DNA of 64,000 bases from an uncultured Alphaproteobacteria bacterium (GTDB lineage Bacteria > Pseudomonadota > Alphaproteobacteria > RF32 > CAG-239): the NCBI GenBank assembly GCA_944393205.1, contig CALXZI010000003.1, positions 643-64,642 on the forward strand, given 5' to 3'. Made by a program: the position numbers and the translations under genes. Shown piece by piece: positions 1-64,000 of this stretch. Under the pieces are notes generated by a model, which was given only the letters and a program-made list of their open reading frames with translations, searched no databases and was not told the origin of the DNA. Numbering within the stretch: position 1 is the stretch's first letter; every line of letters begins with the position of its first letter.

Positions 1-1
1 G

Positions 2-679
2 ACAAACGAGAATCCAGCGCAAAGCGTCAAATTGCTGCCGGTAGAAAACCAGCGCTTACGCTTTTTTTCACACGAAGAGGCCAAAAACCTGCTTGACCGA
101 TTAAAAAAAGTGCGTCCGGCCGGTGCGCCCGCGCGCGGCTACTTGTATTATAAAACCTATCAGACTTCACAAATTTACGAAATGGCTTTAATATCGCTAT
201 ATTGCGGCTGCCGCGCCGGTGAATTATATTCCCTTAAAGCAAACGATGTAAATTTTGCCACCGGATTTTTAACTATTCGCAAAAGCAAAAATCATAATGC
301 CCGCAACATACCGATGCCGCAAATTGTTATTGATATGCTAAAACAGCGCTTGGAATCTTTGCAAATTACAGGGGAAGCGCCGATTTTTCAAGACACGGAC
401 GGCGGCGAACTTTACGAAGTGCCGGATTGCTACCAGAAGATTGCCGATGAGCTTTTCAATCAGGGAATAGAAGACCGGCAGCAGCGCGCTGTTTTCCATA
501 CTTTGCGGCACACATACGCCAGCTGGCTTGTTATGTCCGGCGTGGACTTATACACCGTCAAAGAGCTTATGGGACACAAAACCCTTGCTATGACGATGCG
601 TTATGCTCACCTTGCGCCGAACAAATTTACAGCAGCTATTGCCGCCCTTAATCATTCCGCCGCCGATAACGAAGATTGA
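2..679 (+). CDS. int: Tyrosine recombinase / phage integrase, C-terminal catalytic domain; 5' end cut by window edge
   Basis: Reading frame is open to the window edge. Catalytic motifs are present: HTLRHTYAS...LMGHKTLAMTMRYAHL (R, HxxR, Y). Confidence 0.85.
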   Translation, partial: TNENPAQSVKLLPVENQRLRFFSHEEAKNLLDRLKKVRPAGAPARGYLYYKTYQTSQIYEMALISLYCGCRAGELYSLKANDVNFATGFLTIRKSKNHNARNIPMPQIVIDMLKQRLESLQITGEAPIFQDTDGGELYEVPDCYQKIADELFNQGIEDRQQRAVFHTLRHTYASWLVMSGVDLYTVKELMGHKTLAMTMRYAHLAPNKFTAAIAALNHSAADNED

Positions 680-858
680 TATTGTGCCATTTTCCCCAGC
701 GCTTTACTTTCCTTAAAACAAAGACGCTCGTAAAATTCCGCCTTTTTGCCCTTGTTAAATTCGGAAACCGGACGACAATATCCCATAACCCGTGTCCATA
801 TTTCGCATTTTTGCCGCTCGTTATCACTTAAAACAATCTCTTTTTCCATTTTGTTCAC
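652..858 (-). CDS. Small Cys-containing protein (68 aa); weak resemblance to the C-terminal glycyl-radical region of class III RNR (NrdD)
   Basis: Start codon overlaps the RNase H stop (ATGA). Contains RVMGYCRPVSEFNKGKKAEF, similar to the RVxGY...NKGK motif of NrdD. Confidence 0.35.
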   Translation of the reverse strand: MNKMEKEIVLSDNERQKCEIWTRVMGYCRPVSEFNKGKKAEFYERLCFKESKALGKMAQYQSSLSAAE

Positions 859-1286
859 CTTTCATAAAATTTAGCTCGGCCGGCTTTGGCCAGCATATCG
901 GCTATATTGTTGCCCATGGCGTGGCTTTGATAAACGCGCCTGTGTCCTTTTATTTTACCCACGCTCAAGCCTAATTTCCTTATTTTGTAAGCTATCAATT
1001 CACAATGCTTATGCCTTATATATTGCTCTTTTGTTCGCGGCTTATCTTTTATATTGCCGGCAATATAGGCAATGGCCGTTTGGCTGTCGGTATAAATTAT
1101 TCCCCGCTGTTCCGTTAAAATTCCGGCCAGATAAACCGCAAAAAGTTCGGCCTCATTATTAGACTGCGCTTTTATCCACGTTGAATATACACGCTCTTTT
1201 TCGCCTTTCTTTATCATAATGCCGATTCCGGCAATGTTCATCCGCTCATCAAACGAAGAATCCGCATAAGCAATTATTTCTTGCAA
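855..1286 (-). CDS. rnhA: Ribonuclease H (RNase HI-like)
   Basis: All catalytic motifs present: AYADSS (D), NNEAELFAV (E), IYTDSQ (D), H..GNNIADMLA (H/D). Confidence 0.8.
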   Translation of the reverse strand: MQEIIAYADSSFDERMNIAGIGIMIKKGEKERVYSTWIKAQSNNEAELFAVYLAGILTEQRGIIYTDSQTAIAYIAGNIKDKPRTKEQYIRHKHCELIAYKIRKLGLSVGKIKGHRRVYQSHAMGNNIADMLAKAGRAKFYER

Positions 1287-1504
1287 AGCTCCAACTCCTG
1301 CCGCAGCTTGTCAATTCTGCCGATCCATTCCCAGGTATTTGGAAAATCCTCTGCAGTCGCCTTTTCCAGTTCGGCCGCCACCGGCGCGCCGGCCACCGGA
1401 TATGTCGGACAAAAGTTATAATTGACCTGCGCGCATTTTGTTGAGCAGGCTGTCGCGGTTAGCATTAGGCTTGCTATAAATAACGCTTTTTTTAGTTTCC
1501 ACAT
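1274..1504 (-). CDS. o-spanin (Rz1-like) lipoprotein, overlapping the 3' part of Rz in another frame
   Basis: Signal peptide with Cys lipobox (MWKLKKALFIASLMLTATAC). Pro-rich mature region. Frame-shifted overlap with Rz. Confidence 0.65.
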   Translation of the reverse strand: MWKLKKALFIASLMLTATACSTKCAQVNYNFCPTYPVAGAPVAAELEKATAEDFPNTWEWIGRIDKLRQELELCKK

Positions 1505-1682
1505 TTTCCGCCTCCCGTTTTTGAACTTCCATAACCTCAATTTCATTGTTGCTGTGTTGTAAGGCGCATTCCGCCTGCACGCGTTTTTCAATTTGGTAAT
1601 TGCTCCAAAACCAAAAAGCGCCCAGCGCCACCGCCAAAATTACAACCCGCTCCAAAACGTCAATTATTTTCGCTTTTATCAT
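1416..1682 (-). CDS. i-spanin (Rz-like)
   Basis: N-terminal TM (VVILAVALGAFWFW) followed by a charged helical region. Sits after the holin and overlaps the lipoprotein ORF. Confidence 0.65.
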   Translation of the reverse strand: MIKAKIIDVLERVVILAVALGAFWFWSNYQIEKRVQAECALQHSNNEIEVMEVQKREAENVETKKSVIYSKPNANRDSLLNKMRAGQL

Positions 1683-2007
1683 TTCTGCCCCCTCTCACAA
1701 TTTCCACAACTGATTTGATTGTTTGCAAAGGCTTGTCAACCAAAAGCCTCAAAACAACGCTCAAAAAGTCAAAAATTTCACGAGCAAAGCTGCAACTTCC
1801 GCCGATTATGGCAAAAGTCAGATAAGCATTAACCCCCATGCCCATACAGATATTGCCGACAATCAGGCTTAAAGCTATGCTGGAAAAGACTTTTTTTATT
1901 TTGTCCGCCCTAGACAGCGATTCGCGTGTCCAAATAACGGAAAGCAAGCCGAAAATCATCCCGACAAGTCCAAACTCCAAAAGCAGTTCTTTGATTTCTC
2001 TCAACAT
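1660..2007 (-). CDS. Holin (3 predicted TM helices)
   Basis: 115 aa with three hydrophobic segments. Lies between endolysin and spanins with overlapping start/stop. Confidence 0.65.
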   Translation of the reverse strand: MLREIKELLLEFGLVGMIFGLLSVIWTRESLSRADKIKKVFSSIALSLIVGNICMGMGVNAYLTFAIIGGSCSFAREIFDFLSVVLRLLVDKPLQTIKSVVEIVRGGRNDKSENN

Positions 2008-2019
2008 CCACCACCCCCG

Positions 2020-2460
2020 TTAATCAATATTGTTGAAAAACAGGTGGTGGCCGATAACCATGCACGGCGCTTTTCCCTTTGCCCAGTTCGGCTGTGCGCA
2101 GGCTTTGGGGTTGTAATAGTGCGTTGCGCCTTTCGTTATGTCCTCAATTTCGCCATCGCACATTTTCTGCGCAATTTCCAAGCATTCGGCAAATTTCGGA
2201 TTCGCGGTTGTTACCTGTATGATTGTTTTGCGATTTGGGTCATTTTTATTCCAACACGAAAACTGCCACGGTTTAAGACAGGTCGCGGCAACGGTTGCCA
2301 CTTTGTAACCGTTGATTTCGCGCCAACCGCACATTTTTTTTCGCTTAACCCTATTTAAAATAACACAGGCAACCGCAATCTTGCCTTGCCTGCTTTCCCC
2401 TCTGGCCTCACCGTAAATGGTGCGCGCCAGCGTGTCTATGTCTACCAAATTACACATCAT
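2020..2460 (-). CDS. Endolysin, SleB/CwlJ-type cell wall hydrolase (Hydrolase_2 family)
   Basis: Motif TIYGEARGES..GKIAVACVILNRV characteristic of SleB-like cell wall hydrolases. First gene of the lysis cassette. Confidence 0.8.
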   Translation of the reverse strand: MMCNLVDIDTLARTIYGEARGESRQGKIAVACVILNRVKRKKMCGWREINGYKVATVAATCLKPWQFSCWNKNDPNRKTIIQVTTANPKFAECLEIAQKMCDGEIEDITKGATHYYNPKACAQPNWAKGKAPCMVIGHHLFFNNID

Positions 2461-2695
2461 TGCTCCTACCTTTATAAAATAAGAGCAATGCTCGGCGTTA
2501 AGTTATCTGCTATAATAATATGACAGCATTAAAAATTATTCAACGCTTATTATGTCGTTATATTCCGCCAGCGTGATATACTTGCCCACACAAGCCGCAA
2601 GCTCACGGCCGGAAATATAACCGGCTTCATACAGCCGACCGACACTTGCGCTTATTTTACAACCTTTAATAATTGCAAGCACGGCCAAATCAAAG

Positions 2696-2926
2696 CTATT
2701 CTTCTGCATTTTCCAGCTGTTCCCTCAACTGGCGGATTTCAGCGCGGCAGACTTCCGCCGCGGCTTCGTTGGCCAAATACTTATCAAGCGCAGGCGTTTC
2801 AAGCTCCGGATGCAGCTGTTTAAGCAACCGCGCGGTTTCAAACGCAACAATGCGTGCCGAATAGTCGCGCTGCTCCAAAACATTCATATTCTGGTTAATT
2901 TTATTTTGAATTTCATCTCTTGTCAT
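2696..2926 (-). CDS. Hypothetical 76-aa helical protein translationally coupled to the DGR RT
   Basis: Start overlaps the RT stop (ATGA). No recognisable motif. Confidence 0.5.
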   Translation of the reverse strand: MTRDEIQNKINQNMNVLEQRDYSARIVAFETARLLKQLHPELETPALDKYLANEAAAEVCRAEIRQLREQLENAEE

Positions 2927-4026
2927 TTTAGGTTACTCCACAAAATTTGCCGCATTTTCCAAACAGTCAGGCGGGCATCGCGGCGTTTCATACTGCCTGC
3001 CCAACTTTCCAAGGATTGCACAAGCTCCGACTTTTTCATCTCACCGGCCTTGACTATCCTTATTTGTTTTTTAAGCTTCCGCCGTTCCGTAACAATGCTT
3101 TTCCGGCAGGGCTTTTTAATAATTTTTCCGTTCTTTACAAGGTAAAATTTTGTTTTAAGCCACTTCACCCCGTTTTTTACATGAACAATCATTGTTTTCT
3201 TTACCGATAAAATTATTTTAAGCTTTTCACACAAACGCCTTAATATATCCAAAGCCTTTATAACCGTTGTTTTGTCTTTGGCCAAAACAAAACTGTCGTC
3301 CATATATCGGCCGTAATATGCGCCCGCGCAATGTTCCGTTATGGCGTGGTCTATTTCGCTCGGATAATATATTGCGTGCATCTGGCTTGTTTCCGAACCG
3401 AGGCCAAGTCCCAAACTTCCATAAGCATCAACAAAATCGTCAATATAGGCCAAAAGCTTTTTATCCTTAAAAATGCGGTGGTATTTTTCTTTCAAAACCT
3501 CATGATTGATATTTTCAAAATACCCCTTGAAATCCACCAAAAGAGCATAACCGCCAGCGCTGTTTTTCTTATAAAACCGCCGCAGCGCCTTTATAATCCT
3601 GTCGTTGGCAAATTTGACTCCTTTGCCTTTCTGGCTGGCCGAATTATCAAACAGTAACGATTTGGTATATACCGGATATAAAATATTATGGCATAAACAT
3701 TTTTGCACCACCCTTTCATAAAATTTAACCGCCGATATATTTCTTTGCTTGCCGCGCTCACACACGACAAACCGCGAAAATCCTTTGCGCACGTCTTTGC
3801 CAGCCTGCAAATCGCGGTATAATTTTTCGGTATTAAGAAGCTGGTTAATGCTCCACCTCTGCACCGTTCCTTTCCACATAACGTGCCGTTTGGCCAAATT
3901 TGCGGCATTATACAGATTTTTTCGGTTACAAAGCACTTCAAAATTATCATATAGCTGATAAAACGCCGCCCGTTTCGCTTCACGCTTGGCACGGCGTTTT
4001 TCAAATCGTTTTTCTCTTCTTGTCAT
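2923..4026 (-). CDS. DGR reverse transcriptase
   Basis: RT motifs: VDFKGYF (motif A), LGLGSETSQ (DGR-type GxxxSQ in place of QGxxSP), YGRYMDDSFVL (YxDD). Adjacent to the TR, avd and VR-bearing target gene. Confidence 0.9.
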   Translation of the reverse strand: MTRREKRFEKRRAKREAKRAAFYQLYDNFEVLCNRKNLYNAANLAKRHVMWKGTVQRWSINQLLNTEKLYRDLQAGKDVRKGFSRFVVCERGKQRNISAVKFYERVVQKCLCHNILYPVYTKSLLFDNSASQKGKGVKFANDRIIKALRRFYKKNSAGGYALLVDFKGYFENINHEVLKEKYHRIFKDKKLLAYIDDFVDAYGSLGLGLGSETSQMHAIYYPSEIDHAITEHCAGAYYGRYMDDSFVLAKDKTTVIKALDILRRLCEKLKIILSVKKTMIVHVKNGVKWLKTKFYLVKNGKIIKKPCRKSIVTERRKLKKQIRIVKAGEMKKSELVQSLESWAGSMKRRDARLTVWKMRQILWSNLK

Positions 4027-4255
4027 AATTCACCTTTTAAGCCTTGCAGGGCGGTTGGCGGATCTATACCCCACAATGCCCCGACTTAGTGCAGGCGTTC
4101 CGCCGCGTATAGCCTGCAATGCAACTCCATATTTCAGGGGCGTATCATCGGTCATCGTCAAAGCTCATATTTGCGTTAATTACGCGAGGTTTAACATTCC
4201 TTTCATTTTATTGCACAGTGTTCGGCCGTTATGGCCTACTAAGTCGGGCAGAAAA

Positions 4256-4384
4256 GAAATCAGAGCGGCGCGCGTATGTTCGTGTTGGTCGTGTTGTTGC
4301 AGTTCGCATTGCCGTTGCCGTTGACATTGCACGCGTTAGACGAACCACCGCCAGTGACTGACGAGAGCCAAAAGTTAGTGCGCC
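4256..4384 (-). repeat. DGR template repeat (TR), non-coding, between avd and RT
   Basis: About 129 bp, about 87% identical to VR (4898-5026) at a constant offset of 642. Of 17 mismatches in the aligned core, 16 are at TR adenines on the coding (-) strand. AAC codons are abundant in TR. Confidence 0.9.
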
Positions 4385-4395
4385 GAAATACAATA

Positions 4396-4812
4396 TTAAA
4401 CCTCTTTGCCGCCGACAACGTGTGAGTTCTTAATTGTTTTGTTTAACAACTCAATCTCATCAAGCAGCAAACCTGTTATTTCCCCAAGATTGCCAACCGT
4501 TACTGTTTGTATAACGTTTATCATGCACATCAGCTGGTTTTGCAGCTGATAACAGCCAATATATGCGCGCTGCAAATATTTTTTACGTTCTTCAAGCCGC
4601 TCTTGCGTGTTTGGAAACGTGTTATGCGCGCCGATAACATTGTTTAATATGCCGCATACGGTATGAATAGCCTCTTGCGCCAAAACAAAACGCCATTTTT
4701 TCGGCACGCGGTTTTCATTCATTAAATATTGTATCGTAACCTTTTGCAGCTGTTGCGCCGTTACCACATATTGTGTAGCGGTTTCTTTTCTGTTTCTTTT
4801 ATAAACTGGCAT
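4396..4812 (-). CDS. avd: Accessory variability determinant (Avd-like), basic helical protein
   Basis: About 139 aa, positively charged and predicted helical. Located between target gene and TR exactly as in BPP-1. Alternative start at 4854 overlaps the VR-flanking hairpin. Confidence 0.6.
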   Translation of the reverse strand: MPVYKRNRKETATQYVVTAQQLQKVTIQYLMNENRVPKKWRFVLAQEAIHTVCGILNNVIGAHNTFPNTQERLEERKKYLQRAYIGCYQLQNQLMCMINVIQTVTVGNLGEITGLLLDEIELLNKTIKNSHVVGGKEV

Positions 4813-4840
4813 ATTCTTCCTTGGGTTTGTGTTAGCAAAA

Positions 4841-4866
4841 AGCGCAGGGGACACTGCCCCTGCGCT
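4841..4866 (-). other. Perfect 10-bp stem hairpin immediately downstream of the VR/target gene stop
   Basis: agcgcagggg-acactg-cccctgcgct, located 21 nt past the target stop codon. Position and GC-rich stem match the hairpin/cruciform downstream of the IMH that BPP-1 needs for DGR homing. Confidence 0.6.
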
Positions 4867-4886
4867 GTTTTATGCGTTCGCTTCGC

Positions 4887-5936
4887 TTATGCGATATGAA
4901 AGCAGAGCGGCGCGCGTATGCCCGCGTAGGTCGTGTCGTAGCAGCCCGCAGTGCCGGTGCCGCTGACATTGCACGCGTAAGACGAACCACCGCCAGCGAC
5001 TGACGAGAGCCAAAAGTAGGGGCGCCCGAAGAGCAACCGACTTGCCGCCGACTTGAAAATATCCCACTGGCAATACGGACCGAATCCCTCCGGATTTTGT
5101 TGCGTCATAGATGGCTTGGTTGAGTGTATTAAACAGCCATACGCTTCTATTTCAGACGGCGCAAAAATCATACCGCGACCTTTCCAGTTCCAGCCGGTAT
5201 GGTCTGTCAGGGTTGCCGATGCGGAATATCTTTCCGGCATAAAACAGCGCTGCTCTTTCATATATCCGCGCAGCTTTGTGGAAAACGTCTGTAAATAGCC
5301 GTTGTCTGCTGCATTAAAGCCCACCGCACCGATATTATTTGTAGATGCGTTGTTAACCCCGTTCAAAACCGCATACAGTTTGGAGGCCTTAAACGGGTTG
5401 GCATCATAAGAAGAGCCGTTATTGTTATTAACCGTGTTAAATAGGACGTTCGCGGCCGAAAAACCGGCAAAAATTGTTAAATGGTGCGGCATTGCTGTAT
5501 CACCGGTGTTATAATACATATCAACCCCGGCAATCACGCATTTACGTTTCTGGCCACCGGCAACCGCCGTGCCGTCAACCGTTTTTGCAACAGTCGTGTC
5601 ATAAAAATAGTCAAACGGATAAATTCCCTCAAAATTGTTGGCCACACAACGGGCGTGCAGCCAGTCGGCCACCGTATCATAATTTGCAATTTCAGTGGCA
5701 AATTTCTCTTCCAAGTTTGTGCCTCTGTAAATTCCTTTTGCCAGTTGTTCAGCGATTCGCGCTTCCGACCGCAGGCCGGGCAGGCCTTTATACGCCGTTG
5801 TTCCGTCACCAACTTTAATTTCGCCGGTATCCGTTTCAAGAAAAAACTCGCCCAACCGCAAAACCTCATTCGCGCTTTTGGCGGCCGAACTTGAGCCTTG
5901 CCGGATTCTGATGCGTCTTGTAATTACGTCTGTCAT
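4887..5936 (-). CDS. mtd: DGR target: Mtd-like receptor-binding protein with C-type-lectin-like variable C-terminus
   Basis: N-terminal region (RIRIRQGSS...EFFLETDTGEIKVGDGTTAYKG) resembles the Bordetella Mtd N-terminal domain. C-terminus carries VR. Immediately after the tail fibre gene. The ORF extends to 6068; 5936 is the likely start (RBS GGAGA). Confidence 0.8.
   Translation of the reverse strand: MTDVITRRIRIRQGSSSAAKSANEVLRLGEFFLETDTGEIKVGDGTTAYKGLPGLRSEARIAEQLAKGIYRGTNLEEKFATEIANYDTVADWLHARCVANNFEGIYPFDYFYDTTVAKTVDGTAVAGGQKRKCVIAGVDMYYNTGDTAMPHHLTIFAGFSAANVLFNTVNNNNGSSYDANPFKASKLYAVLNGVNNASTNNIGAVGFNAADNGYLQTFSTKLRGYMKEQRCFMPERYSASATLTDHTGWNWKGRGMIFAPSEIEAYGCLIHSTKPSMTQQNPEGFGPYCQWDIFKSAASRLLFGRPYFWLSSVAGGGSSYACNVSGTGTAGCYDTTYAGIRAPLCFHIA
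4898..5026 (-). repeat. DGR variable repeat (VR) at the 3' end of the target gene
   Basis: Aligned to TR. Differences are confined to positions that are A in TR. Ends 9 nt before the stop codon. The shared GC-rich 3' segment (gagcggcgcgcg) is IMH-like. Confidence 0.9.
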
Positions 5937-5967
5937 ATTATTTCTCCATAAAGTTAAAGTAAAAAAA

Positions 5968-7185
5968 TCAAAGAACACCGCCGACAATCTCGTCAACCGT
6001 GGAATCGTCAGGCGTTCCGCCAAAAATTTCTGCATACCCGAGCAGCTCTTGCGCCTCTTCCAAAGCATCTAACGCGCTGTCTGCACTGTTTGCCGCTGAT
6101 GTTGCGCTGTTTTGTGCTGCCGTGGCATAAGGCTGTAAAACACTTGCCGCATAAGCAGATATTTCGGGTTTTGTCGTGTTATTAACATAATTGTTAATGT
6201 TCGTTTTGGCCGTGCCGTTAACATAGCTGTCAATCGCCGGTTTTGAGCTGCTGTTGACATAAGCGTCAATCGCCGGTTTTGTTGTGCCGTTAAGGTAGGA
6301 ATCTATTTGCCCGTGTGTGGTGGATATAATATACGCGTCAATATTATCTTGCGCCGCTTCAGTCACGGTTGTTTCGGCAGATTCCAAAACCTCATTTGCT
6401 GCCGCTATTGCTGCCGCCTCAACATCATCAACCGCCGCCGCAATCGTGTTTTGAATATTTTGTTGTGCGGTTTCAACCGTTTCTTCAACACTGGCCTCCG
6501 CCGCACTAACCGCTGCGTTAACGGTTGATATAGCTTCATCCTTGGTGTTGTTAATGGCCGTTGTCGCCTGTGTTTTGGTGGTGTTGATTTCCGTTTTGGC
6601 TGCATCCACATATTCCATAACGTCTTCAAGCGTTTCTTCCGCGCTTGCCACCGCTGCAGTCGCATTGTCGGCGGCCGTGGTGGCTGAATTTGCCGCACTT
6701 ATAGCCTGTGCGGCAATATCCGTGGCGCTGTCCAGCTTGGTATAAACTTCGTCAAGCAGTGCCTCCGGTGTCTGGCTGCCGGAAATCGTCACCTTAACGC
6801 AGCGGTCAAGCACTTCCTGATGCTGCTTCAAAATGGCCGTTACCTTATCAAAAGCGGCCTCTATGGATTCAGATGGAATCCGGCCAAATTCTTCCCAATC
6901 GGTCAGCTGCTCAATCGGTATGTTATAAACAATCGTCAGCTTCTTTCCGGCCGCCGGTGCGACAAGCATTGTCAACGTTCCGTTAACCGTGCCGGCAGCG
7001 GTAATGGTAAAATTTGTGTTTTCAACCTGCACAACTTCGTTTTCACCATCGGAATCCGCCAAAACAACTTTAATTTGTTTTGTTCCGTCCGGATTCGCAA
7101 AATAGGTAAACGGTACGGGAAAATTAACAGTTACACCATCGCCGGTATAAACCGCTCGCACCGGCATACTTGCTGGTATAGTCAT
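5968..7185 (-). CDS. Tail fibre protein (T7 gp17-like N-terminal adaptor domain plus Ala/Thr-rich repetitive shaft)
   Basis: N-terminus YTGDGVTVNFPVPFTYF...VVL resembles T7 gp17 (YQLDGSNRDFNIPFEYL...VVTL). Repetitive coiled-coil-like middle section. Confidence 0.7.
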   Translation of the reverse strand: MTIPASMPVRAVYTGDGVTVNFPVPFTYFANPDGTKQIKVVLADSDGENEVVQVENTNFTITAAGTVNGTLTMLVAPAAGKKLTIVYNIPIEQLTDWEEFGRIPSESIEAAFDKVTAILKQHQEVLDRCVKVTISGSQTPEALLDEVYTKLDSATDIAAQAISAANSATTAADNATAAVASAEETLEDVMEYVDAAKTEINTTKTQATTAINNTKDEAISTVNAAVSAAEASVEETVETAQQNIQNTIAAAVDDVEAAAIAAANEVLESAETTVTEAAQDNIDAYIISTTHGQIDSYLNGTTKPAIDAYVNSSSKPAIDSYVNGTAKTNINNYVNNTTKPEISAYAASVLQPYATAAQNSATSAANSADSALDALEEAQELLGYAEIFGGTPDDSTVDEIVGGVL

Positions 7186-7252
7186 ATTGCATCTCCAATA
7201 AAAAAGGAGGCCTTTTAAGCCTCCTGTCGGTTAAAATAAATAAAGCGGCTGT

Positions 7253-17916: not shown

Positions 17917-19596
17917 CTAATATCCATAAGGTGTTTCGTCAGGTGAGGGTATGGCCTCAAGTAAATCTTCAAAACTGTATTTGTGCCGCCTTTGCTGGCG
18001 TTCTTCGTCCGTAACGCCGTCTTCATTCATTTTTCGCGCTTTCTTGTTGACCTCGCGAATAATCCGCTCCAACGCCGCCGGTTGGCTTGCTTTGGGCAGC
18101 GACAACGCGCCGGCCATATCCTCATAAAAACGTTCGCGGTCGTCATCGTCAAAATCAGATAAATCAATACCGTTGCGCACAAACATATTGTTAATCTTTA
18201 TTTTGTCGGTAGCCGGTATGTCTTCAAAATTAACGTAAGGCACGTCTTCTGCCACGTTCACCGTTCCAGCAAACTGATCACCGGCAAACAAACCGCGGAT
18301 TGCCACTTTTTTGGTCATGTCGTTAATAATCTGTTCTTGTTCACCGACTGTCAAAACGCGGCCTTTATCAGCCATTTGCGCCCGCATTTCCTCGTTTACC
18401 ATCCGGTTGAAGTTATATCTTTTCTCATAATCGCCGGAGGTTTGTTTGTATCCAAGCCGCTCAAAGGCCACTTTCATCAAGTCATCGGCAAATTTTACTT
18501 CCGGATTCGTTTTTGCCTTGCCGGTCGCGTCAATGATAATACTGTCTTGTGCCTGCACAAAAGCGCTCAAATCCTCACTGGAAAGCTCGCCGGCATATTC
18601 ATAAAGGTTGGCAGCCTTAAAACGTTCGGGGTGATTGCTATACATATCTTGCAAATAAGCGTATGTATGCACGTTTGTCGGCACATCATAGCCCTGCGAG
18701 GCATACATTTGCTTAACGGCTATGGCCTGCTGCTCTTTTTCGGAAAAACTGCCCATCATATTTTGCGGGACAGTTCCACCGGCCGCAATCATATCAAAAG
18801 CGGCGTTGATATTTGCCCGATGCTCAGCATCCAACACCGCCGCGCCGCGTAGCTCTTTAAGCTTCAAAGCGTTGTCTGCTTTTGTTTTCCAGCTTTTAAG
18901 TTCTTTTTCTTCCATGCCATAGGCATTTTTGGCAAGATTCAAGGCCAACGTTTCGGGGTCTGTAACCAGCAGATTGTCAAGACCGGCCAAAACCTTGCTA
19001 TGGTTATAATCGTTCAAAGCTGCGTCATATTCCAAAGGTGAAATCAGACCACCGTCCAAAGCGTGCCGCAAATCGTCTTCAACCCGGCCGTCCAGCACTT
19101 TAATATAGGCCTCATTTGCGCCAACCGTCTGTTTGGCTGATTCTTTAACGTTATTTAATACCGTGTCATGGCCGATTTTGTTCAAATCTTTGGCTATGTT
19201 AAAACGTAGATCAAGCAAATCTTTTTTATCGGCAAGCTCCACCCAGCTGTCATATTCTTTCTGAAACCTTGGATCAACGTCTTTATCATACTTTTTATTG
19301 ATGGCTTTAAGGCCTTTTTGGTATTCCTCTTCGCGGGCGCGCGGATTTTGATTAAGTTCAACCCGCCGTTTCATATCCTGCCGGTCAAGCTCGCGGTTGT
19401 CAAATTGTTGCTTCGTTTCATGATACGCCGCCTGATTATCGGCTTTTGCCGCCAGCTCAAGCGCCGTTTGGCCAAATTGATTTATCTGGCTGCTAAGCTC
19501 GGCCGCCGCGTCATACTGCTTGACATATCTCTGATTCGGATTAAGTGCGGTCGGGTTAGCGCGCACCTGTCTTTCGTATGTGTTGTTTAATGCCAT
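17917..19596 (-). CDS. Internal virion protein (gp15-like by position), hypothetical
   Basis: 559-aa charged helical protein between the gp14-like and gp16-like genes. No motif. Confidence 0.4.
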   Translation of the reverse strand: MALNNTYERQVRANPTALNPNQRYVKQYDAAAELSSQINQFGQTALELAAKADNQAAYHETKQQFDNRELDRQDMKRRVELNQNPRAREEEYQKGLKAINKKYDKDVDPRFQKEYDSWVELADKKDLLDLRFNIAKDLNKIGHDTVLNNVKESAKQTVGANEAYIKVLDGRVEDDLRHALDGGLISPLEYDAALNDYNHSKVLAGLDNLLVTDPETLALNLAKNAYGMEEKELKSWKTKADNALKLKELRGAAVLDAEHRANINAAFDMIAAGGTVPQNMMGSFSEKEQQAIAVKQMYASQGYDVPTNVHTYAYLQDMYSNHPERFKAANLYEYAGELSSEDLSAFVQAQDSIIIDATGKAKTNPEVKFADDLMKVAFERLGYKQTSGDYEKRYNFNRMVNEEMRAQMADKGRVLTVGEQEQIINDMTKKVAIRGLFAGDQFAGTVNVAEDVPYVNFEDIPATDKIKINNMFVRNGIDLSDFDDDDRERFYEDMAGALSLPKASQPAALERIIREVNKKARKMNEDGVTDEERQQRRHKYSFEDLLEAIPSPDETPYGY

Positions 19597-19608
19597 AGCT
19601 ATTACTCC

Positions 19609-20187
19609 CTATCTGCTTGGTTTCCTTGCCGGCGCTGATGTTGCCGGATTCCAGCCCGAACCTTGCCCGCTCATATTCTCAACACCCAGCAAATTCAAAA
19701 GCCCACCGCTGTTTGCCACGCTCAAACCGCTGCTCGCCCCGCTCAAAAGCGCATTGAGCCAGCTTGTTTTTTTAACCGATTTTGCGTTGGCCAAATACTG
19801 GCTGGCCTCGTTTCTTGCCTTTTGTGCTTCATACATTGTGGCAATATAGCGGCTGTGATTATTGTAGCGTTCCATTGCCTGATCTATTTCCGCGTCCATA
19901 TCCGAACGCAGCTGAACATCAATCAATGTTCCGCCGGTCAGGCCGCTTTGCGCGGTTGCCACTCGTTGCCGCGAAAGCTCAAGATTACGCTGCTTTCGGC
20001 TCATATCCTCATTATACGCATCTGCGTTAGCCTGCATTGCGGCATTTTTTTCATAAATATCAGCCTCGAGATTTTTAAGTGCTGCCTGCTGTTTGAGCTG
20101 GTTAACCGCGCTTTTTGATTGTGAAAGAGAGTTTGCCGCGCCAAGCGCTGCGCTTGCCGCCGCGAAAGCAAAAGCCGCCAAAACCAT
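19609..20187 (-). CDS. Internal virion protein (gp14-like by size/position), hypothetical
   Basis: 192 aa (T7 gp14 is 196 aa), N-terminal hydrophobic segment, follows the tail tubular B gene. Confidence 0.4.
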   Translation of the reverse strand: MVLAAFAFAAASAALGAANSLSQSKSAVNQLKQQAALKNLEADIYEKNAAMQANADAYNEDMSRKQRNLELSRQRVATAQSGLTGGTLIDVQLRSDMDAEIDQAMERYNNHSRYIATMYEAQKARNEASQYLANAKSVKKTSWLNALLSGASSGLSVANSGGLLNLLGVENMSGQGSGWNPATSAPARKPSR

Positions 20188-20197
20188 TTATAGCCTC

Positions 20198-22480
20198 CTA
20201 ATAAACTTCAAATTCAAATACGATTGCCTGCAAAGTAAACGGCAACGGGTAGGGTTGCACAAAAATAATCTGTTCCGTTTCCTGATAATCACCATTGAAA
20301 GGCGAAAGCTCAATATCACCCGAAAACAGCGGAATCGGGTCGTCAAGCTTATCACTGCCGGAGCGGCTTAAAATATCTTTCAGACTGTCCATTGTTTCGC
20401 CGCTTTGTCCGCCCATGGAATTATAAACCCTGAAACCTATCTGATTGACGCGTTTTTTCCGCGCGCGGGCGCTCGATTCCCCGTCCCCCTCAAGCGGTGT
20501 CGGAATAATAACGCCGGTATAGGGCAGGCCGACAATGGCAATTTTACTCGGGTTTTGCAGCGTAATTGTCCATTTGCCGTTTACAAGCTGCACTTCCTGC
20601 ATAGGCTCAATACCGCCCTCCGAAACAATACTGACCTCCCGGCCGGCCAGATGATCCAACCCGCTGTCAATAACTGAAAACGCCGTGTTACTTGTGTATA
20701 TGTTGCTGGCATCCAGATAGCAGGCCTCTTTTTGCACCTCCAACAGGGCATCAATACAATACTGCTTATATTCTTTTTCTGATGAGAAATCGGCAATCGT
20801 TTTGGAAAAATACCCCTGAAACGGATTTTGCAGAAATTCCACACCATAACTGTCTTGCTCCGCACCATTAACTATTTTTTTGCGCTTAACACAAAGTGCC
20901 AGATTCGCACTGTCGGCAGCAATGCTGACAATCTCGCCATCTGTTTTTAATCTATACCACGCAAGCCCCTCCTGCATCGGATTATAAAGGCAGCAGCTCA
21001 ACGCGCCGTTGCTTTTAAGACAATAAATCACATCAAACGGCTCTTTAATATGCACCATATCAACCACGCCCTCAACACTGATGTGTTTGGCATAGGTTTG
21101 GATTGTGTCGCTGTCATATTGATAGGTGTTTGCGTCATAGGCTAGCGTGTTGGCTGCTTTACCCGTAATGTCTATAAAAACAAATCTCTGTCCGATTCTC
21201 ACCGGCTGGATTCTCCGACAGCCATCGTGCGTTTGTTCAAAAGAGCGGCAATTCGTCACATAAAACAAATCGCTCGTGTTGCTTTCGCCGATGGCCACAA
21301 TATTAACATCTGTCCCACATATTAAATCTTTGGCGCTTTCCATCCAGCATATAGAGCCAACTGAAACGCCGCTTGAAACATTAAACCCAAAACCGGTTTG
21401 ATAGGTTATTGCGCCAAACTCTTTTTCGGCAAAGCTTTCAAAATCATCACTCCAGCTAAACCATACCCGGGAGCCGCGCGCCACACAAAGCCGCTCACGA
21501 TGAAAACATCCGCAAGTCGGGTAACCGTATTCTTCGCACCAACTGCCAAACTTCCATTTCCACGTTTTGCGCGATTCTCCAACCGCCGCATAAGGTATCG
21601 GCATCAAAACTTTAATCACGCAGCTTTTACCGTCCGCTGCCACCGATGTAATTTTGCCGATTCCATAACCGCAGTCTTCATAAATCCAGTTTAATTTACC
21701 GTCTGTCGCCGTTCCCTCGGTGTGTTTTGGCGTTGTATCGCCGGTTGTGCCGTCTGCTGCGGCTTTATATGTTTTGTAATTGCTGACAATTCTTTGGTCT
21801 TTTTTGACCTCTTTGCCCTCACTCCAGCTGTATATTTCATTAAAATTGATAGGTTCTATATAGAACAGGCCGCCAATATGTCCCGACTTGAAAATGGATT
21901 TTGTTGCCGTAACAACAACATTGTCACCGGTTTGCGCACTGGCATAAACTCTGTCATCCTGATTTTGATTCAAATCCTCAAAGCCGCCGTCCTCTTCATA
22001 ATCAACCTCCGCCCAGCTGAAAGAGCCGTTAGCATTGCGCTCCAGTCGCTGCACCGGATATTTTTTTTGCGTTTGGAAAATATAGACAACATCACCGGAT
22101 TGTTCCGATTTTAAGGCCGGCTGTCCATTGCTATCAAACAAATCGGCCAAAACATACGGCGTAACCAGCTCAAGCGGATTTTGCGCCGAATCTCTTAACA
22201 ATTTTCCGTCACGGTAAAAACGCACATATCGGTTGCCAAATTCCAAAATATAAACATCCGTGTCGTTATAGGCAAAGCGCAACAATAAAACTTTGGAATT
22301 GTTTTTTGTCGCCGCTGAATAGTTCATGCCGCCGCGGTAATATGCAGCGCCTTGAATTGTCAGCATCATATTGTCGCATACTTTGCAGCCGCTGTTTACC
22401 TTGGCAATATCATCCCTGCCGTATAAATCGGGGCTTATTTCACCGGCGTTAAAAGCGCGCAAAACCCTTTTTTGCACCAT
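20198..22480 (-). CDS. Tail tubular protein B (T7 gp12-like)
   Basis: 760 aa (gp12 is 794 aa). N-terminal NAGEISPDLYGRDDI resembles gp12 KGGISQQPDILRYPDQ. Position after the gp11-like gene. Confidence 0.5.
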   Translation of the reverse strand: MVQKRVLRAFNAGEISPDLYGRDDIAKVNSGCKVCDNMMLTIQGAAYYRGGMNYSAATKNNSKVLLLRFAYNDTDVYILEFGNRYVRFYRDGKLLRDSAQNPLELVTPYVLADLFDSNGQPALKSEQSGDVVYIFQTQKKYPVQRLERNANGSFSWAEVDYEEDGGFEDLNQNQDDRVYASAQTGDNVVVTATKSIFKSGHIGGLFYIEPINFNEIYSWSEGKEVKKDQRIVSNYKTYKAAADGTTGDTTPKHTEGTATDGKLNWIYEDCGYGIGKITSVAADGKSCVIKVLMPIPYAAVGESRKTWKWKFGSWCEEYGYPTCGCFHRERLCVARGSRVWFSWSDDFESFAEKEFGAITYQTGFGFNVSSGVSVGSICWMESAKDLICGTDVNIVAIGESNTSDLFYVTNCRSFEQTHDGCRRIQPVRIGQRFVFIDITGKAANTLAYDANTYQYDSDTIQTYAKHISVEGVVDMVHIKEPFDVIYCLKSNGALSCCLYNPMQEGLAWYRLKTDGEIVSIAADSANLALCVKRKKIVNGAEQDSYGVEFLQNPFQGYFSKTIADFSSEKEYKQYCIDALLEVQKEACYLDASNIYTSNTAFSVIDSGLDHLAGREVSIVSEGGIEPMQEVQLVNGKWTITLQNPSKIAIVGLPYTGVIIPTPLEGDGESSARARKKRVNQIGFRVYNSMGGQSGETMDSLKDILSRSGSDKLDDPIPLFSGDIELSPFNGDYQETEQIIFVQPYPLPFTLQAIVFEFEVY

Positions 22481-23121
22481 TATTCAACCCTCCATTCATC
22501 AATAATCCGGCCGCGCAACCAGTTCCCTGTCGGTTTTGGCCGCAAAGGAATCTCAAGTGCGTTGCAGCGCAGGGCATCATCAAGCGCGTCTTGGCGCTGC
22601 CGCCGCAGCATATCTTCCGCGCTGCTGCTCTGCTTAATCCGTTCGCAGCATTTAATTGCCAAATCCAAAGACAAGACATTGCAAAAACAGGCATCATAGC
22701 TTGATACATCTTCATTGCGGTATTTGTATTCAATAATAAGCGGCGGTTTGTATCGCGTATAAATTTTATCACCGCGGATTTTGTAAAACGGATTGTAGGA
22801 TTCTGTCAGCTCAACGCCTGAATATCCTGTAAATCTGTCATTAAGTGATATAATACCCAGACAATCAGACGGCACTTGATATATATACTTATACTCGCGG
22901 TATAGCATATTATCGCTTTCTTCAATAAAAGCCGCCGTATCACGCTTAATGCAGCAGTTCCAGCTGTAAGAGCGTATCAAAACATCACGCACCAGACGAT
23001 AAGCCGCCTGCATTTCTTCCGCCGCATTTGTTTTATCGGTTGCGGATATGTTGCGCTTGCCGCCCAAAGCACGGATTGCCGCGTTGATAATGTCCAAATC
23101 TGTTGTGCAGGTTGCCACCAT
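22480..23121 (-). CDS. Tail tubular protein A (gp11-like by size/position)
   Basis: 213 aa, immediately upstream of and overlapping the tubular B gene. Confidence 0.4.
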   Translation of the reverse strand: MVATCTTDLDIINAAIRALGGKRNISATDKTNAAEEMQAAYRLVRDVLIRSYSWNCCIKRDTAAFIEESDNMLYREYKYIYQVPSDCLGIISLNDRFTGYSGVELTESYNPFYKIRGDKIYTRYKPPLIIEYKYRNEDVSSYDACFCNVLSLDLAIKCCERIKQSSSAEDMLRRQRQDALDDALRCNALEIPLRPKPTGNWLRGRIIDEWRVE

Positions 23122-23165
23122 GTTATTTTTCCTTAAATAAAAAGAGGGGCAAAAGCCCCTCTTGT

Positions 23166-23552
23166 TTAGTTGTCAGTCTTTTCTCCATCGGGTTTGCTGT
23201 CCCCGTTGGGTTCACTGCCATTCGGATTATTAGCACTGTCCGTAACAGCCTCAAGCTTGGCCGGGTCGCCATTCGGTTTTGCCGCATTAGCTTCCGCTTC
23301 GGCAATTTCCGCCAAAAGCTTGTCAATACCCTTGGTATGCCAGTTCGCAATTTTCAGCTCCTTGGCACGCACACGAACGGCGGCATCCTCAAAGTTACCG
23401 CCAGTCTGTGTAGCCGGTGCAGCTTTGGCTTTGCTGCCGTCCGCACGTTCAAAGTTATCGTTATCGTCCAGCGCTACAGCCTCCAGCTCTTCCCCTTTAC
23501 GATAAAATCTAAAATTATAGACTGTATCGTTTTTTGCTCTGTATTTTACCAT
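23166..23552 (-). CDS. Hypothetical structural-module protein
   Basis: 128-aa ORF in an operon with capsid and tail genes. The antisense ORF is low-complexity and was rejected. Confidence 0.4.
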   Translation of the reverse strand: MVKYRAKNDTVYNFRFYRKGEELEAVALDDNDNFERADGSKAKAAPATQTGGNFEDAAVRVRAKELKIANWHTKGIDKLLAEIAEAEANAAKPNGDPAKLEAVTDSANNPNGSEPNGDSKPDGEKTDN

Positions 23553-23555
23553 TTT

Positions 23556-23936
23556 TTACCCCACTACAAACGGAATAACCTTAATTTTGCCACTGATAGC
23601 AGAATCAGAACTTGCAAAAGCAACCTTGGCAAAATCCTTGACATAAGACGGAAAACCGATTTCCGCAATCGTTTCACCCTCGGCAAAACTCTGTGCTTCA
23701 TCAAAAGTTCGTGTGTGTGAAGACAAAGAGCTGTAACTACCCTCAAGCGTATCGCATTCGGTTGCCGTCAGGGTAACGGTTTTTTCGGCAGCAATACTGC
23801 AACCGCCCTCACCGGCAACGCAAAGGGCATAAACGTGTCCCAGCGCACCGCCGACCTTGATGCCGCGGGTCGCCGCAACGCTTGCCGCAGCGGCCGCTTC
23901 ATCAATAAAATTTTCTTTATAAAATCCGATATTCAT
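23556..23936 (-). CDS. Hypothetical structural-module protein (possible minor capsid/decoration protein)
   Basis: 126 aa, directly downstream of the capsid gene. Confidence 0.4.
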   Translation of the reverse strand: MNIGFYKENFIDEAAAAASVAATRGIKVGGALGHVYALCVAGEGGCSIAAEKTVTLTATECDTLEGSYSSLSSHTRTFDEAQSFAEGETIAEIGFPSYVKDFAKVAFASSDSAISGKIKVIPFVVG

Positions 23937-23998
23937 ATTTTTAATCCTCTCTTAAAAAAGTGAAAGAAAGAGCCGTTTTTTTAAGACGGCTCTGTATT

Positions 23999-24988
23999 TT
24001 AAGCCGTCCACGGCATTGTGTATCTGGATTCCGTGCCGCGCGCCTGCGTATTTGTGCCGACAACGGGGATTCCGTTCCACTCTTCAACTACGTTTCTGAT
24101 TTTGTCATCGGCATAAACCGTGCGCAGTTTTTCATACTTAAACTGGCCGATTTTAGTCTTCATGCCGCGGTTCATAACCAAAACCGTGTCGGAGCTGTCG
24201 GCATCAATACGGTCAAGCAGGTCGTCAATCATATCGGCCGTAACATTTTTGCTGTTGTCCGGGTCAATATTGACAATCAAGCCCAAGCTGTCGGGACGCG
24301 CCACCTGATAGCCTAAAAAGGCTTTCCAGGTTGCCTCATATCCGATTTTGCCGGCGTGTTCACCGCTTGAAATTACATGACGTTCGCCGCCGTTAAGCCA
24401 TTCCATAAACATAAGCTCGTTTTTGTTTTCACCGATCGGACTGACAAGGCCGCAGTTTTCCTCCTTGTTTTGACGAATAGCCATAATGGAAAAGTTGGTA
24501 TTTCCCGTTCCGCCGGCATCAATAATGGTTCTTTTGGTCTTGTCGGCGGCAATCAGTTTGTTATAGGCAAAACATTTTCTATACAGATTGTTATAGATAA
24601 AGTTGCGTTCTGTTGCCTTGCCCGCATCGTTTAAGATAATCGGCGTGCGCTTGGCAAAATACAGTTCTGCCGCTTTGCCGCTGTCCGTGGTGTCGTTGGC
24701 GATGATAAGTGCGCGCTCTTCGCTGATGGACATCTGGCCGGCCAAAACGCCAAGGCGTTCCTGCTTCATAATGGTTTCAATATCCATTTCAACGTTAGGC
24801 GCGTCAAATTCGCGGAAAGAAGCGCCGCTAACGCCGGACACCTCTTCATACTGGTTCATAATGCCGTGAGTTGAGGTCATGAACGGAACTGTCTGCATAA
24901 ACTTCAATTCTTTCATGAAGCTGTTGACAAGTTTCTGCTGTATTTTACTGTAACTCAAGGCTACTTGCTGTAACGTGTCGTTATTCAT
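23999..24988 (-). CDS. Major capsid protein (by size/position)
   Basis: 329 aa after a scaffold-like gene. Strong RBS-like aggagg context upstream. T7-like gene order. Confidence 0.5.
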   Translation of the reverse strand: MNNDTLQQVALSYSKIQQKLVNSFMKELKFMQTVPFMTSTHGIMNQYEEVSGVSGASFREFDAPNVEMDIETIMKQERLGVLAGQMSISEERALIIANDTTDSGKAAELYFAKRTPIILNDAGKATERNFIYNNLYRKCFAYNKLIAADKTKRTIIDAGGTGNTNFSIMAIRQNKEENCGLVSPIGENKNELMFMEWLNGGERHVISSGEHAGKIGYEATWKAFLGYQVARPDSLGLIVNIDPDNSKNVTADMIDDLLDRIDADSSDTVLVMNRGMKTKIGQFKYEKLRTVYADDKIRNVVEEWNGIPVVGTNTQARGTESRYTMPWTA

Positions 24989-25048
24989 ATTTTTTCCCTT
25001 TAATAAAAAAGGAGGCGTAATTGCCTCCTATCGTTAAAAAACTACATT

Positions 25049-25711
25049 TCAGCCTCTTTTGCCCGAAATATAGTCCAGAAGACTCCCCCCATCTTCGCTG
25101 TCGCCGCCAGACACACCGCTATGGTCGGTCTGCGTTTTGCCGAGCAGCATCATTATGGAAAGCGCCGCCTCCATTCCGATTGATTCGGAAATTCCCCTCA
25201 AATTGTCCTGATTAAGTTTCATCAGGGACATTCCTTTATTCACAAGGCTTTCGTTTTCTTTTTTGCTTTCGCCCCAACCGGCAACAACTTTGTTGTAATT
25301 GTCGGTAAATGCCTGTTTTCTTTCCTGTTCGTCCGCCGCCATTATCTCTGAAATGTTTTTAACAACGGCATTTGCGGCAATCGGGTCAAGCTGGCATTTA
25401 TGAATAAAGCTCATAATACTTTTTTGGTCGTCCGTTTCCATCGGCAGCCCGTAACCGCTGGCATCATCAGGATAACCGCAGCTTTTGCGAAAAGCCAAAA
25501 CTGCAGCCGTATCATCAGCCGCCGGATAAACTAAACCCCCGACATTATCTTTATTGTCGGGGGTTTGTTTTGTTTCGTTTCCGGTATCGGGTGGCGTTGT
25601 CTGTCCCGTGCTTTCCGGTGGTGTTGTGCCGGCCGGCGGTGTTGACGGATTCCCGGTGTCTGCCGGTGGCGTTGTGCCTCCGGCGTTTTCAATACTATTT
25701 TGTTTTTCCAT
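25049..25711 (-). CDS. Scaffolding protein (by position), Pro/Thr-rich N-terminus
   Basis: 220-aa acidic protein between portal and capsid. TPP repeat segment. Confidence 0.4.
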   Translation of the reverse strand: MEKQNSIENAGGTTPPADTGNPSTPPAGTTPPESTGQTTPPDTGNETKQTPDNKDNVGGLVYPAADDTAAVLAFRKSCGYPDDASGYGLPMETDDQKSIMSFIHKCQLDPIAANAVVKNISEIMAADEQERKQAFTDNYNKVVAGWGESKKENESLVNKGMSLMKLNQDNLRGISESIGMEAALSIMMLLGKTQTDHSGVSGGDSEDGGSLLDYISGKRG

Positions 25712-25712
25712 A

Positions 25713-25976
25713 TCAAACTCCTAAATATTGTTTCACAATCTGCGCTGTCGGCGTATTGATAAAATAGTCAATACGATCCATAACCGTAGCGCGGCCGGTT
25801 GCCACCATCACCTTGTTTATATCAAGGTTTGGTGTTTTTCCGCTCATATCTGTTGGTATAGATAAAGCGCAAAAATTTCTCAAATCCTCCATGACGACTT
25901 TGTTTTGCGCCAAAAGTTCATAAGCTTTTTTCAGCTGCTCCACCGCAATTTGTATTTCTTCTTTTTTATCCGCCAT
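25713..25976 (-). CDS. Hypothetical small protein
   Basis: 87 aa, coupled between the portal and scaffold genes. Confidence 0.35.
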   Translation of the reverse strand: MADKKEEIQIAVEQLKKAYELLAQNKVVMEDLRNFCALSIPTDMSGKTPNLDINKVMVATGRATVMDRIDYFINTPTAQIVKQYLGV

Positions 25977-25977
25977 G

Positions 25978-27693
25978 TTAATAGCTCCCGCTTGCTAATC
26001 TGTTATCATATCTTGCGGCCATATTGCCGGCAACATCCGCCGCCGAACTGTCTATTGCCGCTTGCGCCGCCTGTTGCTCAAGTGCATCCTGTGCTTCCGA
26101 TAATTTTTCGTATTCGTCCTCGTCCTGCAGGTGGTCGGCCGGCATCCCGTTGGCACTGGCCAAAGTCGTCAGGCATTTATAGCTTTTGAACGCCAGCGGT
26201 ATATGTCGGTCAAAGTTTGACAAGGCCGTGGCGGCCTGTATCGTGGTTGCAATGCCGTTTGCCTTAATCAACTCTTGCGCCTTGTGCTGCTCACCCTCAT
26301 ATTGAATAGCCGCAAAAGGCTGATCGGCATCCATAAGCGCTTTCAACTCTTCCGGCATATTTTCCGGCAATCTGCCCTGCCGCTTCATAATATCCAGCTC
26401 GCGCGCGACCATCGGGTCAAGCAGCTCATTTTCAATCGGGAAAACGTTAATTGACATAAGCATTGCCCGTTCCATTGCCCGTTGGTTTATTTCCGTGGCC
26501 GTCATTTTGCCGTCTTGGTAATACATCAAATACAGCGGCACAAGATAAAAGTCTTCAATACCCTTGGCAATCAGCTCTTCCATTTCAGCGCCAAGCCGTG
26601 TATTATCGCCGGTCAATAAAGGTTTAAGCATTTCGCGCCCCTCGGCATCAAGCGTTCCGGCCATAATGGCACCGGCCACCGGCATTAAACCACCAAAAGC
26701 GGCATCATTACGCGCCAAAAGCGGCGGATCAACTGCTTTTTCCGCACTTTCAATCGTTGATTTGCGCACTCTTTGCAGCATTTTAATATCCGGCAACGCC
26801 TCCAAAGATGGCGAATTTGAATAAATATCATAATCAAGCTCCTGATAGCGCGTAAACATATACGGGCAGGTGAAAAAAAAGTTATGATCAAGCACCGCCG
26901 GCCGGCTCATATCGTTTAGGATAAGATAGGATTTATACCGAAATTTTGTGATTTTTTCCGTTCCATCCGCGGCAATGGTTTTGATTTTGGCTGCTTCCAC
27001 CTCTTCACGGCTAAGCTTGCAGACAATATGCACCAGATTAAGCGGCGTAAACTTATTGGCTTTCACTCTGTCCCAAACCTCCGAGGGAATAACCTTTTCA
27101 GGGTCAATACCGCGGCCGCGCAGGTCTTCGCACACTTCCCATGCCGATTTCACCATTTTGCGAAAACAGGTTTTGATTGTGCCGTTGTTGTATAATACCG
27201 GATAAAAATCTTTAATATTAACCGATTCATAGGTTGCGCCGTCTCCGTCTTTGTCTTCGTCAACAAACATCACGCCGAGGCCGAGCTTGCCATAACCGCG
27301 CCAAGTTTTGATAATAGCCTTGTTAAATCCGGCATTCGGCCGATAGCGCATTTCAAATATGCTATCAGTCAATCTTTCCAGCCAACCGGTTATATTTTGC
27401 TTGTCTTTAAGGTTGTTAAGCGGCGCGGCGAAACGATGCCACCGCTGGTTCGGCGGCGTAACAGTAGACTGCAGCGCGGCCACAAATTTAGGCAGCGCCC
27501 GCTGTGCCGTGGTTGCATAAATGCGCTCATTCCAAACCCTTTTGGCGGTATATTTTTTGGTAATAAAGGCGTTTGCCGGATCTATCATTTCCATGATTGT
27601 CTGCCATACAGACTCCAGCGGCCGGCGGTTATTCTCCAGATTGCCCAAATCTTTAAGAAAATTCCTTGCCTGCTCTTCGCTTATTTCAAACAT
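25978..27693 (-). CDS. Portal protein (by size/position)
   Basis: 571 aa, downstream of terminase and the small virion protein genes, upstream of scaffold/capsid. Confidence 0.5.
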   Translation of the reverse strand: MFEISEEQARNFLKDLGNLENNRRPLESVWQTIMEMIDPANAFITKKYTAKRVWNERIYATTAQRALPKFVAALQSTVTPPNQRWHRFAAPLNNLKDKQNITGWLERLTDSIFEMRYRPNAGFNKAIIKTWRGYGKLGLGVMFVDEDKDGDGATYESVNIKDFYPVLYNNGTIKTCFRKMVKSAWEVCEDLRGRGIDPEKVIPSEVWDRVKANKFTPLNLVHIVCKLSREEVEAAKIKTIAADGTEKITKFRYKSYLILNDMSRPAVLDHNFFFTCPYMFTRYQELDYDIYSNSPSLEALPDIKMLQRVRKSTIESAEKAVDPPLLARNDAAFGGLMPVAGAIMAGTLDAEGREMLKPLLTGDNTRLGAEMEELIAKGIEDFYLVPLYLMYYQDGKMTATEINQRAMERAMLMSINVFPIENELLDPMVARELDIMKRQGRLPENMPEELKALMDADQPFAAIQYEGEQHKAQELIKANGIATTIQAATALSNFDRHIPLAFKSYKCLTTLASANGMPADHLQDEDEYEKLSEAQDALEQQAAQAAIDSSAADVAGNMAARYDNRLASGSY

Positions 27694-27708
27694 AAAAACC
27701 CTCCCAAA

Positions 27709-28137
27709 CTACACGCCCAAAGTGGTTTGTTGCCCCAAAACACTCTGATTACCCTGCAGCGGCGCGCCACGCTTACGGCGGCGGTTGCGCAAATCGTTGA
27801 TATAAACAGCCAAATCGTCATTGTTTTCGCTGGTTGCCGGTGCGGCCGATGTATTGTTAACCGCGGCCGGGCGGGTTGAATTGCTGTTTGTTGCCACCGG
27901 TTTTTCGCTTGTTGCCGGCGAATTTGTGGTGCTATTGACTTTCTCGGTCGTCCGGCCGCTGTCGGTAACCGCCGAGGCATTGGCCAAAGCCTGCTGCTGT
28001 TCCTGTTTTTTCTTGGCCTCCGCAGCCTGTTGCTCCTGCTGTGCCTTTGCCGCAGCCGCTGCGGCGGCCGCCTGCTGCTGTTCCCGCCGCCTCCGCCGTT
28101 GTTGACTTAAAATATTTCTTATAAAAATACCCGCCAT
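27709..28137 (-). CDS. Small virion-associated(?) protein with Q/A-rich low-complexity region; paralog of the next gene
   Basis: C-terminus YINDLRNRRRKRGAPLQGNQSVLGQQTTLGV parallels the C-terminus of 28142-28516. The ORF extends to 28260; start assigned to the internal Met. Confidence 0.4.
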   Translation of the reverse strand: MAGIFIRNILSQQRRRRREQQQAAAAAAAAKAQQEQQAAEAKKKQEQQQALANASAVTDSGRTTEKVNSTTNSPATSEKPVATNSNSTRPAAVNNTSAAPATSENNDDLAVYINDLRNRRRKRGAPLQGNQSVLGQQTTLGV

Positions 28138-28141
28138 TGTT

Positions 28142-28516
28142 TTACACTCCCAAAGCTGTTGTTCCACTAAGTTTGTTGGCATCACTTGATGTGCTGCCCG
28201 AAGTATTAACCGTGCTGGCACGGTTGCGGCGGGCTTTGCGTGTCCGCAAATCAGACACATAATTAAGCAATCCCTCCGCTTCCTGTTGTGTCGGCGTTGT
28301 TGCTGTCGGCAGTTTCGGCTGATTTGTCATATTGGCGTTAACGATTCCCTTGTCGCCAAGTGATATTGTCCCCATGGTCGCCCCACGGACAGCCGCATCG
28401 GCCACCCCGCCCAAATCACCTTTTATCAAACTTGAAACAGCGTCCGTTCCGGCAGACACAACGCTTTTGACTACTTTTTTAACCGGTTTAGTAATGGCTT
28501 TTACAACCTTGCTCAT
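28142..28516 (-). CDS. Small virion-associated(?) protein, paralogous C-terminus
   Basis: C-terminus YVSDLRTRKARRNRAS...SGTTALGV. Lys/Val-rich N-terminus. Confidence 0.4.
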   Translation of the reverse strand: MSKVVKAITKPVKKVVKSVVSAGTDAVSSLIKGDLGGVADAAVRGATMGTISLGDKGIVNANMTNQPKLPTATTPTQQEAEGLLNYVSDLRTRKARRNRASTVNTSGSTSSDANKLSGTTALGV

Positions 28517-28528
28517 AAAATCCCCCTT

Positions 28529-28918
28529 TCAAGTGTTCTGCAGTCTTATCCATAATGTTCGTCCGTCAAACATTCCATGTTCCGTTCCGCCAAGAAATTT
28601 ATGCAGTCTTTCTTGTTTTTTTCCGCCACGCGACAGTGTCCATACCGCCCCGCGCCTGACAGCCCAGTCAACAATAATCCGAATATATTTGACATATATC
28701 GGGCTAATCCGCCTATCTATCGTAAACCAGATATACAAAGTGCCATCGTCTTGCGGTTCAATGCAGACTATGCACTTGCGGCTTTTAACCTCAATCGTGT
28801 AGGCCTCGCCGGTTTCAAGCTGTGTTTTATCTTTGTTTTCCAGCCAGTCCTTTTGGCCAAAGTCGTTAAGCTCAAGGCTTTCAAAATCGCCTTTTTTATA
28901 CTTCCTGATAACCGCCAC
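28529..28918 (-). CDS. Hypothetical protein (129 aa)
   Basis: ORF between terL and the small paralogs. No confident motif. Confidence 0.35.
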   Translation of the reverse strand: MAVIRKYKKGDFESLELNDFGQKDWLENKDKTQLETGEAYTIEVKSRKCIVCIEPQDDGTLYIWFTIDRRISPIYVKYIRIIVDWAVRRGAVWTLSRGGKKQERLHKFLGGTEHGMFDGRTLWIRLQNT

Positions 28919-28922
28919 CGCC

Positions 28923-30413
28923 TTAATCCCTGTTGTAAATAATTGTTTGATAAGCTGTTGCTTTACTGTTCGGGAAAACCCCGTTTATATCAAACAGCCG
29001 CGCCAGCGCATCAATCATATCATCATGGTTAACGGCCGGATATTTAAGGTATTCATCCTCAATGAACACCTGCGTAAAGTCTTTTATCTCCCCGTCAACC
29101 GTAATCATCGGTAGCCTTGTCGGCAAAAATATCTTGCCTTGCTCAAATAAAGGCTGCAGTCGCTCAATTCTCTGCTTCTTGGCAATGTTTCCACCCAGTC
29201 TGTTTATATTAAAGCGGTAATGACGCAGGTTCATTTCTGCTTCAATATGTTCGCGGTCGGCCTGTTGGCCATAGCTTTCATACCATACGGAATTAGGCCG
29301 ATACATATCCACCAGCCGGAAAAGCCAGTTTGTCCGCTCGCTCAAATTGAGCCGGTCGCGGATTCCGTCAATGATATAATAATTACCGTCTTGGCCAAAG
29401 CCCAGAACAATCATCACCGTATAGTCGCTTTTCTTGTCTTTAGAGCTGGCCGGATCAACAATAATATATCGGTTCATTGTTTCAGAGCCGCTGCCGTCAT
29501 AATATTTCAGCCATTCCGGCATAAAATACCGGTTGTTAGCGATACTCGGGTCAAGCAACATCTGCGTGCCGAATGTGGCCGCGCCCATTTCTATCCGTTT
29601 TTTTTTCAACTCTTCCGGCGGCAAAAACACCGATGTTTCAAAATCGGTCGGGTCGGTCATTGCCGGATATATCCGCGGAATAACCGCACCTTGCTTGATA
29701 AGCTCATTATATGTATCGTTGTAGGCATAAAATGTGCCTATCATAATTCGCTTGGCATCAGCCGAGCCGAGGTTAAGACTCATTTGAAACGCGGCGGTTG
29801 TTTTTAATATCTGCTCCGGGGTGTTCACACTTTCCAGCGTGACAAGGTCATCATATTTAAGCCGGTCATAGTGCATACCGGTCGGCTGCCCCTCTACCAC
29901 GCCACAGGCCTCAACGGTCATTTCCTTGCGCGTGCTTTTGCGTTTGACACATATCTTGTCTTCCGTCCACTTCGGACTTTCTTTTTTCGGATCGGCATAA
30001 AATATGTCAGGATATAACGCTTTCAAAAGACTGTTTGTTTCCAGCGTGTTTTTAATCTGAATAACAAACGCACGGGCAATCGGCAGCTTGTGGCTGAAAA
30101 TCCCCGTCGTTATTTCCGGATCGTTAATAATTTCAAAAATCGTATGCGCATATGTAATAATTGTGCTCTTAAAGTGGCCACGCGCCCACAAATCAAGATA
30201 TCCGTAGGGGTTTTCCTGAAACTCACGGCAGCGGTCAAGCACCCATTGATTGTTAGCAAAACTCACGCCCAAAACATACACCAGCAGGAAAAACAAATCA
30301 TTTTTTGCCAGCGTCCTCCACGCCGTCACTCTTTCCCGCTCTGATAATTGCATCAAGGATTGCATTAACTCCCTGTATTGCGCTATCTGTCGGAGCAATA
30401 TCAATTTTTCCAT
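28923..30413 (-). CDS. terL: Terminase large subunit
   Basis: 496 aa. N-terminal ATPase with Walker-A-like ARGHFKST. C-terminal RNase-H-like nuclease segment (IIVDPASS...DYTVMIVLG). Follows terS. Confidence 0.75.
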   Translation of the reverse strand: MEKLILLRQIAQYRELMQSLMQLSERERVTAWRTLAKNDLFFLLVYVLGVSFANNQWVLDRCREFQENPYGYLDLWARGHFKSTIITYAHTIFEIINDPEITTGIFSHKLPIARAFVIQIKNTLETNSLLKALYPDIFYADPKKESPKWTEDKICVKRKSTRKEMTVEACGVVEGQPTGMHYDRLKYDDLVTLESVNTPEQILKTTAAFQMSLNLGSADAKRIMIGTFYAYNDTYNELIKQGAVIPRIYPAMTDPTDFETSVFLPPEELKKKRIEMGAATFGTQMLLDPSIANNRYFMPEWLKYYDGSGSETMNRYIIVDPASSKDKKSDYTVMIVLGFGQDGNYYIIDGIRDRLNLSERTNWLFRLVDMYRPNSVWYESYGQQADREHIEAEMNLRHYRFNINRLGGNIAKKQRIERLQPLFEQGKIFLPTRLPMITVDGEIKDFTQVFIEDEYLKYPAVNHDDMIDALARLFDINGVFPNSKATAYQTIIYNRD

Positions 30414-30804
30414 CGTGCGTTTCCTTTAGAGCGCCGTTCACATCAACATTAACTTTATCTGCATATTTTTTGGGACACATCCGCCCCATCATCCATTTAC
30501 GCGTGTCAATCTTTAACCGCGCCGCCGCCACAGCGTCCTTGTCTTCCGCCACTTCATCGGCAATTTTGATAATTTCATCAAAGAAAAAATCCGCGCGCTG
30601 CGTCTGCGCATCCGCGTAGTTGTCACGAAACTCTTCACCGTTCAACCATTCATAGACTTTGGCAAGAGGCAAACCGCGCCTGAAACAGATTTCTCTAAGC
30701 GACAAACCGCCGCGCATTTCCTCAAAAATACGTTCGGCATTTGCCTTGCTCTTCCATTTTGCCTTTGGTCGGCCGACTTTCTTTGTCTTTGCTCCCTTTG
30801 CCAT
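30298..30804 (-). CDS. terS: Terminase small subunit (HTH)
   Basis: Basic N-terminus plus HTH (LSLREICFRRGLPLAKVYEWL). RBS GAGG before the Met at 30804. Upstream ORF extension to 30888 would run into a terminator. Confidence 0.65.
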   Translation of the reverse strand: MAKGAKTKKVGRPKAKWKSKANAERIFEEMRGGLSLREICFRRGLPLAKVYEWLNGEEFRDNYADAQTQRADFFFDEIIKIADEVAEDKDAVAAARLKIDTRKWMMGRMCPKKYADKVNVDVNGALKETHDGKIDIAPTDSAIQGVNAILDAIIRAGKSDGVEDAGKK

Positions 30805-30883
30805 TGTCGCCTCATAAAAATCGGCGGCAGATGGTTGAGGAAACTGCCGCCTTTCACTTAACGCCAGAGCATTACTCCGGTTT

Positions 30884-30928
30884 ACCAAACAAAAAGCCGC
30901 CGGGGAATGTTCCTTGACCCCTGCGGCT
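30884..30928 (-). terminator. Intrinsic-terminator-like hairpin plus U-tract in the leader of the late (terS) operon
   Basis: On the - strand: GC-rich imperfect stem (aagccgc.gggg / cccc.gcggctt) followed by UUUGUUUGG, immediately 5' of the terS RBS. Confidence 0.5.
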
Positions 30929-30988
30929 TATTTCCAGCCAGATCATACAATCCCTAGCCTACATCTTTTATACTTTAATTCGCCCGAT

Positions 30989-31047
30989 TGTGTAAAATGA
31001 AAAAGTGTCAAATGATGTAAAATGTTGTCAAATGAGTGTAAAATAAT
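30989..31047 (-). promoter_or_regulatory. Late promoter region with interleaved direct repeats
   Basis: tGTAAAATG x3 interleaved with GTCAAATGA x2 within 60 bp, between the HTH gene and the terS leader. Confidence 0.45.
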
Positions 31048-31064
31048 TTATTAACATATTGAAA

Positions 31065-31562
31065 TTAAAAGTTTTTCATTTCATTAAGCAGCTTTTCAAG
31101 CGCCTTGCGCAAATAAATATCAAGCATTTGCCGTGTTCGCCCCAGCTTTTTGCAGACAATTTTCCACGGCAGCGGCTTTTCGCGGCAGCGCGCCGACAGC
31201 AGATCATATTCAAATTTTGTGAGCTTATTCATCAGGTTGGCATCCATATACCAGCAATCGGCAATATCAACGTTTGTCGGCTGAAAGTGCGCATTTTCCG
31301 CGTCTTCCGGCGTGTTTTCGGTGGCAATAAACAGCCACATATAGTTTTTGGCATAATCCGGCCGCCGCGGCGCAGGCAGGGCATACAGCGTTTCAAAATA
31401 GCGCATAACCTCAAATTTAACATCTTCAATCGTGCAAATTTTTCTCAACATGTCAAAACTCCCAAAAATCTCAACCGGTAAATAGACAAAAACAAGGCCG
31501 CGGCGCTCAAAACGCGCTCCTTTCCCCTTGCCGAGCCGCCGCAGGCGGAAACGCAACCGCAA
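31065..31562 (-). CDS. Putative late-gene regulator with C-terminal HTH (sigma region-4-like)
   Basis: C-terminus LPWKIVCKKLGRTRQMLDIYLRKALEKL. Sits directly upstream of the repeat-containing late promoter region. Confidence 0.4.
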   Translation of the reverse strand: MRLRFRLRRLGKGKGARFERRGLVFVYLPVEIFGSFDMLRKICTIEDVKFEVMRYFETLYALPAPRRPDYAKNYMWLFIATENTPEDAENAHFQPTNVDIADCWYMDANLMNKLTKFEYDLLSARCREKPLPWKIVCKKLGRTRQMLDIYLRKALEKLLNEMKNF

Positions 31563-31832
31563 GGTTGCGCCAAAATTGGCGCATAAAAGCGCAAATTTTC
31601 ATTTTCCTGCTTTTTAACCGGCGTAAAGGCGCAGTCTTTGTCGGGCAAAATAGCAATGCTGTCCGCAAAGGCGCGCCGACCGGTTAAAAGGTTATCCACA
31701 CAACCTGCGGAGTTATCCACAGGTTGTGCAACCTTTCCCTTTTTCCTTAACAATCCTTTTTCCTTTTCCCTGAATCCCGTCATATCCTCAAACCTCAATC
31801 CAAAACCCAAAATCTTTAATCCAACAACCTGT

Positions 31833-32055
31833 ATTTTTATTTATTTTCTTTTTTGCTTCTTTTTTCTTTTCTTTTTTTTGCCAAAGCAACCCACTGGCAT
31901 CCCATTTTTGCAAATCAGGGCAAAAATGCTGCAAAATTTGCTGATTTTTTAATTTTGCATTCCGTTGGGTTGTTTTGGGTTGCTTTGGGTTAAATTTTGC
32001 TAAAAAAATAACCCACAATAACCCAGTGGCATATTTTGGGTTATTTTGGGTTTGC
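31833..32055. repeat. Iteron-like repeat cluster (candidate phage replication origin / regulatory site)
   Basis: Poly-T/AT-rich tract 31833-31882. Five direct TTTGGGTT repeats (31965-32053), two inverted AACCCA copies, duplicated 13-mer AACCCA(C/G)TGGCAT at 31887 and 32020, and a palindrome GCAAAATTTGC. Confidence 0.5.
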
Positions 32056-32340
32056 ATTTTTCTTTTTTCCTTTGTTTTTCTTGCCGTTTTCCTGATTGCG
32101 CCGGCAGCGTTCCTCATAACGGCGAGCATTGGCATCCATCGCGTTCTTAAAGCTGTTAAACAACACGCGCGCCGCCGGCGACAGGCTTTTAACGTCAACC
32201 GTGCCATACATATTATAATCATGCATGGCAATAAACGCCTCTTTGAAAAGCGCACCGTCTTCGTCCCGCATCGCTTCCACACTGTCGGCCGGCACAACCC
32301 AGCCCGTCTTTTTTGTTTCTCTTTCCTCAACCATTTTCAA
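32041..32340 (-). CDS. Hypothetical basic protein (99 aa) abutting the iteron cluster
   Basis: ORF with Lys-rich C-terminus overlapping the last iteron copies. Confidence 0.4.
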   Translation of the reverse strand: MKMVEERETKKTGWVVPADSVEAMRDEDGALFKEAFIAMHDYNMYGTVDVKSLSPAARVLFNSFKNAMDANARRYEERCRRNQENGKKNKGKKKNANPK

Positions 32341-32357
32341 GCTCCTTAAAATAATAA

Positions 32358-33128
32358 CTACAAATCAAAACCGAGCTGCCGCTCGTCCGTTTCCGCCCGC
32401 TTGAGGTTAAATTTCTCAAGCCGGCGGTGAATTATCTCAATATATTTCTTTTCCTTTTCTATGCCGATAAAACGCCGCCCAAGGTTGCGCGCAGCCACAA
32501 GCGTTGTGCCACTGCCGGCAAACGGGTCAAGAATCAAATCATTTTTATTGCTGAAATATCGGATAAAAGGATACATTGCCTTGAGCGGCTTTTGTGTCGG
32601 GTGTTCTGTTCTTTCGTTACCGCTGCAGATTGGCAAAAAAATATAATCGGGCTGCTGGCCGTTTTCATAATTAAAAGTCAGTTTTCCGCCGGGCTTTTGC
32701 CACATTCCGGCCACCTCCCAACCATTCATAAACTTAACTTTGCGGGCTTGCGGCACCGGATTTTGTTTTATAAAAGCAAAATATCCTTTGCACTTAAAAC
32801 CGTATTGCGACTGCAGATAATGCGACAGGAAGTTAATTCTGTCCCTGTCAAAAAAAGAAACCAGCATACCCCCCCCTTTAAGCTTGGGAACAACCGCATC
32901 AACCCACCGCTTTGTAAAATTCATAAAATCGCCAAAGCCGGCAAACTTGTCCCATTCACCAAAATTATGCGTAATCGCTTTGGCCTTACCGAATTTTTGT
33001 GCATCTCGTGAACGGGTGATTATCACCTCGTTGGCAATACCGTAGGGCGGATCTGTCAGCACCATATCAACACTGCCGCTTTGTATGGTATTCAATAACT
33101 GCAGGCAATCCCCCTCCAAAACCGTCAT
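32358..33128 (-). CDS. DNA methyltransferase, beta-class N6-adenine (CcrM/HinfI-like; N4-cytosine not excluded)
   Basis: N-terminal motif IV TDPPYG, then C-terminal motif I LDPFAGSGTT. This circularly permuted order and these motifs match CcrM (ADPPY ... LDPFFGSGT). Confidence 0.8.
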   Translation of the reverse strand: MTVLEGDCLQLLNTIQSGSVDMVLTDPPYGIANEVIITRSRDAQKFGKAKAITHNFGEWDKFAGFGDFMNFTKRWVDAVVPKLKGGGMLVSFFDRDRINFLSHYLQSQYGFKCKGYFAFIKQNPVPQARKVKFMNGWEVAGMWQKPGGKLTFNYENGQQPDYIFLPICSGNERTEHPTQKPLKAMYPFIRYFSNKNDLILDPFAGSGTTLVAARNLGRRFIGIEKEKKYIEIIHRRLEKFNLKRAETDERQLGFDL

Positions 33129-33182
33129 TTTATCCCCTTAAAAACCTGTGGCCGGTAGCGGAATTGCCACCGGCCAAACAAA

Positions 33183-34100
33183 TTATCTGCCTTGCGGCAA
33201 ATCACCGTAGAAAACCGGTAAATTGACAGATTCTTTAATCGTTTTCAACTCTTCATCAATCGCCAGTTCAATCGCTTTATCAAGGTTAATAACCTCATAC
33301 CACCAGCGCACCGCGCCGTCTTTAAGCCGGTAGCGCAGGCGACATGGCAGTTGATAGGCTTTTCCGCCCTCAAGCACCGGAATCACGATAATAAACATAT
33401 TCGGCACTTTAACCGATTGCCCGCTGATGTCCGTATGCTCACTTGAAAAATTGATTGTAGCTTCACCGGTGTTCAAATCGTGCTTAACCACCGCCTTTTC
33501 ATCAGCGCGGATAGCAATACCCTTGGAAAGCTCAATCATCTTGTTGACCGGGGCATAAAAACCGCCGCAGCGCATTCTGATTTCTTTTAAGGATGCCGAT
33601 TCATTATCCGGAGCGGGCGGTTCGGCCAAATCCAAAACATTCTGCTCAATAAACATGGCAAAATCAAGCTGGCTCATGACTTCGCCGTTTTCTGCCCGCC
33701 ACGCCAGCAGCTCTTTACTGAACGGAAAAGCATAAGTTGCCTTGTGCTGCTCAAAACTTGCCTGTTCTTTGGTGGCGCAGTCAAAAACGCAGGTGATTTT
33801 CTGTTGCTTTTTATTGTAAAAAATCGCCGAATTTTCCGTTTTATAACGGTTTGCAAACTCAACAAAGCTGCAACAGGTGTGTAATTCCGTCACCCCTTTT
33901 AAGACTTCCGGCACCTGTCTTTCTTTATCAACAAAGTCTTTAAGCTGCCGAATATTCATATTCTCGGGATAAACCACCAGCCCGGCCGTTCCGGCGGCAT
34001 CCACAATCTGCGGTTTCAAAAGTTCTTCCATTGTTTCGCGCATGGCCACAATGTCGTTTCTGATTTCGTTATCCATAAATATCTTTCCTTTCTTCATCAT
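33183..34100 (-). CDS. Hypothetical phage early protein (305 aa)
   Basis: ORF in the cro-side leftward operon. No motif. Confidence 0.4.
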   Translation of the reverse strand: MMKKGKIFMDNEIRNDIVAMRETMEELLKPQIVDAAGTAGLVVYPENMNIRQLKDFVDKERQVPEVLKGVTELHTCCSFVEFANRYKTENSAIFYNKKQQKITCVFDCATKEQASFEQHKATYAFPFSKELLAWRAENGEVMSQLDFAMFIEQNVLDLAEPPAPDNESASLKEIRMRCGGFYAPVNKMIELSKGIAIRADEKAVVKHDLNTGEATINFSSEHTDISGQSVKVPNMFIIVIPVLEGGKAYQLPCRLRYRLKDGAVRWWYEVINLDKAIELAIDEELKTIKESVNLPVFYGDLPQGR

Positions 34101-34446
34101 AGGTTACCACTTCCCGCTTACCGGCAATCACATCAAACGGCAAACGCGGCTGTTTCGGATTTTCGCGACAAACGCCCGAGCCGTCCTGCGACAGCCAAAA
34201 GATGGTGCGGTTGCGCGGCTTTGGCGGATTCTTGCTTTTAACATCGGCCGTCATTGTGATATTGCCGCTGTCCAAAACAAGTGTGATTGCCACCGCAATT
34301 TGTGCTTTGGCGGCTCTCATACCGTCAATATCGCAGCGCTGTTGCAGAGCTTTCAGGGATTCCTGCAATGTTGCGGAGCAATCCGCATTAAATTGCCCAT
34401 CCTCCAGCTCGGCAATAAGGCGGCTGAAATCTTTAATTTCATTCAT
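34069..34446 (-). CDS. Hypothetical phage early protein
   Basis: ORF downstream of the cro-like gene. Start assigned to the internal Met (MNEIKDF). Confidence 0.4.
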   Translation of the reverse strand: MNEIKDFSRLIAELEDGQFNADCSATLQESLKALQQRCDIDGMRAAKAQIAVAITLVLDSGNITMTADVKSKNPPKPRNRTIFWLSQDGSGVCRENPKQPRLPFDVIAGKREVVTYDEERKDIYG

Positions 34447-34657
34447 CGTTTTTCCTTTCCTCGTTGTTGATGTTATAAAAATCGTTCGGCTCAACCTGCC
34501 CGCCGCTCCACTCGTAAATTTTTTCTACCGTTTGGCGGCCGGGTATTACCTCACCATTTACCCAGCGCCGTGCCACGCAATGGATAACATTAAAATCGCG
34601 AGCCAGATCTGCTACGCACCGGTTGGTTTGCTCTAAATATTTTTTGAGTGATACCAT
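34439..34657 (-). CDS. cro: Cro/YdaS-like HTH regulator
   Basis: 72 aa. LARDFNVIHCVARRWVNGEVIPGRQTVEKIYEWSGG resembles Cro/YdaS HTH. Divergent from the cI-like gene across an operator-rich intergenic region. Confidence 0.6.
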   Translation of the reverse strand: MVSLKKYLEQTNRCVADLARDFNVIHCVARRWVNGEVIPGRQTVEKIYEWSGGQVEPNDFYNINNEERKNDE

Positions 34658-34713
34658 GTGTTTTACCTCCTATCTCATAATATTCACAAAAAGAAACAAA
34701 TTACAACACAAAA

Positions 34714-34847
34714 ATAATCGTTATTTGATTATTTATTAAATTTGCTTGATGAATTAAAGAAGATTAAAACAAATTAAATATAATCATCTTGTGATTATTT
34801 TCTTGTTTTCCCTTATTTTTATTGAAAAATAATCATAAAAAGATTAT
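34714..34847. promoter_or_regulatory. cI/cro intergenic switch region with three identical palindromic operators
   Basis: ATAATC-N7-GATTAT at 34714-34732, 34780-34798 and 34829-34847 in the 216-bp AT-rich region between divergent HTH genes. Confidence 0.65.
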
Positions 34848-34873
34848 AATTATTCCGAATAAGAGGTGGCAGT

Positions 34874-35233
34874 ATGGAAAACAACAGAATAAAAATAATT
34901 AGAAAGGAGCGCGGATTAACTCAGGTAGAGCTTGCCGAAAAATTAGGCGTTGCCCAAGGCACAATACAGAAGCTTGAAAACGACCAGATAGAATTTAGCA
35001 CAAACTGGATGCGCAAAATATCGGAGGTGTTGGAGGTTGAGCCATACGAGCTGTTGCCTCTTGATATGCAGCCCAAAGAAATATCACCGGAAGAAAGGGA
35101 GATGCTGCGCACATTCCGCAAATTCGCCCCATCTCAAAACACAGATAATGCGAATGTTTCTCAATCGCAAAAGGACAAAAAGCATACTGCGCAACCGGCA
35201 AAACTACCGGAAAAATCTAACAATGGAAGATGA
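34874..35233 (+). CDS. cI: CI-like XRE-family HTH repressor (no peptidase domain)
   Basis: N-terminal HTH LTQVELAEKLGVAQGTIQKLEN. First gene of the rightward immunity operon. Confidence 0.7.
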   Translation: MENNRIKIIRKERGLTQVELAEKLGVAQGTIQKLENDQIEFSTNWMRKISEVLEVEPYELLPLDMQPKEISPEEREMLRTFRKFAPSQNTDNANVSQSQKDKKHTAQPAKLPEKSNNGR

Positions 35234-35236
35234 AAT

Positions 35237-35734
35237 ATGAAAAAAGAAATTTTGTTATTGCCTTTGTTGCTTACAGCTTGTGCTTATGAACAAAACATCT
35301 ATTCTTATAAAAACATTGACATTCACAACAAAACGGTTGCTATTTCCGCCACGAATCTATCAAAAATGCACCAAGAATTAAAGCAAGCTCTCATAAAATC
35401 AGGCTATAAACTTTATGTTAAAAATGAAAACAAAGATATAGGATATAGCCGCCAAACCTCGCGCTATGAATTGTCTGATAACATTCAAGACGACCCGGCT
35501 GTAGCCTGCGGCTTAATGGCAGGTTATCACTATGCCATATCTTTCATTGACTTAAAAACAAGTGAAGAGGTTTTTAGTATGCAGGGAAGAGGTTGCCCTG
35601 ATGAAATATTAGAAAACTTTACAGCCCTGATAAAAAACAACTACAACAGTTCTGCTCATACGGAAACACTGCCAGCAGAGCAGCCTTGTGTTTCCAAATA
35701 TTCTATCGGCGGTTTTAATCTGTGGTGCGAATAA
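35237..35734 (+). CDS. Prophage-encoded lipoprotein in the repressor operon (candidate superinfection-exclusion / lysogenic-conversion factor)
   Basis: Signal peptide with lipobox LLLTAC. 4-nt gap after cI. Confidence 0.6.
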   Translation: MKKEILLLPLLLTACAYEQNIYSYKNIDIHNKTVAISATNLSKMHQELKQALIKSGYKLYVKNENKDIGYSRQTSRYELSDNIQDDPAVACGLMAGYHYAISFIDLKTSEEVFSMQGRGCPDEILENFTALIKNNYNSSAHTETLPAEQPCVSKYSIGGFNLWCE

Positions 35735-36045
35735 TGTCTATTTACGACACTTTATCAGACTATTTGAAAGAAGTCCAAAAAGAGCGTATGGCAAAAATTG
35801 ATATAGAGGTTGAAAAATACAAACAAAAGCACCCTCACGCAACCACCGAGCAGATTGAGAACTTGGAACAAACCTTATATTGGAAAGCCCAGCGCGAGAG
35901 CGCTATTGAGATAGACGTTTTGGAGGCCGGCAAATTTTGGCCGAAACAGGAAAAAGAACCTTTTATAATTGATTTATTAAAAGCACCCATACCCTTATGG
36001 TGTGTTATTTTTATTTTCACACTTGTTTTAATCGCTTTAATATAG
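35734..36045 (+). CDS. Tail-anchored small membrane protein in the repressor operon
   Basis: Start overlaps the lipoprotein stop (TAATG). C-terminal TM (LWCVIFIFTLVLIALI). Confidence 0.5.
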   Translation: MSIYDTLSDYLKEVQKERMAKIDIEVEKYKQKHPHATTEQIENLEQTLYWKAQRESAIEIDVLEAGKFWPKQEKEPFIIDLLKAPIPLWCVIFIFTLVLIALI

Positions 36046-36065
36046 CTTTTCCTTTCTTTTATCCA

Positions 36066-36095
36066 CCGCGCAAGAGCCTTATTTTGCGCGGTTTT
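36066..36095 (+). terminator. Rho-independent terminator ending the cI operon
   Basis: Stem ccgcgcaa...ttgcgcgg followed by tttt. Confidence 0.65.
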
Positions 36096-36113
36096 AATTT
36101 GCTGTGAATAAAA

Positions 36114-36170
36114 ATAATCACATAACGATTATTTTTTATCTTGACATAATAATCATAATACGATTATAAA
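36114..36170 (+). promoter_or_regulatory. Repressor-controlled early promoter (TTGACA-18-TATAAA) flanked or overlapped by two more operator copies
   Basis: Operators ATAATC-N7-GATTAT at 36114-36132 and 36149-36167. Consensus -35 TTGACA at 36141-36146 and -10 TATAAA at 36165-36170. Confidence 0.6.
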
Positions 36171-36207
36171 TAACCTTGATTAAAGCAAATTAAAGGAGGT
36201 TAAAACC

Positions 36208-36498
36208 ATGTCAGATTTATTAAATCGCATAAAATCATCACCCACGCCGCGGCAGATTTCCGCACTTGAATATTATGCCGCCGCGCGCAAAAAGCAGAAA
36301 ATCGCTAATATTCTTTACACTCTGTTTTGGATGGCTGCCAGCGCGCTCTGGATTATAACAGTTATCAATATTCATCAATACAACCGGTCTTTTGACAACT
36401 GCCTTGACCTGCTGGAGCAAATAGAGGCCAACACTGTCATCTTGGATCAGCAAATCAACAGTCTTTCGCAGACAATCAGCGGGGTGGATTATGAATAA
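36208..36498 (+). CDS. Hypothetical early protein with TM segment
   Basis: First ORF downstream of the operator-controlled promoter. RBS aaggagg upstream. Confidence 0.45.
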   Translation: MSDLLNRIKSSPTPRQISALEYYAAARKKQKIANILYTLFWMAASALWIITVINIHQYNRSFDNCLDLLEQIEANTVILDQQINSLSQTISGVDYE

Positions 36499-36724
36499 CT
36501 GGCAGCCATATCCGCAAAATTCGCCCGCAAGCACCGATGAAGCCAAGCTCAAGGATTATGTTGTCCTTGTGCCAAACCCGCACCGGATTGAAAAAAGCGG
36601 CTTTTCCACCGCCGCCCCGCGTTATCAGGTTTGTCTGGCTTTTTGGATGGGCGACCGCTTTGTCAACGAACATATTGACGAACTTAACGTTCATTACTAC
36701 TTGGCCTTGCCATCACATTCTTAA
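36491..36724 (+). CDS. Hypothetical early protein
   Basis: Coupled ORF. Confidence 0.4.
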   Translation: MNNWQPYPQNSPASTDEAKLKDYVVLVPNPHRIEKSGFSTAAPRYQVCLAFWMGDRFVNEHIDELNVHYYLALPSHS

Positions 36725-36739
36725 AGGGAGATTTTAATT

Positions 36740-37006
36740 ATGATAGATATTTCGCAAATTCGCGCCGATTTGGAGGCAACTTTGCCGGCGGTTGTCGCCC
36801 GCAGCCAAATATCCCGCTATCTTGGCGGGTGCTACACACCGGCCACAATGGCTGTTTACGACAGCAAAGGCATCGGCGTTAAAGACCCTGTCCGCCTTTC
36901 CGGCCAAAAAATCGGCTATTCCAAACAAAATTTAATTGACTGGTTTATTGCCCGTTTGGAGGCTGCCAACGCGCAAAAGGGGAACAGCAATGAAGTTGAA
37001 GATTAA
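36740..37006 (+). CDS. AlpA/Xis-like small DNA-binding protein (candidate excisionase)
   Basis: Pattern ISRYLGG.YTPATMAVYDSKGIGVKDPVRLSGQKIGYSKQNLIDWF resembles AlpA/excisionase winged HTH. RBS aaggga upstream. Confidence 0.45.
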   Translation: MIDISQIRADLEATLPAVVARSQISRYLGGCYTPATMAVYDSKGIGVKDPVRLSGQKIGYSKQNLIDWFIARLEAANAQKGNSNEVED

Positions 37007-37436
37007 ATATTTATTCCCTGGCATTATTGAGCTGGCTTCCAGCGAGGGCGACAGCGGTTATGACCTGCGCGCCCATTTGGCCGAGGCGGTAACCATTGAA
37101 CCGAGCGGCAAACATTCTTTTGGCACGGGCATTGCTGCCGAGCTGGTGGATTATCCGGCCGCCGAAACTTTAAGTTACGAATTGCAGGTGCGCCCGCGTT
37201 CGGGACACACCGCCCGCGGTATTGTTGCCCAGTTTGGCACGATTGATGCCGCTTATCGCGGTGAAATTTGGGTCACTCTTTTCAATTTTGGCAAACTGTC
37301 GGTAACGATTACGCCGGACGAACGCATCGCCCAGCTTGTTGTTTGTCCCATTTATAAGCCACAGCTGGAAACTGTGCGTGAATTATCCGCCACCGCGCGC
37401 GGCAGCAACGGTTTTGGCTCAACCGGAAAGGATTAA
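36987..37436 (+). CDS. dut: dUTP diphosphatase
   Basis: Motifs GDSGYDLRA, RSG...GI, GTIDAAYRGEI, RIAQLV, RGSNGFGSTG. The ORF track start at 36936 is an upstream extension; likely start MKLKIKY. Confidence 0.85.
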   Translation, partial: AMKLKIKYLFPGIIELASSEGDSGYDLRAHLAEAVTIEPSGKHSFGTGIAAELVDYPAAETLSYELQVRPRSGHTARGIVAQFGTIDAAYRGEIWVTLFNFGKLSVTITPDERIAQLVVCPIYKPQLETVRELSATARGSNGFGSTGKD

Positions 37437-37440
37437 CCCC

Positions 37441-37611
37441 ATGCCGTTTAAGCTTTTCCAAAAACGAACCGACCGGCGGGTTATCCGCGCTTTGCAGGAT
37501 ATTGCCCGCGAAAACTTTGCCAACCCGTTTGACGAGCTTGCCCGCATCAAACTTCTGGCCAAACAACTGTTAAAAACATTACGAGAGGAAGAAAATGCTA
37601 GAAAATCTTAA
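37441..37611 (+). CDS. Hypothetical small early protein
   Basis: ATG at 37441 just after the dut stop. The longer ORF in the track overlaps dut and was trimmed. Confidence 0.35.
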   Translation: MPFKLFQKRTDRRVIRALQDIARENFANPFDELARIKLLAKQLLKTLREEENARKS

Positions 37612-37843
37612 ATTCTTTTGGCGTGCCAACAAGCCCGTCATTATGCGGCAAAAAAAATTTGATATGCTTGTTTTGCTTGCCATACACAACGCGCTTAAAG
37701 TAGCCGACAAATTCAGATGGAGCGCCCTTAACCCCGTTATTTACGACTTGGAGGCTTTGCGCGCCAACACTTGGGATCAGGATAAAATCACCAAAATACA
37801 GCAATGGCTTAAAGATAACTTCAAGCCGACTAAAGAGGACTGA
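37595..37843 (+). CDS. Hypothetical early protein
   Basis: ORF in an operon of coupled small genes. Confidence 0.4.
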   Translation: MLENLKFFWRANKPVIMRQKKFDMLVLLAIHNALKVADKFRWSALNPVIYDLEALRANTWDQDKITKIQQWLKDNFKPTKED

Positions 37844-37848
37844 AGAGC

Positions 37849-38058
37849 ATGACGACTTTATCCGAACAAATCAAAGCCGTTAAGCGCGAAATTGATTATC
37901 GCCGGCGGCTATACCCCAAATGGGTGCAAGACGGCAAAATGACGCAGCTTGAGGCAAATTATCAAATTGAATGTATGGAGCAGGTTGCCTGCACACTTCT
38001 TGCCGTTCAGGAATTTATCTTAAAATCATCAACCATAGACAGAAAGGCTTTATCATGA
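37849..38058 (+). CDS. Hypothetical early protein
   Basis: ORF in an operon of coupled small genes. Confidence 0.4.
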   Translation: MTTLSEQIKAVKREIDYRRRLYPKWVQDGKMTQLEANYQIECMEQVACTLLAVQEFILKSSTIDRKALS

Positions 38059-38660
38059 CAATACTTTACTTTACATTAGGTGCTTTTTTGCGCCGCTGGT
38101 TTGGCGGCTGCCTGGCCGATTGTAAAATACTCAACAGTCGCGGCGTTCAAACGGCGGCAATGCTGGCCGTTTTCCTATCAATTTATCTGCATGATTTCTC
38201 AAGCTGGCTGAACTGGCTGGCCGCTATTGTAGTCAGCTGCTGGCTGCAATTTCAGTTTTGGAGCAGGGGACACGGCGCTTGTTTTGACATTGGCCGCGGC
38301 ACACCAACCGCCGAAACAATCAGCCGTTATAACGAGCGTTGGTATCACTACCCGATTGATTGGCTGTTTAACAAGCTATTCAAAGAACCTGACAGAAAAT
38401 ACGGCTTTTTATATGACTTCTTATATATGGGGTTGCGCTATACTTGCCCGATGATTTTAATGGCTTTCGTTGATTGGCGCTATATCCTTATTGGTGCATC
38501 TATCAGCCCGATATATGCCTTTTGTTGGACACTATACGAGCGCGAAAACTGGATTTTTCAAAAAAATATTCCTTTTGTTGGCGGCGCAACAAATTTAGCC
38601 GAAAAACTTGCCGGTGCAGTTGTTTACGGCGGCTGCTACTTTATTCAAAACGGATTTTAA
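38052..38660 (+). CDS. Polytopic membrane protein, unknown function
   Basis: Multiple hydrophobic segments. Start assigned to MTILYF. Confidence 0.45.
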   Translation: MMTILYFTLGAFLRRWFGGCLADCKILNSRGVQTAAMLAVFLSIYLHDFSSWLNWLAAIVVSCWLQFQFWSRGHGACFDIGRGTPTAETISRYNERWYHYPIDWLFNKLFKEPDRKYGFLYDFLYMGLRYTCPMILMAFVDWRYILIGASISPIYAFCWTLYERENWIFQKNIPFVGGATNLAEKLAGAVVYGGCYFIQNGF

Positions 38661-38673
38661 GGAGGGTTTGATA

Positions 38674-39225
38674 ATGGAAACAGATGTACTTGCTCTAACT
38701 TTAGAGAAATGTCAATCAATAGTCGCTAAGGACGTAGAGCTTGAAAATAAATTGAAATTTGCAGTTGAGGCAATAATAGTTGCAAGAGACACTGCATATT
38801 CGGCAACACAAGATTGCCCTAAATGTGATTATATTGACAACTACCTAACAAAAGTACTTAAACAGCTATCCGATAATAAAGAAGACGACCAAAATATTAG
38901 CGCTGTTAAAATGAATAATTTAACAAACAGAAACAAAACGGAGTTCGAGCACCGGTTTGCTCTTGGTGATATAGTATTTTTAACCTTTTATTCAAAAGGG
39001 AAATACAGAGTTCGAAAAAAAAGCGGATATAAAATTACAGATATTCGTTTTAACTATAGTCTTGGCTGCAGTTATTTTGATGAAGGAATAAAAAAATCAA
39101 TCTATTATTGGCTAGAGGGAAACCCAAGCGTTCGTATGATTGAAGAAAATTCCTGTTTTCCGTCTTTAGAAGATGCTCAAAAATATTGCGATAAAAAAAA
39201 TAAAGAATTATCAAAAAAGGAATGA
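38674..39225 (+). CDS. Hypothetical early protein
   Basis: RBS ggaggg upstream of METDVL. Confidence 0.4.
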   Translation: METDVLALTLEKCQSIVAKDVELENKLKFAVEAIIVARDTAYSATQDCPKCDYIDNYLTKVLKQLSDNKEDDQNISAVKMNNLTNRNKTEFEHRFALGDIVFLTFYSKGKYRVRKKSGYKITDIRFNYSLGCSYFDEGIKKSIYYWLEGNPSVRMIEENSCFPSLEDAQKYCDKKNKELSKKE

Positions 39226-39524
39226 AAATGGGTACAAACTATTTTTTGAAAAAAAATTATTGTCCTCACTGCCACCGCGGCAGGACAATACACCTTGGCA
39301 AAAGCTCTTGTGGTTGGCAATTTTTATTTCACAAAAACCGGAGCGTAAAAGACTATAAGAGCTTTTGTAAATTTATCAAAACCGGAAAAATTGTTGATGA
39401 ATATGGATCAGTCATAACCGAAGAGGAAATGCTGCAAATAGTCAATAAACCTAAAGACTTCCTGCATCATGACCACTGCGAAATCATAGATGGTTATGAC
39501 TTCATAGACACAGACTTTAGCTAA
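39222..39524 (+). CDS. Hypothetical Cys/His-rich early protein
   Basis: CPHCHRG...CGW...HHDHC pattern. Coupled start. Confidence 0.4.
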   Translation: MKMGTNYFLKKNYCPHCHRGRTIHLGKSSCGWQFLFHKNRSVKDYKSFCKFIKTGKIVDEYGSVITEEEMLQIVNKPKDFLHHDHCEIIDGYDFIDTDFS

Positions 39525-39536
39525 AGGACACCATTA

Positions 39537-39734
39537 ATGCCTAAATTACTTGTTGTCTCAATATTGGATATGACCGACCAGCAATTAAAAGATTATGCCG
39601 AAGCCGTCCCCAACCGGACTAAAGATATTACGGCTGAAAAATTTTTGCAAACACTAAAAGGGAGTGGACAGGTAAATGTAAAATATCCTGACGGAACGTT
39701 CACCACCTACCAAATAATAAAGGAGCTACAATAA
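39537..39734 (+). CDS. Hypothetical small protein
   Basis: ORF. Confidence 0.35.
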   Translation: MPKLLVVSILDMTDQQLKDYAEAVPNRTKDITAEKFLQTLKGSGQVNVKYPDGTFTTYQIIKELQ

Positions 39735-39735
39735 G

Positions 39736-40020
39736 ATGAGCGATGTACTAAAGCTAGTTCTAACTGATCATTGGTTTGAAGAGATAAAAGCAGGAAGAAA
39801 GACGCACGAATATAGAGAATTTAAACCATTTTGGGAAAACCGATTAAGCAAATTTGAATTTAGCGCCGGCTGCGTTGTTGAATTTCAAAAGGCATATCGC
39901 AAAAATCCAGAACGTATGCTGTTTGAAATTAAAGATATTAAACTCGTAAGCGGCAAGAACACTGATTTACAATGTGATGGCATTGTTTTTGATATTGAAC
40001 TAGGAGAGCGTTTAGCATGA
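39736..40020 (+). CDS. ASCH-domain protein
   Basis: HWFEEIKAGRKTHEYRE matches the ASCH/PUA-like beta-barrel N-terminal signature. Confidence 0.55.
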   Translation: MSDVLKLVLTDHWFEEIKAGRKTHEYREFKPFWENRLSKFEFSAGCVVEFQKAYRKNPERMLFEIKDIKLVSGKNTDLQCDGIVFDIELGERLA

Positions 40021-40268
40021 GTGAACAAAAAATTGAAAGAGGCGATGTTTGGAAAGTCAAAAAATCATCAAACTGCAGAAACATCGTTATTGACACAAGC
40101 GACTGCAGAGGATTTATCGGATATATCCATTGCTACTACAAGCCCACTGGAGAGCTTGTAACTCTAGTAAGAATAACCGAACCAGAATTTTTTTACAAAA
40201 ATTGTGAATATTTAGGAAAAACCAAAGCGAGCATATATGAATTATTTGAGGCTCAAAATGCAAGATAG
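40017..40268 (+). CDS. Hypothetical small protein
   Basis: Coupled ORF. Confidence 0.35.
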   Translation: MSEQKIERGDVWKVKKSSNCRNIVIDTSDCRGFIGYIHCYYKPTGELVTLVRITEPEFFYKNCEYLGKTKASIYELFEAQNAR

Positions 40269-40692
40269 ATTAAAATACCGAATTTACGATACCGTTGATC
40301 GTGAATATGTAGAAGTTGATGCAATAAGGTTAACTCCGAACGGTATTATAGTTTGGCTGGAGAAAACAGAGCCGACTATTAACCTAAAACGGTATTTTAT
40401 TGAACTTTGTACAGGTTCAGAAGATAAAAATGGCAAGCTCATCTATGAGGGTGATATTGTTATAAATTCGCTAAACCGAGAAAGCCCTTACTACCAAGTC
40501 AAGTGGAATTCTGAATGTCTATCCTATTATTTTGAGCCAGTTGGAAATAGCAAAGATTTAGACGTGGAAATGCCTCTTGATATTGTATATGACGGGTATC
40601 ATAAAGAAAAGTATCAAAACGGATTTTATGACTTCTACGAGCCCTCTAGAACGGAAATCAAGTCTGATTTTTTGGCTCTTAATTTGCTTTAA
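40237..40692 (+). CDS. YopX-family phage protein
   Basis: KYRIYDTVDREY...DKNGKLIYEGDIV pattern typical of YopX. Last gene before the tRNA. Confidence 0.55.
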   Translation: MNYLRLKMQDRLKYRIYDTVDREYVEVDAIRLTPNGIIVWLEKTEPTINLKRYFIELCTGSEDKNGKLIYEGDIVINSLNRESPYYQVKWNSECLSYYFEPVGNSKDLDVEMPLDIVYDGYHKEKYQNGFYDFYEPSRTEIKSDFLALNLL

Positions 40693-40826
40693 TTTTCTTT
40701 AATTCTTATTACAAAAAGCTTGACTTTTCAAAGGTTTTAAGCTAAACAGGGTTTAATCATTCTTAATTGTTTTTAATTGCTTTTAATATGAAAATTGGGG
40801 ATAAATTGGGGACAGATTCACATTCC

Positions 40827-40873
40827 GGCCAAAAACAAAGGCTTTGCCGATTCCTCGCAAAGCCTTGATTTTC
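40827..40873. terminator. Bidirectional intrinsic terminator between phage early operon and tRNA-Leu
   Basis: Stem caaaggctttg...caaagccttg with a T-run on the + strand (atttt) and on the - strand (tttttgg). Confidence 0.6.
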
Positions 40874-40877
40874 CTAA

Positions 40878-40964
40878 TGGTGCGCTAGGCCGGAATCGAA
40901 CCGGCACGGGATTGCTCCCAACAGATTTTAAGTCTGCAGCGTCTACCTGTTCCGCCACAAGCGC
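40878..40964 (-). tRNA. tRNA-Leu (anticodon TAA), type II with long variable arm
   Basis: Reverse complement folds as: 7-bp acceptor stem (one U-U mismatch), D arm, anticodon stem-loop cuTAAaa, 14-nt variable arm, T arm GGTTCGATTCC, discriminator A plus encoded CCA. Confidence 0.85.
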
Positions 40965-41115
40965 ATATTTCAAAGTTGTTTATAACCATATAATTTTATA
41001 AATGCAACATAAAACTTGTTTTTTTTATAAAATTATGCTGTTCTGTTCTTGGATATTATCCATATGTACATTAACCAAATGTGACAGAAACAGCGTTTCG
41101 GCATTTTATTGAAAG

Positions 41116-41832
41116 GTGTTTTTTATGCAAAATATTAATCTTTCTTTTCAAAAATACATTTTTCCCAACATCAACAATGACGGGTGGCGTTTTATCAGTA
41201 TTTTTGCTGCAGCAACAGCGTTGTTGGCAATCATCTGGCTACCCTTGGGATTAATTGGTCTTGTTTTGACCATATGGTGTTACTACTTCTTCCGCGATCC
41301 GGATCGTGTCACACCGCAAACCAAAGATATCGTGGTTTCCCCCGCAGACGGCGTCGTACAAATGATTACACGCGTCACGGGTCCTGAAGAATTGGGATTA
41401 AATAATAAAACCTTTAACCGTATCAGCATTTTTATGAGTGTTTTTAACGTACACGTCAACCGCGCACCGGCAGCCGGTAAAATTATCAGAAAAGCTTACA
41501 TTAAAGGAAAATTTTTCAACGCTTCGCTTGATAAAGCCAGTAAAGACAATGAAAGACAGCTTCTTGCCATGCGTACCGAATGTGGTAAAGAAATTGCTTT
41601 TGTGCAAATTGCCGGCTTAATTGCCCGCCGCATTATTTGTTATGCTAAAGACGGCCAACAATATCAAGCCGGAGAACGATTCGGCCATATTCGTTTTGGT
41701 TCTCGTTTAGATGTCTATTTACCAACTGACGTTGAACCACAGGTTTGTATCGGCCAAACCATGATTGCCGGAGAAACAATTTTGGCAAACTTAAAATCTG
41801 ATATGCCGCGAATGGAAGGGGCTGTAAAATGA
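41116..41832 (+). CDS. psd: Phosphatidylserine decarboxylase proenzyme (short form)
   Basis: N-terminal TM, RFGSR self-cleavage-type motif. Adjacent to pssA as in alphaproteobacteria. Confidence 0.75.
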   Translation: MFFMQNINLSFQKYIFPNINNDGWRFISIFAAATALLAIIWLPLGLIGLVLTIWCYYFFRDPDRVTPQTKDIVVSPADGVVQMITRVTGPEELGLNNKTFNRISIFMSVFNVHVNRAPAAGKIIRKAYIKGKFFNASLDKASKDNERQLLAMRTECGKEIAFVQIAGLIARRIICYAKDGQQYQAGERFGHIRFGSRLDVYLPTDVEPQVCIGQTMIAGETILANLKSDMPRMEGAVK

Positions 41833-42632
41833 GAAATATTCACAAAATAAAAAATATCAATGACCGTATTATGTTATCCAAACAACGACTTAAAGAAGTT
41901 CCATTCCGCAAATTAGCGCCAAACATCTTAACCATGATGGCGCTTTGTTCTGGTGTAACATCTATTCGTTATGCGCTTCAAGATGATTGGGTAAAAGCCG
42001 TTCTTTGTATTTTTTTAGCAGCCTTTTTAGACGGTCTTGACGGTCGGGTAGCGCGTTTTTTAAAAGCCTCATCAAAATTTGGAGCAGAACTGGATTCTTT
42101 ATCAGATTTTGTAAGTTTTGGTATTGCGCCTGCTATTTTAATTTATCAGTGGGCTCTGTACGATTTGCCTAAATTTGGTTGGTTTTTCTGTTTGCTTTTT
42201 GCCATGAGTATGGCTTTGCGTCTGGCTCGGTTTAATACCATGTTGGAAGATGAAGACCAGCCGGAATATTGGTCTCATTACTTTGTCGGCGTTCCGGCAC
42301 CTGCCGCAGCCGCTTTGGCGATTATGCCGATTGTAACGTGTTTTGGTTTTCCGTCTGCTGCCCAAATATTGCACACTGATGTTTTTTGTAGCATCTCTAT
42401 GTTCATAATATCTTTTTTAATGGTCAGCCGCATACCGACAATTTCCTTAAAAAAATTAAAAGTGCAAACATACATGATGTTGCCTTTAATGTTGATTGTT
42501 GTGTTGTTTATTCACTTCATCATCACCCAACCATGGCTGACTTTAGGAATAATGACCGGCTTATATGCTCTTTCTATTCCTATAGGAATCATAAAATTTA
42601 TATATGATAAAAAGAAAAGCACAAAACAATAA
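41829..42632 (+). CDS. pssA: CDP-diacylglycerol--serine O-phosphatidyltransferase
   Basis: CDP-alcohol phosphatidyltransferase motif DGLDGRVAR...G...D...D. Polytopic membrane protein. Confidence 0.8.
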   Translation: MRNIHKIKNINDRIMLSKQRLKEVPFRKLAPNILTMMALCSGVTSIRYALQDDWVKAVLCIFLAAFLDGLDGRVARFLKASSKFGAELDSLSDFVSFGIAPAILIYQWALYDLPKFGWFFCLLFAMSMALRLARFNTMLEDEDQPEYWSHYFVGVPAPAAAALAIMPIVTCFGFPSAAQILHTDVFCSISMFIISFLMVSRIPTISLKKLKVQTYMMLPLMLIVVLFIHFIITQPWLTLGIMTGLYALSIPIGIIKFIYDKKKSTKQ

Positions 42633-42639
42633 AAAAGAG

Positions 42640-42665
42640 CGGATTTTCCGCTCTTTTTCATCTAC
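42640..42665. terminator. Bidirectional Rho-independent terminator after pssA
   Basis: agagcgg-attttc-cgctct flanked by A-run and T-run. Confidence 0.65.
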
Positions 42666-42817
42666 CAAGGAACGCCTTTTACACATCTGTCCGGATTTTT
42701 TTCACAATAGCCTTCGTCCTGTCCTAAACTATGTAGACGATTTCTGTCTTCAGGAAAATCTCCGGCTACAACGCAACCGCTCAAAAACAACAAGAGAAAC
42801 AAAGCTATTTTTTTCAT
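42662..42817 (-). CDS. Small lipoprotein (51 aa), not in the ORF track
   Basis: Hand translation of the - strand: MKKIALFLLLFLSGCVVAGDFPEDRNRLHSLGQDEGYCEKNPDRCVKGVPW. Signal peptide plus lipobox LSGC. Confidence 0.45.
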   Translation of the reverse strand: MKKIALFLLLFLSGCVVAGDFPEDRNRLHSLGQDEGYCEKNPDRCVKGVPW

Positions 42818-42826
42818 CTTCTTTCC

Positions 42827-43195
42827 TTATAATGAAATTTTCAATCCGCAATATATAACCAATAAAATCATTAATCTTGCTATATGACGCAACCAAATAC
42901 TTTTATCATATTCCGCTGAACTGCGCCACACGCCAAACAGGACAATAAGTGAATAAAGGCACAATGCCAACAAACAAACAAAGTACCCTATGGTCAAGAA
43001 CAATATCATATTATCCATATGTAAAGGCGAAAAATAATGCGTATAGTAGTAACTTACAGAAACACCATTGAGCTTTTGCATTAAAAACATCTTAAAAATT
43101 TTGGTAACAACAGCACACAAAAGCACACCCATGACACCAAATTTCCAAAAGGTTTCTTTCAATGACAATTTACCATAAAACAAATTACCAAACAT
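42827..43195 (-). CDS. Membrane protein, hypothetical
   Basis: Three hydrophobic segments. Confidence 0.45.
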   Translation of the reverse strand: MFGNLFYGKLSLKETFWKFGVMGVLLCAVVTKIFKMFLMQKLNGVSVSYYYTHYFSPLHMDNMILFLTIGYFVCLLALCLYSLIVLFGVWRSSAEYDKSIWLRHIARLMILLVIYCGLKISL

Positions 43196-43230
43196 TTCGT
43201 CCTCTCTTTTTTAATATAAAGTAAACAGTC

Positions 43231-44949
43231 TTAAAAATTCGTTATAATCTTTATATACGGTTTGCTTCCCAATTCTTGCTGTATGCCGGCAATATAACGC
43301 GGCCATTCTCCCCATGTCGCCCAACGATTAATAAATTCGCTGGCAACTTCCACCGATTTGGAAAGTTGAACCCTAATAGTTTCTTCTAGCAATTTGTACA
43401 TTGTTGAGCCTATAATATCAAAATCAATGTGCATTTTTTTGGCATCATCAAACCAAATAGCCTTGCTTTCCAATAAATAATTAAACTCTATTAAATCCGC
43501 CACCCGATGTGGTTGGGATAAAAATGGTTTAGCACGCAAAAATAAATTTCCGACAATCCATGATGTATAAATTTTACGCAACCGTTCCCTGTTAAAATCG
43601 TTTGTTTTTTTTGCTATTTCCGTAATGGAAGCAATAGAAATAACGTTGGCTTTATGTTCTTCAATAATATGCTTATACATTCCTAAAGAATTTTGATAAG
43701 AACTCCCCGGACCAAGAGAATGCCCGTTTTCATGTCCTATGACAAACACAATGATTTCAGATTTATCAACATAAGCATGCAATGTTGGATCAACCAATTT
43801 TTCCAACAATTTTTGCTCTCTTTCTTCATCGCGACTAAAACGAATTTGGCGATGATAAACATTTCGGCGGCCACCTCCTGTTTGCACCGAAATTTTATCA
43901 TTGTTTGGCAAATTTTGCGCTGCGGTAATGCCGCCGCGGCACATAGCATAATCACCGGTTAAAGCAATTAAATCAACATCTACCATGGTTTGCTTTAGAT
44001 TATCTTCATCAACATTGTGTTGCACATATTGTTCTTTATATGGCATCCATGTGGCTAAAGATGGTAACATTTTTTTTGAAATCAAAATTTTTTCGGTTGC
44101 TTGCTTGTTAACAATACCCACGCGGCAGCCTAATGTGTCTTTTGCGACAACATTAATATTATATTCTCCTAAAAGCTTGATAATATCCGGATTATCATAA
44201 ACCGTACCGGTTATTTCATCTTCATAATTTTCTCTGGATATGGTAAATTCCAAACAAGTATCTTGCAAAGCGGCCCAGCTTTTATCCGCCAACATATCCA
44301 TATCCGGATTGTTTTGCCGCAACGCTTCAATCTGCCATTTAAGATATTCCTTAAACGCCGGCTCTGTGCAATAATAAGCCGCCGCCTCCAATTCTTGAGC
44401 AATTTCAGCAAAAACACTTGCAAAATATTCTGTATAATCTATAGCTTTAAGACTTTTACCGGAGCGCCTAACCATCGTCCGTGCCGATAAAATTTTGCGG
44501 ATTTCATCAATTTCACCGCGCTTTCCCATTTCTATCAAAATACGATGAAATTCTTCTACCGACATATCGTTCGGATAAAAATTTCTCCCCGGCAATAAGG
44601 AAATCTCTTTAAAAATCCGAATAGGTTCTTGATCAATTCCATTATATCCGATAACACCGTTCAAGCTGTTAAATAACTCTAAAGCCTTTTCTGCATGCGT
44701 GCTTTTTAATGAAGCCCTTTCCAAACCTTCCTTCAGCTTTAAATTGAGCGGATTATCCTGTTCCAACGCAACATCATTAATTAAATATGCGGCATTTACC
44801 AAATGTTCTAAAGCTTTTTTATCACCTTCTGAAAGACTTTTATAGCCGTCAAAATCTTTAGATACCAACTCAACCGAGCGCATTTGTTTTTTAAGCATAA
44901 AATCAAGTTGCTCTTCGCTATAGTTTAATTCATATCCGTCAATTTTCAT
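43231..44949 (-). CDS. Putative zinc-dependent hydrolase/peptidase (HExxH)
   Basis: VIGHENGHSLGPG motif. 572-aa soluble protein. Confidence 0.45.
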   Translation of the reverse strand: MKIDGYELNYSEEQLDFMLKKQMRSVELVSKDFDGYKSLSEGDKKALEHLVNAAYLINDVALEQDNPLNLKLKEGLERASLKSTHAEKALELFNSLNGVIGYNGIDQEPIRIFKEISLLPGRNFYPNDMSVEEFHRILIEMGKRGEIDEIRKILSARTMVRRSGKSLKAIDYTEYFASVFAEIAQELEAAAYYCTEPAFKEYLKWQIEALRQNNPDMDMLADKSWAALQDTCLEFTISRENYEDEITGTVYDNPDIIKLLGEYNINVVAKDTLGCRVGIVNKQATEKILISKKMLPSLATWMPYKEQYVQHNVDEDNLKQTMVDVDLIALTGDYAMCRGGITAAQNLPNNDKISVQTGGGRRNVYHRQIRFSRDEEREQKLLEKLVDPTLHAYVDKSEIIVFVIGHENGHSLGPGSSYQNSLGMYKHIIEEHKANVISIASITEIAKKTNDFNRERLRKIYTSWIVGNLFLRAKPFLSQPHRVADLIEFNYLLESKAIWFDDAKKMHIDFDIIGSTMYKLLEETIRVQLSKSVEVASEFINRWATWGEWPRYIAGIQQELGSKPYIKIITNF

Positions 44950-46138
44950 AATATAATATCTCCACGGCCTTAAAAAAACAAACCTTTATATCTTCCGACC
45001 AAAAATCCGGACTTATACCTGATTTTAATTTTAATTGTTTAACAAATTCTTTCTTGCCTGCGTGTGTTTCGCCGAAAATAGGCAAAACGACGCCTTTTCG
45101 CTCCCCATCAACCAAACAAGCGCCGTCCGTTGCACTCAACTCTTTTTCAAAATCTTCTGTCGTTTTGTAATTTTTAAAAACTTTGTCTGTCAAAAGAAAA
45201 ACTCTGATTTTATTGTTGGGAAAGCTTTTTTGCGCTTGTGTTACGTAATTATAAATATTTTCAACAACCGAATTTTCAAAAGACAACGAACCAAACATTC
45301 CGATAATATCGTTTTTTGCATTAACAACGGCAACATATACCGCCGCCGTATCCATTAAATGATTGTTTTGCAAAATAAAATCTTTATCTGCTTTCTTTCC
45401 TTGCAAAGCAAGTTTTATGATATCTTTTAAGGGCTGTTTATAATCAACAACAAATGCTTTCAAATTATCATATTGCTGTTCTTGGGAAAAATCTCGCACT
45501 TCGCTTGATTTATGTTGCACCTGTTCAATCACACGTGTTGCATCTTCCCTGCTTAACAAGTTCTTAACCATCGGTCTAAAGTTTAGCTTTTCAGCAATTT
45601 TATTGATATATCTTAATTTTTGAAACATTTTTTCATCTGTTGTATTTTCAAAAACGATTAATACATTGCCTTCTTGTGCAAGAAAAGAAGCTATTTCCTC
45701 AAATTTTATATCATCAACGGTTTGATATAAAAAAATAGTATACGGTTTAGAAGAAACAATATCTTCCAACAAGGTAACATCTATCTTGTTTTGTAAAAAA
45801 TCATTATTGTTTTTCGCCAAAATAATAAAATTCTTCATATTTGCCTTTGTTAAGGCCGTTTTTATTTCTTGTGCGTCAGAAACGAACTTTTTTTGCGGCA
45901 GGATAATGATTTTAGGATTATCTGTTGTAACATTATAGTATACAACCGAAAAAATCGGATTACGCAATTCGGCATAAACATCTATAGGCGATTGATACGA
46001 GATAAGTTTTTGCGGATTAATAGAGATAAGTTTTTTAAACGCTACCGCATTAATCAAAAAAAGTAGCAAAAGCAAAAAAACGATAACCGTTTTTTTCAAT
46101 ATTTTTAGATATCTTTCTTTATTGTTGTTTAAAGCCAT
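44939..46138 (-). CDS. Membrane-anchored hypothetical protein
   Basis: N-terminal TM (VIVFLLLLLFLINAVAF). 399 aa. Confidence 0.45.
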   Translation of the reverse strand: MALNNNKERYLKILKKTVIVFLLLLLFLINAVAFKKLISINPQKLISYQSPIDVYAELRNPIFSVVYYNVTTDNPKIIILPQKKFVSDAQEIKTALTKANMKNFIILAKNNNDFLQNKIDVTLLEDIVSSKPYTIFLYQTVDDIKFEEIASFLAQEGNVLIVFENTTDEKMFQKLRYINKIAEKLNFRPMVKNLLSREDATRVIEQVQHKSSEVRDFSQEQQYDNLKAFVVDYKQPLKDIIKLALQGKKADKDFILQNNHLMDTAAVYVAVVNAKNDIIGMFGSLSFENSVVENIYNYVTQAQKSFPNNKIRVFLLTDKVFKNYKTTEDFEKELSATDGACLVDGERKGVVLPIFGETHAGKKEFVKQLKLKSGISPDFWSEDIKVCFFKAVEILYYEN

Positions 46139-46180
46139 TTGTTTAGTTTTGCTGATGGTTGCTCACTTTTTTAATGTAGC

Positions 46181-46891
46181 TCATTTTGAGTTAGATAAAA
46201 GCAAACTCTCATAAAAATCCACAAATGAATCAAAAAAGCAAATATCTCCGGATTTTTCATCTTTATCACCCCAAATCGGCTTACCGATGCGAATTGGACG
46301 TGCGCCGGCGGCTTGAGCGCAACGACTATCCATCGGACTATCGCCCATAACCCATACCGTCTTATGGTTAATATCTTGTGGTTTTAAAATATCTTTAACC
46401 GTCCACACCAGATGTCCACCAAAGGGTTTATCTTCTTTCGCTTCATGTCCGCAAACAATATTGTCAAAAATTTTTGGATTAAATAGGAGCGGCAATTCAT
46501 ATTCCAGCAATCTTCGGTCTTTGTTCGTCATAACCATAATTGCAACATGATTTTTCTTAAAAAAATCCAAAACCTCTTGTGTTTTCGGGAAAGCGTGGAT
46601 TCTTTTTTGCACTTCTTTTAAATAAATTTCCGTATACTTGGCATAAGCCTCTTCAGCTTTATCTCCAAAAATTCTTGGAAAATTATCTTTAAATGACAAA
46701 TTGTTATCTCTTTTTTGTTTTACTATTTCCCAAGTTTCCAACCCATATTGCGGTAAGACTTGATTAATGGCATAAACTAGCGTGCTGCGGCTTTCTGCCA
46801 AGGTGTTATCCCAATCAAAAACCGCAACTTTTAAACCTTTGACATTCAGCCCCTTGTCTACCATAATTTTACTTTCCGCCGAATTTAACAA
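46181..46891 (-). CDS. HAD-superfamily hydrolase
   Basis: Motif I VAVFDWDNTL. Motif IV GDSPMD. Start may be at the internal Met (46864). Confidence 0.65.
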   Translation of the reverse strand: MLNSAESKIMVDKGLNVKGLKVAVFDWDNTLAESRSTLVYAINQVLPQYGLETWEIVKQKRDNNLSFKDNFPRIFGDKAEEAYAKYTEIYLKEVQKRIHAFPKTQEVLDFFKKNHVAIMVMTNKDRRLLEYELPLLFNPKIFDNIVCGHEAKEDKPFGGHLVWTVKDILKPQDINHKTVWVMGDSPMDSRCAQAAGARPIRIGKPIWGDKDEKSGDICFFDSFVDFYESLLLSNSK

Positions 46892-46900
46892 TGGCTTAAA

Positions 46901-48187
46901 TCATAAATTTTTACCGATAACCTTTTTTCCACCCATATATGGTTGCAATTTAATCGGAATATTAACCGAACCATCGGCGTTTTGATGATTCTCAATAAAC
47001 GGAACCAATGCGCGTGGTGTAGCAATTCCGGTATTATTCAACGTATGTGCAAACTTAACCTTACCGTCGGCATTGTCACGATAACGCAAATTTGTTCTTC
47101 TGGCTTGCCAATCGGTAATATTGGAACAAGAATGTGTTTCCCGATAACAATTTTGACTGGGAACCCAAGTTTCCAAATCATACTGACGATATTTTGGCGC
47201 CCCCATATCTCCCGTGCAAACATCCAACACTTGATAAGGAAGTTCCAAATCTTGCAAAACTTCTTCAGAAATTTCCAAAAGCTTCCGGTGCCATTTTTCG
47301 CTTTCAGCAATATCGTTTTTACAAATCACAAATTGTTCGGTTTTCATAAATTGATGTACACGCACAAGCCCGCGTGTATCTTTTCCAGCTGCTCCAGCCT
47401 CTCTACGAAAACATGGCGAAAAGCCGGCATATAAAATCGGCAGTTCATTTTCCTGCAAAATTTCATCAGCGCGCAAAGAATTTAAAATCAGTTCCGCGGT
47501 GCCTGATAAATAAATATCATCTTCAGGCATATAATAGATTTCATCACGTGAAAATGGCAAATATCCCTGCCCGTACAAAGGTTTTTCTTTAGATATGGAA
47601 GGAACCGTAATAACCGTAAAACCATGACTCCTTAACTTGTCCAAAACCATCATATGCATAGCCAACTCCAGTTTGGCCAAGTCGTTTTTTATGGCATATG
47701 TTCTGGAACCGGAGATTTTGGCAATACGTTCCATTTCCGACCAATCATTTATTTCCATCAATTCTATATGGTCACGCGGCTTAAAATCAAAATGCGGAAT
47801 TTCTCCAACCTTGCGGCGCACCACATTTCCGCTGTCATCTGGCCCCACTGGGGCATCCGGCGATGGCATATTCGGCATTTTCAATTCTAAAAGTTTGAAT
47901 TTCTCTTGCTCTGCATCAAGTTTTTCCTGCTCTTTCTTTAATTCTTCGCCCAATGCCTTGCTTTTGTTAATAAGCTCCTGCCGTTCTTCAACATTTGCCG
48001 ACTTAATAGAATTGCTTATTTTATTCTTTTCTTCCGCCAACGCTTGTGATGATGTTTTTAATTTTGTAATGTCTTTATGTAATGCTATCAGTTCGTTTAT
48101 ATCCAAATCATTCTTGGTATAACCTTTCTTTTTTAACCCCTCTTCCACATCTTTTTGATTTTCTAAAATAAATTTTATATCTAACAT
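46901..48187 (-). CDS. serS: Seryl-tRNA synthetase
   Basis: 428 aa. N-terminal coiled-coil arm and class II core (e.g. FRRE, GxGxER-like segments) typical of SerRS. Confidence 0.85.
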   Translation of the reverse strand: MLDIKFILENQKDVEEGLKKKGYTKNDLDINELIALHKDITKLKTSSQALAEEKNKISNSIKSANVEERQELINKSKALGEELKKEQEKLDAEQEKFKLLELKMPNMPSPDAPVGPDDSGNVVRRKVGEIPHFDFKPRDHIELMEINDWSEMERIAKISGSRTYAIKNDLAKLELAMHMMVLDKLRSHGFTVITVPSISKEKPLYGQGYLPFSRDEIYYMPEDDIYLSGTAELILNSLRADEILQENELPILYAGFSPCFRREAGAAGKDTRGLVRVHQFMKTEQFVICKNDIAESEKWHRKLLEISEEVLQDLELPYQVLDVCTGDMGAPKYRQYDLETWVPSQNCYRETHSCSNITDWQARRTNLRYRDNADGKVKFAHTLNNTGIATPRALVPFIENHQNADGSVNIPIKLQPYMGGKKVIGKNL

Positions 48188-48380
48188 CTTTGGCGTCCTT
48201 TTTTTAATTTCTTAAACTGAAAAACAGATTACCAATTTTTGAAATAAATACAACATCAAAATTTAAAAACGCGTTGATTTTATTTTTACAAAAATTGTGA
48301 TTTTCCAAAAATATTTCATTTACTTCTATAACAAAACGCTTACGATAAACACTGTTTATTTATCATTAATACTAATCATT

Positions 48381-48611
48381 ATGGACAAACTGCTTGATCA
48401 ACTGCCGCGGGATTTAAAAGAAATTCAATTGTTAGACGGCAGACCCGCTTACATTTTCATTCCCTACGACGGAATTTTTCCCACTTATCAAAAACGCAAT
48501 GATGGAAAATTATATTGCCCTTATTGCGGTCGCGAATTGGAAAATGAAAAATGTGATTGTTATGCTTTCAAAAAAATTTCAACATACAACAAACAAGTCA
48601 AGCAAGGGTAA
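48381..48611 (+). CDS. Small zinc-ribbon protein, hypothetical
   Basis: YCPYCGRELENEKCDCY. Start trimmed to MDKLLDQ. Confidence 0.35.
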   Translation: MDKLLDQLPRDLKEIQLLDGRPAYIFIPYDGIFPTYQKRNDGKLYCPYCGRELENEKCDCYAFKKISTYNKQVKQG

Positions 48612-48655
48612 TTACTTAAAAAATTCCGGAAGATAAAAATATCTTCCGGAATTTT

Positions 48656-49468
48656 TTACTTATTATCCAAAACCAAAACCTTTTGACCTTGAATAAAACT
48701 GACAAACAAAGCTACTATTAACAACGTAATCAGATTAAAAACAAATTCCGCTGCAAAATTGTACAACTGCGGTTGAGAAGTGCTTTCTGCTCTGAACGAT
48801 GTATTGATGCTTACCAGTAAAAACAATACAATAACAAAAATCAAAGCTGTTGAAACAACAATTTTAAAAACATTACCGGAAGTATTACGCCAAACCTCAA
48901 CAAAATTCTGCCATTTTTCACCGGCCAACAATTCTGCGAAAATCGTAAAAAACCTCATTAAAACAAAAGGAACAACAAAGCCCAATCCGATAAATGTAAA
49001 GTACAAAAGCTCAATTTGCCAAACAGGGTTGGGTTCCCGCATCAATAATAAAATCCCCGAAACTGCCGGTATCAAACTTATTACAAAAAAAACAACGATA
49101 ATTAAAAAATCCAACAAAAATTTCTTTTTATGATTTAAAAAATATTCATAAACATCGTCTTCTGCTGTTTCACGCGTGCTTAAATAAATCCATACAGTTA
49201 CAAAAAATGAACAAACAATCAGCTTCAACAACAAATAAATGCCATAGAGAGAATTATGGTCATAACACGGCAAATATTGTGCTAAAGCCTTATTAAAAAC
49301 ACATATATATGTTTGATCAAACAAATAAGACAACATTGTCAAAATCAAAGCAAAAAGACACCCGCTTAACAAAAATTTTTCAAAATTATCCGCAAGTTGC
49401 CGCAATGGAAACATAACAGATTTCCAAACGGAATATTTTTTTATTAAATCATTTTGCTTTTCTGCCAT
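48656..49468 (-). CDS. Polytopic membrane protein, hypothetical
   Basis: About 6 hydrophobic segments. Confidence 0.45.
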   Translation of the reverse strand: MAEKQNDLIKKYSVWKSVMFPLRQLADNFEKFLLSGCLFALILTMLSYLFDQTYICVFNKALAQYLPCYDHNSLYGIYLLLKLIVCSFFVTVWIYLSTRETAEDDVYEYFLNHKKKFLLDFLIIVVFFVISLIPAVSGILLLMREPNPVWQIELLYFTFIGLGFVVPFVLMRFFTIFAELLAGEKWQNFVEVWRNTSGNVFKIVVSTALIFVIVLFLLVSINTSFRAESTSQPQLYNFAAEFVFNLITLLIVALFVSFIQGQKVLVLDNK

Positions 49469-49469
49469 A

Positions 49470-52400
49470 TTATATCTCCTTTACGTTTGAAACTCCTGAA
49501 ATCGCGCGTAATTTTCCGATTAAATTAATATCATAAAAAGCGTACCCGCCGTTAAGTTCTATCCGCACATCCCAATCGGCGACTTCCGGAACAATGTACA
49601 CTTTGTTGGTACCTTGCCGATCGTTTTGCAAAATTTGCTTAACAGCGCCCACGGCGTTTATGTCTGATATATTTATAATAATCCCCTTGGCTTGTTCGGC
49701 AATAGCCTCGTCCAAAGTTTTAACCGAATTAATCATAATACGCGGATTCGCATCTTCATTTTGTTTATCTATGGTGACTTTAACCAAAACCGGCACGCCG
49801 GAGTTCAAAACTTCTTCATATTTAACAATTCCCTCGGAAAAAAGCAATGCCTCAAACGACCCTGTTGTATCTGATAATCCAACAAAAGCATATTTGTTAC
49901 CGGATTTACTCAAACGTTTTTGAAAATTCTCAACACACGCTGCCACATTAGCTTTAATACTATCTCCGGCCTTAATGTTTTGCAACACATCGGCGCTGTT
50001 TTTTACTCCCAATTTTTTCATACTGTCCGCATAGATATCCAACGGATGCGCCGACAAATAAAACCCTATAGCTTCCGCTTCACAACGCAACCTTTCCAAA
50101 TATGGCCAATCTGCAATTTCTCTGAATTTAACTTTTGTAGAAAGTTCCTCCGCACCAAACAACGATTTTTGTTCACTTGTTTTAACCTCTGTTGAGGCAT
50201 AAACGTTACGCATAATTACGTCAATGTTTTCAAACAGCTTCCCCCTATTGGGTTCCAAGCTGTCAAAAGTGCCGGATTTTATGATGTTTTCCAGTTGCTT
50301 GCGGTTAACATATTTAAAATCAACCCTATGGCAAAAATCAGACATATCCTTAAACAATCCATTCTTTTCGCGTTCTTCAACAATTCCGCGCATATAAGTT
50401 TCGCCCACGCCTTTAATTGCCCCTAAAGCGTAACGAATTTTTCCGTCTTCAACCTTAAAATCGGCATTTGATTTGTTGATATCAGGTTTTAGGATTCCAA
50501 TACCGGATGTTTTGCACTCTGACGCAAAAAATGCCAATTTATCCGTATTGGTCATATCCAAATCCATCACCGCGCACATAAATTCCACCGGATAATGGGC
50601 TTTAAGATATGCTGTTTGATAAGAAATTAACGAATATGCCGCCGCGTGTGACTTGTTAAAACCATAGGAGGCAAATTTTTCCATTTGATCAAAAATACTT
50701 TTGGCAACATCTTCGGAAATTCCGTTGGCGATAGCGCCTTTGGTAAACTTTTCCCGCTGCTTGGGGATTTCTTCCCGCTGTTTTTTACCCATAACTTTAC
50801 GTAGTTTATCAGCTTCGCCCATTGTATAGCCGCCCAGAGCACGAGCAATATTCATAACTTGCTCTTGATAAACCATAATCCCGTAAGTTTCATCCAAAAT
50901 CGGCGCCAAACTCGGATGCAAATAAGTAATTTCTTCTTCGCCGTGTTTACGCTTAATATAAGTTGGAATATTATCCATTGGTCCGGGGCGATACAAAGAA
51001 ACAATAGCGATTAAGTCTTCAAAACGGTCCGGTTTGATTTGTTTGTGCACATCTTTCATACCAGAAGATTCAAACTGAAAAACCGCCGCCGTATCACCGC
51101 GTTGCATCAGCTCATATGTTGCTTTATCATCTAAAGGCACAGAATCAATATCCAAATCAATACCGTGAACTTTTTTTATCCAATCCACCGCTTTTTTAAT
51201 AACGGTTAATGTTTTCAACCCTAAAAAGTCAAACTTAATTAAGCCGGTTTCTTCCACATATTTCATATCATATTGCGTCACCGGCATATCGGCTTTCGGA
51301 TCTTTATAAAGCGGCACAAGCTGGTCAAGCGGCCGATCGCCGATAACCACACCGGCGGCATGCACGCCGGAATGTCTATACAGCCCTTCCAATTTCATGG
51401 CAATATCAAATAACTTATTAACCTGTGGGTCTTTTTGCCGCATTTCCTCCAATTCCGGAACCGTATCTAAAGCCTCCTGCAAAGAAACGTTTTTCCCTTG
51501 CACCGGATTCGGTATCATTTTTGAAATTTTATCCGCTTGTGCATAAGGAATTTGTAAAACACGCGCCACGTCACGGATAACTTGTTTTGACTGCAATTTT
51601 CCGTAAGTAATAATTTGCGCCACATGGTCAAACCCATATTTATTTTGTACATATTCAATGGTTTTAAACCGATTTTCCTGACAAAAATCCACATCAAAAT
51701 CCGGCATATTAACACGATCCGGATTTAAAAAACGTTCAAACAGCAAATCAAGCTTTATCGGATCAAGCTCGGTAATTTTCAAAGACCATGCCACAATGGA
51801 ACCAGCTCCCGATCCTCTTCCCGGCCCGACCGGCACGCCGTGTGTTTTTGACCACCGAATAAAATCTGAAACAATAAGAAAATACCCCGGAAATCCCATC
51901 CTTTTAATAACGCTTAATTCGTATTCCAATCGGTCATAATATTTCTTATCAATTTCCGCTTTTTGTTCAGACGTCATTCCTTCAAAATAAACTTGTTTTT
52001 CCATCCGTTCGGCAAGCCCTTTATATGCCTCTTCAGTAATATACTCGTCTTGGGTTTTCCCATCCGGACATTCAAAAATCGGTAAGAGCGGCTTAACTTT
52101 TTCTGATAAAAAATTGCAACGTTGAGCTATCTGAACGGTGTTCATAATTGCTTCCGGCAAATCTTTAAAAACCTCAACCATTTCCTCTTCCGAGCGAAAA
52201 CGATTGTTCGGCGAATATCTTTTGCGATTTTCGTTTGCCAAATATTCGCCGGCGGCAATACAAATTAAAGCATCATGTGCTTCATACATATCCGCATCAA
52301 AAAAGAAAACTTCATTAGTCGCCACCAATGGCACATTATATTTATACGCAAAATCAAGAAAGGCTTGTTCTGTTTGTTGCTCTTCCGGCAAACCGATTCG

Positions 52401-52949
52401 GGCAATTTCCATATAGAGCCGATTATCTTTACCAAAAATCTGCAATAATTTTTGTACCATTTGTTCAGCTTCTGCCGCACGATTTTCCAACAAAAGCCTG
52501 CCTATTGCTCCATCCACTCCTGCCGTTAAAGCGATTAAACCTTCATTTAATTCTTCCAAATCGCTGTATTTAAGCTGCGGATCTTCTCCATTGGCAGTAT
52601 TATCAAGATAAAACCGCTTCATTAGCTTCATAATATTTTCATAGCCGGTAGCATTCATTACCAACAGAATTAGTTTGTCTCTTTTAACCTCTTTGCCTTT
52701 GGTACGTAACAAATCATCAGCATCAGGATTGCGAACATAAAATTGACAACCCAAAATCGGCTTAATTCCCTCTTCAGATGCATATTTGGAAAAAGCTTTT
52801 GCGCCGAACATATTACCACTGTCGGTTATAGCCACCGCTGGAATATTATTTTCATGCAGTTTATGGATAAGCGCCGGAACTTTAATAGCACCTTCTGACA
52901 AAGAATACGCTGTATGGACACGCAAATGTATAAATTTAGGATTGTTCAT
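49470..52949 (-). CDS. dnaE: DNA polymerase III alpha subunit
   Basis: 1159 aa. N-terminal PHP domain (HLRVHTAYSLSEG), polymerase core, C-terminal OB fold. Confidence 0.9.
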   Translation of the reverse strand: MNNPKFIHLRVHTAYSLSEGAIKVPALIHKLHENNIPAVAITDSGNMFGAKAFSKYASEEGIKPILGCQFYVRNPDADDLLRTKGKEVKRDKLILLVMNATGYENIMKLMKRFYLDNTANGEDPQLKYSDLEELNEGLIALTAGVDGAIGRLLLENRAAEAEQMVQKLLQIFGKDNRLYMEIARIGLPEEQQTEQAFLDFAYKYNVPLVATNEVFFFDADMYEAHDALICIAAGEYLANENRKRYSPNNRFRSEEEMVEVFKDLPEAIMNTVQIAQRCNFLSEKVKPLLPIFECPDGKTQDEYITEEAYKGLAERMEKQVYFEGMTSEQKAEIDKKYYDRLEYELSVIKRMGFPGYFLIVSDFIRWSKTHGVPVGPGRGSGAGSIVAWSLKITELDPIKLDLLFERFLNPDRVNMPDFDVDFCQENRFKTIEYVQNKYGFDHVAQIITYGKLQSKQVIRDVARVLQIPYAQADKISKMIPNPVQGKNVSLQEALDTVPELEEMRQKDPQVNKLFDIAMKLEGLYRHSGVHAAGVVIGDRPLDQLVPLYKDPKADMPVTQYDMKYVEETGLIKFDFLGLKTLTVIKKAVDWIKKVHGIDLDIDSVPLDDKATYELMQRGDTAAVFQFESSGMKDVHKQIKPDRFEDLIAIVSLYRPGPMDNIPTYIKRKHGEEEITYLHPSLAPILDETYGIMVYQEQVMNIARALGGYTMGEADKLRKVMGKKQREEIPKQREKFTKGAIANGISEDVAKSIFDQMEKFASYGFNKSHAAAYSLISYQTAYLKAHYPVEFMCAVMDLDMTNTDKLAFFASECKTSGIGILKPDINKSNADFKVEDGKIRYALGAIKGVGETYMRGIVEEREKNGLFKDMSDFCHRVDFKYVNRKQLENIIKSGTFDSLEPNRGKLFENIDVIMRNVYASTEVKTSEQKSLFGAEELSTKVKFREIADWPYLERLRCEAEAIGFYLSAHPLDIYADSMKKLGVKNSADVLQNIKAGDSIKANVAACVENFQKRLSKSGNKYAFVGLSDTTGSFEALLFSEGIVKYEEVLNSGVPVLVKVTIDKQNEDANPRIMINSVKTLDEAIAEQAKGIIINISDINAVGAVKQILQNDRQGTNKVYIVPEVADWDVRIELNGGYAFYDINLIGKLRAISGVSNVKEI

Positions 52950-53094
52950 CTTGTTTTCCGGTAAATTTTTTGTTGATTATAAAACATCTGTTGCTTTTCT
53001 CAACTTATTTTTCCGGATATATACGTTTTTTTGCACCACAAAACGCACAAGGCGTATTTATATCTACGCCTTGTCAAATCATCTTTCCGTAACG

Positions 53095-53421
53095 CTATTT
53101 AACAAACATTCCGGAAGAAAGTGAAGGTAACCCTGAAGACCTGCCGCCTGATGACCTTCTTCCCGATGATGGTGAGGATTTTCTTGAAGATGAGGAGCCG
53201 GAAATGCGTTTTGTTCTTTTTTTCTTGGCTTTTTGATATTGGTCACGGCGTTCAAGCATTTCTTTTTCAAAAATCTGCGCGTCGTTTAATTGTTGATTTC
53301 TGGCTTTTTTTCTTGCTTCCAAGCGAGCCAAAACAGCATCGTCAACATCTGCCGCCGCAAATGCCGGCGCTGAAAAACAAGCGAGACATCCCAACATTAA
53401 CATAAGAGATAAATATTTCAT
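53095..53421 (-). CDS. Secreted Ser-rich low-complexity protein
   Basis: Signal peptide MKYLSLMLMLGCLACFSAPAFAA. C-terminal SSSRKSSPSSGRRSSGGRSS. Confidence 0.45.
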   Translation of the reverse strand: MKYLSLMLMLGCLACFSAPAFAAADVDDAVLARLEARKKARNQQLNDAQIFEKEMLERRDQYQKAKKKRTKRISGSSSSRKSSPSSGRRSSGGRSSGLPSLSSGMFVK

Positions 53422-53544
53422 AGAACTTCTCCTTTTATAATTATCATATTTCTATAATAACTCTTTTTTCTAAAACTTTCATTAAAAAAAACAACCCGAA
53501 GCCGTTTTTTACTCCGGATTGTTTTTTCTAAACAAATCTAAAAT

Positions 53545-54840
<1,296 letters not shown>

Positions 54841-54976
54841 TTATAAACACTGCACATAAATTGAGATATTTTTAATCGCTTGTCAAGCCTAACCTGTTAT
54901 AAAATTTATTATTTTTATTGTCATAAAATTATTTGTTTATATACTAAAAATGGTTAAATAAAAAAGGAGTTCAAAA

Positions 54977-55441
54977 ATGTTTTCTGACAAATGGCACCGC
55001 CGCTTTATGGAAATGGCTTTTTTGGTGGCTTCTTGGTCTAAAGATCCTTCAACCAAAACCGGTGCTGTCGTTGTTGGCCCCGATCGTGAAATCAGAGCAA
55101 CCGGCTACAACGGACTGGTCAGAGGTGTGGATGATAATATTCCCGAACGTATGGAACGTCCGACAAAGTATGACTTTTTTGAACACGCTGAACGCAATGC
55201 TGTTTACAACGCCTGTCTGACTGGAACTTCTTTAAAGGGTTGTATCATGTACGCCACACACGCTCCTTGTACCGATTGTGCCCGCGCCATTATTCAAGCC
55301 GGCATCAAAACGGTCATCACCAATAAGGTTGTGATTGATGAAAACACGCCTAAAGGAACTTGGCGCGATAAGCTTGAATATTCTGCACAAATGTTCAAAG
55401 AAGCCGGTGTAGAATATATTGAGCTTGAACCTGATAAATAA
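54977..55441 (+). CDS. dCMP/cytidine deaminase family zinc-binding protein (ComEB-like)
   Basis: HAERNA ... PCTDCA zinc-binding motifs. Confidence 0.75.
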   Translation: MFSDKWHRRFMEMAFLVASWSKDPSTKTGAVVVGPDREIRATGYNGLVRGVDDNIPERMERPTKYDFFEHAERNAVYNACLTGTSLKGCIMYATHAPCTDCARAIIQAGIKTVITNKVVIDENTPKGTWRDKLEYSAQMFKEAGVEYIELEPDK

Positions 55442-55576
55442 ACGAACTTTCCTAAAAAATACGCCTGTTTATATTTTTTAGCCAACCGGACTTTAAATGC
55501 CTGCACGCACGATTATATCTGTAAATAAGTGCAGGATTATATATCACACCTGTGATTTGATAAGGGAGGTTTTATA

Positions 55577-56200
55577 ATGAAAATTCTAATTGCCGATGAC
55601 CACGCTTTGTTCAGAGACGAACTGGCCTCACGTTTGGAAGAAATTAATCCTGATATTGTTTTAATGCAAGCCCCATCTTTTTCCCAATCGTTAAAGATAA
55701 TAGAAAAAGAACCTGATTTAGATATGATGATCGTAGATTTGGATATGCCTGACATGCACTGGGAAGAAAGTATTGAACAATTGAGGCAAAAATCAAAAAA
55801 CATCAATATTGTTGTCATTTCCGCATCGGAAGATATGCGCAAAATCCAAAAAATTATGACAAACGGCATAAAAGGTTATATTCCCAAGCGTTTAGAACCA
55901 AAGATAATGCTCAAAGCTCTCAAAATCATTGTTGAAGGCGGTATTTATATGCCATCGGCATTTGCTGAAAACAATTACACTATAAATATCAATAGTAATT
56001 GCCGTAGCAAAACTTTAACCAACCGACAATCGCAAGTGTTAGATTTAATAGCCGAAGGAAAATCCAACAAGCAGATTGCTTATGAAATGGGGGTTTCCGA
56101 AGCAACCGTCAAATTACACATTAACGCCCTGCTCCGTTCCCTAAAAGTCAATAACCGCACACAGGCCGTTGTTACCGCCCAAAAAATGGGATTAATTTAA
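55577..56200 (+). CDS. Two-component response regulator, LuxR/FixJ family
   Basis: REC domain (KILIADDH...VDLDMPDM) plus C-terminal LuxR HTH (LTNRQSQVLDLIAEGKSNKQIA...TVKLH). Confidence 0.85.
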   Translation: MKILIADDHALFRDELASRLEEINPDIVLMQAPSFSQSLKIIEKEPDLDMMIVDLDMPDMHWEESIEQLRQKSKNINIVVISASEDMRKIQKIMTNGIKGYIPKRLEPKIMLKALKIIVEGGIYMPSAFAENNYTININSNCRSKTLTNRQSQVLDLIAEGKSNKQIAYEMGVSEATVKLHINALLRSLKVNNRTQAVVTAQKMGLI

Positions 56201-56224
56201 AAACGCTTGCAAAATAAAGCAAAT

Positions 56225-56392
56225 TCTTTAATATATGCTTTGCCCTTGTATTGAGGGCGGTGTCCTCAAAACATCTTCACTAAAAACTCCTTTGGGGGAG
56301 TCTCGGAAATAAGGCTTTTGCACGAATAACGAGGACTGATTAGTGACAGTTTTGTGGCTCCTCCGCTTTGATTTTCAAAGCGGTTTTGTTTT
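56225..56392 (+). ncRNA. Candidate structured small RNA / leader ending in an intrinsic terminator, upstream of a small XRE gene
   Basis: Complementary segments (gtcctc 56262-56267 / gaggac 56330-56335, gccc/gggc). Terminator ccgctttg-atttt-caaagcgg plus ttttgtttt at 56363-56392. 34 nt before the XRE start. Confidence 0.3.
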
Positions 56393-56425
56393 AATTTATG
56401 AACAAAAGAAAGGAGCTTATGAATA

Positions 56426-56674
56426 ATGCTTAGTAAAAAAACTTCAATCAAAAACCGCAAACAAACCATTCGGGAAATCGGGCAACAAATATACGAATTG
56501 CGCCGGCAGCACAGAATGAGTTTGGATGTTTTAAGCCATAAAGCGAACGTTCCGCCGATAATCATTGAACGTTGGGAAATCGGCAAAGGATATCTTGATT
56601 TATATTATCTTCATCTTATCGCCGCCGTATTTGACAAGCACATCGTTATCCGTTTTGAAGACATCGGCTATTAA
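56426..56674 (+). CDS. XRE-family HTH DNA-binding protein (82 aa)
   Basis: HTH MSLDVLSHKANVPPIIIERWEIGKG. RBS aaaggag. Confidence 0.65.
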   Translation: MLSKKTSIKNRKQTIREIGQQIYELRRQHRMSLDVLSHKANVPPIIIERWEIGKGYLDLYYLHLIAAVFDKHIVIRFEDIGY

Positions 56675-56716
56675 AAGCTTAAAACCCCGCTTTTTGATGA
56701 GCGGGGCTTTTTATCA

Positions 56717-64000: not shown

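What the first reader, a model, noticed from the sequence alone, without database searches (positions are those of the whole stretch)
2923..5936. Complete BPP-1-style diversity-generating retroelement targeting an Mtd-like receptor-binding protein
All four DGR parts are present in canonical order on the - strand: target gene (4887-5936), avd (4396-4812), non-coding TR (4256-4384) and RT (2923-4026). The target has a C-terminal VR at 4898-5026. The RT has LGLGSETSQ (the GxxxSQ DGR signature) and YGRYMDDSF (YxDD). Aligning TR and VR base by base at an offset of 642 gives 17 mismatches in the core. Sixteen of them sit at positions that are adenine on the TR coding strand, and the VR carries C, G or T there. 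That is the adenine-specific mutagenesis pattern. TR is rich in AAC codons. The matching 3' GC-rich block (gagcggcgcgcg) looks like an IMH. The target follows a T7-type tail fibre, so the phage probably uses DGR to vary its distal receptor-binding protein. The host context appears to be an AT-rich alphaproteobacterium.
Basis: partly seen in the sequence, partly recalled or inferred. Interest (0 to 1): 0.9.

Follow-up and report, generated by a model that had tools for sequence, protein, structure and literature searches.

The report
Active DGR on a prophage tail-fibre tip
This is a complete, evidently working diversity-generating retroelement in a prophage of an uncultured alphaproteobacterium: it rewrites the tip of a receptor-binding tail protein at programmed adenines, which makes it a clean example of a well-known system, not a new one.

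Summary
TR 4256-4384 and VR 4898-5026 (- strand, offset 642) differ at 17 positions, 16 of them at TR adenines (hypergeometric P = 4e-11).

All canonical DGR parts are present:
- **RT:** its best solved relative is the BPP-1 bRT. It carries LGSETSQ and YMDD.
- **Avd:** a predicted four-helix bundle, 38% identical to the annotated Avd of Roseburia phage Shimadzu.
- **Target:** it has a Pfam Mtd_N domain and a predicted C-type-lectin-fold C-terminus.
- **Other elements:** a GC-rich IMH and a conserved hairpin 3' of VR.

1. The TR-RT spacer is an Rfam family, RT-2 (RF03077).
2. The spacer forms a 13-bp long-range duplex with the avd 3' end. That duplex covaries across relatives and mirrors the BPP-1 "cPRT Stop".
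3. Nine VR alleles from near-identical prophages in other metagenomes differ from their own TR at 145 adenine sites and only 5 other sites. VR diversity is about 10 times that of the flanks, so the element diversifies in nature.

Verdict: interpretation supported; a new member of a known kind; moderate interest.

The parts
4887..5936 (-). DGR target gene, 349 aa. N-terminal Mtd_N domain (aa 9-47) and a C-terminal C-type-lectin-fold domain that carries the VR. Putative distal receptor-binding protein.
4898..5026 (-). Variable repeat (VR), the last 43 codons of the target. Across alleles, substitutions at A-templated positions span VR 4917-5023 (TR 4275-4381).
   Evidence: Hypervariable residues among cluster members are 306, 307, 314, 320, 323, 325, 327, 329, 331, 333, 334 and 337-340.
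4898..4916 (-). IMH-like 3' end of VR: CGCGCGCCGCTCTGCTTTC. It has C at 4902 where the TR has A.
   Evidence: The A(TR)/C(VR) difference right after ...CTG or ...GG recurs in most RT-2-type DGRs examined.
4841..4866 (-). GC-rich inverted repeat 3' of VR: AGCGCAGGGG-CAGTGT-CCCCTGCGCT, a 10-bp stem starting 32 nt after the VR end. In this copy it is followed by T5.
   Evidence: In 8 relatives the position is kept (+20 to +34) and the stems show compensatory changes. Several copies lack a T-run, so it is not simply a terminator. Compare Guo et al. 2011, PMC3240598.
4396..4812 (-). avd, 138 aa: accessory variability determinant, a four-helix bundle.
   Evidence: Model pLDDT 84 with four helices. 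Top Foldseek matches are 2rld and 2gsc (deposited as S23 ribosomal protein family and a conserved hypothetical protein) and BPP-1 Avd 8ub7_B-E and 4dwl, TM 0.6-0.86, prob 1.0. 38% identity, E 7e-32, to the protein annotated Avd in Roseburia phage Shimadzu. NCBIfam DivGenRetAVD scores only E 0.0016, below its cut-off.
4392..4404 (-). 5' strand of the long-range DGR-RNA duplex (GAGGUUUAAUAUU). It spans the avd stop codon and ends 7 nt before the TR.
4256..4384 (-). Template repeat (TR), non-coding. It holds 31 adenines, in 9 AAC, 2 AAT, 5 ACN and 1 ATA codons plus singles when read in the VR frame. Its 3' end is the IMH* CGCGCGCCGCTCTGATTTC (4256-4274).
   Evidence: The TR is nearly invariant among nine close relatives (pi 0.013) while the VR is not (pi 0.143).
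4019..4253 (-). Structured spacer RNA between TR and RT, Rfam RF03077 'RT-2 RNA'. It is the Sp part of the DGR RNA.
   Evidence: 52 bits against a gathering score of 40, E 4e-9 over the whole window. It is the most conserved segment among close relatives, with 1 segregating site in 229. RT-2 was found upstream of the RT in 38 of 40 RT relatives scanned, in all 8 Avd relatives and in phage Shimadzu.
4186..4198 (-). 3' strand of the long-range duplex (AAUGUUAAACCUC), in a stretch the Rfam model leaves unpaired.
4164..4185 (-). Short stem-loop GCGUAAUUAACGC (4173-4185) followed by the A-rich AAAUAUGAG (4164-4172). It matches the stem-loop plus adenosines of the BPP-1 cPRT Stop.
   Evidence: BPP-1 description in bioRxiv 10.1101/2023.10.23.563531.
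2923..4026 (-). DGR reverse transcriptase, 367 aa. LGSETSQ at residues 209-215, YMDD at 241-244, catalytic Asp in LLVDF at residue 165.
   Evidence: Pfam RVT_1, E 1e-17. Best PDB match is 8ub7_A, the RT chain of the entry released as the DGR ribonucleoprotein RT: E 6e-17 with the single sequence and 2.3e-30 with the profile, against 1.8e-15 for the best group II RT. bRT F66, R74 and I76 align with identical residues and bRT I181 aligns with Leu. PHROG 1423 reverse transcriptase, E 1.5e-65.
5968..7185 (-). Upstream tail-fibre protein, 405 aa. It has an N-terminal podovirus-type anchor domain followed by an Ala/Thr-rich repetitive shaft. It is the likely carrier of the DGR target.
   Evidence: PHROG 1640 'tail protein', E 1e-23, residues 10-121. 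The PDB Dpo31/Dpo36 tailspike N-terminus matches residues 1-137, E 1.3e-10.

Best explanation
Window 2923-5936 (- strand) is a functional BPP-1-type diversity-generating retroelement. It lies in a ~41.7-kb temperate podovirus-like prophage inserted at tRNA-Leu of an uncultured, low-GC alphaproteobacterium.

Proposed mechanism:
1. The avd-TR-spacer-RT region is transcribed.
2. The RNA, made of the avd 3' end, the TR and the RT-2 spacer, folds around an RT-Avd complex.
3. A 13-bp duplex between 4392-4404 and 4186-4198, together with the adjacent stem-loop and A-rich stretch, brackets the TR. This mirrors the BPP-1 'cPRT Stop'.
4. A spacer nucleotide just 5' of that duplex, in the conserved AUGAAAGG at 4199-4206, primes cDNA synthesis in the IMH* end of the TR.
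5. The RT copies the TR faithfully except opposite adenines, where any base is inserted.
6. The cDNA replaces the VR (4898-5026). The GC-rich IMH and the downstream hairpin (4841-4866) guide this step.
7. The result re-randomises about 17 codons: 11 AAY codons can each yield 15 amino acids, 5 ACN codons can each yield 4, and ATA can yield 5. That is about 4e16 possible proteins on the C-type-lectin-fold face of an Mtd-like protein. That protein probably sits at the tip of the tail fibre encoded just upstream, and the variation changes receptor specificity.

What is shown:
- The parts, the A-specific TR/VR pattern and the RT family.
- The Avd and CLec folds (as predictions).
- The RT-2 match and the covarying long-range duplex.
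- Natural VR hypervariation templated by the TR.

What is inferred by analogy with BPP-1:
- The priming site.
- The cDNA stop function of the duplex.
- The role of the hairpin.
- The trimeric tip location and receptor binding.
For: **TR/VR pattern.** 16 of 17 mismatches are at TR adenines, P = 4e-11.

**Population test.**
- The target's 90%-identity cluster has 37 members, against 18 for Avd and 20 for the RT.
- Fourteen listed variants of the same length (a fifteenth, P0006, is one residue shorter) differ almost only at residues templated by A-containing TR codons.
- At the DNA level there are nine VR alleles in ten loci. Each was compared with its own TR: 145 A>N changes (49 C, 49 G, 47 T) against 5 non-A changes. 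29 of 31 TR adenines vary.
- A G/T polymorphism in the TR (window 4332) is mirrored in the cognate VRs.
- pi is 0.143 in the VR, 0.012-0.018 in the target, avd and RT, and 0.001 in the spacer.

**RT.** bRT is the best solved relative. GxxxSQ and YMDD are present.

**Avd.** Fold and homology agree.

**Target.** Mtd_N plus a CLec fold.

**RT-2 RNA.** Rfam match in the window. Of 45 RT-2-bearing loci (the window and 44 relatives), 44 have a TR/VR pair, with 641 of 687 mismatches at A.

**Long-range duplex.** It is 13 bp in the window. At least 33 of 45 loci have an 11-13-bp helix. In a stacked alignment of 29 loci, 10 of 11 pairs show double-sided changes, 100% of cells pair (72% in shuffles), and the covariation score is 0.877 against 0.277.

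**Hairpin 3' of VR.** It is conserved with compensatory changes.

**Closest annotated phage.** Roseburia phage Shimadzu has the same layout, tail fibre-Avd-RT-2-RT. DGR diversification has been reported for it (PMC11792537).
Against: - No biochemical or read-level data for this exact copy. Six contigs that carry an identical RT are clonal with the window (0-4 SNPs in 6-14 kb) and have the same VR, so they say nothing about current activity.
- The Avd reaches neither the Pfam nor the NCBIfam threshold, and Foldseek E-values for a helical bundle are weak, about 1e-2.
- The hairpin loop is 6 nt (CAGTGT), not the 4-nt GRNA consensus described for phage DGRs. In this copy it could simply be the terminator of the target gene.
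- The rows for the covariation count were chosen because they had a helix, which inflates the percentage paired.
- Five non-A substitutions, and a 3-nt deletion in one VR allele, show that transfer is not perfectly clean or that the TR has changed since.
Confidence: 0.93

Rival explanations
1. The DGR is a recently silenced fossil in this particular prophage copy. Its parts are intact, but the VR is now fixed, and the diversity seen among relatives dates from earlier activity or arises only in other lineages.
For: All six contigs with an identical RT carry exactly the same VR. One more distant relative, L100, has its RT ORF cut at 131 aa, so decay does occur in this family.
Against: Those six contigs are clonal, with 0-4 SNPs in 6-14 kb, so an identical VR is expected. 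The RT, Avd, TR, IMH, spacer RNA and hairpin are all intact. Close relatives with only 1-2% flank divergence each have a different VR, which implies turnover faster than ordinary divergence.
Confidence: 0.08
2. The target is diversified by the DGR but is not the host-receptor-binding protein. It might be, for example, a virion decoration or adhesin that binds environmental or mucosal glycans.
For: The receptor-binding role is inferred only from gene order, the Mtd_N domain and analogy. The best structural match is a domain of a bacterial IgA peptidase, and DUF6273-type DGR targets in gut phages have no proven function.
Against: The gene lies directly after a tail fibre with a podovirus anchor domain. 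It starts with the Mtd_N/HylP-type tail-fibre N-terminal module. The homologue in phage Shimadzu is annotated as a tail fibre protein.
Confidence: 0.12
3. The RT belongs to another retroelement (group II intron, retron, or a defence RT such as DRT/Abi), and the 129-nt repeat is an ordinary duplication under diversifying selection.
For: NCBIfam and PADLOC give only sub-threshold or generic RT hits: group II maturase at 67.8 bits against a cut-off of 300, and various DRT/UG models.
Against: bRT is by far the best solved relative and the GxxxSQ motif is present. There are no intron RNA domains, and Rfam finds only RT-2. Substitutions sit at TR adenines with an even C/G/T spectrum, and the TR is conserved while the VR varies. 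Selection on a duplicate cannot produce that pattern.
Confidence: 0.01

Closest known systems
Bordetella phage BPP-1 DGR (mtd-avd-TR-brt)
   Same: - Same gene order, in a short-tailed phage with a tail-fibre tip target.
- The RT is the closest solved relative. The Avd has the four-helix-bundle fold.
- The target has an Mtd_N domain and a C-terminal CLec fold carrying the VR.
- AAC-rich TR, GC-rich IMH and a hairpin 3' of the VR.
- The DGR RNA has an upstream:spacer duplex followed by a stem-loop and adenosines.
   Different: - Identity to bRT was not tabulated. phmmer aligns residues 60-357 to bRT 40-319 with E 6e-17.
- The Avd is not detectable by sequence against PDB.
- The target C-terminus has no sequence similarity to Mtd.
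- The spacer belongs to Rfam RT-2, not RT-10, which is the BPP-1 spacer motif.
- The repeats differ by a single A/C just after the shared GC-rich block and CTCTG, then diverge from 4255/4897 on; in BPP-1 IMH and IMH* are described as nearly identical.
- The hairpin loop is 6 nt, not GRNA.
Roseburia phage Shimadzu DGR (LR596903.1, orf22-orf24)
   Same: It is the closest annotated phage. RT is 46% identical, Avd 38% and the tail-fibre target 28%. The order is the same, tail fibre-Avd-TR-RT, and its RT-2 RNA scores 144.9 bits. DGR diversification has been reported for it (PMC11792537).
   Different: - Shimadzu has baseplate J and P2 gpI-type tail genes. This prophage has podovirus-like genes instead: a head-tail adaptor, an internal virion protein and a tailspike-type anchor.
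- The host of Shimadzu is a Firmicute; here it is an alphaproteobacterium.
- Shimadzu is reported to diversify two proteins. Only one VR exists in this 64-kb window.
Rfam RF03077 RT-2 RNA (Weinberg et al. 2017)
   Same: Window 4019-4253 matches the full-length model at 52 bits, above the gathering score of 40, directly upstream of an RT gene.
   Different: The original paper assigned only RT-10 to a DGR and speculated that other RT motifs might be DGR parts. Here RT-2 always follows a TR with A-biased VR mismatches. A stretch that the Rfam model leaves unpaired forms a covarying duplex with sequence upstream of the TR, outside the Rfam model.
DUF6273 (PF19789)-type DGR targets of gut phages; TvpA and other CLec-fold DGR targets
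   Different: The window protein itself does not hit PF19789 in hmmscan, even at E up to 10.

Membership tests
Diversity-generating retroelement (DGR) | RT of the DGR clade, with the motif-4 signature [ILV]GxxxSQ and YxDD | tested here: met
   LGSETSQ at residues 209-215 and YMDD at 241-244. The best PDB relative is bRT 8ub7_A, E 6e-17 with the single sequence and 2.3e-30 with the profile, against 1.8e-15 for group II. No full RT phylogeny was run.
Diversity-generating retroelement (DGR) | TR/VR repeat pair whose differences fall at TR adenines | tested here: met
   16 of 17 in the window, P = 4e-11. 145 of 150 across nine alleles.
Diversity-generating retroelement (DGR) | VR at the 3' end of a protein-coding target; TR non-coding and next to the RT | tested here: met
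   The VR forms the last 43 codons of the 349-aa ORF. The TR lies 11 nt after the avd stop and 229 nt before the RT start.
Diversity-generating retroelement (DGR) | Accessory protein Avd (four-helix bundle, pentamer-forming) | tested here: met
   Four-helix model, pLDDT 84. Top fold matches are 2rld, 2gsc and BPP-1 Avd. 38% identity to an annotated Avd. The sequence models are below threshold, and the oligomeric state was not tested.
Diversity-generating retroelement (DGR) | IMH at the VR 3' end and a slightly different IMH* at the TR 3' end, giving directionality | tested here: met
   Both repeats share the 10-nt GC run plus CTCTG, then A (TR 4260) versus C (VR 4902), with divergence from 4255/4897 on. 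The same A/C discriminator appears in most related DGRs. Its function is not testable here.
Diversity-generating retroelement (DGR) | GC-rich hairpin/cruciform 4-34 bp 3' of the VR with a 4-nt GRNA loop (Guo et al. 2011) | tested here: inconclusive
   A 10-bp GC-rich stem lies at +32 and is conserved with compensatory changes in relatives. However, the loop is 6 nt (CAGTGT), and in this copy a T5 run follows, so it may also be a terminator.
Diversity-generating retroelement (DGR) | DGR RNA architecture: upstream(avd):spacer duplex, adjacent stem-loop and adenosines (cPRT Stop; Handa et al.) | tested here: met
   13-bp duplex between 4392-4404 and 4186-4198, then a stem-loop at 4173-4185 and AAAUAU. 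Covariation across 29 loci. The priming nucleotide was not identified.
Diversity-generating retroelement (DGR) | VR actually varies among closely related genomes while the TR stays constant | tested here: met
Diversity-generating retroelement (DGR) | Adenine-mutagenic cDNA synthesis and retrohoming, shown biochemically or genetically | not testable with these tools
   This needs cDNA sequencing and RT-mutant controls.
Mtd (BPP-1 major tropism determinant) family | N-terminal Mtd_N domain | tested here: met
   PF18454, 31.4 bits against a cut-off of 26.3.
Mtd (BPP-1 major tropism determinant) family | C-terminal CLec-fold domain homologous to that of Mtd | tested here: inconclusive
Pfam DUF6273 (PF19789) DGR-target domain | Match to the PF19789 model | tested here: not met
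   hmmscan of the window protein at E up to 10 returns only Mtd_N. More distant homologues do carry PF19789 in the precomputed annotation.
Rfam RF03077 RT-2 RNA | Covariance-model score at or above the gathering threshold, located upstream of an RT gene | tested here: met
   52.0 bits against 40, full-length model, ending at the RT start codon.

The most novel reading that the evidence does not exclude
The Rfam 'RT-2' motif, published as an RT-associated RNA of unknown role, would be the spacer (Sp) part of the DGR RNA for a large clade of phage DGRs. That clade includes Roseburia phage Shimadzu and hundreds of IMG/VR contigs.

Its Rfam-unpaired linker would form a covarying 11-13-bp long-range duplex with the 3' end of avd, bracketing the TR. 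In that case the BPP-1 cis-priming/stop architecture is conserved in a second, sequence-unrelated spacer family.

A single conserved nucleotide (A in TR, C in VR, right after ...CTG or ...GG) would act as the IMH/IMH* directionality mark in this clade.
Probability: 0.7. Interest if true: 0.4.

Novelty: new member of a known kind. Interest (0 to 1): 0.35.

Why it matters
**As a DGR it is ordinary.** Thousands are catalogued, many in gut phages. Its value is as an unusually clean natural example. It has a complete set of cis and trans parts, a single target, and a series of near-isogenic prophages whose only substantial difference is the VR. That gives direct evidence of ongoing tropism-protein diversification in phages of an uncultured alphaproteobacterial lineage.

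**It also gives an Rfam orphan a function.** RT-2 becomes the DGR spacer RNA, and the model extends with a covarying long-range helix. That helix can help annotate TR boundaries and cDNA stop sites in this DGR clade. It also supports the generality of the BPP-1 cis-priming mechanism.

Tried and rejected
- **megablast against the phage collection.** The 4.5-kb region gave no match.
- **Sequence searches of Avd and target against PDB.** phmmer and profile searches gave only chance or N-terminal HylP-type hits. Structure prediction was needed.
- **Pfam for Avd.** Nothing.
- **Contigs with an identical RT (L001-L006) as a population sample.** They proved clonal with the window and uninformative. 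Variants had to be reached through the 90%-identity cluster of the target protein.
- **RNAduplex with large internal loops.** Output was messy, so I switched to contiguous-helix scans with shuffles.
- **MFE folding of the spacer alone.** Not significant, z = -1.1. The evidence for structure comes from the Rfam model and covariation, not from energy.
- **PADLOC.** Only generic RT-domain hits, with no defence-system assignment.
- **A second, remote VR.** Searched for with A>N-degenerate TR patterns and IMH patterns on both strands of the window. None found.
- **Priming nucleotide.** I tried to place it by hand-pairing the U-rich TR/Sp junction with AUAAAAUGAAAGG. A 4+3-bp interrupted duplex is possible but not convincing, so this is left as inference.

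Full report
**1. The observation**

On the - strand, 4256-4384 (TR) and 4898-5026 (VR) align without gaps at an offset of 642. There are 17 mismatches. Sixteen are at positions that are A in the TR (8 A>G, 4 A>C, 4 A>T), and one is T>C at TR 4377. The repeat finder finds the same pair independently, at 86% identity. The TR core has 31 A in 129 nt, so this enrichment has hypergeometric P = 4.2e-11.

Read in the VR frame, the TR encodes RTNFWLSSVTGGGSSNACNVNGNGNANCNNTTNTNIRAPL*. It holds 9 AAC and 2 AAT codons, and 28 of its 31 adenines are in codon positions 1 or 2. A-randomisation of the AAY, ACN and ATA codons cannot create a stop. Only one VR exists in the 64-kb window.

**2. The proteins**

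*RT (2923-4026).*
- It hits Pfam RVT_1.
- Among solved structures its best match is 8ub7_A, the 328-aa RT chain of the entry released as the DGR ribonucleoprotein RT. E is 6e-17 with the single sequence and 2.3e-30 with a seven-member family profile, which covers chain residues 10-314.
- The best group II RT scores 5.6e-8 and 1.8e-15 respectively.
- It carries LGSETSQ, which fits [ILV]GxxxSQ, at residues 209-215, and YMDD at 241-244.
- bRT residues F66, R74 and I76 align with identical residues, and I181 aligns with Leu.
- NCBIfam and PADLOC give only sub-threshold or generic RT hits.

*Avd (4396-4812).*
- It has no Pfam hit and only a weak NCBIfam DivGenRetAVD hit, E 0.0016.
- With a 24-sequence alignment, AlphaFold gives a four-helix bundle with pLDDT 84.
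- Its top Foldseek matches are 2rld, 2gsc and BPP-1 Avd itself (8ub7_B-E, 4dwl), with TM 0.6-0.86.
- It is 38% identical (E 7e-32) to the protein annotated Avd in Roseburia phage Shimadzu.

*Target (4887-5936).*
- It has a Pfam Mtd_N domain above the gathering score.
- Its model has pLDDT 90.4.
- So the VR sits in a CLec-fold domain, but the protein is Mtd-like in architecture and not an Mtd orthologue.

*Upstream 405-aa protein.* Its N-terminus resembles podovirus tail-fibre/tailspike anchor domains. This fits the idea that the target caps that fibre, which remains an inference.

**3. The RNA and cis elements**

The 229-nt TR-RT spacer matches Rfam RF03077 'RT-2 RNA' over the full model, 52 bits against a gathering score of 40. 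The paper that defined the RT motifs tied only RT-10 to a DGR, as the BPP-1 spacer, and speculated that other RT motifs might also be DGR parts (PMC5737381).

RT-2 behaves as a DGR component in relatives:
- All 8 IMG/VR relatives found through Avd have RT-2.
- So do 38 of 40 relatives found through the RT and scanned, and phage Shimadzu.
- Of 45 RT-2-bearing loci (the window and 44 relatives), 44 have a TR/VR pair directly upstream, and 641 of 687 mismatches are at TR adenines.

In BPP-1 the spacer pairs with the avd 3' end in an 11-13-bp 'cPRT Stop' duplex. A short stem-loop and adenosines follow it, and the priming adenosine lies two nucleotides 5' of it (bioRxiv 10.1101/2023.10.23.563531). 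The window shows the same arrangement:
- 4392-4404 (GAGGUUUAAUAUU), which spans the avd stop codon and ends 7 nt before the TR, pairs over 13 contiguous bp with 4186-4198 (AAUGUUAAACCUC).
- That second strand lies in a stretch the Rfam model leaves unpaired.
- The stem-loop GCGUAAUUAACGC and then AAAUAU follow it. The conserved AUGAAAGG precedes it.
- At least 33 of 45 loci have an 11-13-bp helix at the same place.
- In 29 distinct helices stacked in register, 10 of 11 pairs show double-sided changes (92 cells). All cells pair, against 72% in shuffles and 36-45% when the partner is slid. The covariation score is 0.877 against 0.277. The caveat is that these rows were chosen for having a helix.
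- Among close relatives the spacer is the most conserved segment of the element (pi 0.001).

At the 3' end, both repeats share CGCGCGCCGCTCTG. Then the TR has A (4260) and the VR has C (4902). The same A/C difference recurs in most related DGRs. It never varies among the nine alleles, so it behaves as an IMH/IMH* mark and not as a mutagenised site.

A 10-bp GC-rich inverted repeat (4841-4866) starts 32 nt after the VR. In relatives it keeps its position and pairing through compensatory changes, and several copies have no T-run after it. This fits the target-site hairpin described for phage DGRs, which has 7-10-bp GC stems 4-34 bp from the VR (PMC3240598). The loop here is 6 nt, however, not GRNA.

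**4. Is it active?**

Contigs with an identical RT (L001-L006) are clonal with the window and carry the same VR, so they are uninformative.

The 90%-identity cluster of the target protein is informative:
- It has 37 members, against 18 for Avd and 20 for the RT.
- The 14 listed same-length variants differ from the window protein at 11-17 residues each. Almost all of those are residues 306, 307, 314, 320, 323, 325, 327, 329, 331, 333, 334 and 337-340, which are the A-containing TR codons. A fifteenth listed member, P0006, is one residue shorter.

I fetched DNA for nine such loci and compared each VR with its own TR:
- There are 145 A>N substitutions (49 C, 49 G, 47 T) and 5 non-A substitutions.
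- 29 of 31 TR adenines vary in at least one allele.
- One allele has a 3-nt deletion in AACAAC.
- A G/T polymorphism in the TR (window 4332), and TR changes in L009, L010 and L011, are mirrored in the cognate VRs.

Nucleotide diversity is 0.143 in the VR, against 0.018 in the rest of the target, 0.014 in avd, 0.013 in the TR and 0.012 in the RT. It shows TR-templated, adenine-specific diversification in natural populations of this phage lineage. It does not prove that this very copy is active now.

**5. Context**

- Window positions ~1-40.9 kb (44-50% GC) carry phage genes: terminase, head-tail adaptor, major head protein, internal virion protein, tail proteins, a 3550-aa polyvalent protein, a lysis cassette, RNase H and an integrase.
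- The right end abuts tRNA-Leu(taa) at 40878-40964. Sequence beyond the integrase on contig L001 repeats window 40660-40936, which is the att duplication.
- Several contigs carrying the phage are about 41 kb long.
- Host DNA is 33-41% GC.
- PNPase next to the prophage is 83% identical to uncultured Alphaproteobacteria/proteobacterium MAGs (RUG13362, BRZ_KG bin92) and 64% or less to Azospirillum and other Alphaproteobacteria. The species itself was not found among the genome representatives.

**6. Comparison and verdict**

The element works like the BPP-1 DGR and meets every DGR membership feature that could be tested in silico. The hairpin loop consensus is the one inconclusive item.

Its closest annotated relative is the DGR of Roseburia phage Shimadzu: RT 46%, Avd 38%, tail fibre 28%, same order, RT-2 present. 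DGR diversification has been reported for that phage (PMC11792537).

This is a new member of a known kind. The modestly new points are the functional assignment and extension of the RT-2 RNA motif, and the clean near-isogenic allele series. Interest is 0.35.

Noticed in passing
window 1-40964; L001 14588-14801: The DGR sits in a prophage of about 41.7 kb. The integrase (32-679, +) is cut by the window start, and the other end abuts tRNA-Leu(taa) at 40878-40964. Sequence beyond the integrase on contig L001 repeats window 40660-40936, which is the att duplication. Several metagenome contigs carrying the phage are 41.0-41.4 kb long and are probably complete free genomes.
   Followed up: partly
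window 7253-17905 (-): A 3550-aa ORF between the tail genes and the tail fibre. It has Pfam hits to ddrB-ParB, LPD1, LPD3, DUF3990 and ART-PolyVal, so it is a giant 'polyvalent protein'. Its length varies (3328-3609 aa) among near-identical prophages.
   Followed up: no
window 652-858 (-) and 855-1286 (-): A 68-aa ORF hits Pfam NRDD (PF13597). It looks like a stand-alone C-terminal glycyl-radical piece of anaerobic ribonucleotide reductase (...TRVMGYCRPVSEFNKGKKAEF...). It lies directly downstream of, and overlaps by 4 nt, a phage RNase H gene. Whether the RNase H assists DGR cDNA processing is unknown.
   Followed up: no
TR 4260 / VR 4902; L097-L184: Read in the VR frame, the TR has TGA where the VR has TGC (Cys). 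This A(TR)/C(VR) difference right after ...CTG or ...GG is fixed in all nine alleles and recurs in most RT-2-type DGRs. A sub-group instead has TR GGCTCCT against VR GGCTTCT. It is a candidate single-nucleotide IMH/IMH* discriminator.
   Followed up: partly
L007 6001-7047 (VR) vs L007 7539-7689 (TR): One natural VR allele lacks 3 nt relative to its own TR, inside the AACAAC repeat (348-aa target). This suggests slippage during cDNA synthesis or integration.
   Followed up: partly
TR idx 119 (window 4276); L009, L012, L014: The T>G change that turns ATA into AGA occurs in the VRs of L012 and L014 but not in their TRs. In L009 both the TR and the VR carry G. This hints at TR allele turnover or recombination between phages, and not at RT error.
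   Followed up: no
L100 3806-4201: In one IMG/VR relative (Avd 50% identical) the RT ORF stops after 131 aa, although TR/VR (15 of 15 mismatches at A) and RT-2 are intact. It may be a decaying DGR or an assembly error.
   Followed up: no
window 4880-4886 (-): GCGAAGC follows the target stop codon immediately, within GCGAAGCGAACGC. From my own knowledge this heptamer is known as an extraordinarily stable DNA mini-hairpin. Similar sequence is kept in L098 and L100 and partly in L097 and L099.
   Followed up: no
L003 vs window 1-13587: Contig L003 differs from the window at only 4 positions in 13.6 kb, none of them in the VR. The other five contigs are 100% identical, so the same clone is present in several samples (BRZ_*, ONAT22-1, ERR40966xx).
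   Followed up: no

What the first reader, a model, noticed from the sequence alone, without database searches (positions are those of the whole stretch)
31833..32055. Iteron-like repeat cluster: candidate phage origin of replication
A 50-nt poly-T/AT tract is followed by five direct TTTGGGTT repeats, two inverted AACCCA copies and a duplicated 13-mer AACCCA(C/G)TGGCAT about 130 bp apart. A palindrome GCAAAATTTGC is also present. No replication initiator was recognised. The flanking 99-aa basic protein (32041-32340) or the HTH protein (31065-31562) could bind these iterons. Long antisense ORFs in the track are artefacts of the repeats. The short repeats without unique spacers are unlike CRISPR.
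Basis: seen in the sequence. Interest (0 to 1): 0.55.

Follow-up and report, generated by a model that had tools for sequence, protein, structure and literature searches.

The report
Prophage replication origin with swappable iterons
The repeat cluster is real and is most likely the replication origin of a prophage, bound by the tiny protein encoded just upstream; this protein belongs to an uncharacterised family (DUF6291) that this analysis links to phage replication initiators.

Summary
Eight AACCCA/TGGGTT cores lie in 31888-32052, mostly 10 bp apart, against 23 in the other 64 kb (Poisson about 4e-15). A 48-bp A/T tract lies beside them.

About fifteen related gut alphaproteobacterial prophages keep the same layout: DUF6291 gene, iterons, spacer, iterons, A-tract, C-poor tract, usually DnaA boxes. 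The iteron sequence itself is exchanged between them (AACCCA, TTACCA or GACTTAA).

The iteron type follows only the basic C-terminal tail of the 97-aa DUF6291 protein (ENG, ETA/AIA, SIS). It does not follow the small terminase or the downstream HTH protein.

Longer DUF6291 proteins elsewhere carry DnaD-like or Phg_2220_C domains. Their genes sit beside SSB, DnaC-like, G39P-like or DnaB genes. They carry AACCCA repeats and palindromes inside the gene, just after the domain, much as SPP1 oriL lies in gene 38.

Best reading (about 0.6): an iteron-type origin with a minimal initiator that relies on host DnaA. This is a new variant of a known kind. It rests on computation only.

Nearby are a conserved structured non-coding element and a late-promoter/terminator switch resembling that of phage lambda.

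The parts
32041..32334 (-). Gene for the 97-aa DUF6291 protein, the candidate initiator. Its basic C-terminal tail (…RRNQENGKKNKGKKKNANPK) is partly encoded by the first iterons.
   Evidence: Pfam PF19808, E 2.8e-13, 50.3 bits against a cut-off of 27.2. AF2 model: three helices, the last (residues 53-87) running into the tail, mean pLDDT 79. The tail co-varies with iteron type.
32037..32052 (.). Iteron pair: two TGGGTT cores on the + strand (AACCCA on the gene strand), 10 bp apart, overlapping the stop codon.
32010..32032 (.). Two AACCCA cores in the opposite orientation, 10 bp apart. The second is part of the 13-mer AACCCAGTGGCAT, a degenerate half of the palindrome AACCCA(C/G)TGGGTT seen in relatives.
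   Evidence: perfect palindromes in L004, L012 and L061
31966..31991 (.). Three TGGGTT cores in exact 10-bp phase.
31901..31961 (.). Central A+T-rich spacer between the two iteron groups. It carries recurrent TTTTGC/GCAAAA motifs and the imperfect palindrome at 31931-31941. A spacer of this kind is present in most relatives.
   Evidence: GCAAAA x6 and TGCAAA x5 in the zone; sequences
31888..31900 (.). Distal iteron AACCCACTGGCAT, next to the A/T tract.
31833..31880 (.). 48-bp A/T tract (poly-purine on the gene strand), the candidate DNA-unwinding element. Its sequence is nearly the same in all relatives.
   Evidence: Sixth least stable 50-bp window of the prophage, about 2.7 SD from the mean. 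Conserved as AAAAGAAAAAGAACCAAAAAGAAAAATAAA in all 12 loci.
31735..31832 (-). C-depleted G/A/T-rich tract with GGATT/GGTTT repeats on the gene strand. Conserved in kind; role unknown.
   Evidence: 31732-31881 is the most strand-asymmetric 150 bp of the prophage; 31735-31880 holds 5 G of 146 on the + strand. Motif positions.
31692..31721 (.). Two perfect DnaA boxes (TTATCCACA on +; starts 31692 and 31713), 21 bp apart in the same orientation.
   Evidence: three perfect copies in 64 kb, two of them here. The same two boxes, at the same 21-bp offset, occur in all close relatives. They are degenerate or absent in L051 and L053.
31699..31728 (.). 9-bp inverted repeat CACAACCTG/CAGGTTGTG enclosing box 1. 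It is kept through paired changes in relatives.
   Evidence: (I12). By eye: CACAAGC/GCTTGTG, CAAAAC/GTTTTG, CACAATC/GATTGTG.
31449..31735 (-). Conserved structured non-coding element (RNA, or single-stranded DNA of the gene strand) between the DnaA boxes and the next gene.
   Evidence: 62 pairs; 94.7% of cells paired against 35-47% in slid controls; 14 pairs with compensatory changes; invariant G-U pairs. ORFs across it change frame between relatives.
31065..31451 (-). 128-aa protein with a C-terminal HTH resembling sigma region 4. A probable late-gene regulator, not the iteron binder.
   Evidence: No co-variation with iteron type. Weak but repeated fold matches to sigma region 4. TTT(T/G)ACA repeats lie downstream.

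Best explanation
The cluster is the iteron array of the prophage's replication origin.

Shown by computation:
- The prophage has a compact, conserved module. On the gene (-) strand it reads: DUF6291 gene, iterons, A+T-rich spacer, iterons, conserved A-tract, C-poor tract, two DnaA boxes.
- The short iteron sequence has been exchanged between related phages together with the last 15-20 codons of the DUF6291 gene.
- DUF6291 is otherwise the N-terminal domain of proteins in phage replication modules, and those genes carry the same AACCCA repeats internally.

Inferred:
- The 97-aa DUF6291 protein binds as a dimer or multimer to the eight AACCCA cores. Direct copies lie one helical turn apart, and inverted copies form half-palindromes. 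The end of its long C-terminal helix and its basic tail would set the sequence specificity.
- The resulting nucleoprotein complex strains the DNA and opens the adjacent A/T tract.
- The protein lacks the C-terminal helicase-recruiting domain of its longer relatives, and the phage encodes no recognisable helicase, loader, primase or polymerase. The two consensus DnaA boxes would therefore recruit host DnaA to load the host helicase and replisome.
- No terminator was found between the gene and the array, so early leftward transcription probably runs through the origin, as at lambda ori.
For: 1. Real, phased cluster. Eight cores in 165 bp, 10-bp spacing, P about 4e-15.

2. Origin anatomy. An A/T tract among the least stable sites of the prophage and two of the window's three perfect DnaA boxes. 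The host's own probable oriC in the same window uses similar boxes.

3. Conservation with exchange. In 12 loci analysed, plus 3 used afterwards as a test, the layout and the A-tract are kept. The iteron is AACCCA (window, L004, L012, L053, L061, L062), TTACCA (L001, L003, L013/14, L016, L043, L052, L063) or GACTTAA (L051), with 4-19 copies.

4. Iteron type matches the DUF6291 tail in every locus: ENG/ENS with AACCCA, ETA/AIA with TTACCA, SIS with GACTTAA. Three predictions made beforehand were all correct. The protein cores are interleaved across types (P0003 and P0010 97% identical; P0024 and P0031 92%), so the exchange happened several times.

5. TerS and the 128-aa protein do not follow iteron type.

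6. Family context. Most DUF6291 relatives are 200-330 aa with the domain at the N-terminus.
   - Some carry DnaD/DnaB_2 (P0120; TIGR01446 at 29.9 bits against a cut-off of 24.95) or Phg_2220_C. Phg_2220_C is fused to Rep_3 in lactococcal theta plasmids (PMC4490491).
   - Their genes lie next to a DnaC-like loader (L054), ERF-SSB and a G39P_N loader (L056), SSB (L060), or a DnaB helicase in the cultured Shewanella phage ZP9.
   - The C-terminal domain of P0151 matches GenBank proteins annotated 'replication initiation protein' or 'RepO'.

7. These long genes contain AACCCA repeats and AACCCAGTGGGTT-type palindromes just after the domain, in more than one reading frame (L054, L056, ZP9). The peptide linkers reflect this across 68 family members: NPVGF, KPSGL and KTERF with NG-type tails, KANGF with E[AS]G-type tails. 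This is the origin-inside-the-initiator-gene arrangement described for SPP1 oriL in gene 38 (PMC6316719).

8. None of the roughly 40-kb relatives has any recognisable replication gene; where the upstream gene is known it is usually a methylase, followed by DUF6291 and the module.
Against: - No experiment exists: neither binding nor replication has been shown.
- The tail and the iterons are physically adjacent, so their perfect association could be simple linkage, with recombination at the conserved AIKKRN-coding sequence.
- The 6-7-bp cores at 10-bp spacing are much shorter than classical 17-22-bp iterons.
- The DUF6291 fold has no significant match to any solved DNA-binding protein.
- The DnaA boxes are degenerate or missing in the more distant relatives L051 and L053, so they are not essential to the module.
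- The boxes lie about 110 bp from the A/T tract and sit in and next to a conserved hairpin-forming repeat that may act at the RNA level.
- GC skew shows no turn at 31.9 kb.
- The A/T tract is only the sixth least stable site of the prophage.
Confidence: 0.62

Rival explanations
1. Operator array for gene regulation. The DUF6291 protein, or another factor, binds the repeats to control read-through of early transcription into the downstream structured leader and the late-regulator gene. The DnaA boxes would act as a host-state sensor or roadblock. No replication role.
For: - The module lies on the transcription path between the early genes and the 128-aa regulator and late operon.
- A conserved structured element that folds on the sense strand follows directly.
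- The DnaA boxes overlap a conserved hairpin-forming repeat.
- No promoter or terminator separates the parts.
Against: - Long DUF6291 proteins are fused to DnaD-like or Phg_2220_C domains and sit beside helicase, loader and SSB genes. This fits replication, not transcription control.
- It leaves these phages with no origin or initiator at all.
- The iterons-inside-the-gene arrangement of the long forms is typical of origins.
Confidence: 0.14
2. Packaging recognition site (pac/cos-like). The phased repeats and bent A-tract DNA would be bound by the small terminase, as at lambda cosB or SPP1 pac.
For: - The site lies about 1.1 kb upstream of the small-terminase gene.
- Phased short repeats with A-tracts are typical of TerS sites (own knowledge).
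Against: - TerS, including its N-terminal HTH region, does not follow iteron type. The window TerS is 68/67% identical to the TTACCA-type L001/L003 and 65/61% to the AACCCA-type L004/L012, and L004 and L001 are nearly identical in the N-terminal region.
- A gene and a separate promoter/terminator region lie between the module and terS.
- The same repeats occur in replication genes of unrelated phages.
Confidence: 0.05
3. Partition or centromere-like site, or another maintenance site. Two iteron blocks flanking a core would be bound by a small adaptor protein, as at parC/ParR.
For: Two repeat groups flank a roughly 60-bp spacer, and a small basic protein is encoded next to them.
Against: - The phage integrates: integrase at 32-679, and a tRNA plus a fall in G+C at about 40.9 kb.
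- No ParA/ParM-type NTPase was found in the phage genes searched here or in the gene tables of related loci.
- The family context is replication.
Confidence: 0.04
4. Inactive relic. The repeats are the decayed linker and origin of a once longer initiator gene whose C-terminal half was lost, and are now without function.
For: Long relatives carry the same repeats inside the gene, and here the gene stops within the first repeats.
Against: - The layout is kept in at least 15 loci at 50-80% identity, with intact phased cores, varying copy number and repeated cassette exchange.
- The identical protein is on record in 70 blocks of the public collection.
- A relic would not keep 10-bp phasing or be exchanged together with a matching tail.
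Confidence: 0.04

Closest known systems
Bacillus phage SPP1 oriL and G38P (replisome organiser)
   Same: - Direct repeats bound by the initiator lie next to an A+T-rich unwinding element, at or within the initiator's own gene (PMC6316719).
- Long DUF6291 genes occupy the G38P position, directly before a G39P_N-type loader (L056) or a DnaB helicase (ZP9).
   Different: - The window protein is only the N-terminal domain (97 aa).
- No phage loader or helicase is present.
- The repeats lie just past the stop codon rather than inside the gene.
- DnaA boxes are present.
- DUF6291 matched no other Pfam family in the scans run here.
Phage lambda ori and O protein
   Same: - An initiator whose N-terminal domain binds repeats that lie with an A+T-rich region in the same gene.
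- The origin lies in the early operon between cro and the late regulator, and is crossed by early transcription (own knowledge).
- The genome order here is comparable: cro-like..., DUF6291/ori..., late regulator, late promoter and terminator, terminase.
   Different: - Lambda has four 19-bp iterons. Here there are eight cores of 6-7 bp at 10-bp spacing, plus half-palindromes.
- Lambda O recruits P-DnaB through its C-terminal domain. Here there is no such domain and no P-like gene.
Iteron plasmid and phage-plasmid origins (pSC101, RK2 oriV, P1 oriR)
   Same: The order DnaA box(es), A+T-rich region, iterons (direct plus inverted partial copies), rep gene, and dependence on host DnaA (own knowledge).
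   Different: - Classical iterons are 17-22 bp and are bound by winged-helix Rep_3-type proteins.
- In those systems the rep gene is transcribed away from the origin. Here the gene runs into the iterons and the protein is an all-helical 97-mer.
- A roughly 100-bp C-depleted tract separates the A/T tract from the DnaA boxes.
Terminase recognition sites (lambda cosB, SPP1 pac)
   Same: Short phased repeats and intrinsically bent A-tract DNA upstream of the terminase genes.
   Different: The repeat specificity does not follow the small terminase. The repeats follow the DUF6291 tail instead.

Membership tests
Iteron-type theta replication origin (lambda/SPP1/plasmid kind) | Cluster of repeated initiator-binding sites | tested here: met
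   Eight AACCCA cores in 165 bp at 10-bp phase, P about 4e-15. Conserved as an array in relatives. The unit is shorter than classical iterons.
Iteron-type theta replication origin (lambda/SPP1/plasmid kind) | Adjacent A+T-rich DNA-unwinding element | tested here: met
   31833-31880, 87% A+T. Sixth least stable 50-bp window of the prophage. Conserved in 12 of 12 loci. Melting itself was not tested.
Iteron-type theta replication origin (lambda/SPP1/plasmid kind) | Cognate initiator gene next to, or around, the repeats | tested here: inconclusive
   The DUF6291 gene abuts the array and its tail co-varies with the iteron type. The family sits in replication modules. Binding has not been shown, and linkage alone could explain the co-variation.
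Iteron-type theta replication origin (lambda/SPP1/plasmid kind) | Host DnaA boxes (a feature of many members, not all) | tested here: met
   Two perfect TTATCCACA at 31692 and 31713, kept at a 21-bp offset in close relatives. Degenerate in L051 and L053.
Iteron-type theta replication origin (lambda/SPP1/plasmid kind) | Supports initiation of replication | not testable with these tools
   Needs autonomous-replication assays or marker-frequency analysis.
DUF6291 (Pfam PF19808) | Match to the family profile above the curated cut-off | tested here: met
   50.3 bits against 27.2, E 2.8e-13.
Two-domain phage replisome organiser (G38P / DnaD-type) | C-terminal domain that recruits the loader or helicase (DnaD/DnaB_2, Phg_2220_C or similar) | tested here: not met
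   The window protein ends after the N-terminal domain and basic tail. The downstream 128-aa protein is unrelated to the C-terminal parts of long family members (hhalign probability 0.3%).
Two-domain phage replisome organiser (G38P / DnaD-type) | Adjacent phage helicase-loader or helicase gene | tested here: not met
   No such gene in the phage genes searched in the window or in the gene tables of related loci. Present next to the long forms.
pac/cos terminase recognition site | Site specificity matched by the small terminase | tested here: not met
   TerS sequence does not follow iteron type.
Known RNA families (Rfam 15) | Covariance-model match | tested here: not met
   Nothing at the gathering threshold in the region. 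Only chance-level hits at E up to 5.

The most novel reading that the evidence does not exclude
DUF6291 is a previously unrecognised origin-binding domain. Its DNA specificity would be set by two or three residues where its long C-terminal helix meets a basic tail: NG reads AACCCA, TA/IA reads TTACCA, IS reads GACTTAA, and [AS]G reads AAACCA.

The tail and its iterons would form a small cassette that phages exchange to change origin identity.

In this prophage group the initiator is pared down to 97 aa, and the phage replicates with no other replication gene, using host DnaA boxes. A C-depleted tract and a structured sense-strand element may also take part, for example through R-loop or RNA-assisted opening or priming.
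Probability: 0.35. Interest if true: 0.7.

Novelty: new variant of a known kind. Interest (0 to 1): 0.5.

Why it matters
- It would give a function to a Pfam domain of unknown function that occurs in phages of Proteobacteria and, by their nearest GenBank relatives, gut Firmicutes.
- It would allow origins to be annotated from sequence in a phage group that otherwise seems to have no replication genes.
- It offers a compact test system: a 97-aa protein, 6-bp cores and natural swap variants. This could show how initiator specificity is encoded and exchanged, and how little a phage must encode to take over host DnaA-dependent initiation.
- It also shows that conserved linker peptides in initiator proteins (NPVGF, KTERF, KANGF) can be the translated trace of DNA sites.

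Tried and rejected
- DNA similarity (blastn) and a tblastn search with the 97-aa protein against GenBank phages: no match.
- Rfam at the gathering threshold and at a relaxed threshold: nothing relevant.
- Promoter and terminator scan of the region: counts at the level expected by chance, and nothing inside the module.
It says nothing about 31.9 kb.
- HTH (128-aa) protein as iteron binder: rejected. It is 81/80% identical to TTACCA-type homologues and 57% to an AACCCA-type one, and it has its own conserved TTT(T/G)ACA sites.
- TerS as binder (pac site): rejected.
- 128-aa protein as a split-off C-terminal domain of the initiator: no similarity.
- ORFs over the repeats (89 aa here; 92 and 86 aa in L001 and L003) and over the DnaA-box and structured region (about 112 aa, called as genes in public assemblies): not conserved. 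L004, L012 and L013 have stops in the iteron zone, and the reading frame changes between L001, L003, L004 and between L051 and L053.
- A -1 frameshift at the A_AAA_AAG heptamer near the stop (read by eye): it would add only about 20 codons and is not conserved, so it was dropped.
- Near-isogenic comparison of swap variants: not possible.

Full report
**Setting**

The window holds a prophage of about 47% G+C, running from about 1 to 40.9 kb, in a host of about 38% G+C.

The prophage carries:
- an integrase fragment at 32-679;
- a reverse transcriptase with RT-2 RNA, suggesting a diversity-generating retroelement (DGR);
- a 3550-aa ORF;
- a T7-type portal, a large terminase and an Sf6-like small terminase;
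- a tRNA at 40881-40964.

Related prophages lie in uncultured gut Alphaproteobacteria genomes.

The genes around the finding all read leftward, on the - strand:
- cro-like, 34439-34657;
- YfdP-like, within the 34069-34494 ORF;
- DUF2303/YfdQ, 33183-34100;
- N6/N4 methylase, 32358-33128;
- DUF6291 protein, 32041-32334;
- a non-coding gap of about 590 bp;
- a 128-aa protein, 31065-31451;
- then the terminase genes.

No helicase, loader, primase, polymerase or known initiator was found in the phage genes searched in the window or in the gene tables of related loci.

**Observation**

- AACCCA/TGGGTT cores start at 31888, 31966, 31976, 31986, 32010, 32020, 32037 and 32047.
- Spacing within each group is 10 bp.
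- There are 23 copies in the remaining 64 kb and never more than two per 175 bp, giving a Poisson P of about 4e-15.
- The T-rich tract at 31833-31880 is among the six least stable 50-bp stretches of the prophage.

These are two of only three perfect copies in the window.

**Comparison with relatives**

I collected loci in three ways: protein-guided scans of viral and genome collections, a DNA-pattern scan of metagenomes (filtered), and contig look-ups.

All relatives share one architecture on the gene strand:
1. the end of the DUF6291 gene;
2. an iteron group;
3. in most loci an A+T-rich spacer of about 60 bp (short arrays such as L051 and L053 have none);
4. a second iteron group, often inverted or palindromic;
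5. a nearly invariant A-tract (AAAAGAAAAAGAACCAAAAAGAAAAATAAA);
6. a C-depleted tract of about 100 bp rich in GGTT/GGAT;
7. two DnaA boxes 21 bp apart;
8. about 230 bp of conserved non-coding sequence;
9. the 128-aa gene.

The iteron core differs between phages. An unbiased 6-mer count gives:
- AACCCA in the window (8), L004 (12), L012 (19) and L053 (4);
- TTACCA in L001 (10), L003 (8), L016 (5), L013/14 (5), L043 (11) and L052 (8);
- ACTTAA in L051 (6).

**Which protein follows the iterons**

The small terminase does not. The 128-aa protein does not.

The DUF6291 core does not either. Its closest pairs often differ in iteron type: P0003 and P0010 are 97% identical, P0024 and P0031 92%.

Only the last 15-20 residues of the DUF6291 protein track the iterons:
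- ...NQENG/ENS with AACCCA;
- ...NQETA or ...AIA with TTACCA;
- ...ASIS with GACTTAA.

I then predicted the iteron type from the tail for three further loci. All three predictions were correct: L061 and L062 AACCCA, L063 TTACCA.

The tail and the repeats adjoin each other, so linkage alone could produce this pattern. If so, the true binder would have to be encoded elsewhere and would need to tolerate or follow each exchange. No such candidate appeared within the 6-10 kb flanks examined.

**What DUF6291 is**

A profile search of 1.8 billion representative proteins found mostly proteins of 200-330 aa with the domain at the N-terminus.
- Some carry Phg_2220_C: 4 of 36 scanned, best E 2e-30.
- One carries a DnaD/DnaB_2 domain: P0120, with TIGR01446 above its cut-off.
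- Phg_2220_C is fused to the theta-plasmid initiator domain Rep_3 in lactococcal plasmids (PMC4490491).

Gene neighbourhoods point the same way:
- L054: repressor, cro, excisionase-like HTH, DUF6291+DnaD, DnaC/IstB-like loader;
- L056: ERF, SSB, DUF6291, G39P_N-type loader, YfdP;
- L060: SSB, HTH, DUF6291+Phg_2220_C;
- cultured Shewanella phage ZP9: DUF6291 protein immediately before a DnaB helicase gene.

The C-terminal domain of P0151 matches GenBank phage proteins annotated 'replication initiation protein', 'RepO' or 'replication protein P'.

Literature searches found no paper mentioning DUF6291.

**The same repeats inside the long genes**

Directly after the conserved ...RN.ENG.KGGRPK motif, the long genes contain AACCCA repeats and palindromes:
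- L054: AACCCAAATAACCCAAGTGGTTT...AACCCAACAGAACCC. Four of the eight copies in the 10-kb locus fall within 100 bp.
- L056: AACCCA three times, plus AACCGAACGGTT.
- ZP9: AACCCAAAAAACCCAGTGGGTT...AACCCA.

The cores fall in two different reading frames, which argues for selection on the DNA rather than on the peptide.

Across 68 family members the linker peptides mirror this. NG-type proteins carry NPVGF, KPSGL or KTERF. E[AS]G-type proteins carry KANGF, which corresponds to TGGTTT...AAACCA.

This is the origin-inside-the-initiator-gene arrangement known from SPP1: gp38 binds direct repeats of oriL within gene 38, next to an A+T-rich unwinding element (PMC6316719). Lambda O/ori is arranged the same way (own knowledge).

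In the window, the gene simply stops as the repeats begin.

**Mechanism proposed**

The 97-aa protein is modelled as three helices, the last running into the basic tail (mean pLDDT 79). It would coat the phased cores and half-palindromes. The complex would open the conserved A/T tract.

The protein has no recruiting domain and the phage has no loader. Host DnaA, bound at the two consensus boxes, would therefore bring in the host helicase. Early transcription probably passes through the module, since no terminator was found.

Only the sequence-level statements are shown. Binding, melting, DnaA use and replication are inferences.

**Weak points**
- The cores are shorter than classical iterons.
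- The fold has no informative structural match.
- The DnaA boxes decay in distant relatives.
- The boxes are embedded in a hairpin-forming repeat that is kept through paired changes.
- GC skew is silent on the question.

**Rivals**
- A regulatory operator array remains possible (about 0.14), because the module sits between the early genes and the late regulator and is followed by a structured element.
- A pac site is unlikely, because TerS does not co-vary.
- A partition site is unlikely in an integrating phage with no recognisable partition NTPase.
- A dead relic is unlikely, given the conservation, the phasing and the repeated exchange.

**Neighbouring features that complete the picture**

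The 31449-31735 stretch folds on the gene strand into a conserved structure.
- It has 62 pairs, with 94.7% of cells paired against 35-47% in slid controls.
- Fourteen pairs show compensatory changes, and several G-U pairs are invariant.
- ORFs called across it in public assemblies change frame between relatives.

Downstream of the 128-aa gene lie, in order:
- five TTT(T/G)ACA repeats;
- a TATAAA box;
- a strong hairpin with a U-run, just before terS.

These are conserved in relatives. With the weak sigma-region-4 likeness of the 128-aa protein, this resembles a late switch of the lambda Q/PR'/tR' kind. It explains the HTH protein without involving the iterons.

**Verdict**

The origin interpretation is supported as far as computation allows (confidence about 0.6). 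The thing is a new variant of a known kind: an iteron origin with a minimal initiator that has no C-terminal domain, drawn from an uncharacterised family, with exchangeable specificity cassettes.

Noticed in passing
window 31449-31735 (- strand): Conserved structured non-coding element between the DnaA boxes and the 128-aa gene. It has 62 predicted pairs, 14 with compensatory changes, and invariant G-U pairs that place the fold on the gene strand. It is not in Rfam. Gene callers annotate a spurious ORF of about 112 aa over it.
   Followed up: partly
window 31732-31881: The most strand-asymmetric 150 bp of the prophage: 77% pyrimidine on the + strand, with only 5 G among the 146 bases of 31735-31880. 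On the gene strand it reads as an A-tract followed by GGATT/GGTTT repeats with almost no C. It is conserved in kind in all relatives. Its role is unknown; R-loop formation, single-strand binding or an RNA-protein site are possibilities.
   Followed up: partly
window 30885-31043 (- strand): Five TTT(T/G)ACA repeats about 10 bp apart (30991-31043), a TATAAA box (30967-30972), then a hairpin with a U-run (30885-30927) just before terS. The arrangement is conserved in relatives and looks like a late promoter with a terminator to be overridden. The 128-aa protein upstream has a C-terminus resembling sigma region 4. The terS start is probably the ATG at 30804, not the TTG at 30888.
   Followed up: partly
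window 34714-34847: Three 19-bp operators, ATAATC-N7-GATTAT (34714-34732, 34780-34798, 34829-34847), lie between the divergent cro-like and cI-like genes. This is the immunity switch.
   Followed up: no
window 58034-58441: Probable host chromosomal origin. Seven DnaA-box-like 9-mers lie in the rho-coaE intergenic region, the GC skew changes sign nearby, and mnmE and mnmG follow. The prophage therefore sits about 17 kb from the host oriC.
   Followed up: partly
window 2923-4253 and 7253-17905: A reverse transcriptase gene with the Rfam RT-2 RNA directly upstream, suggesting a diversity-generating retroelement, and a single 3550-aa ORF among the virion genes.
   Followed up: no
L054 5259-5330; L056 5280-5330; L064 (Shewanella phage ZP9, OR636717.1) about 870-915: Long DUF6291 genes carry AACCCA repeats and AACCCAGTGGGTT-type palindromes inside the coding sequence. 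As a result, conserved linker peptides (NPVGF, KPSGL, KTERF, KANGF) are the translated trace of DNA sites.
   Followed up: partly
L057-L059: The identical 97-aa protein is on record in 70 blocks of the public collection; the three loci fetched (L057-L059) have the same local gene order. This prophage appears common in the sampled gut metagenomes.
   Followed up: no
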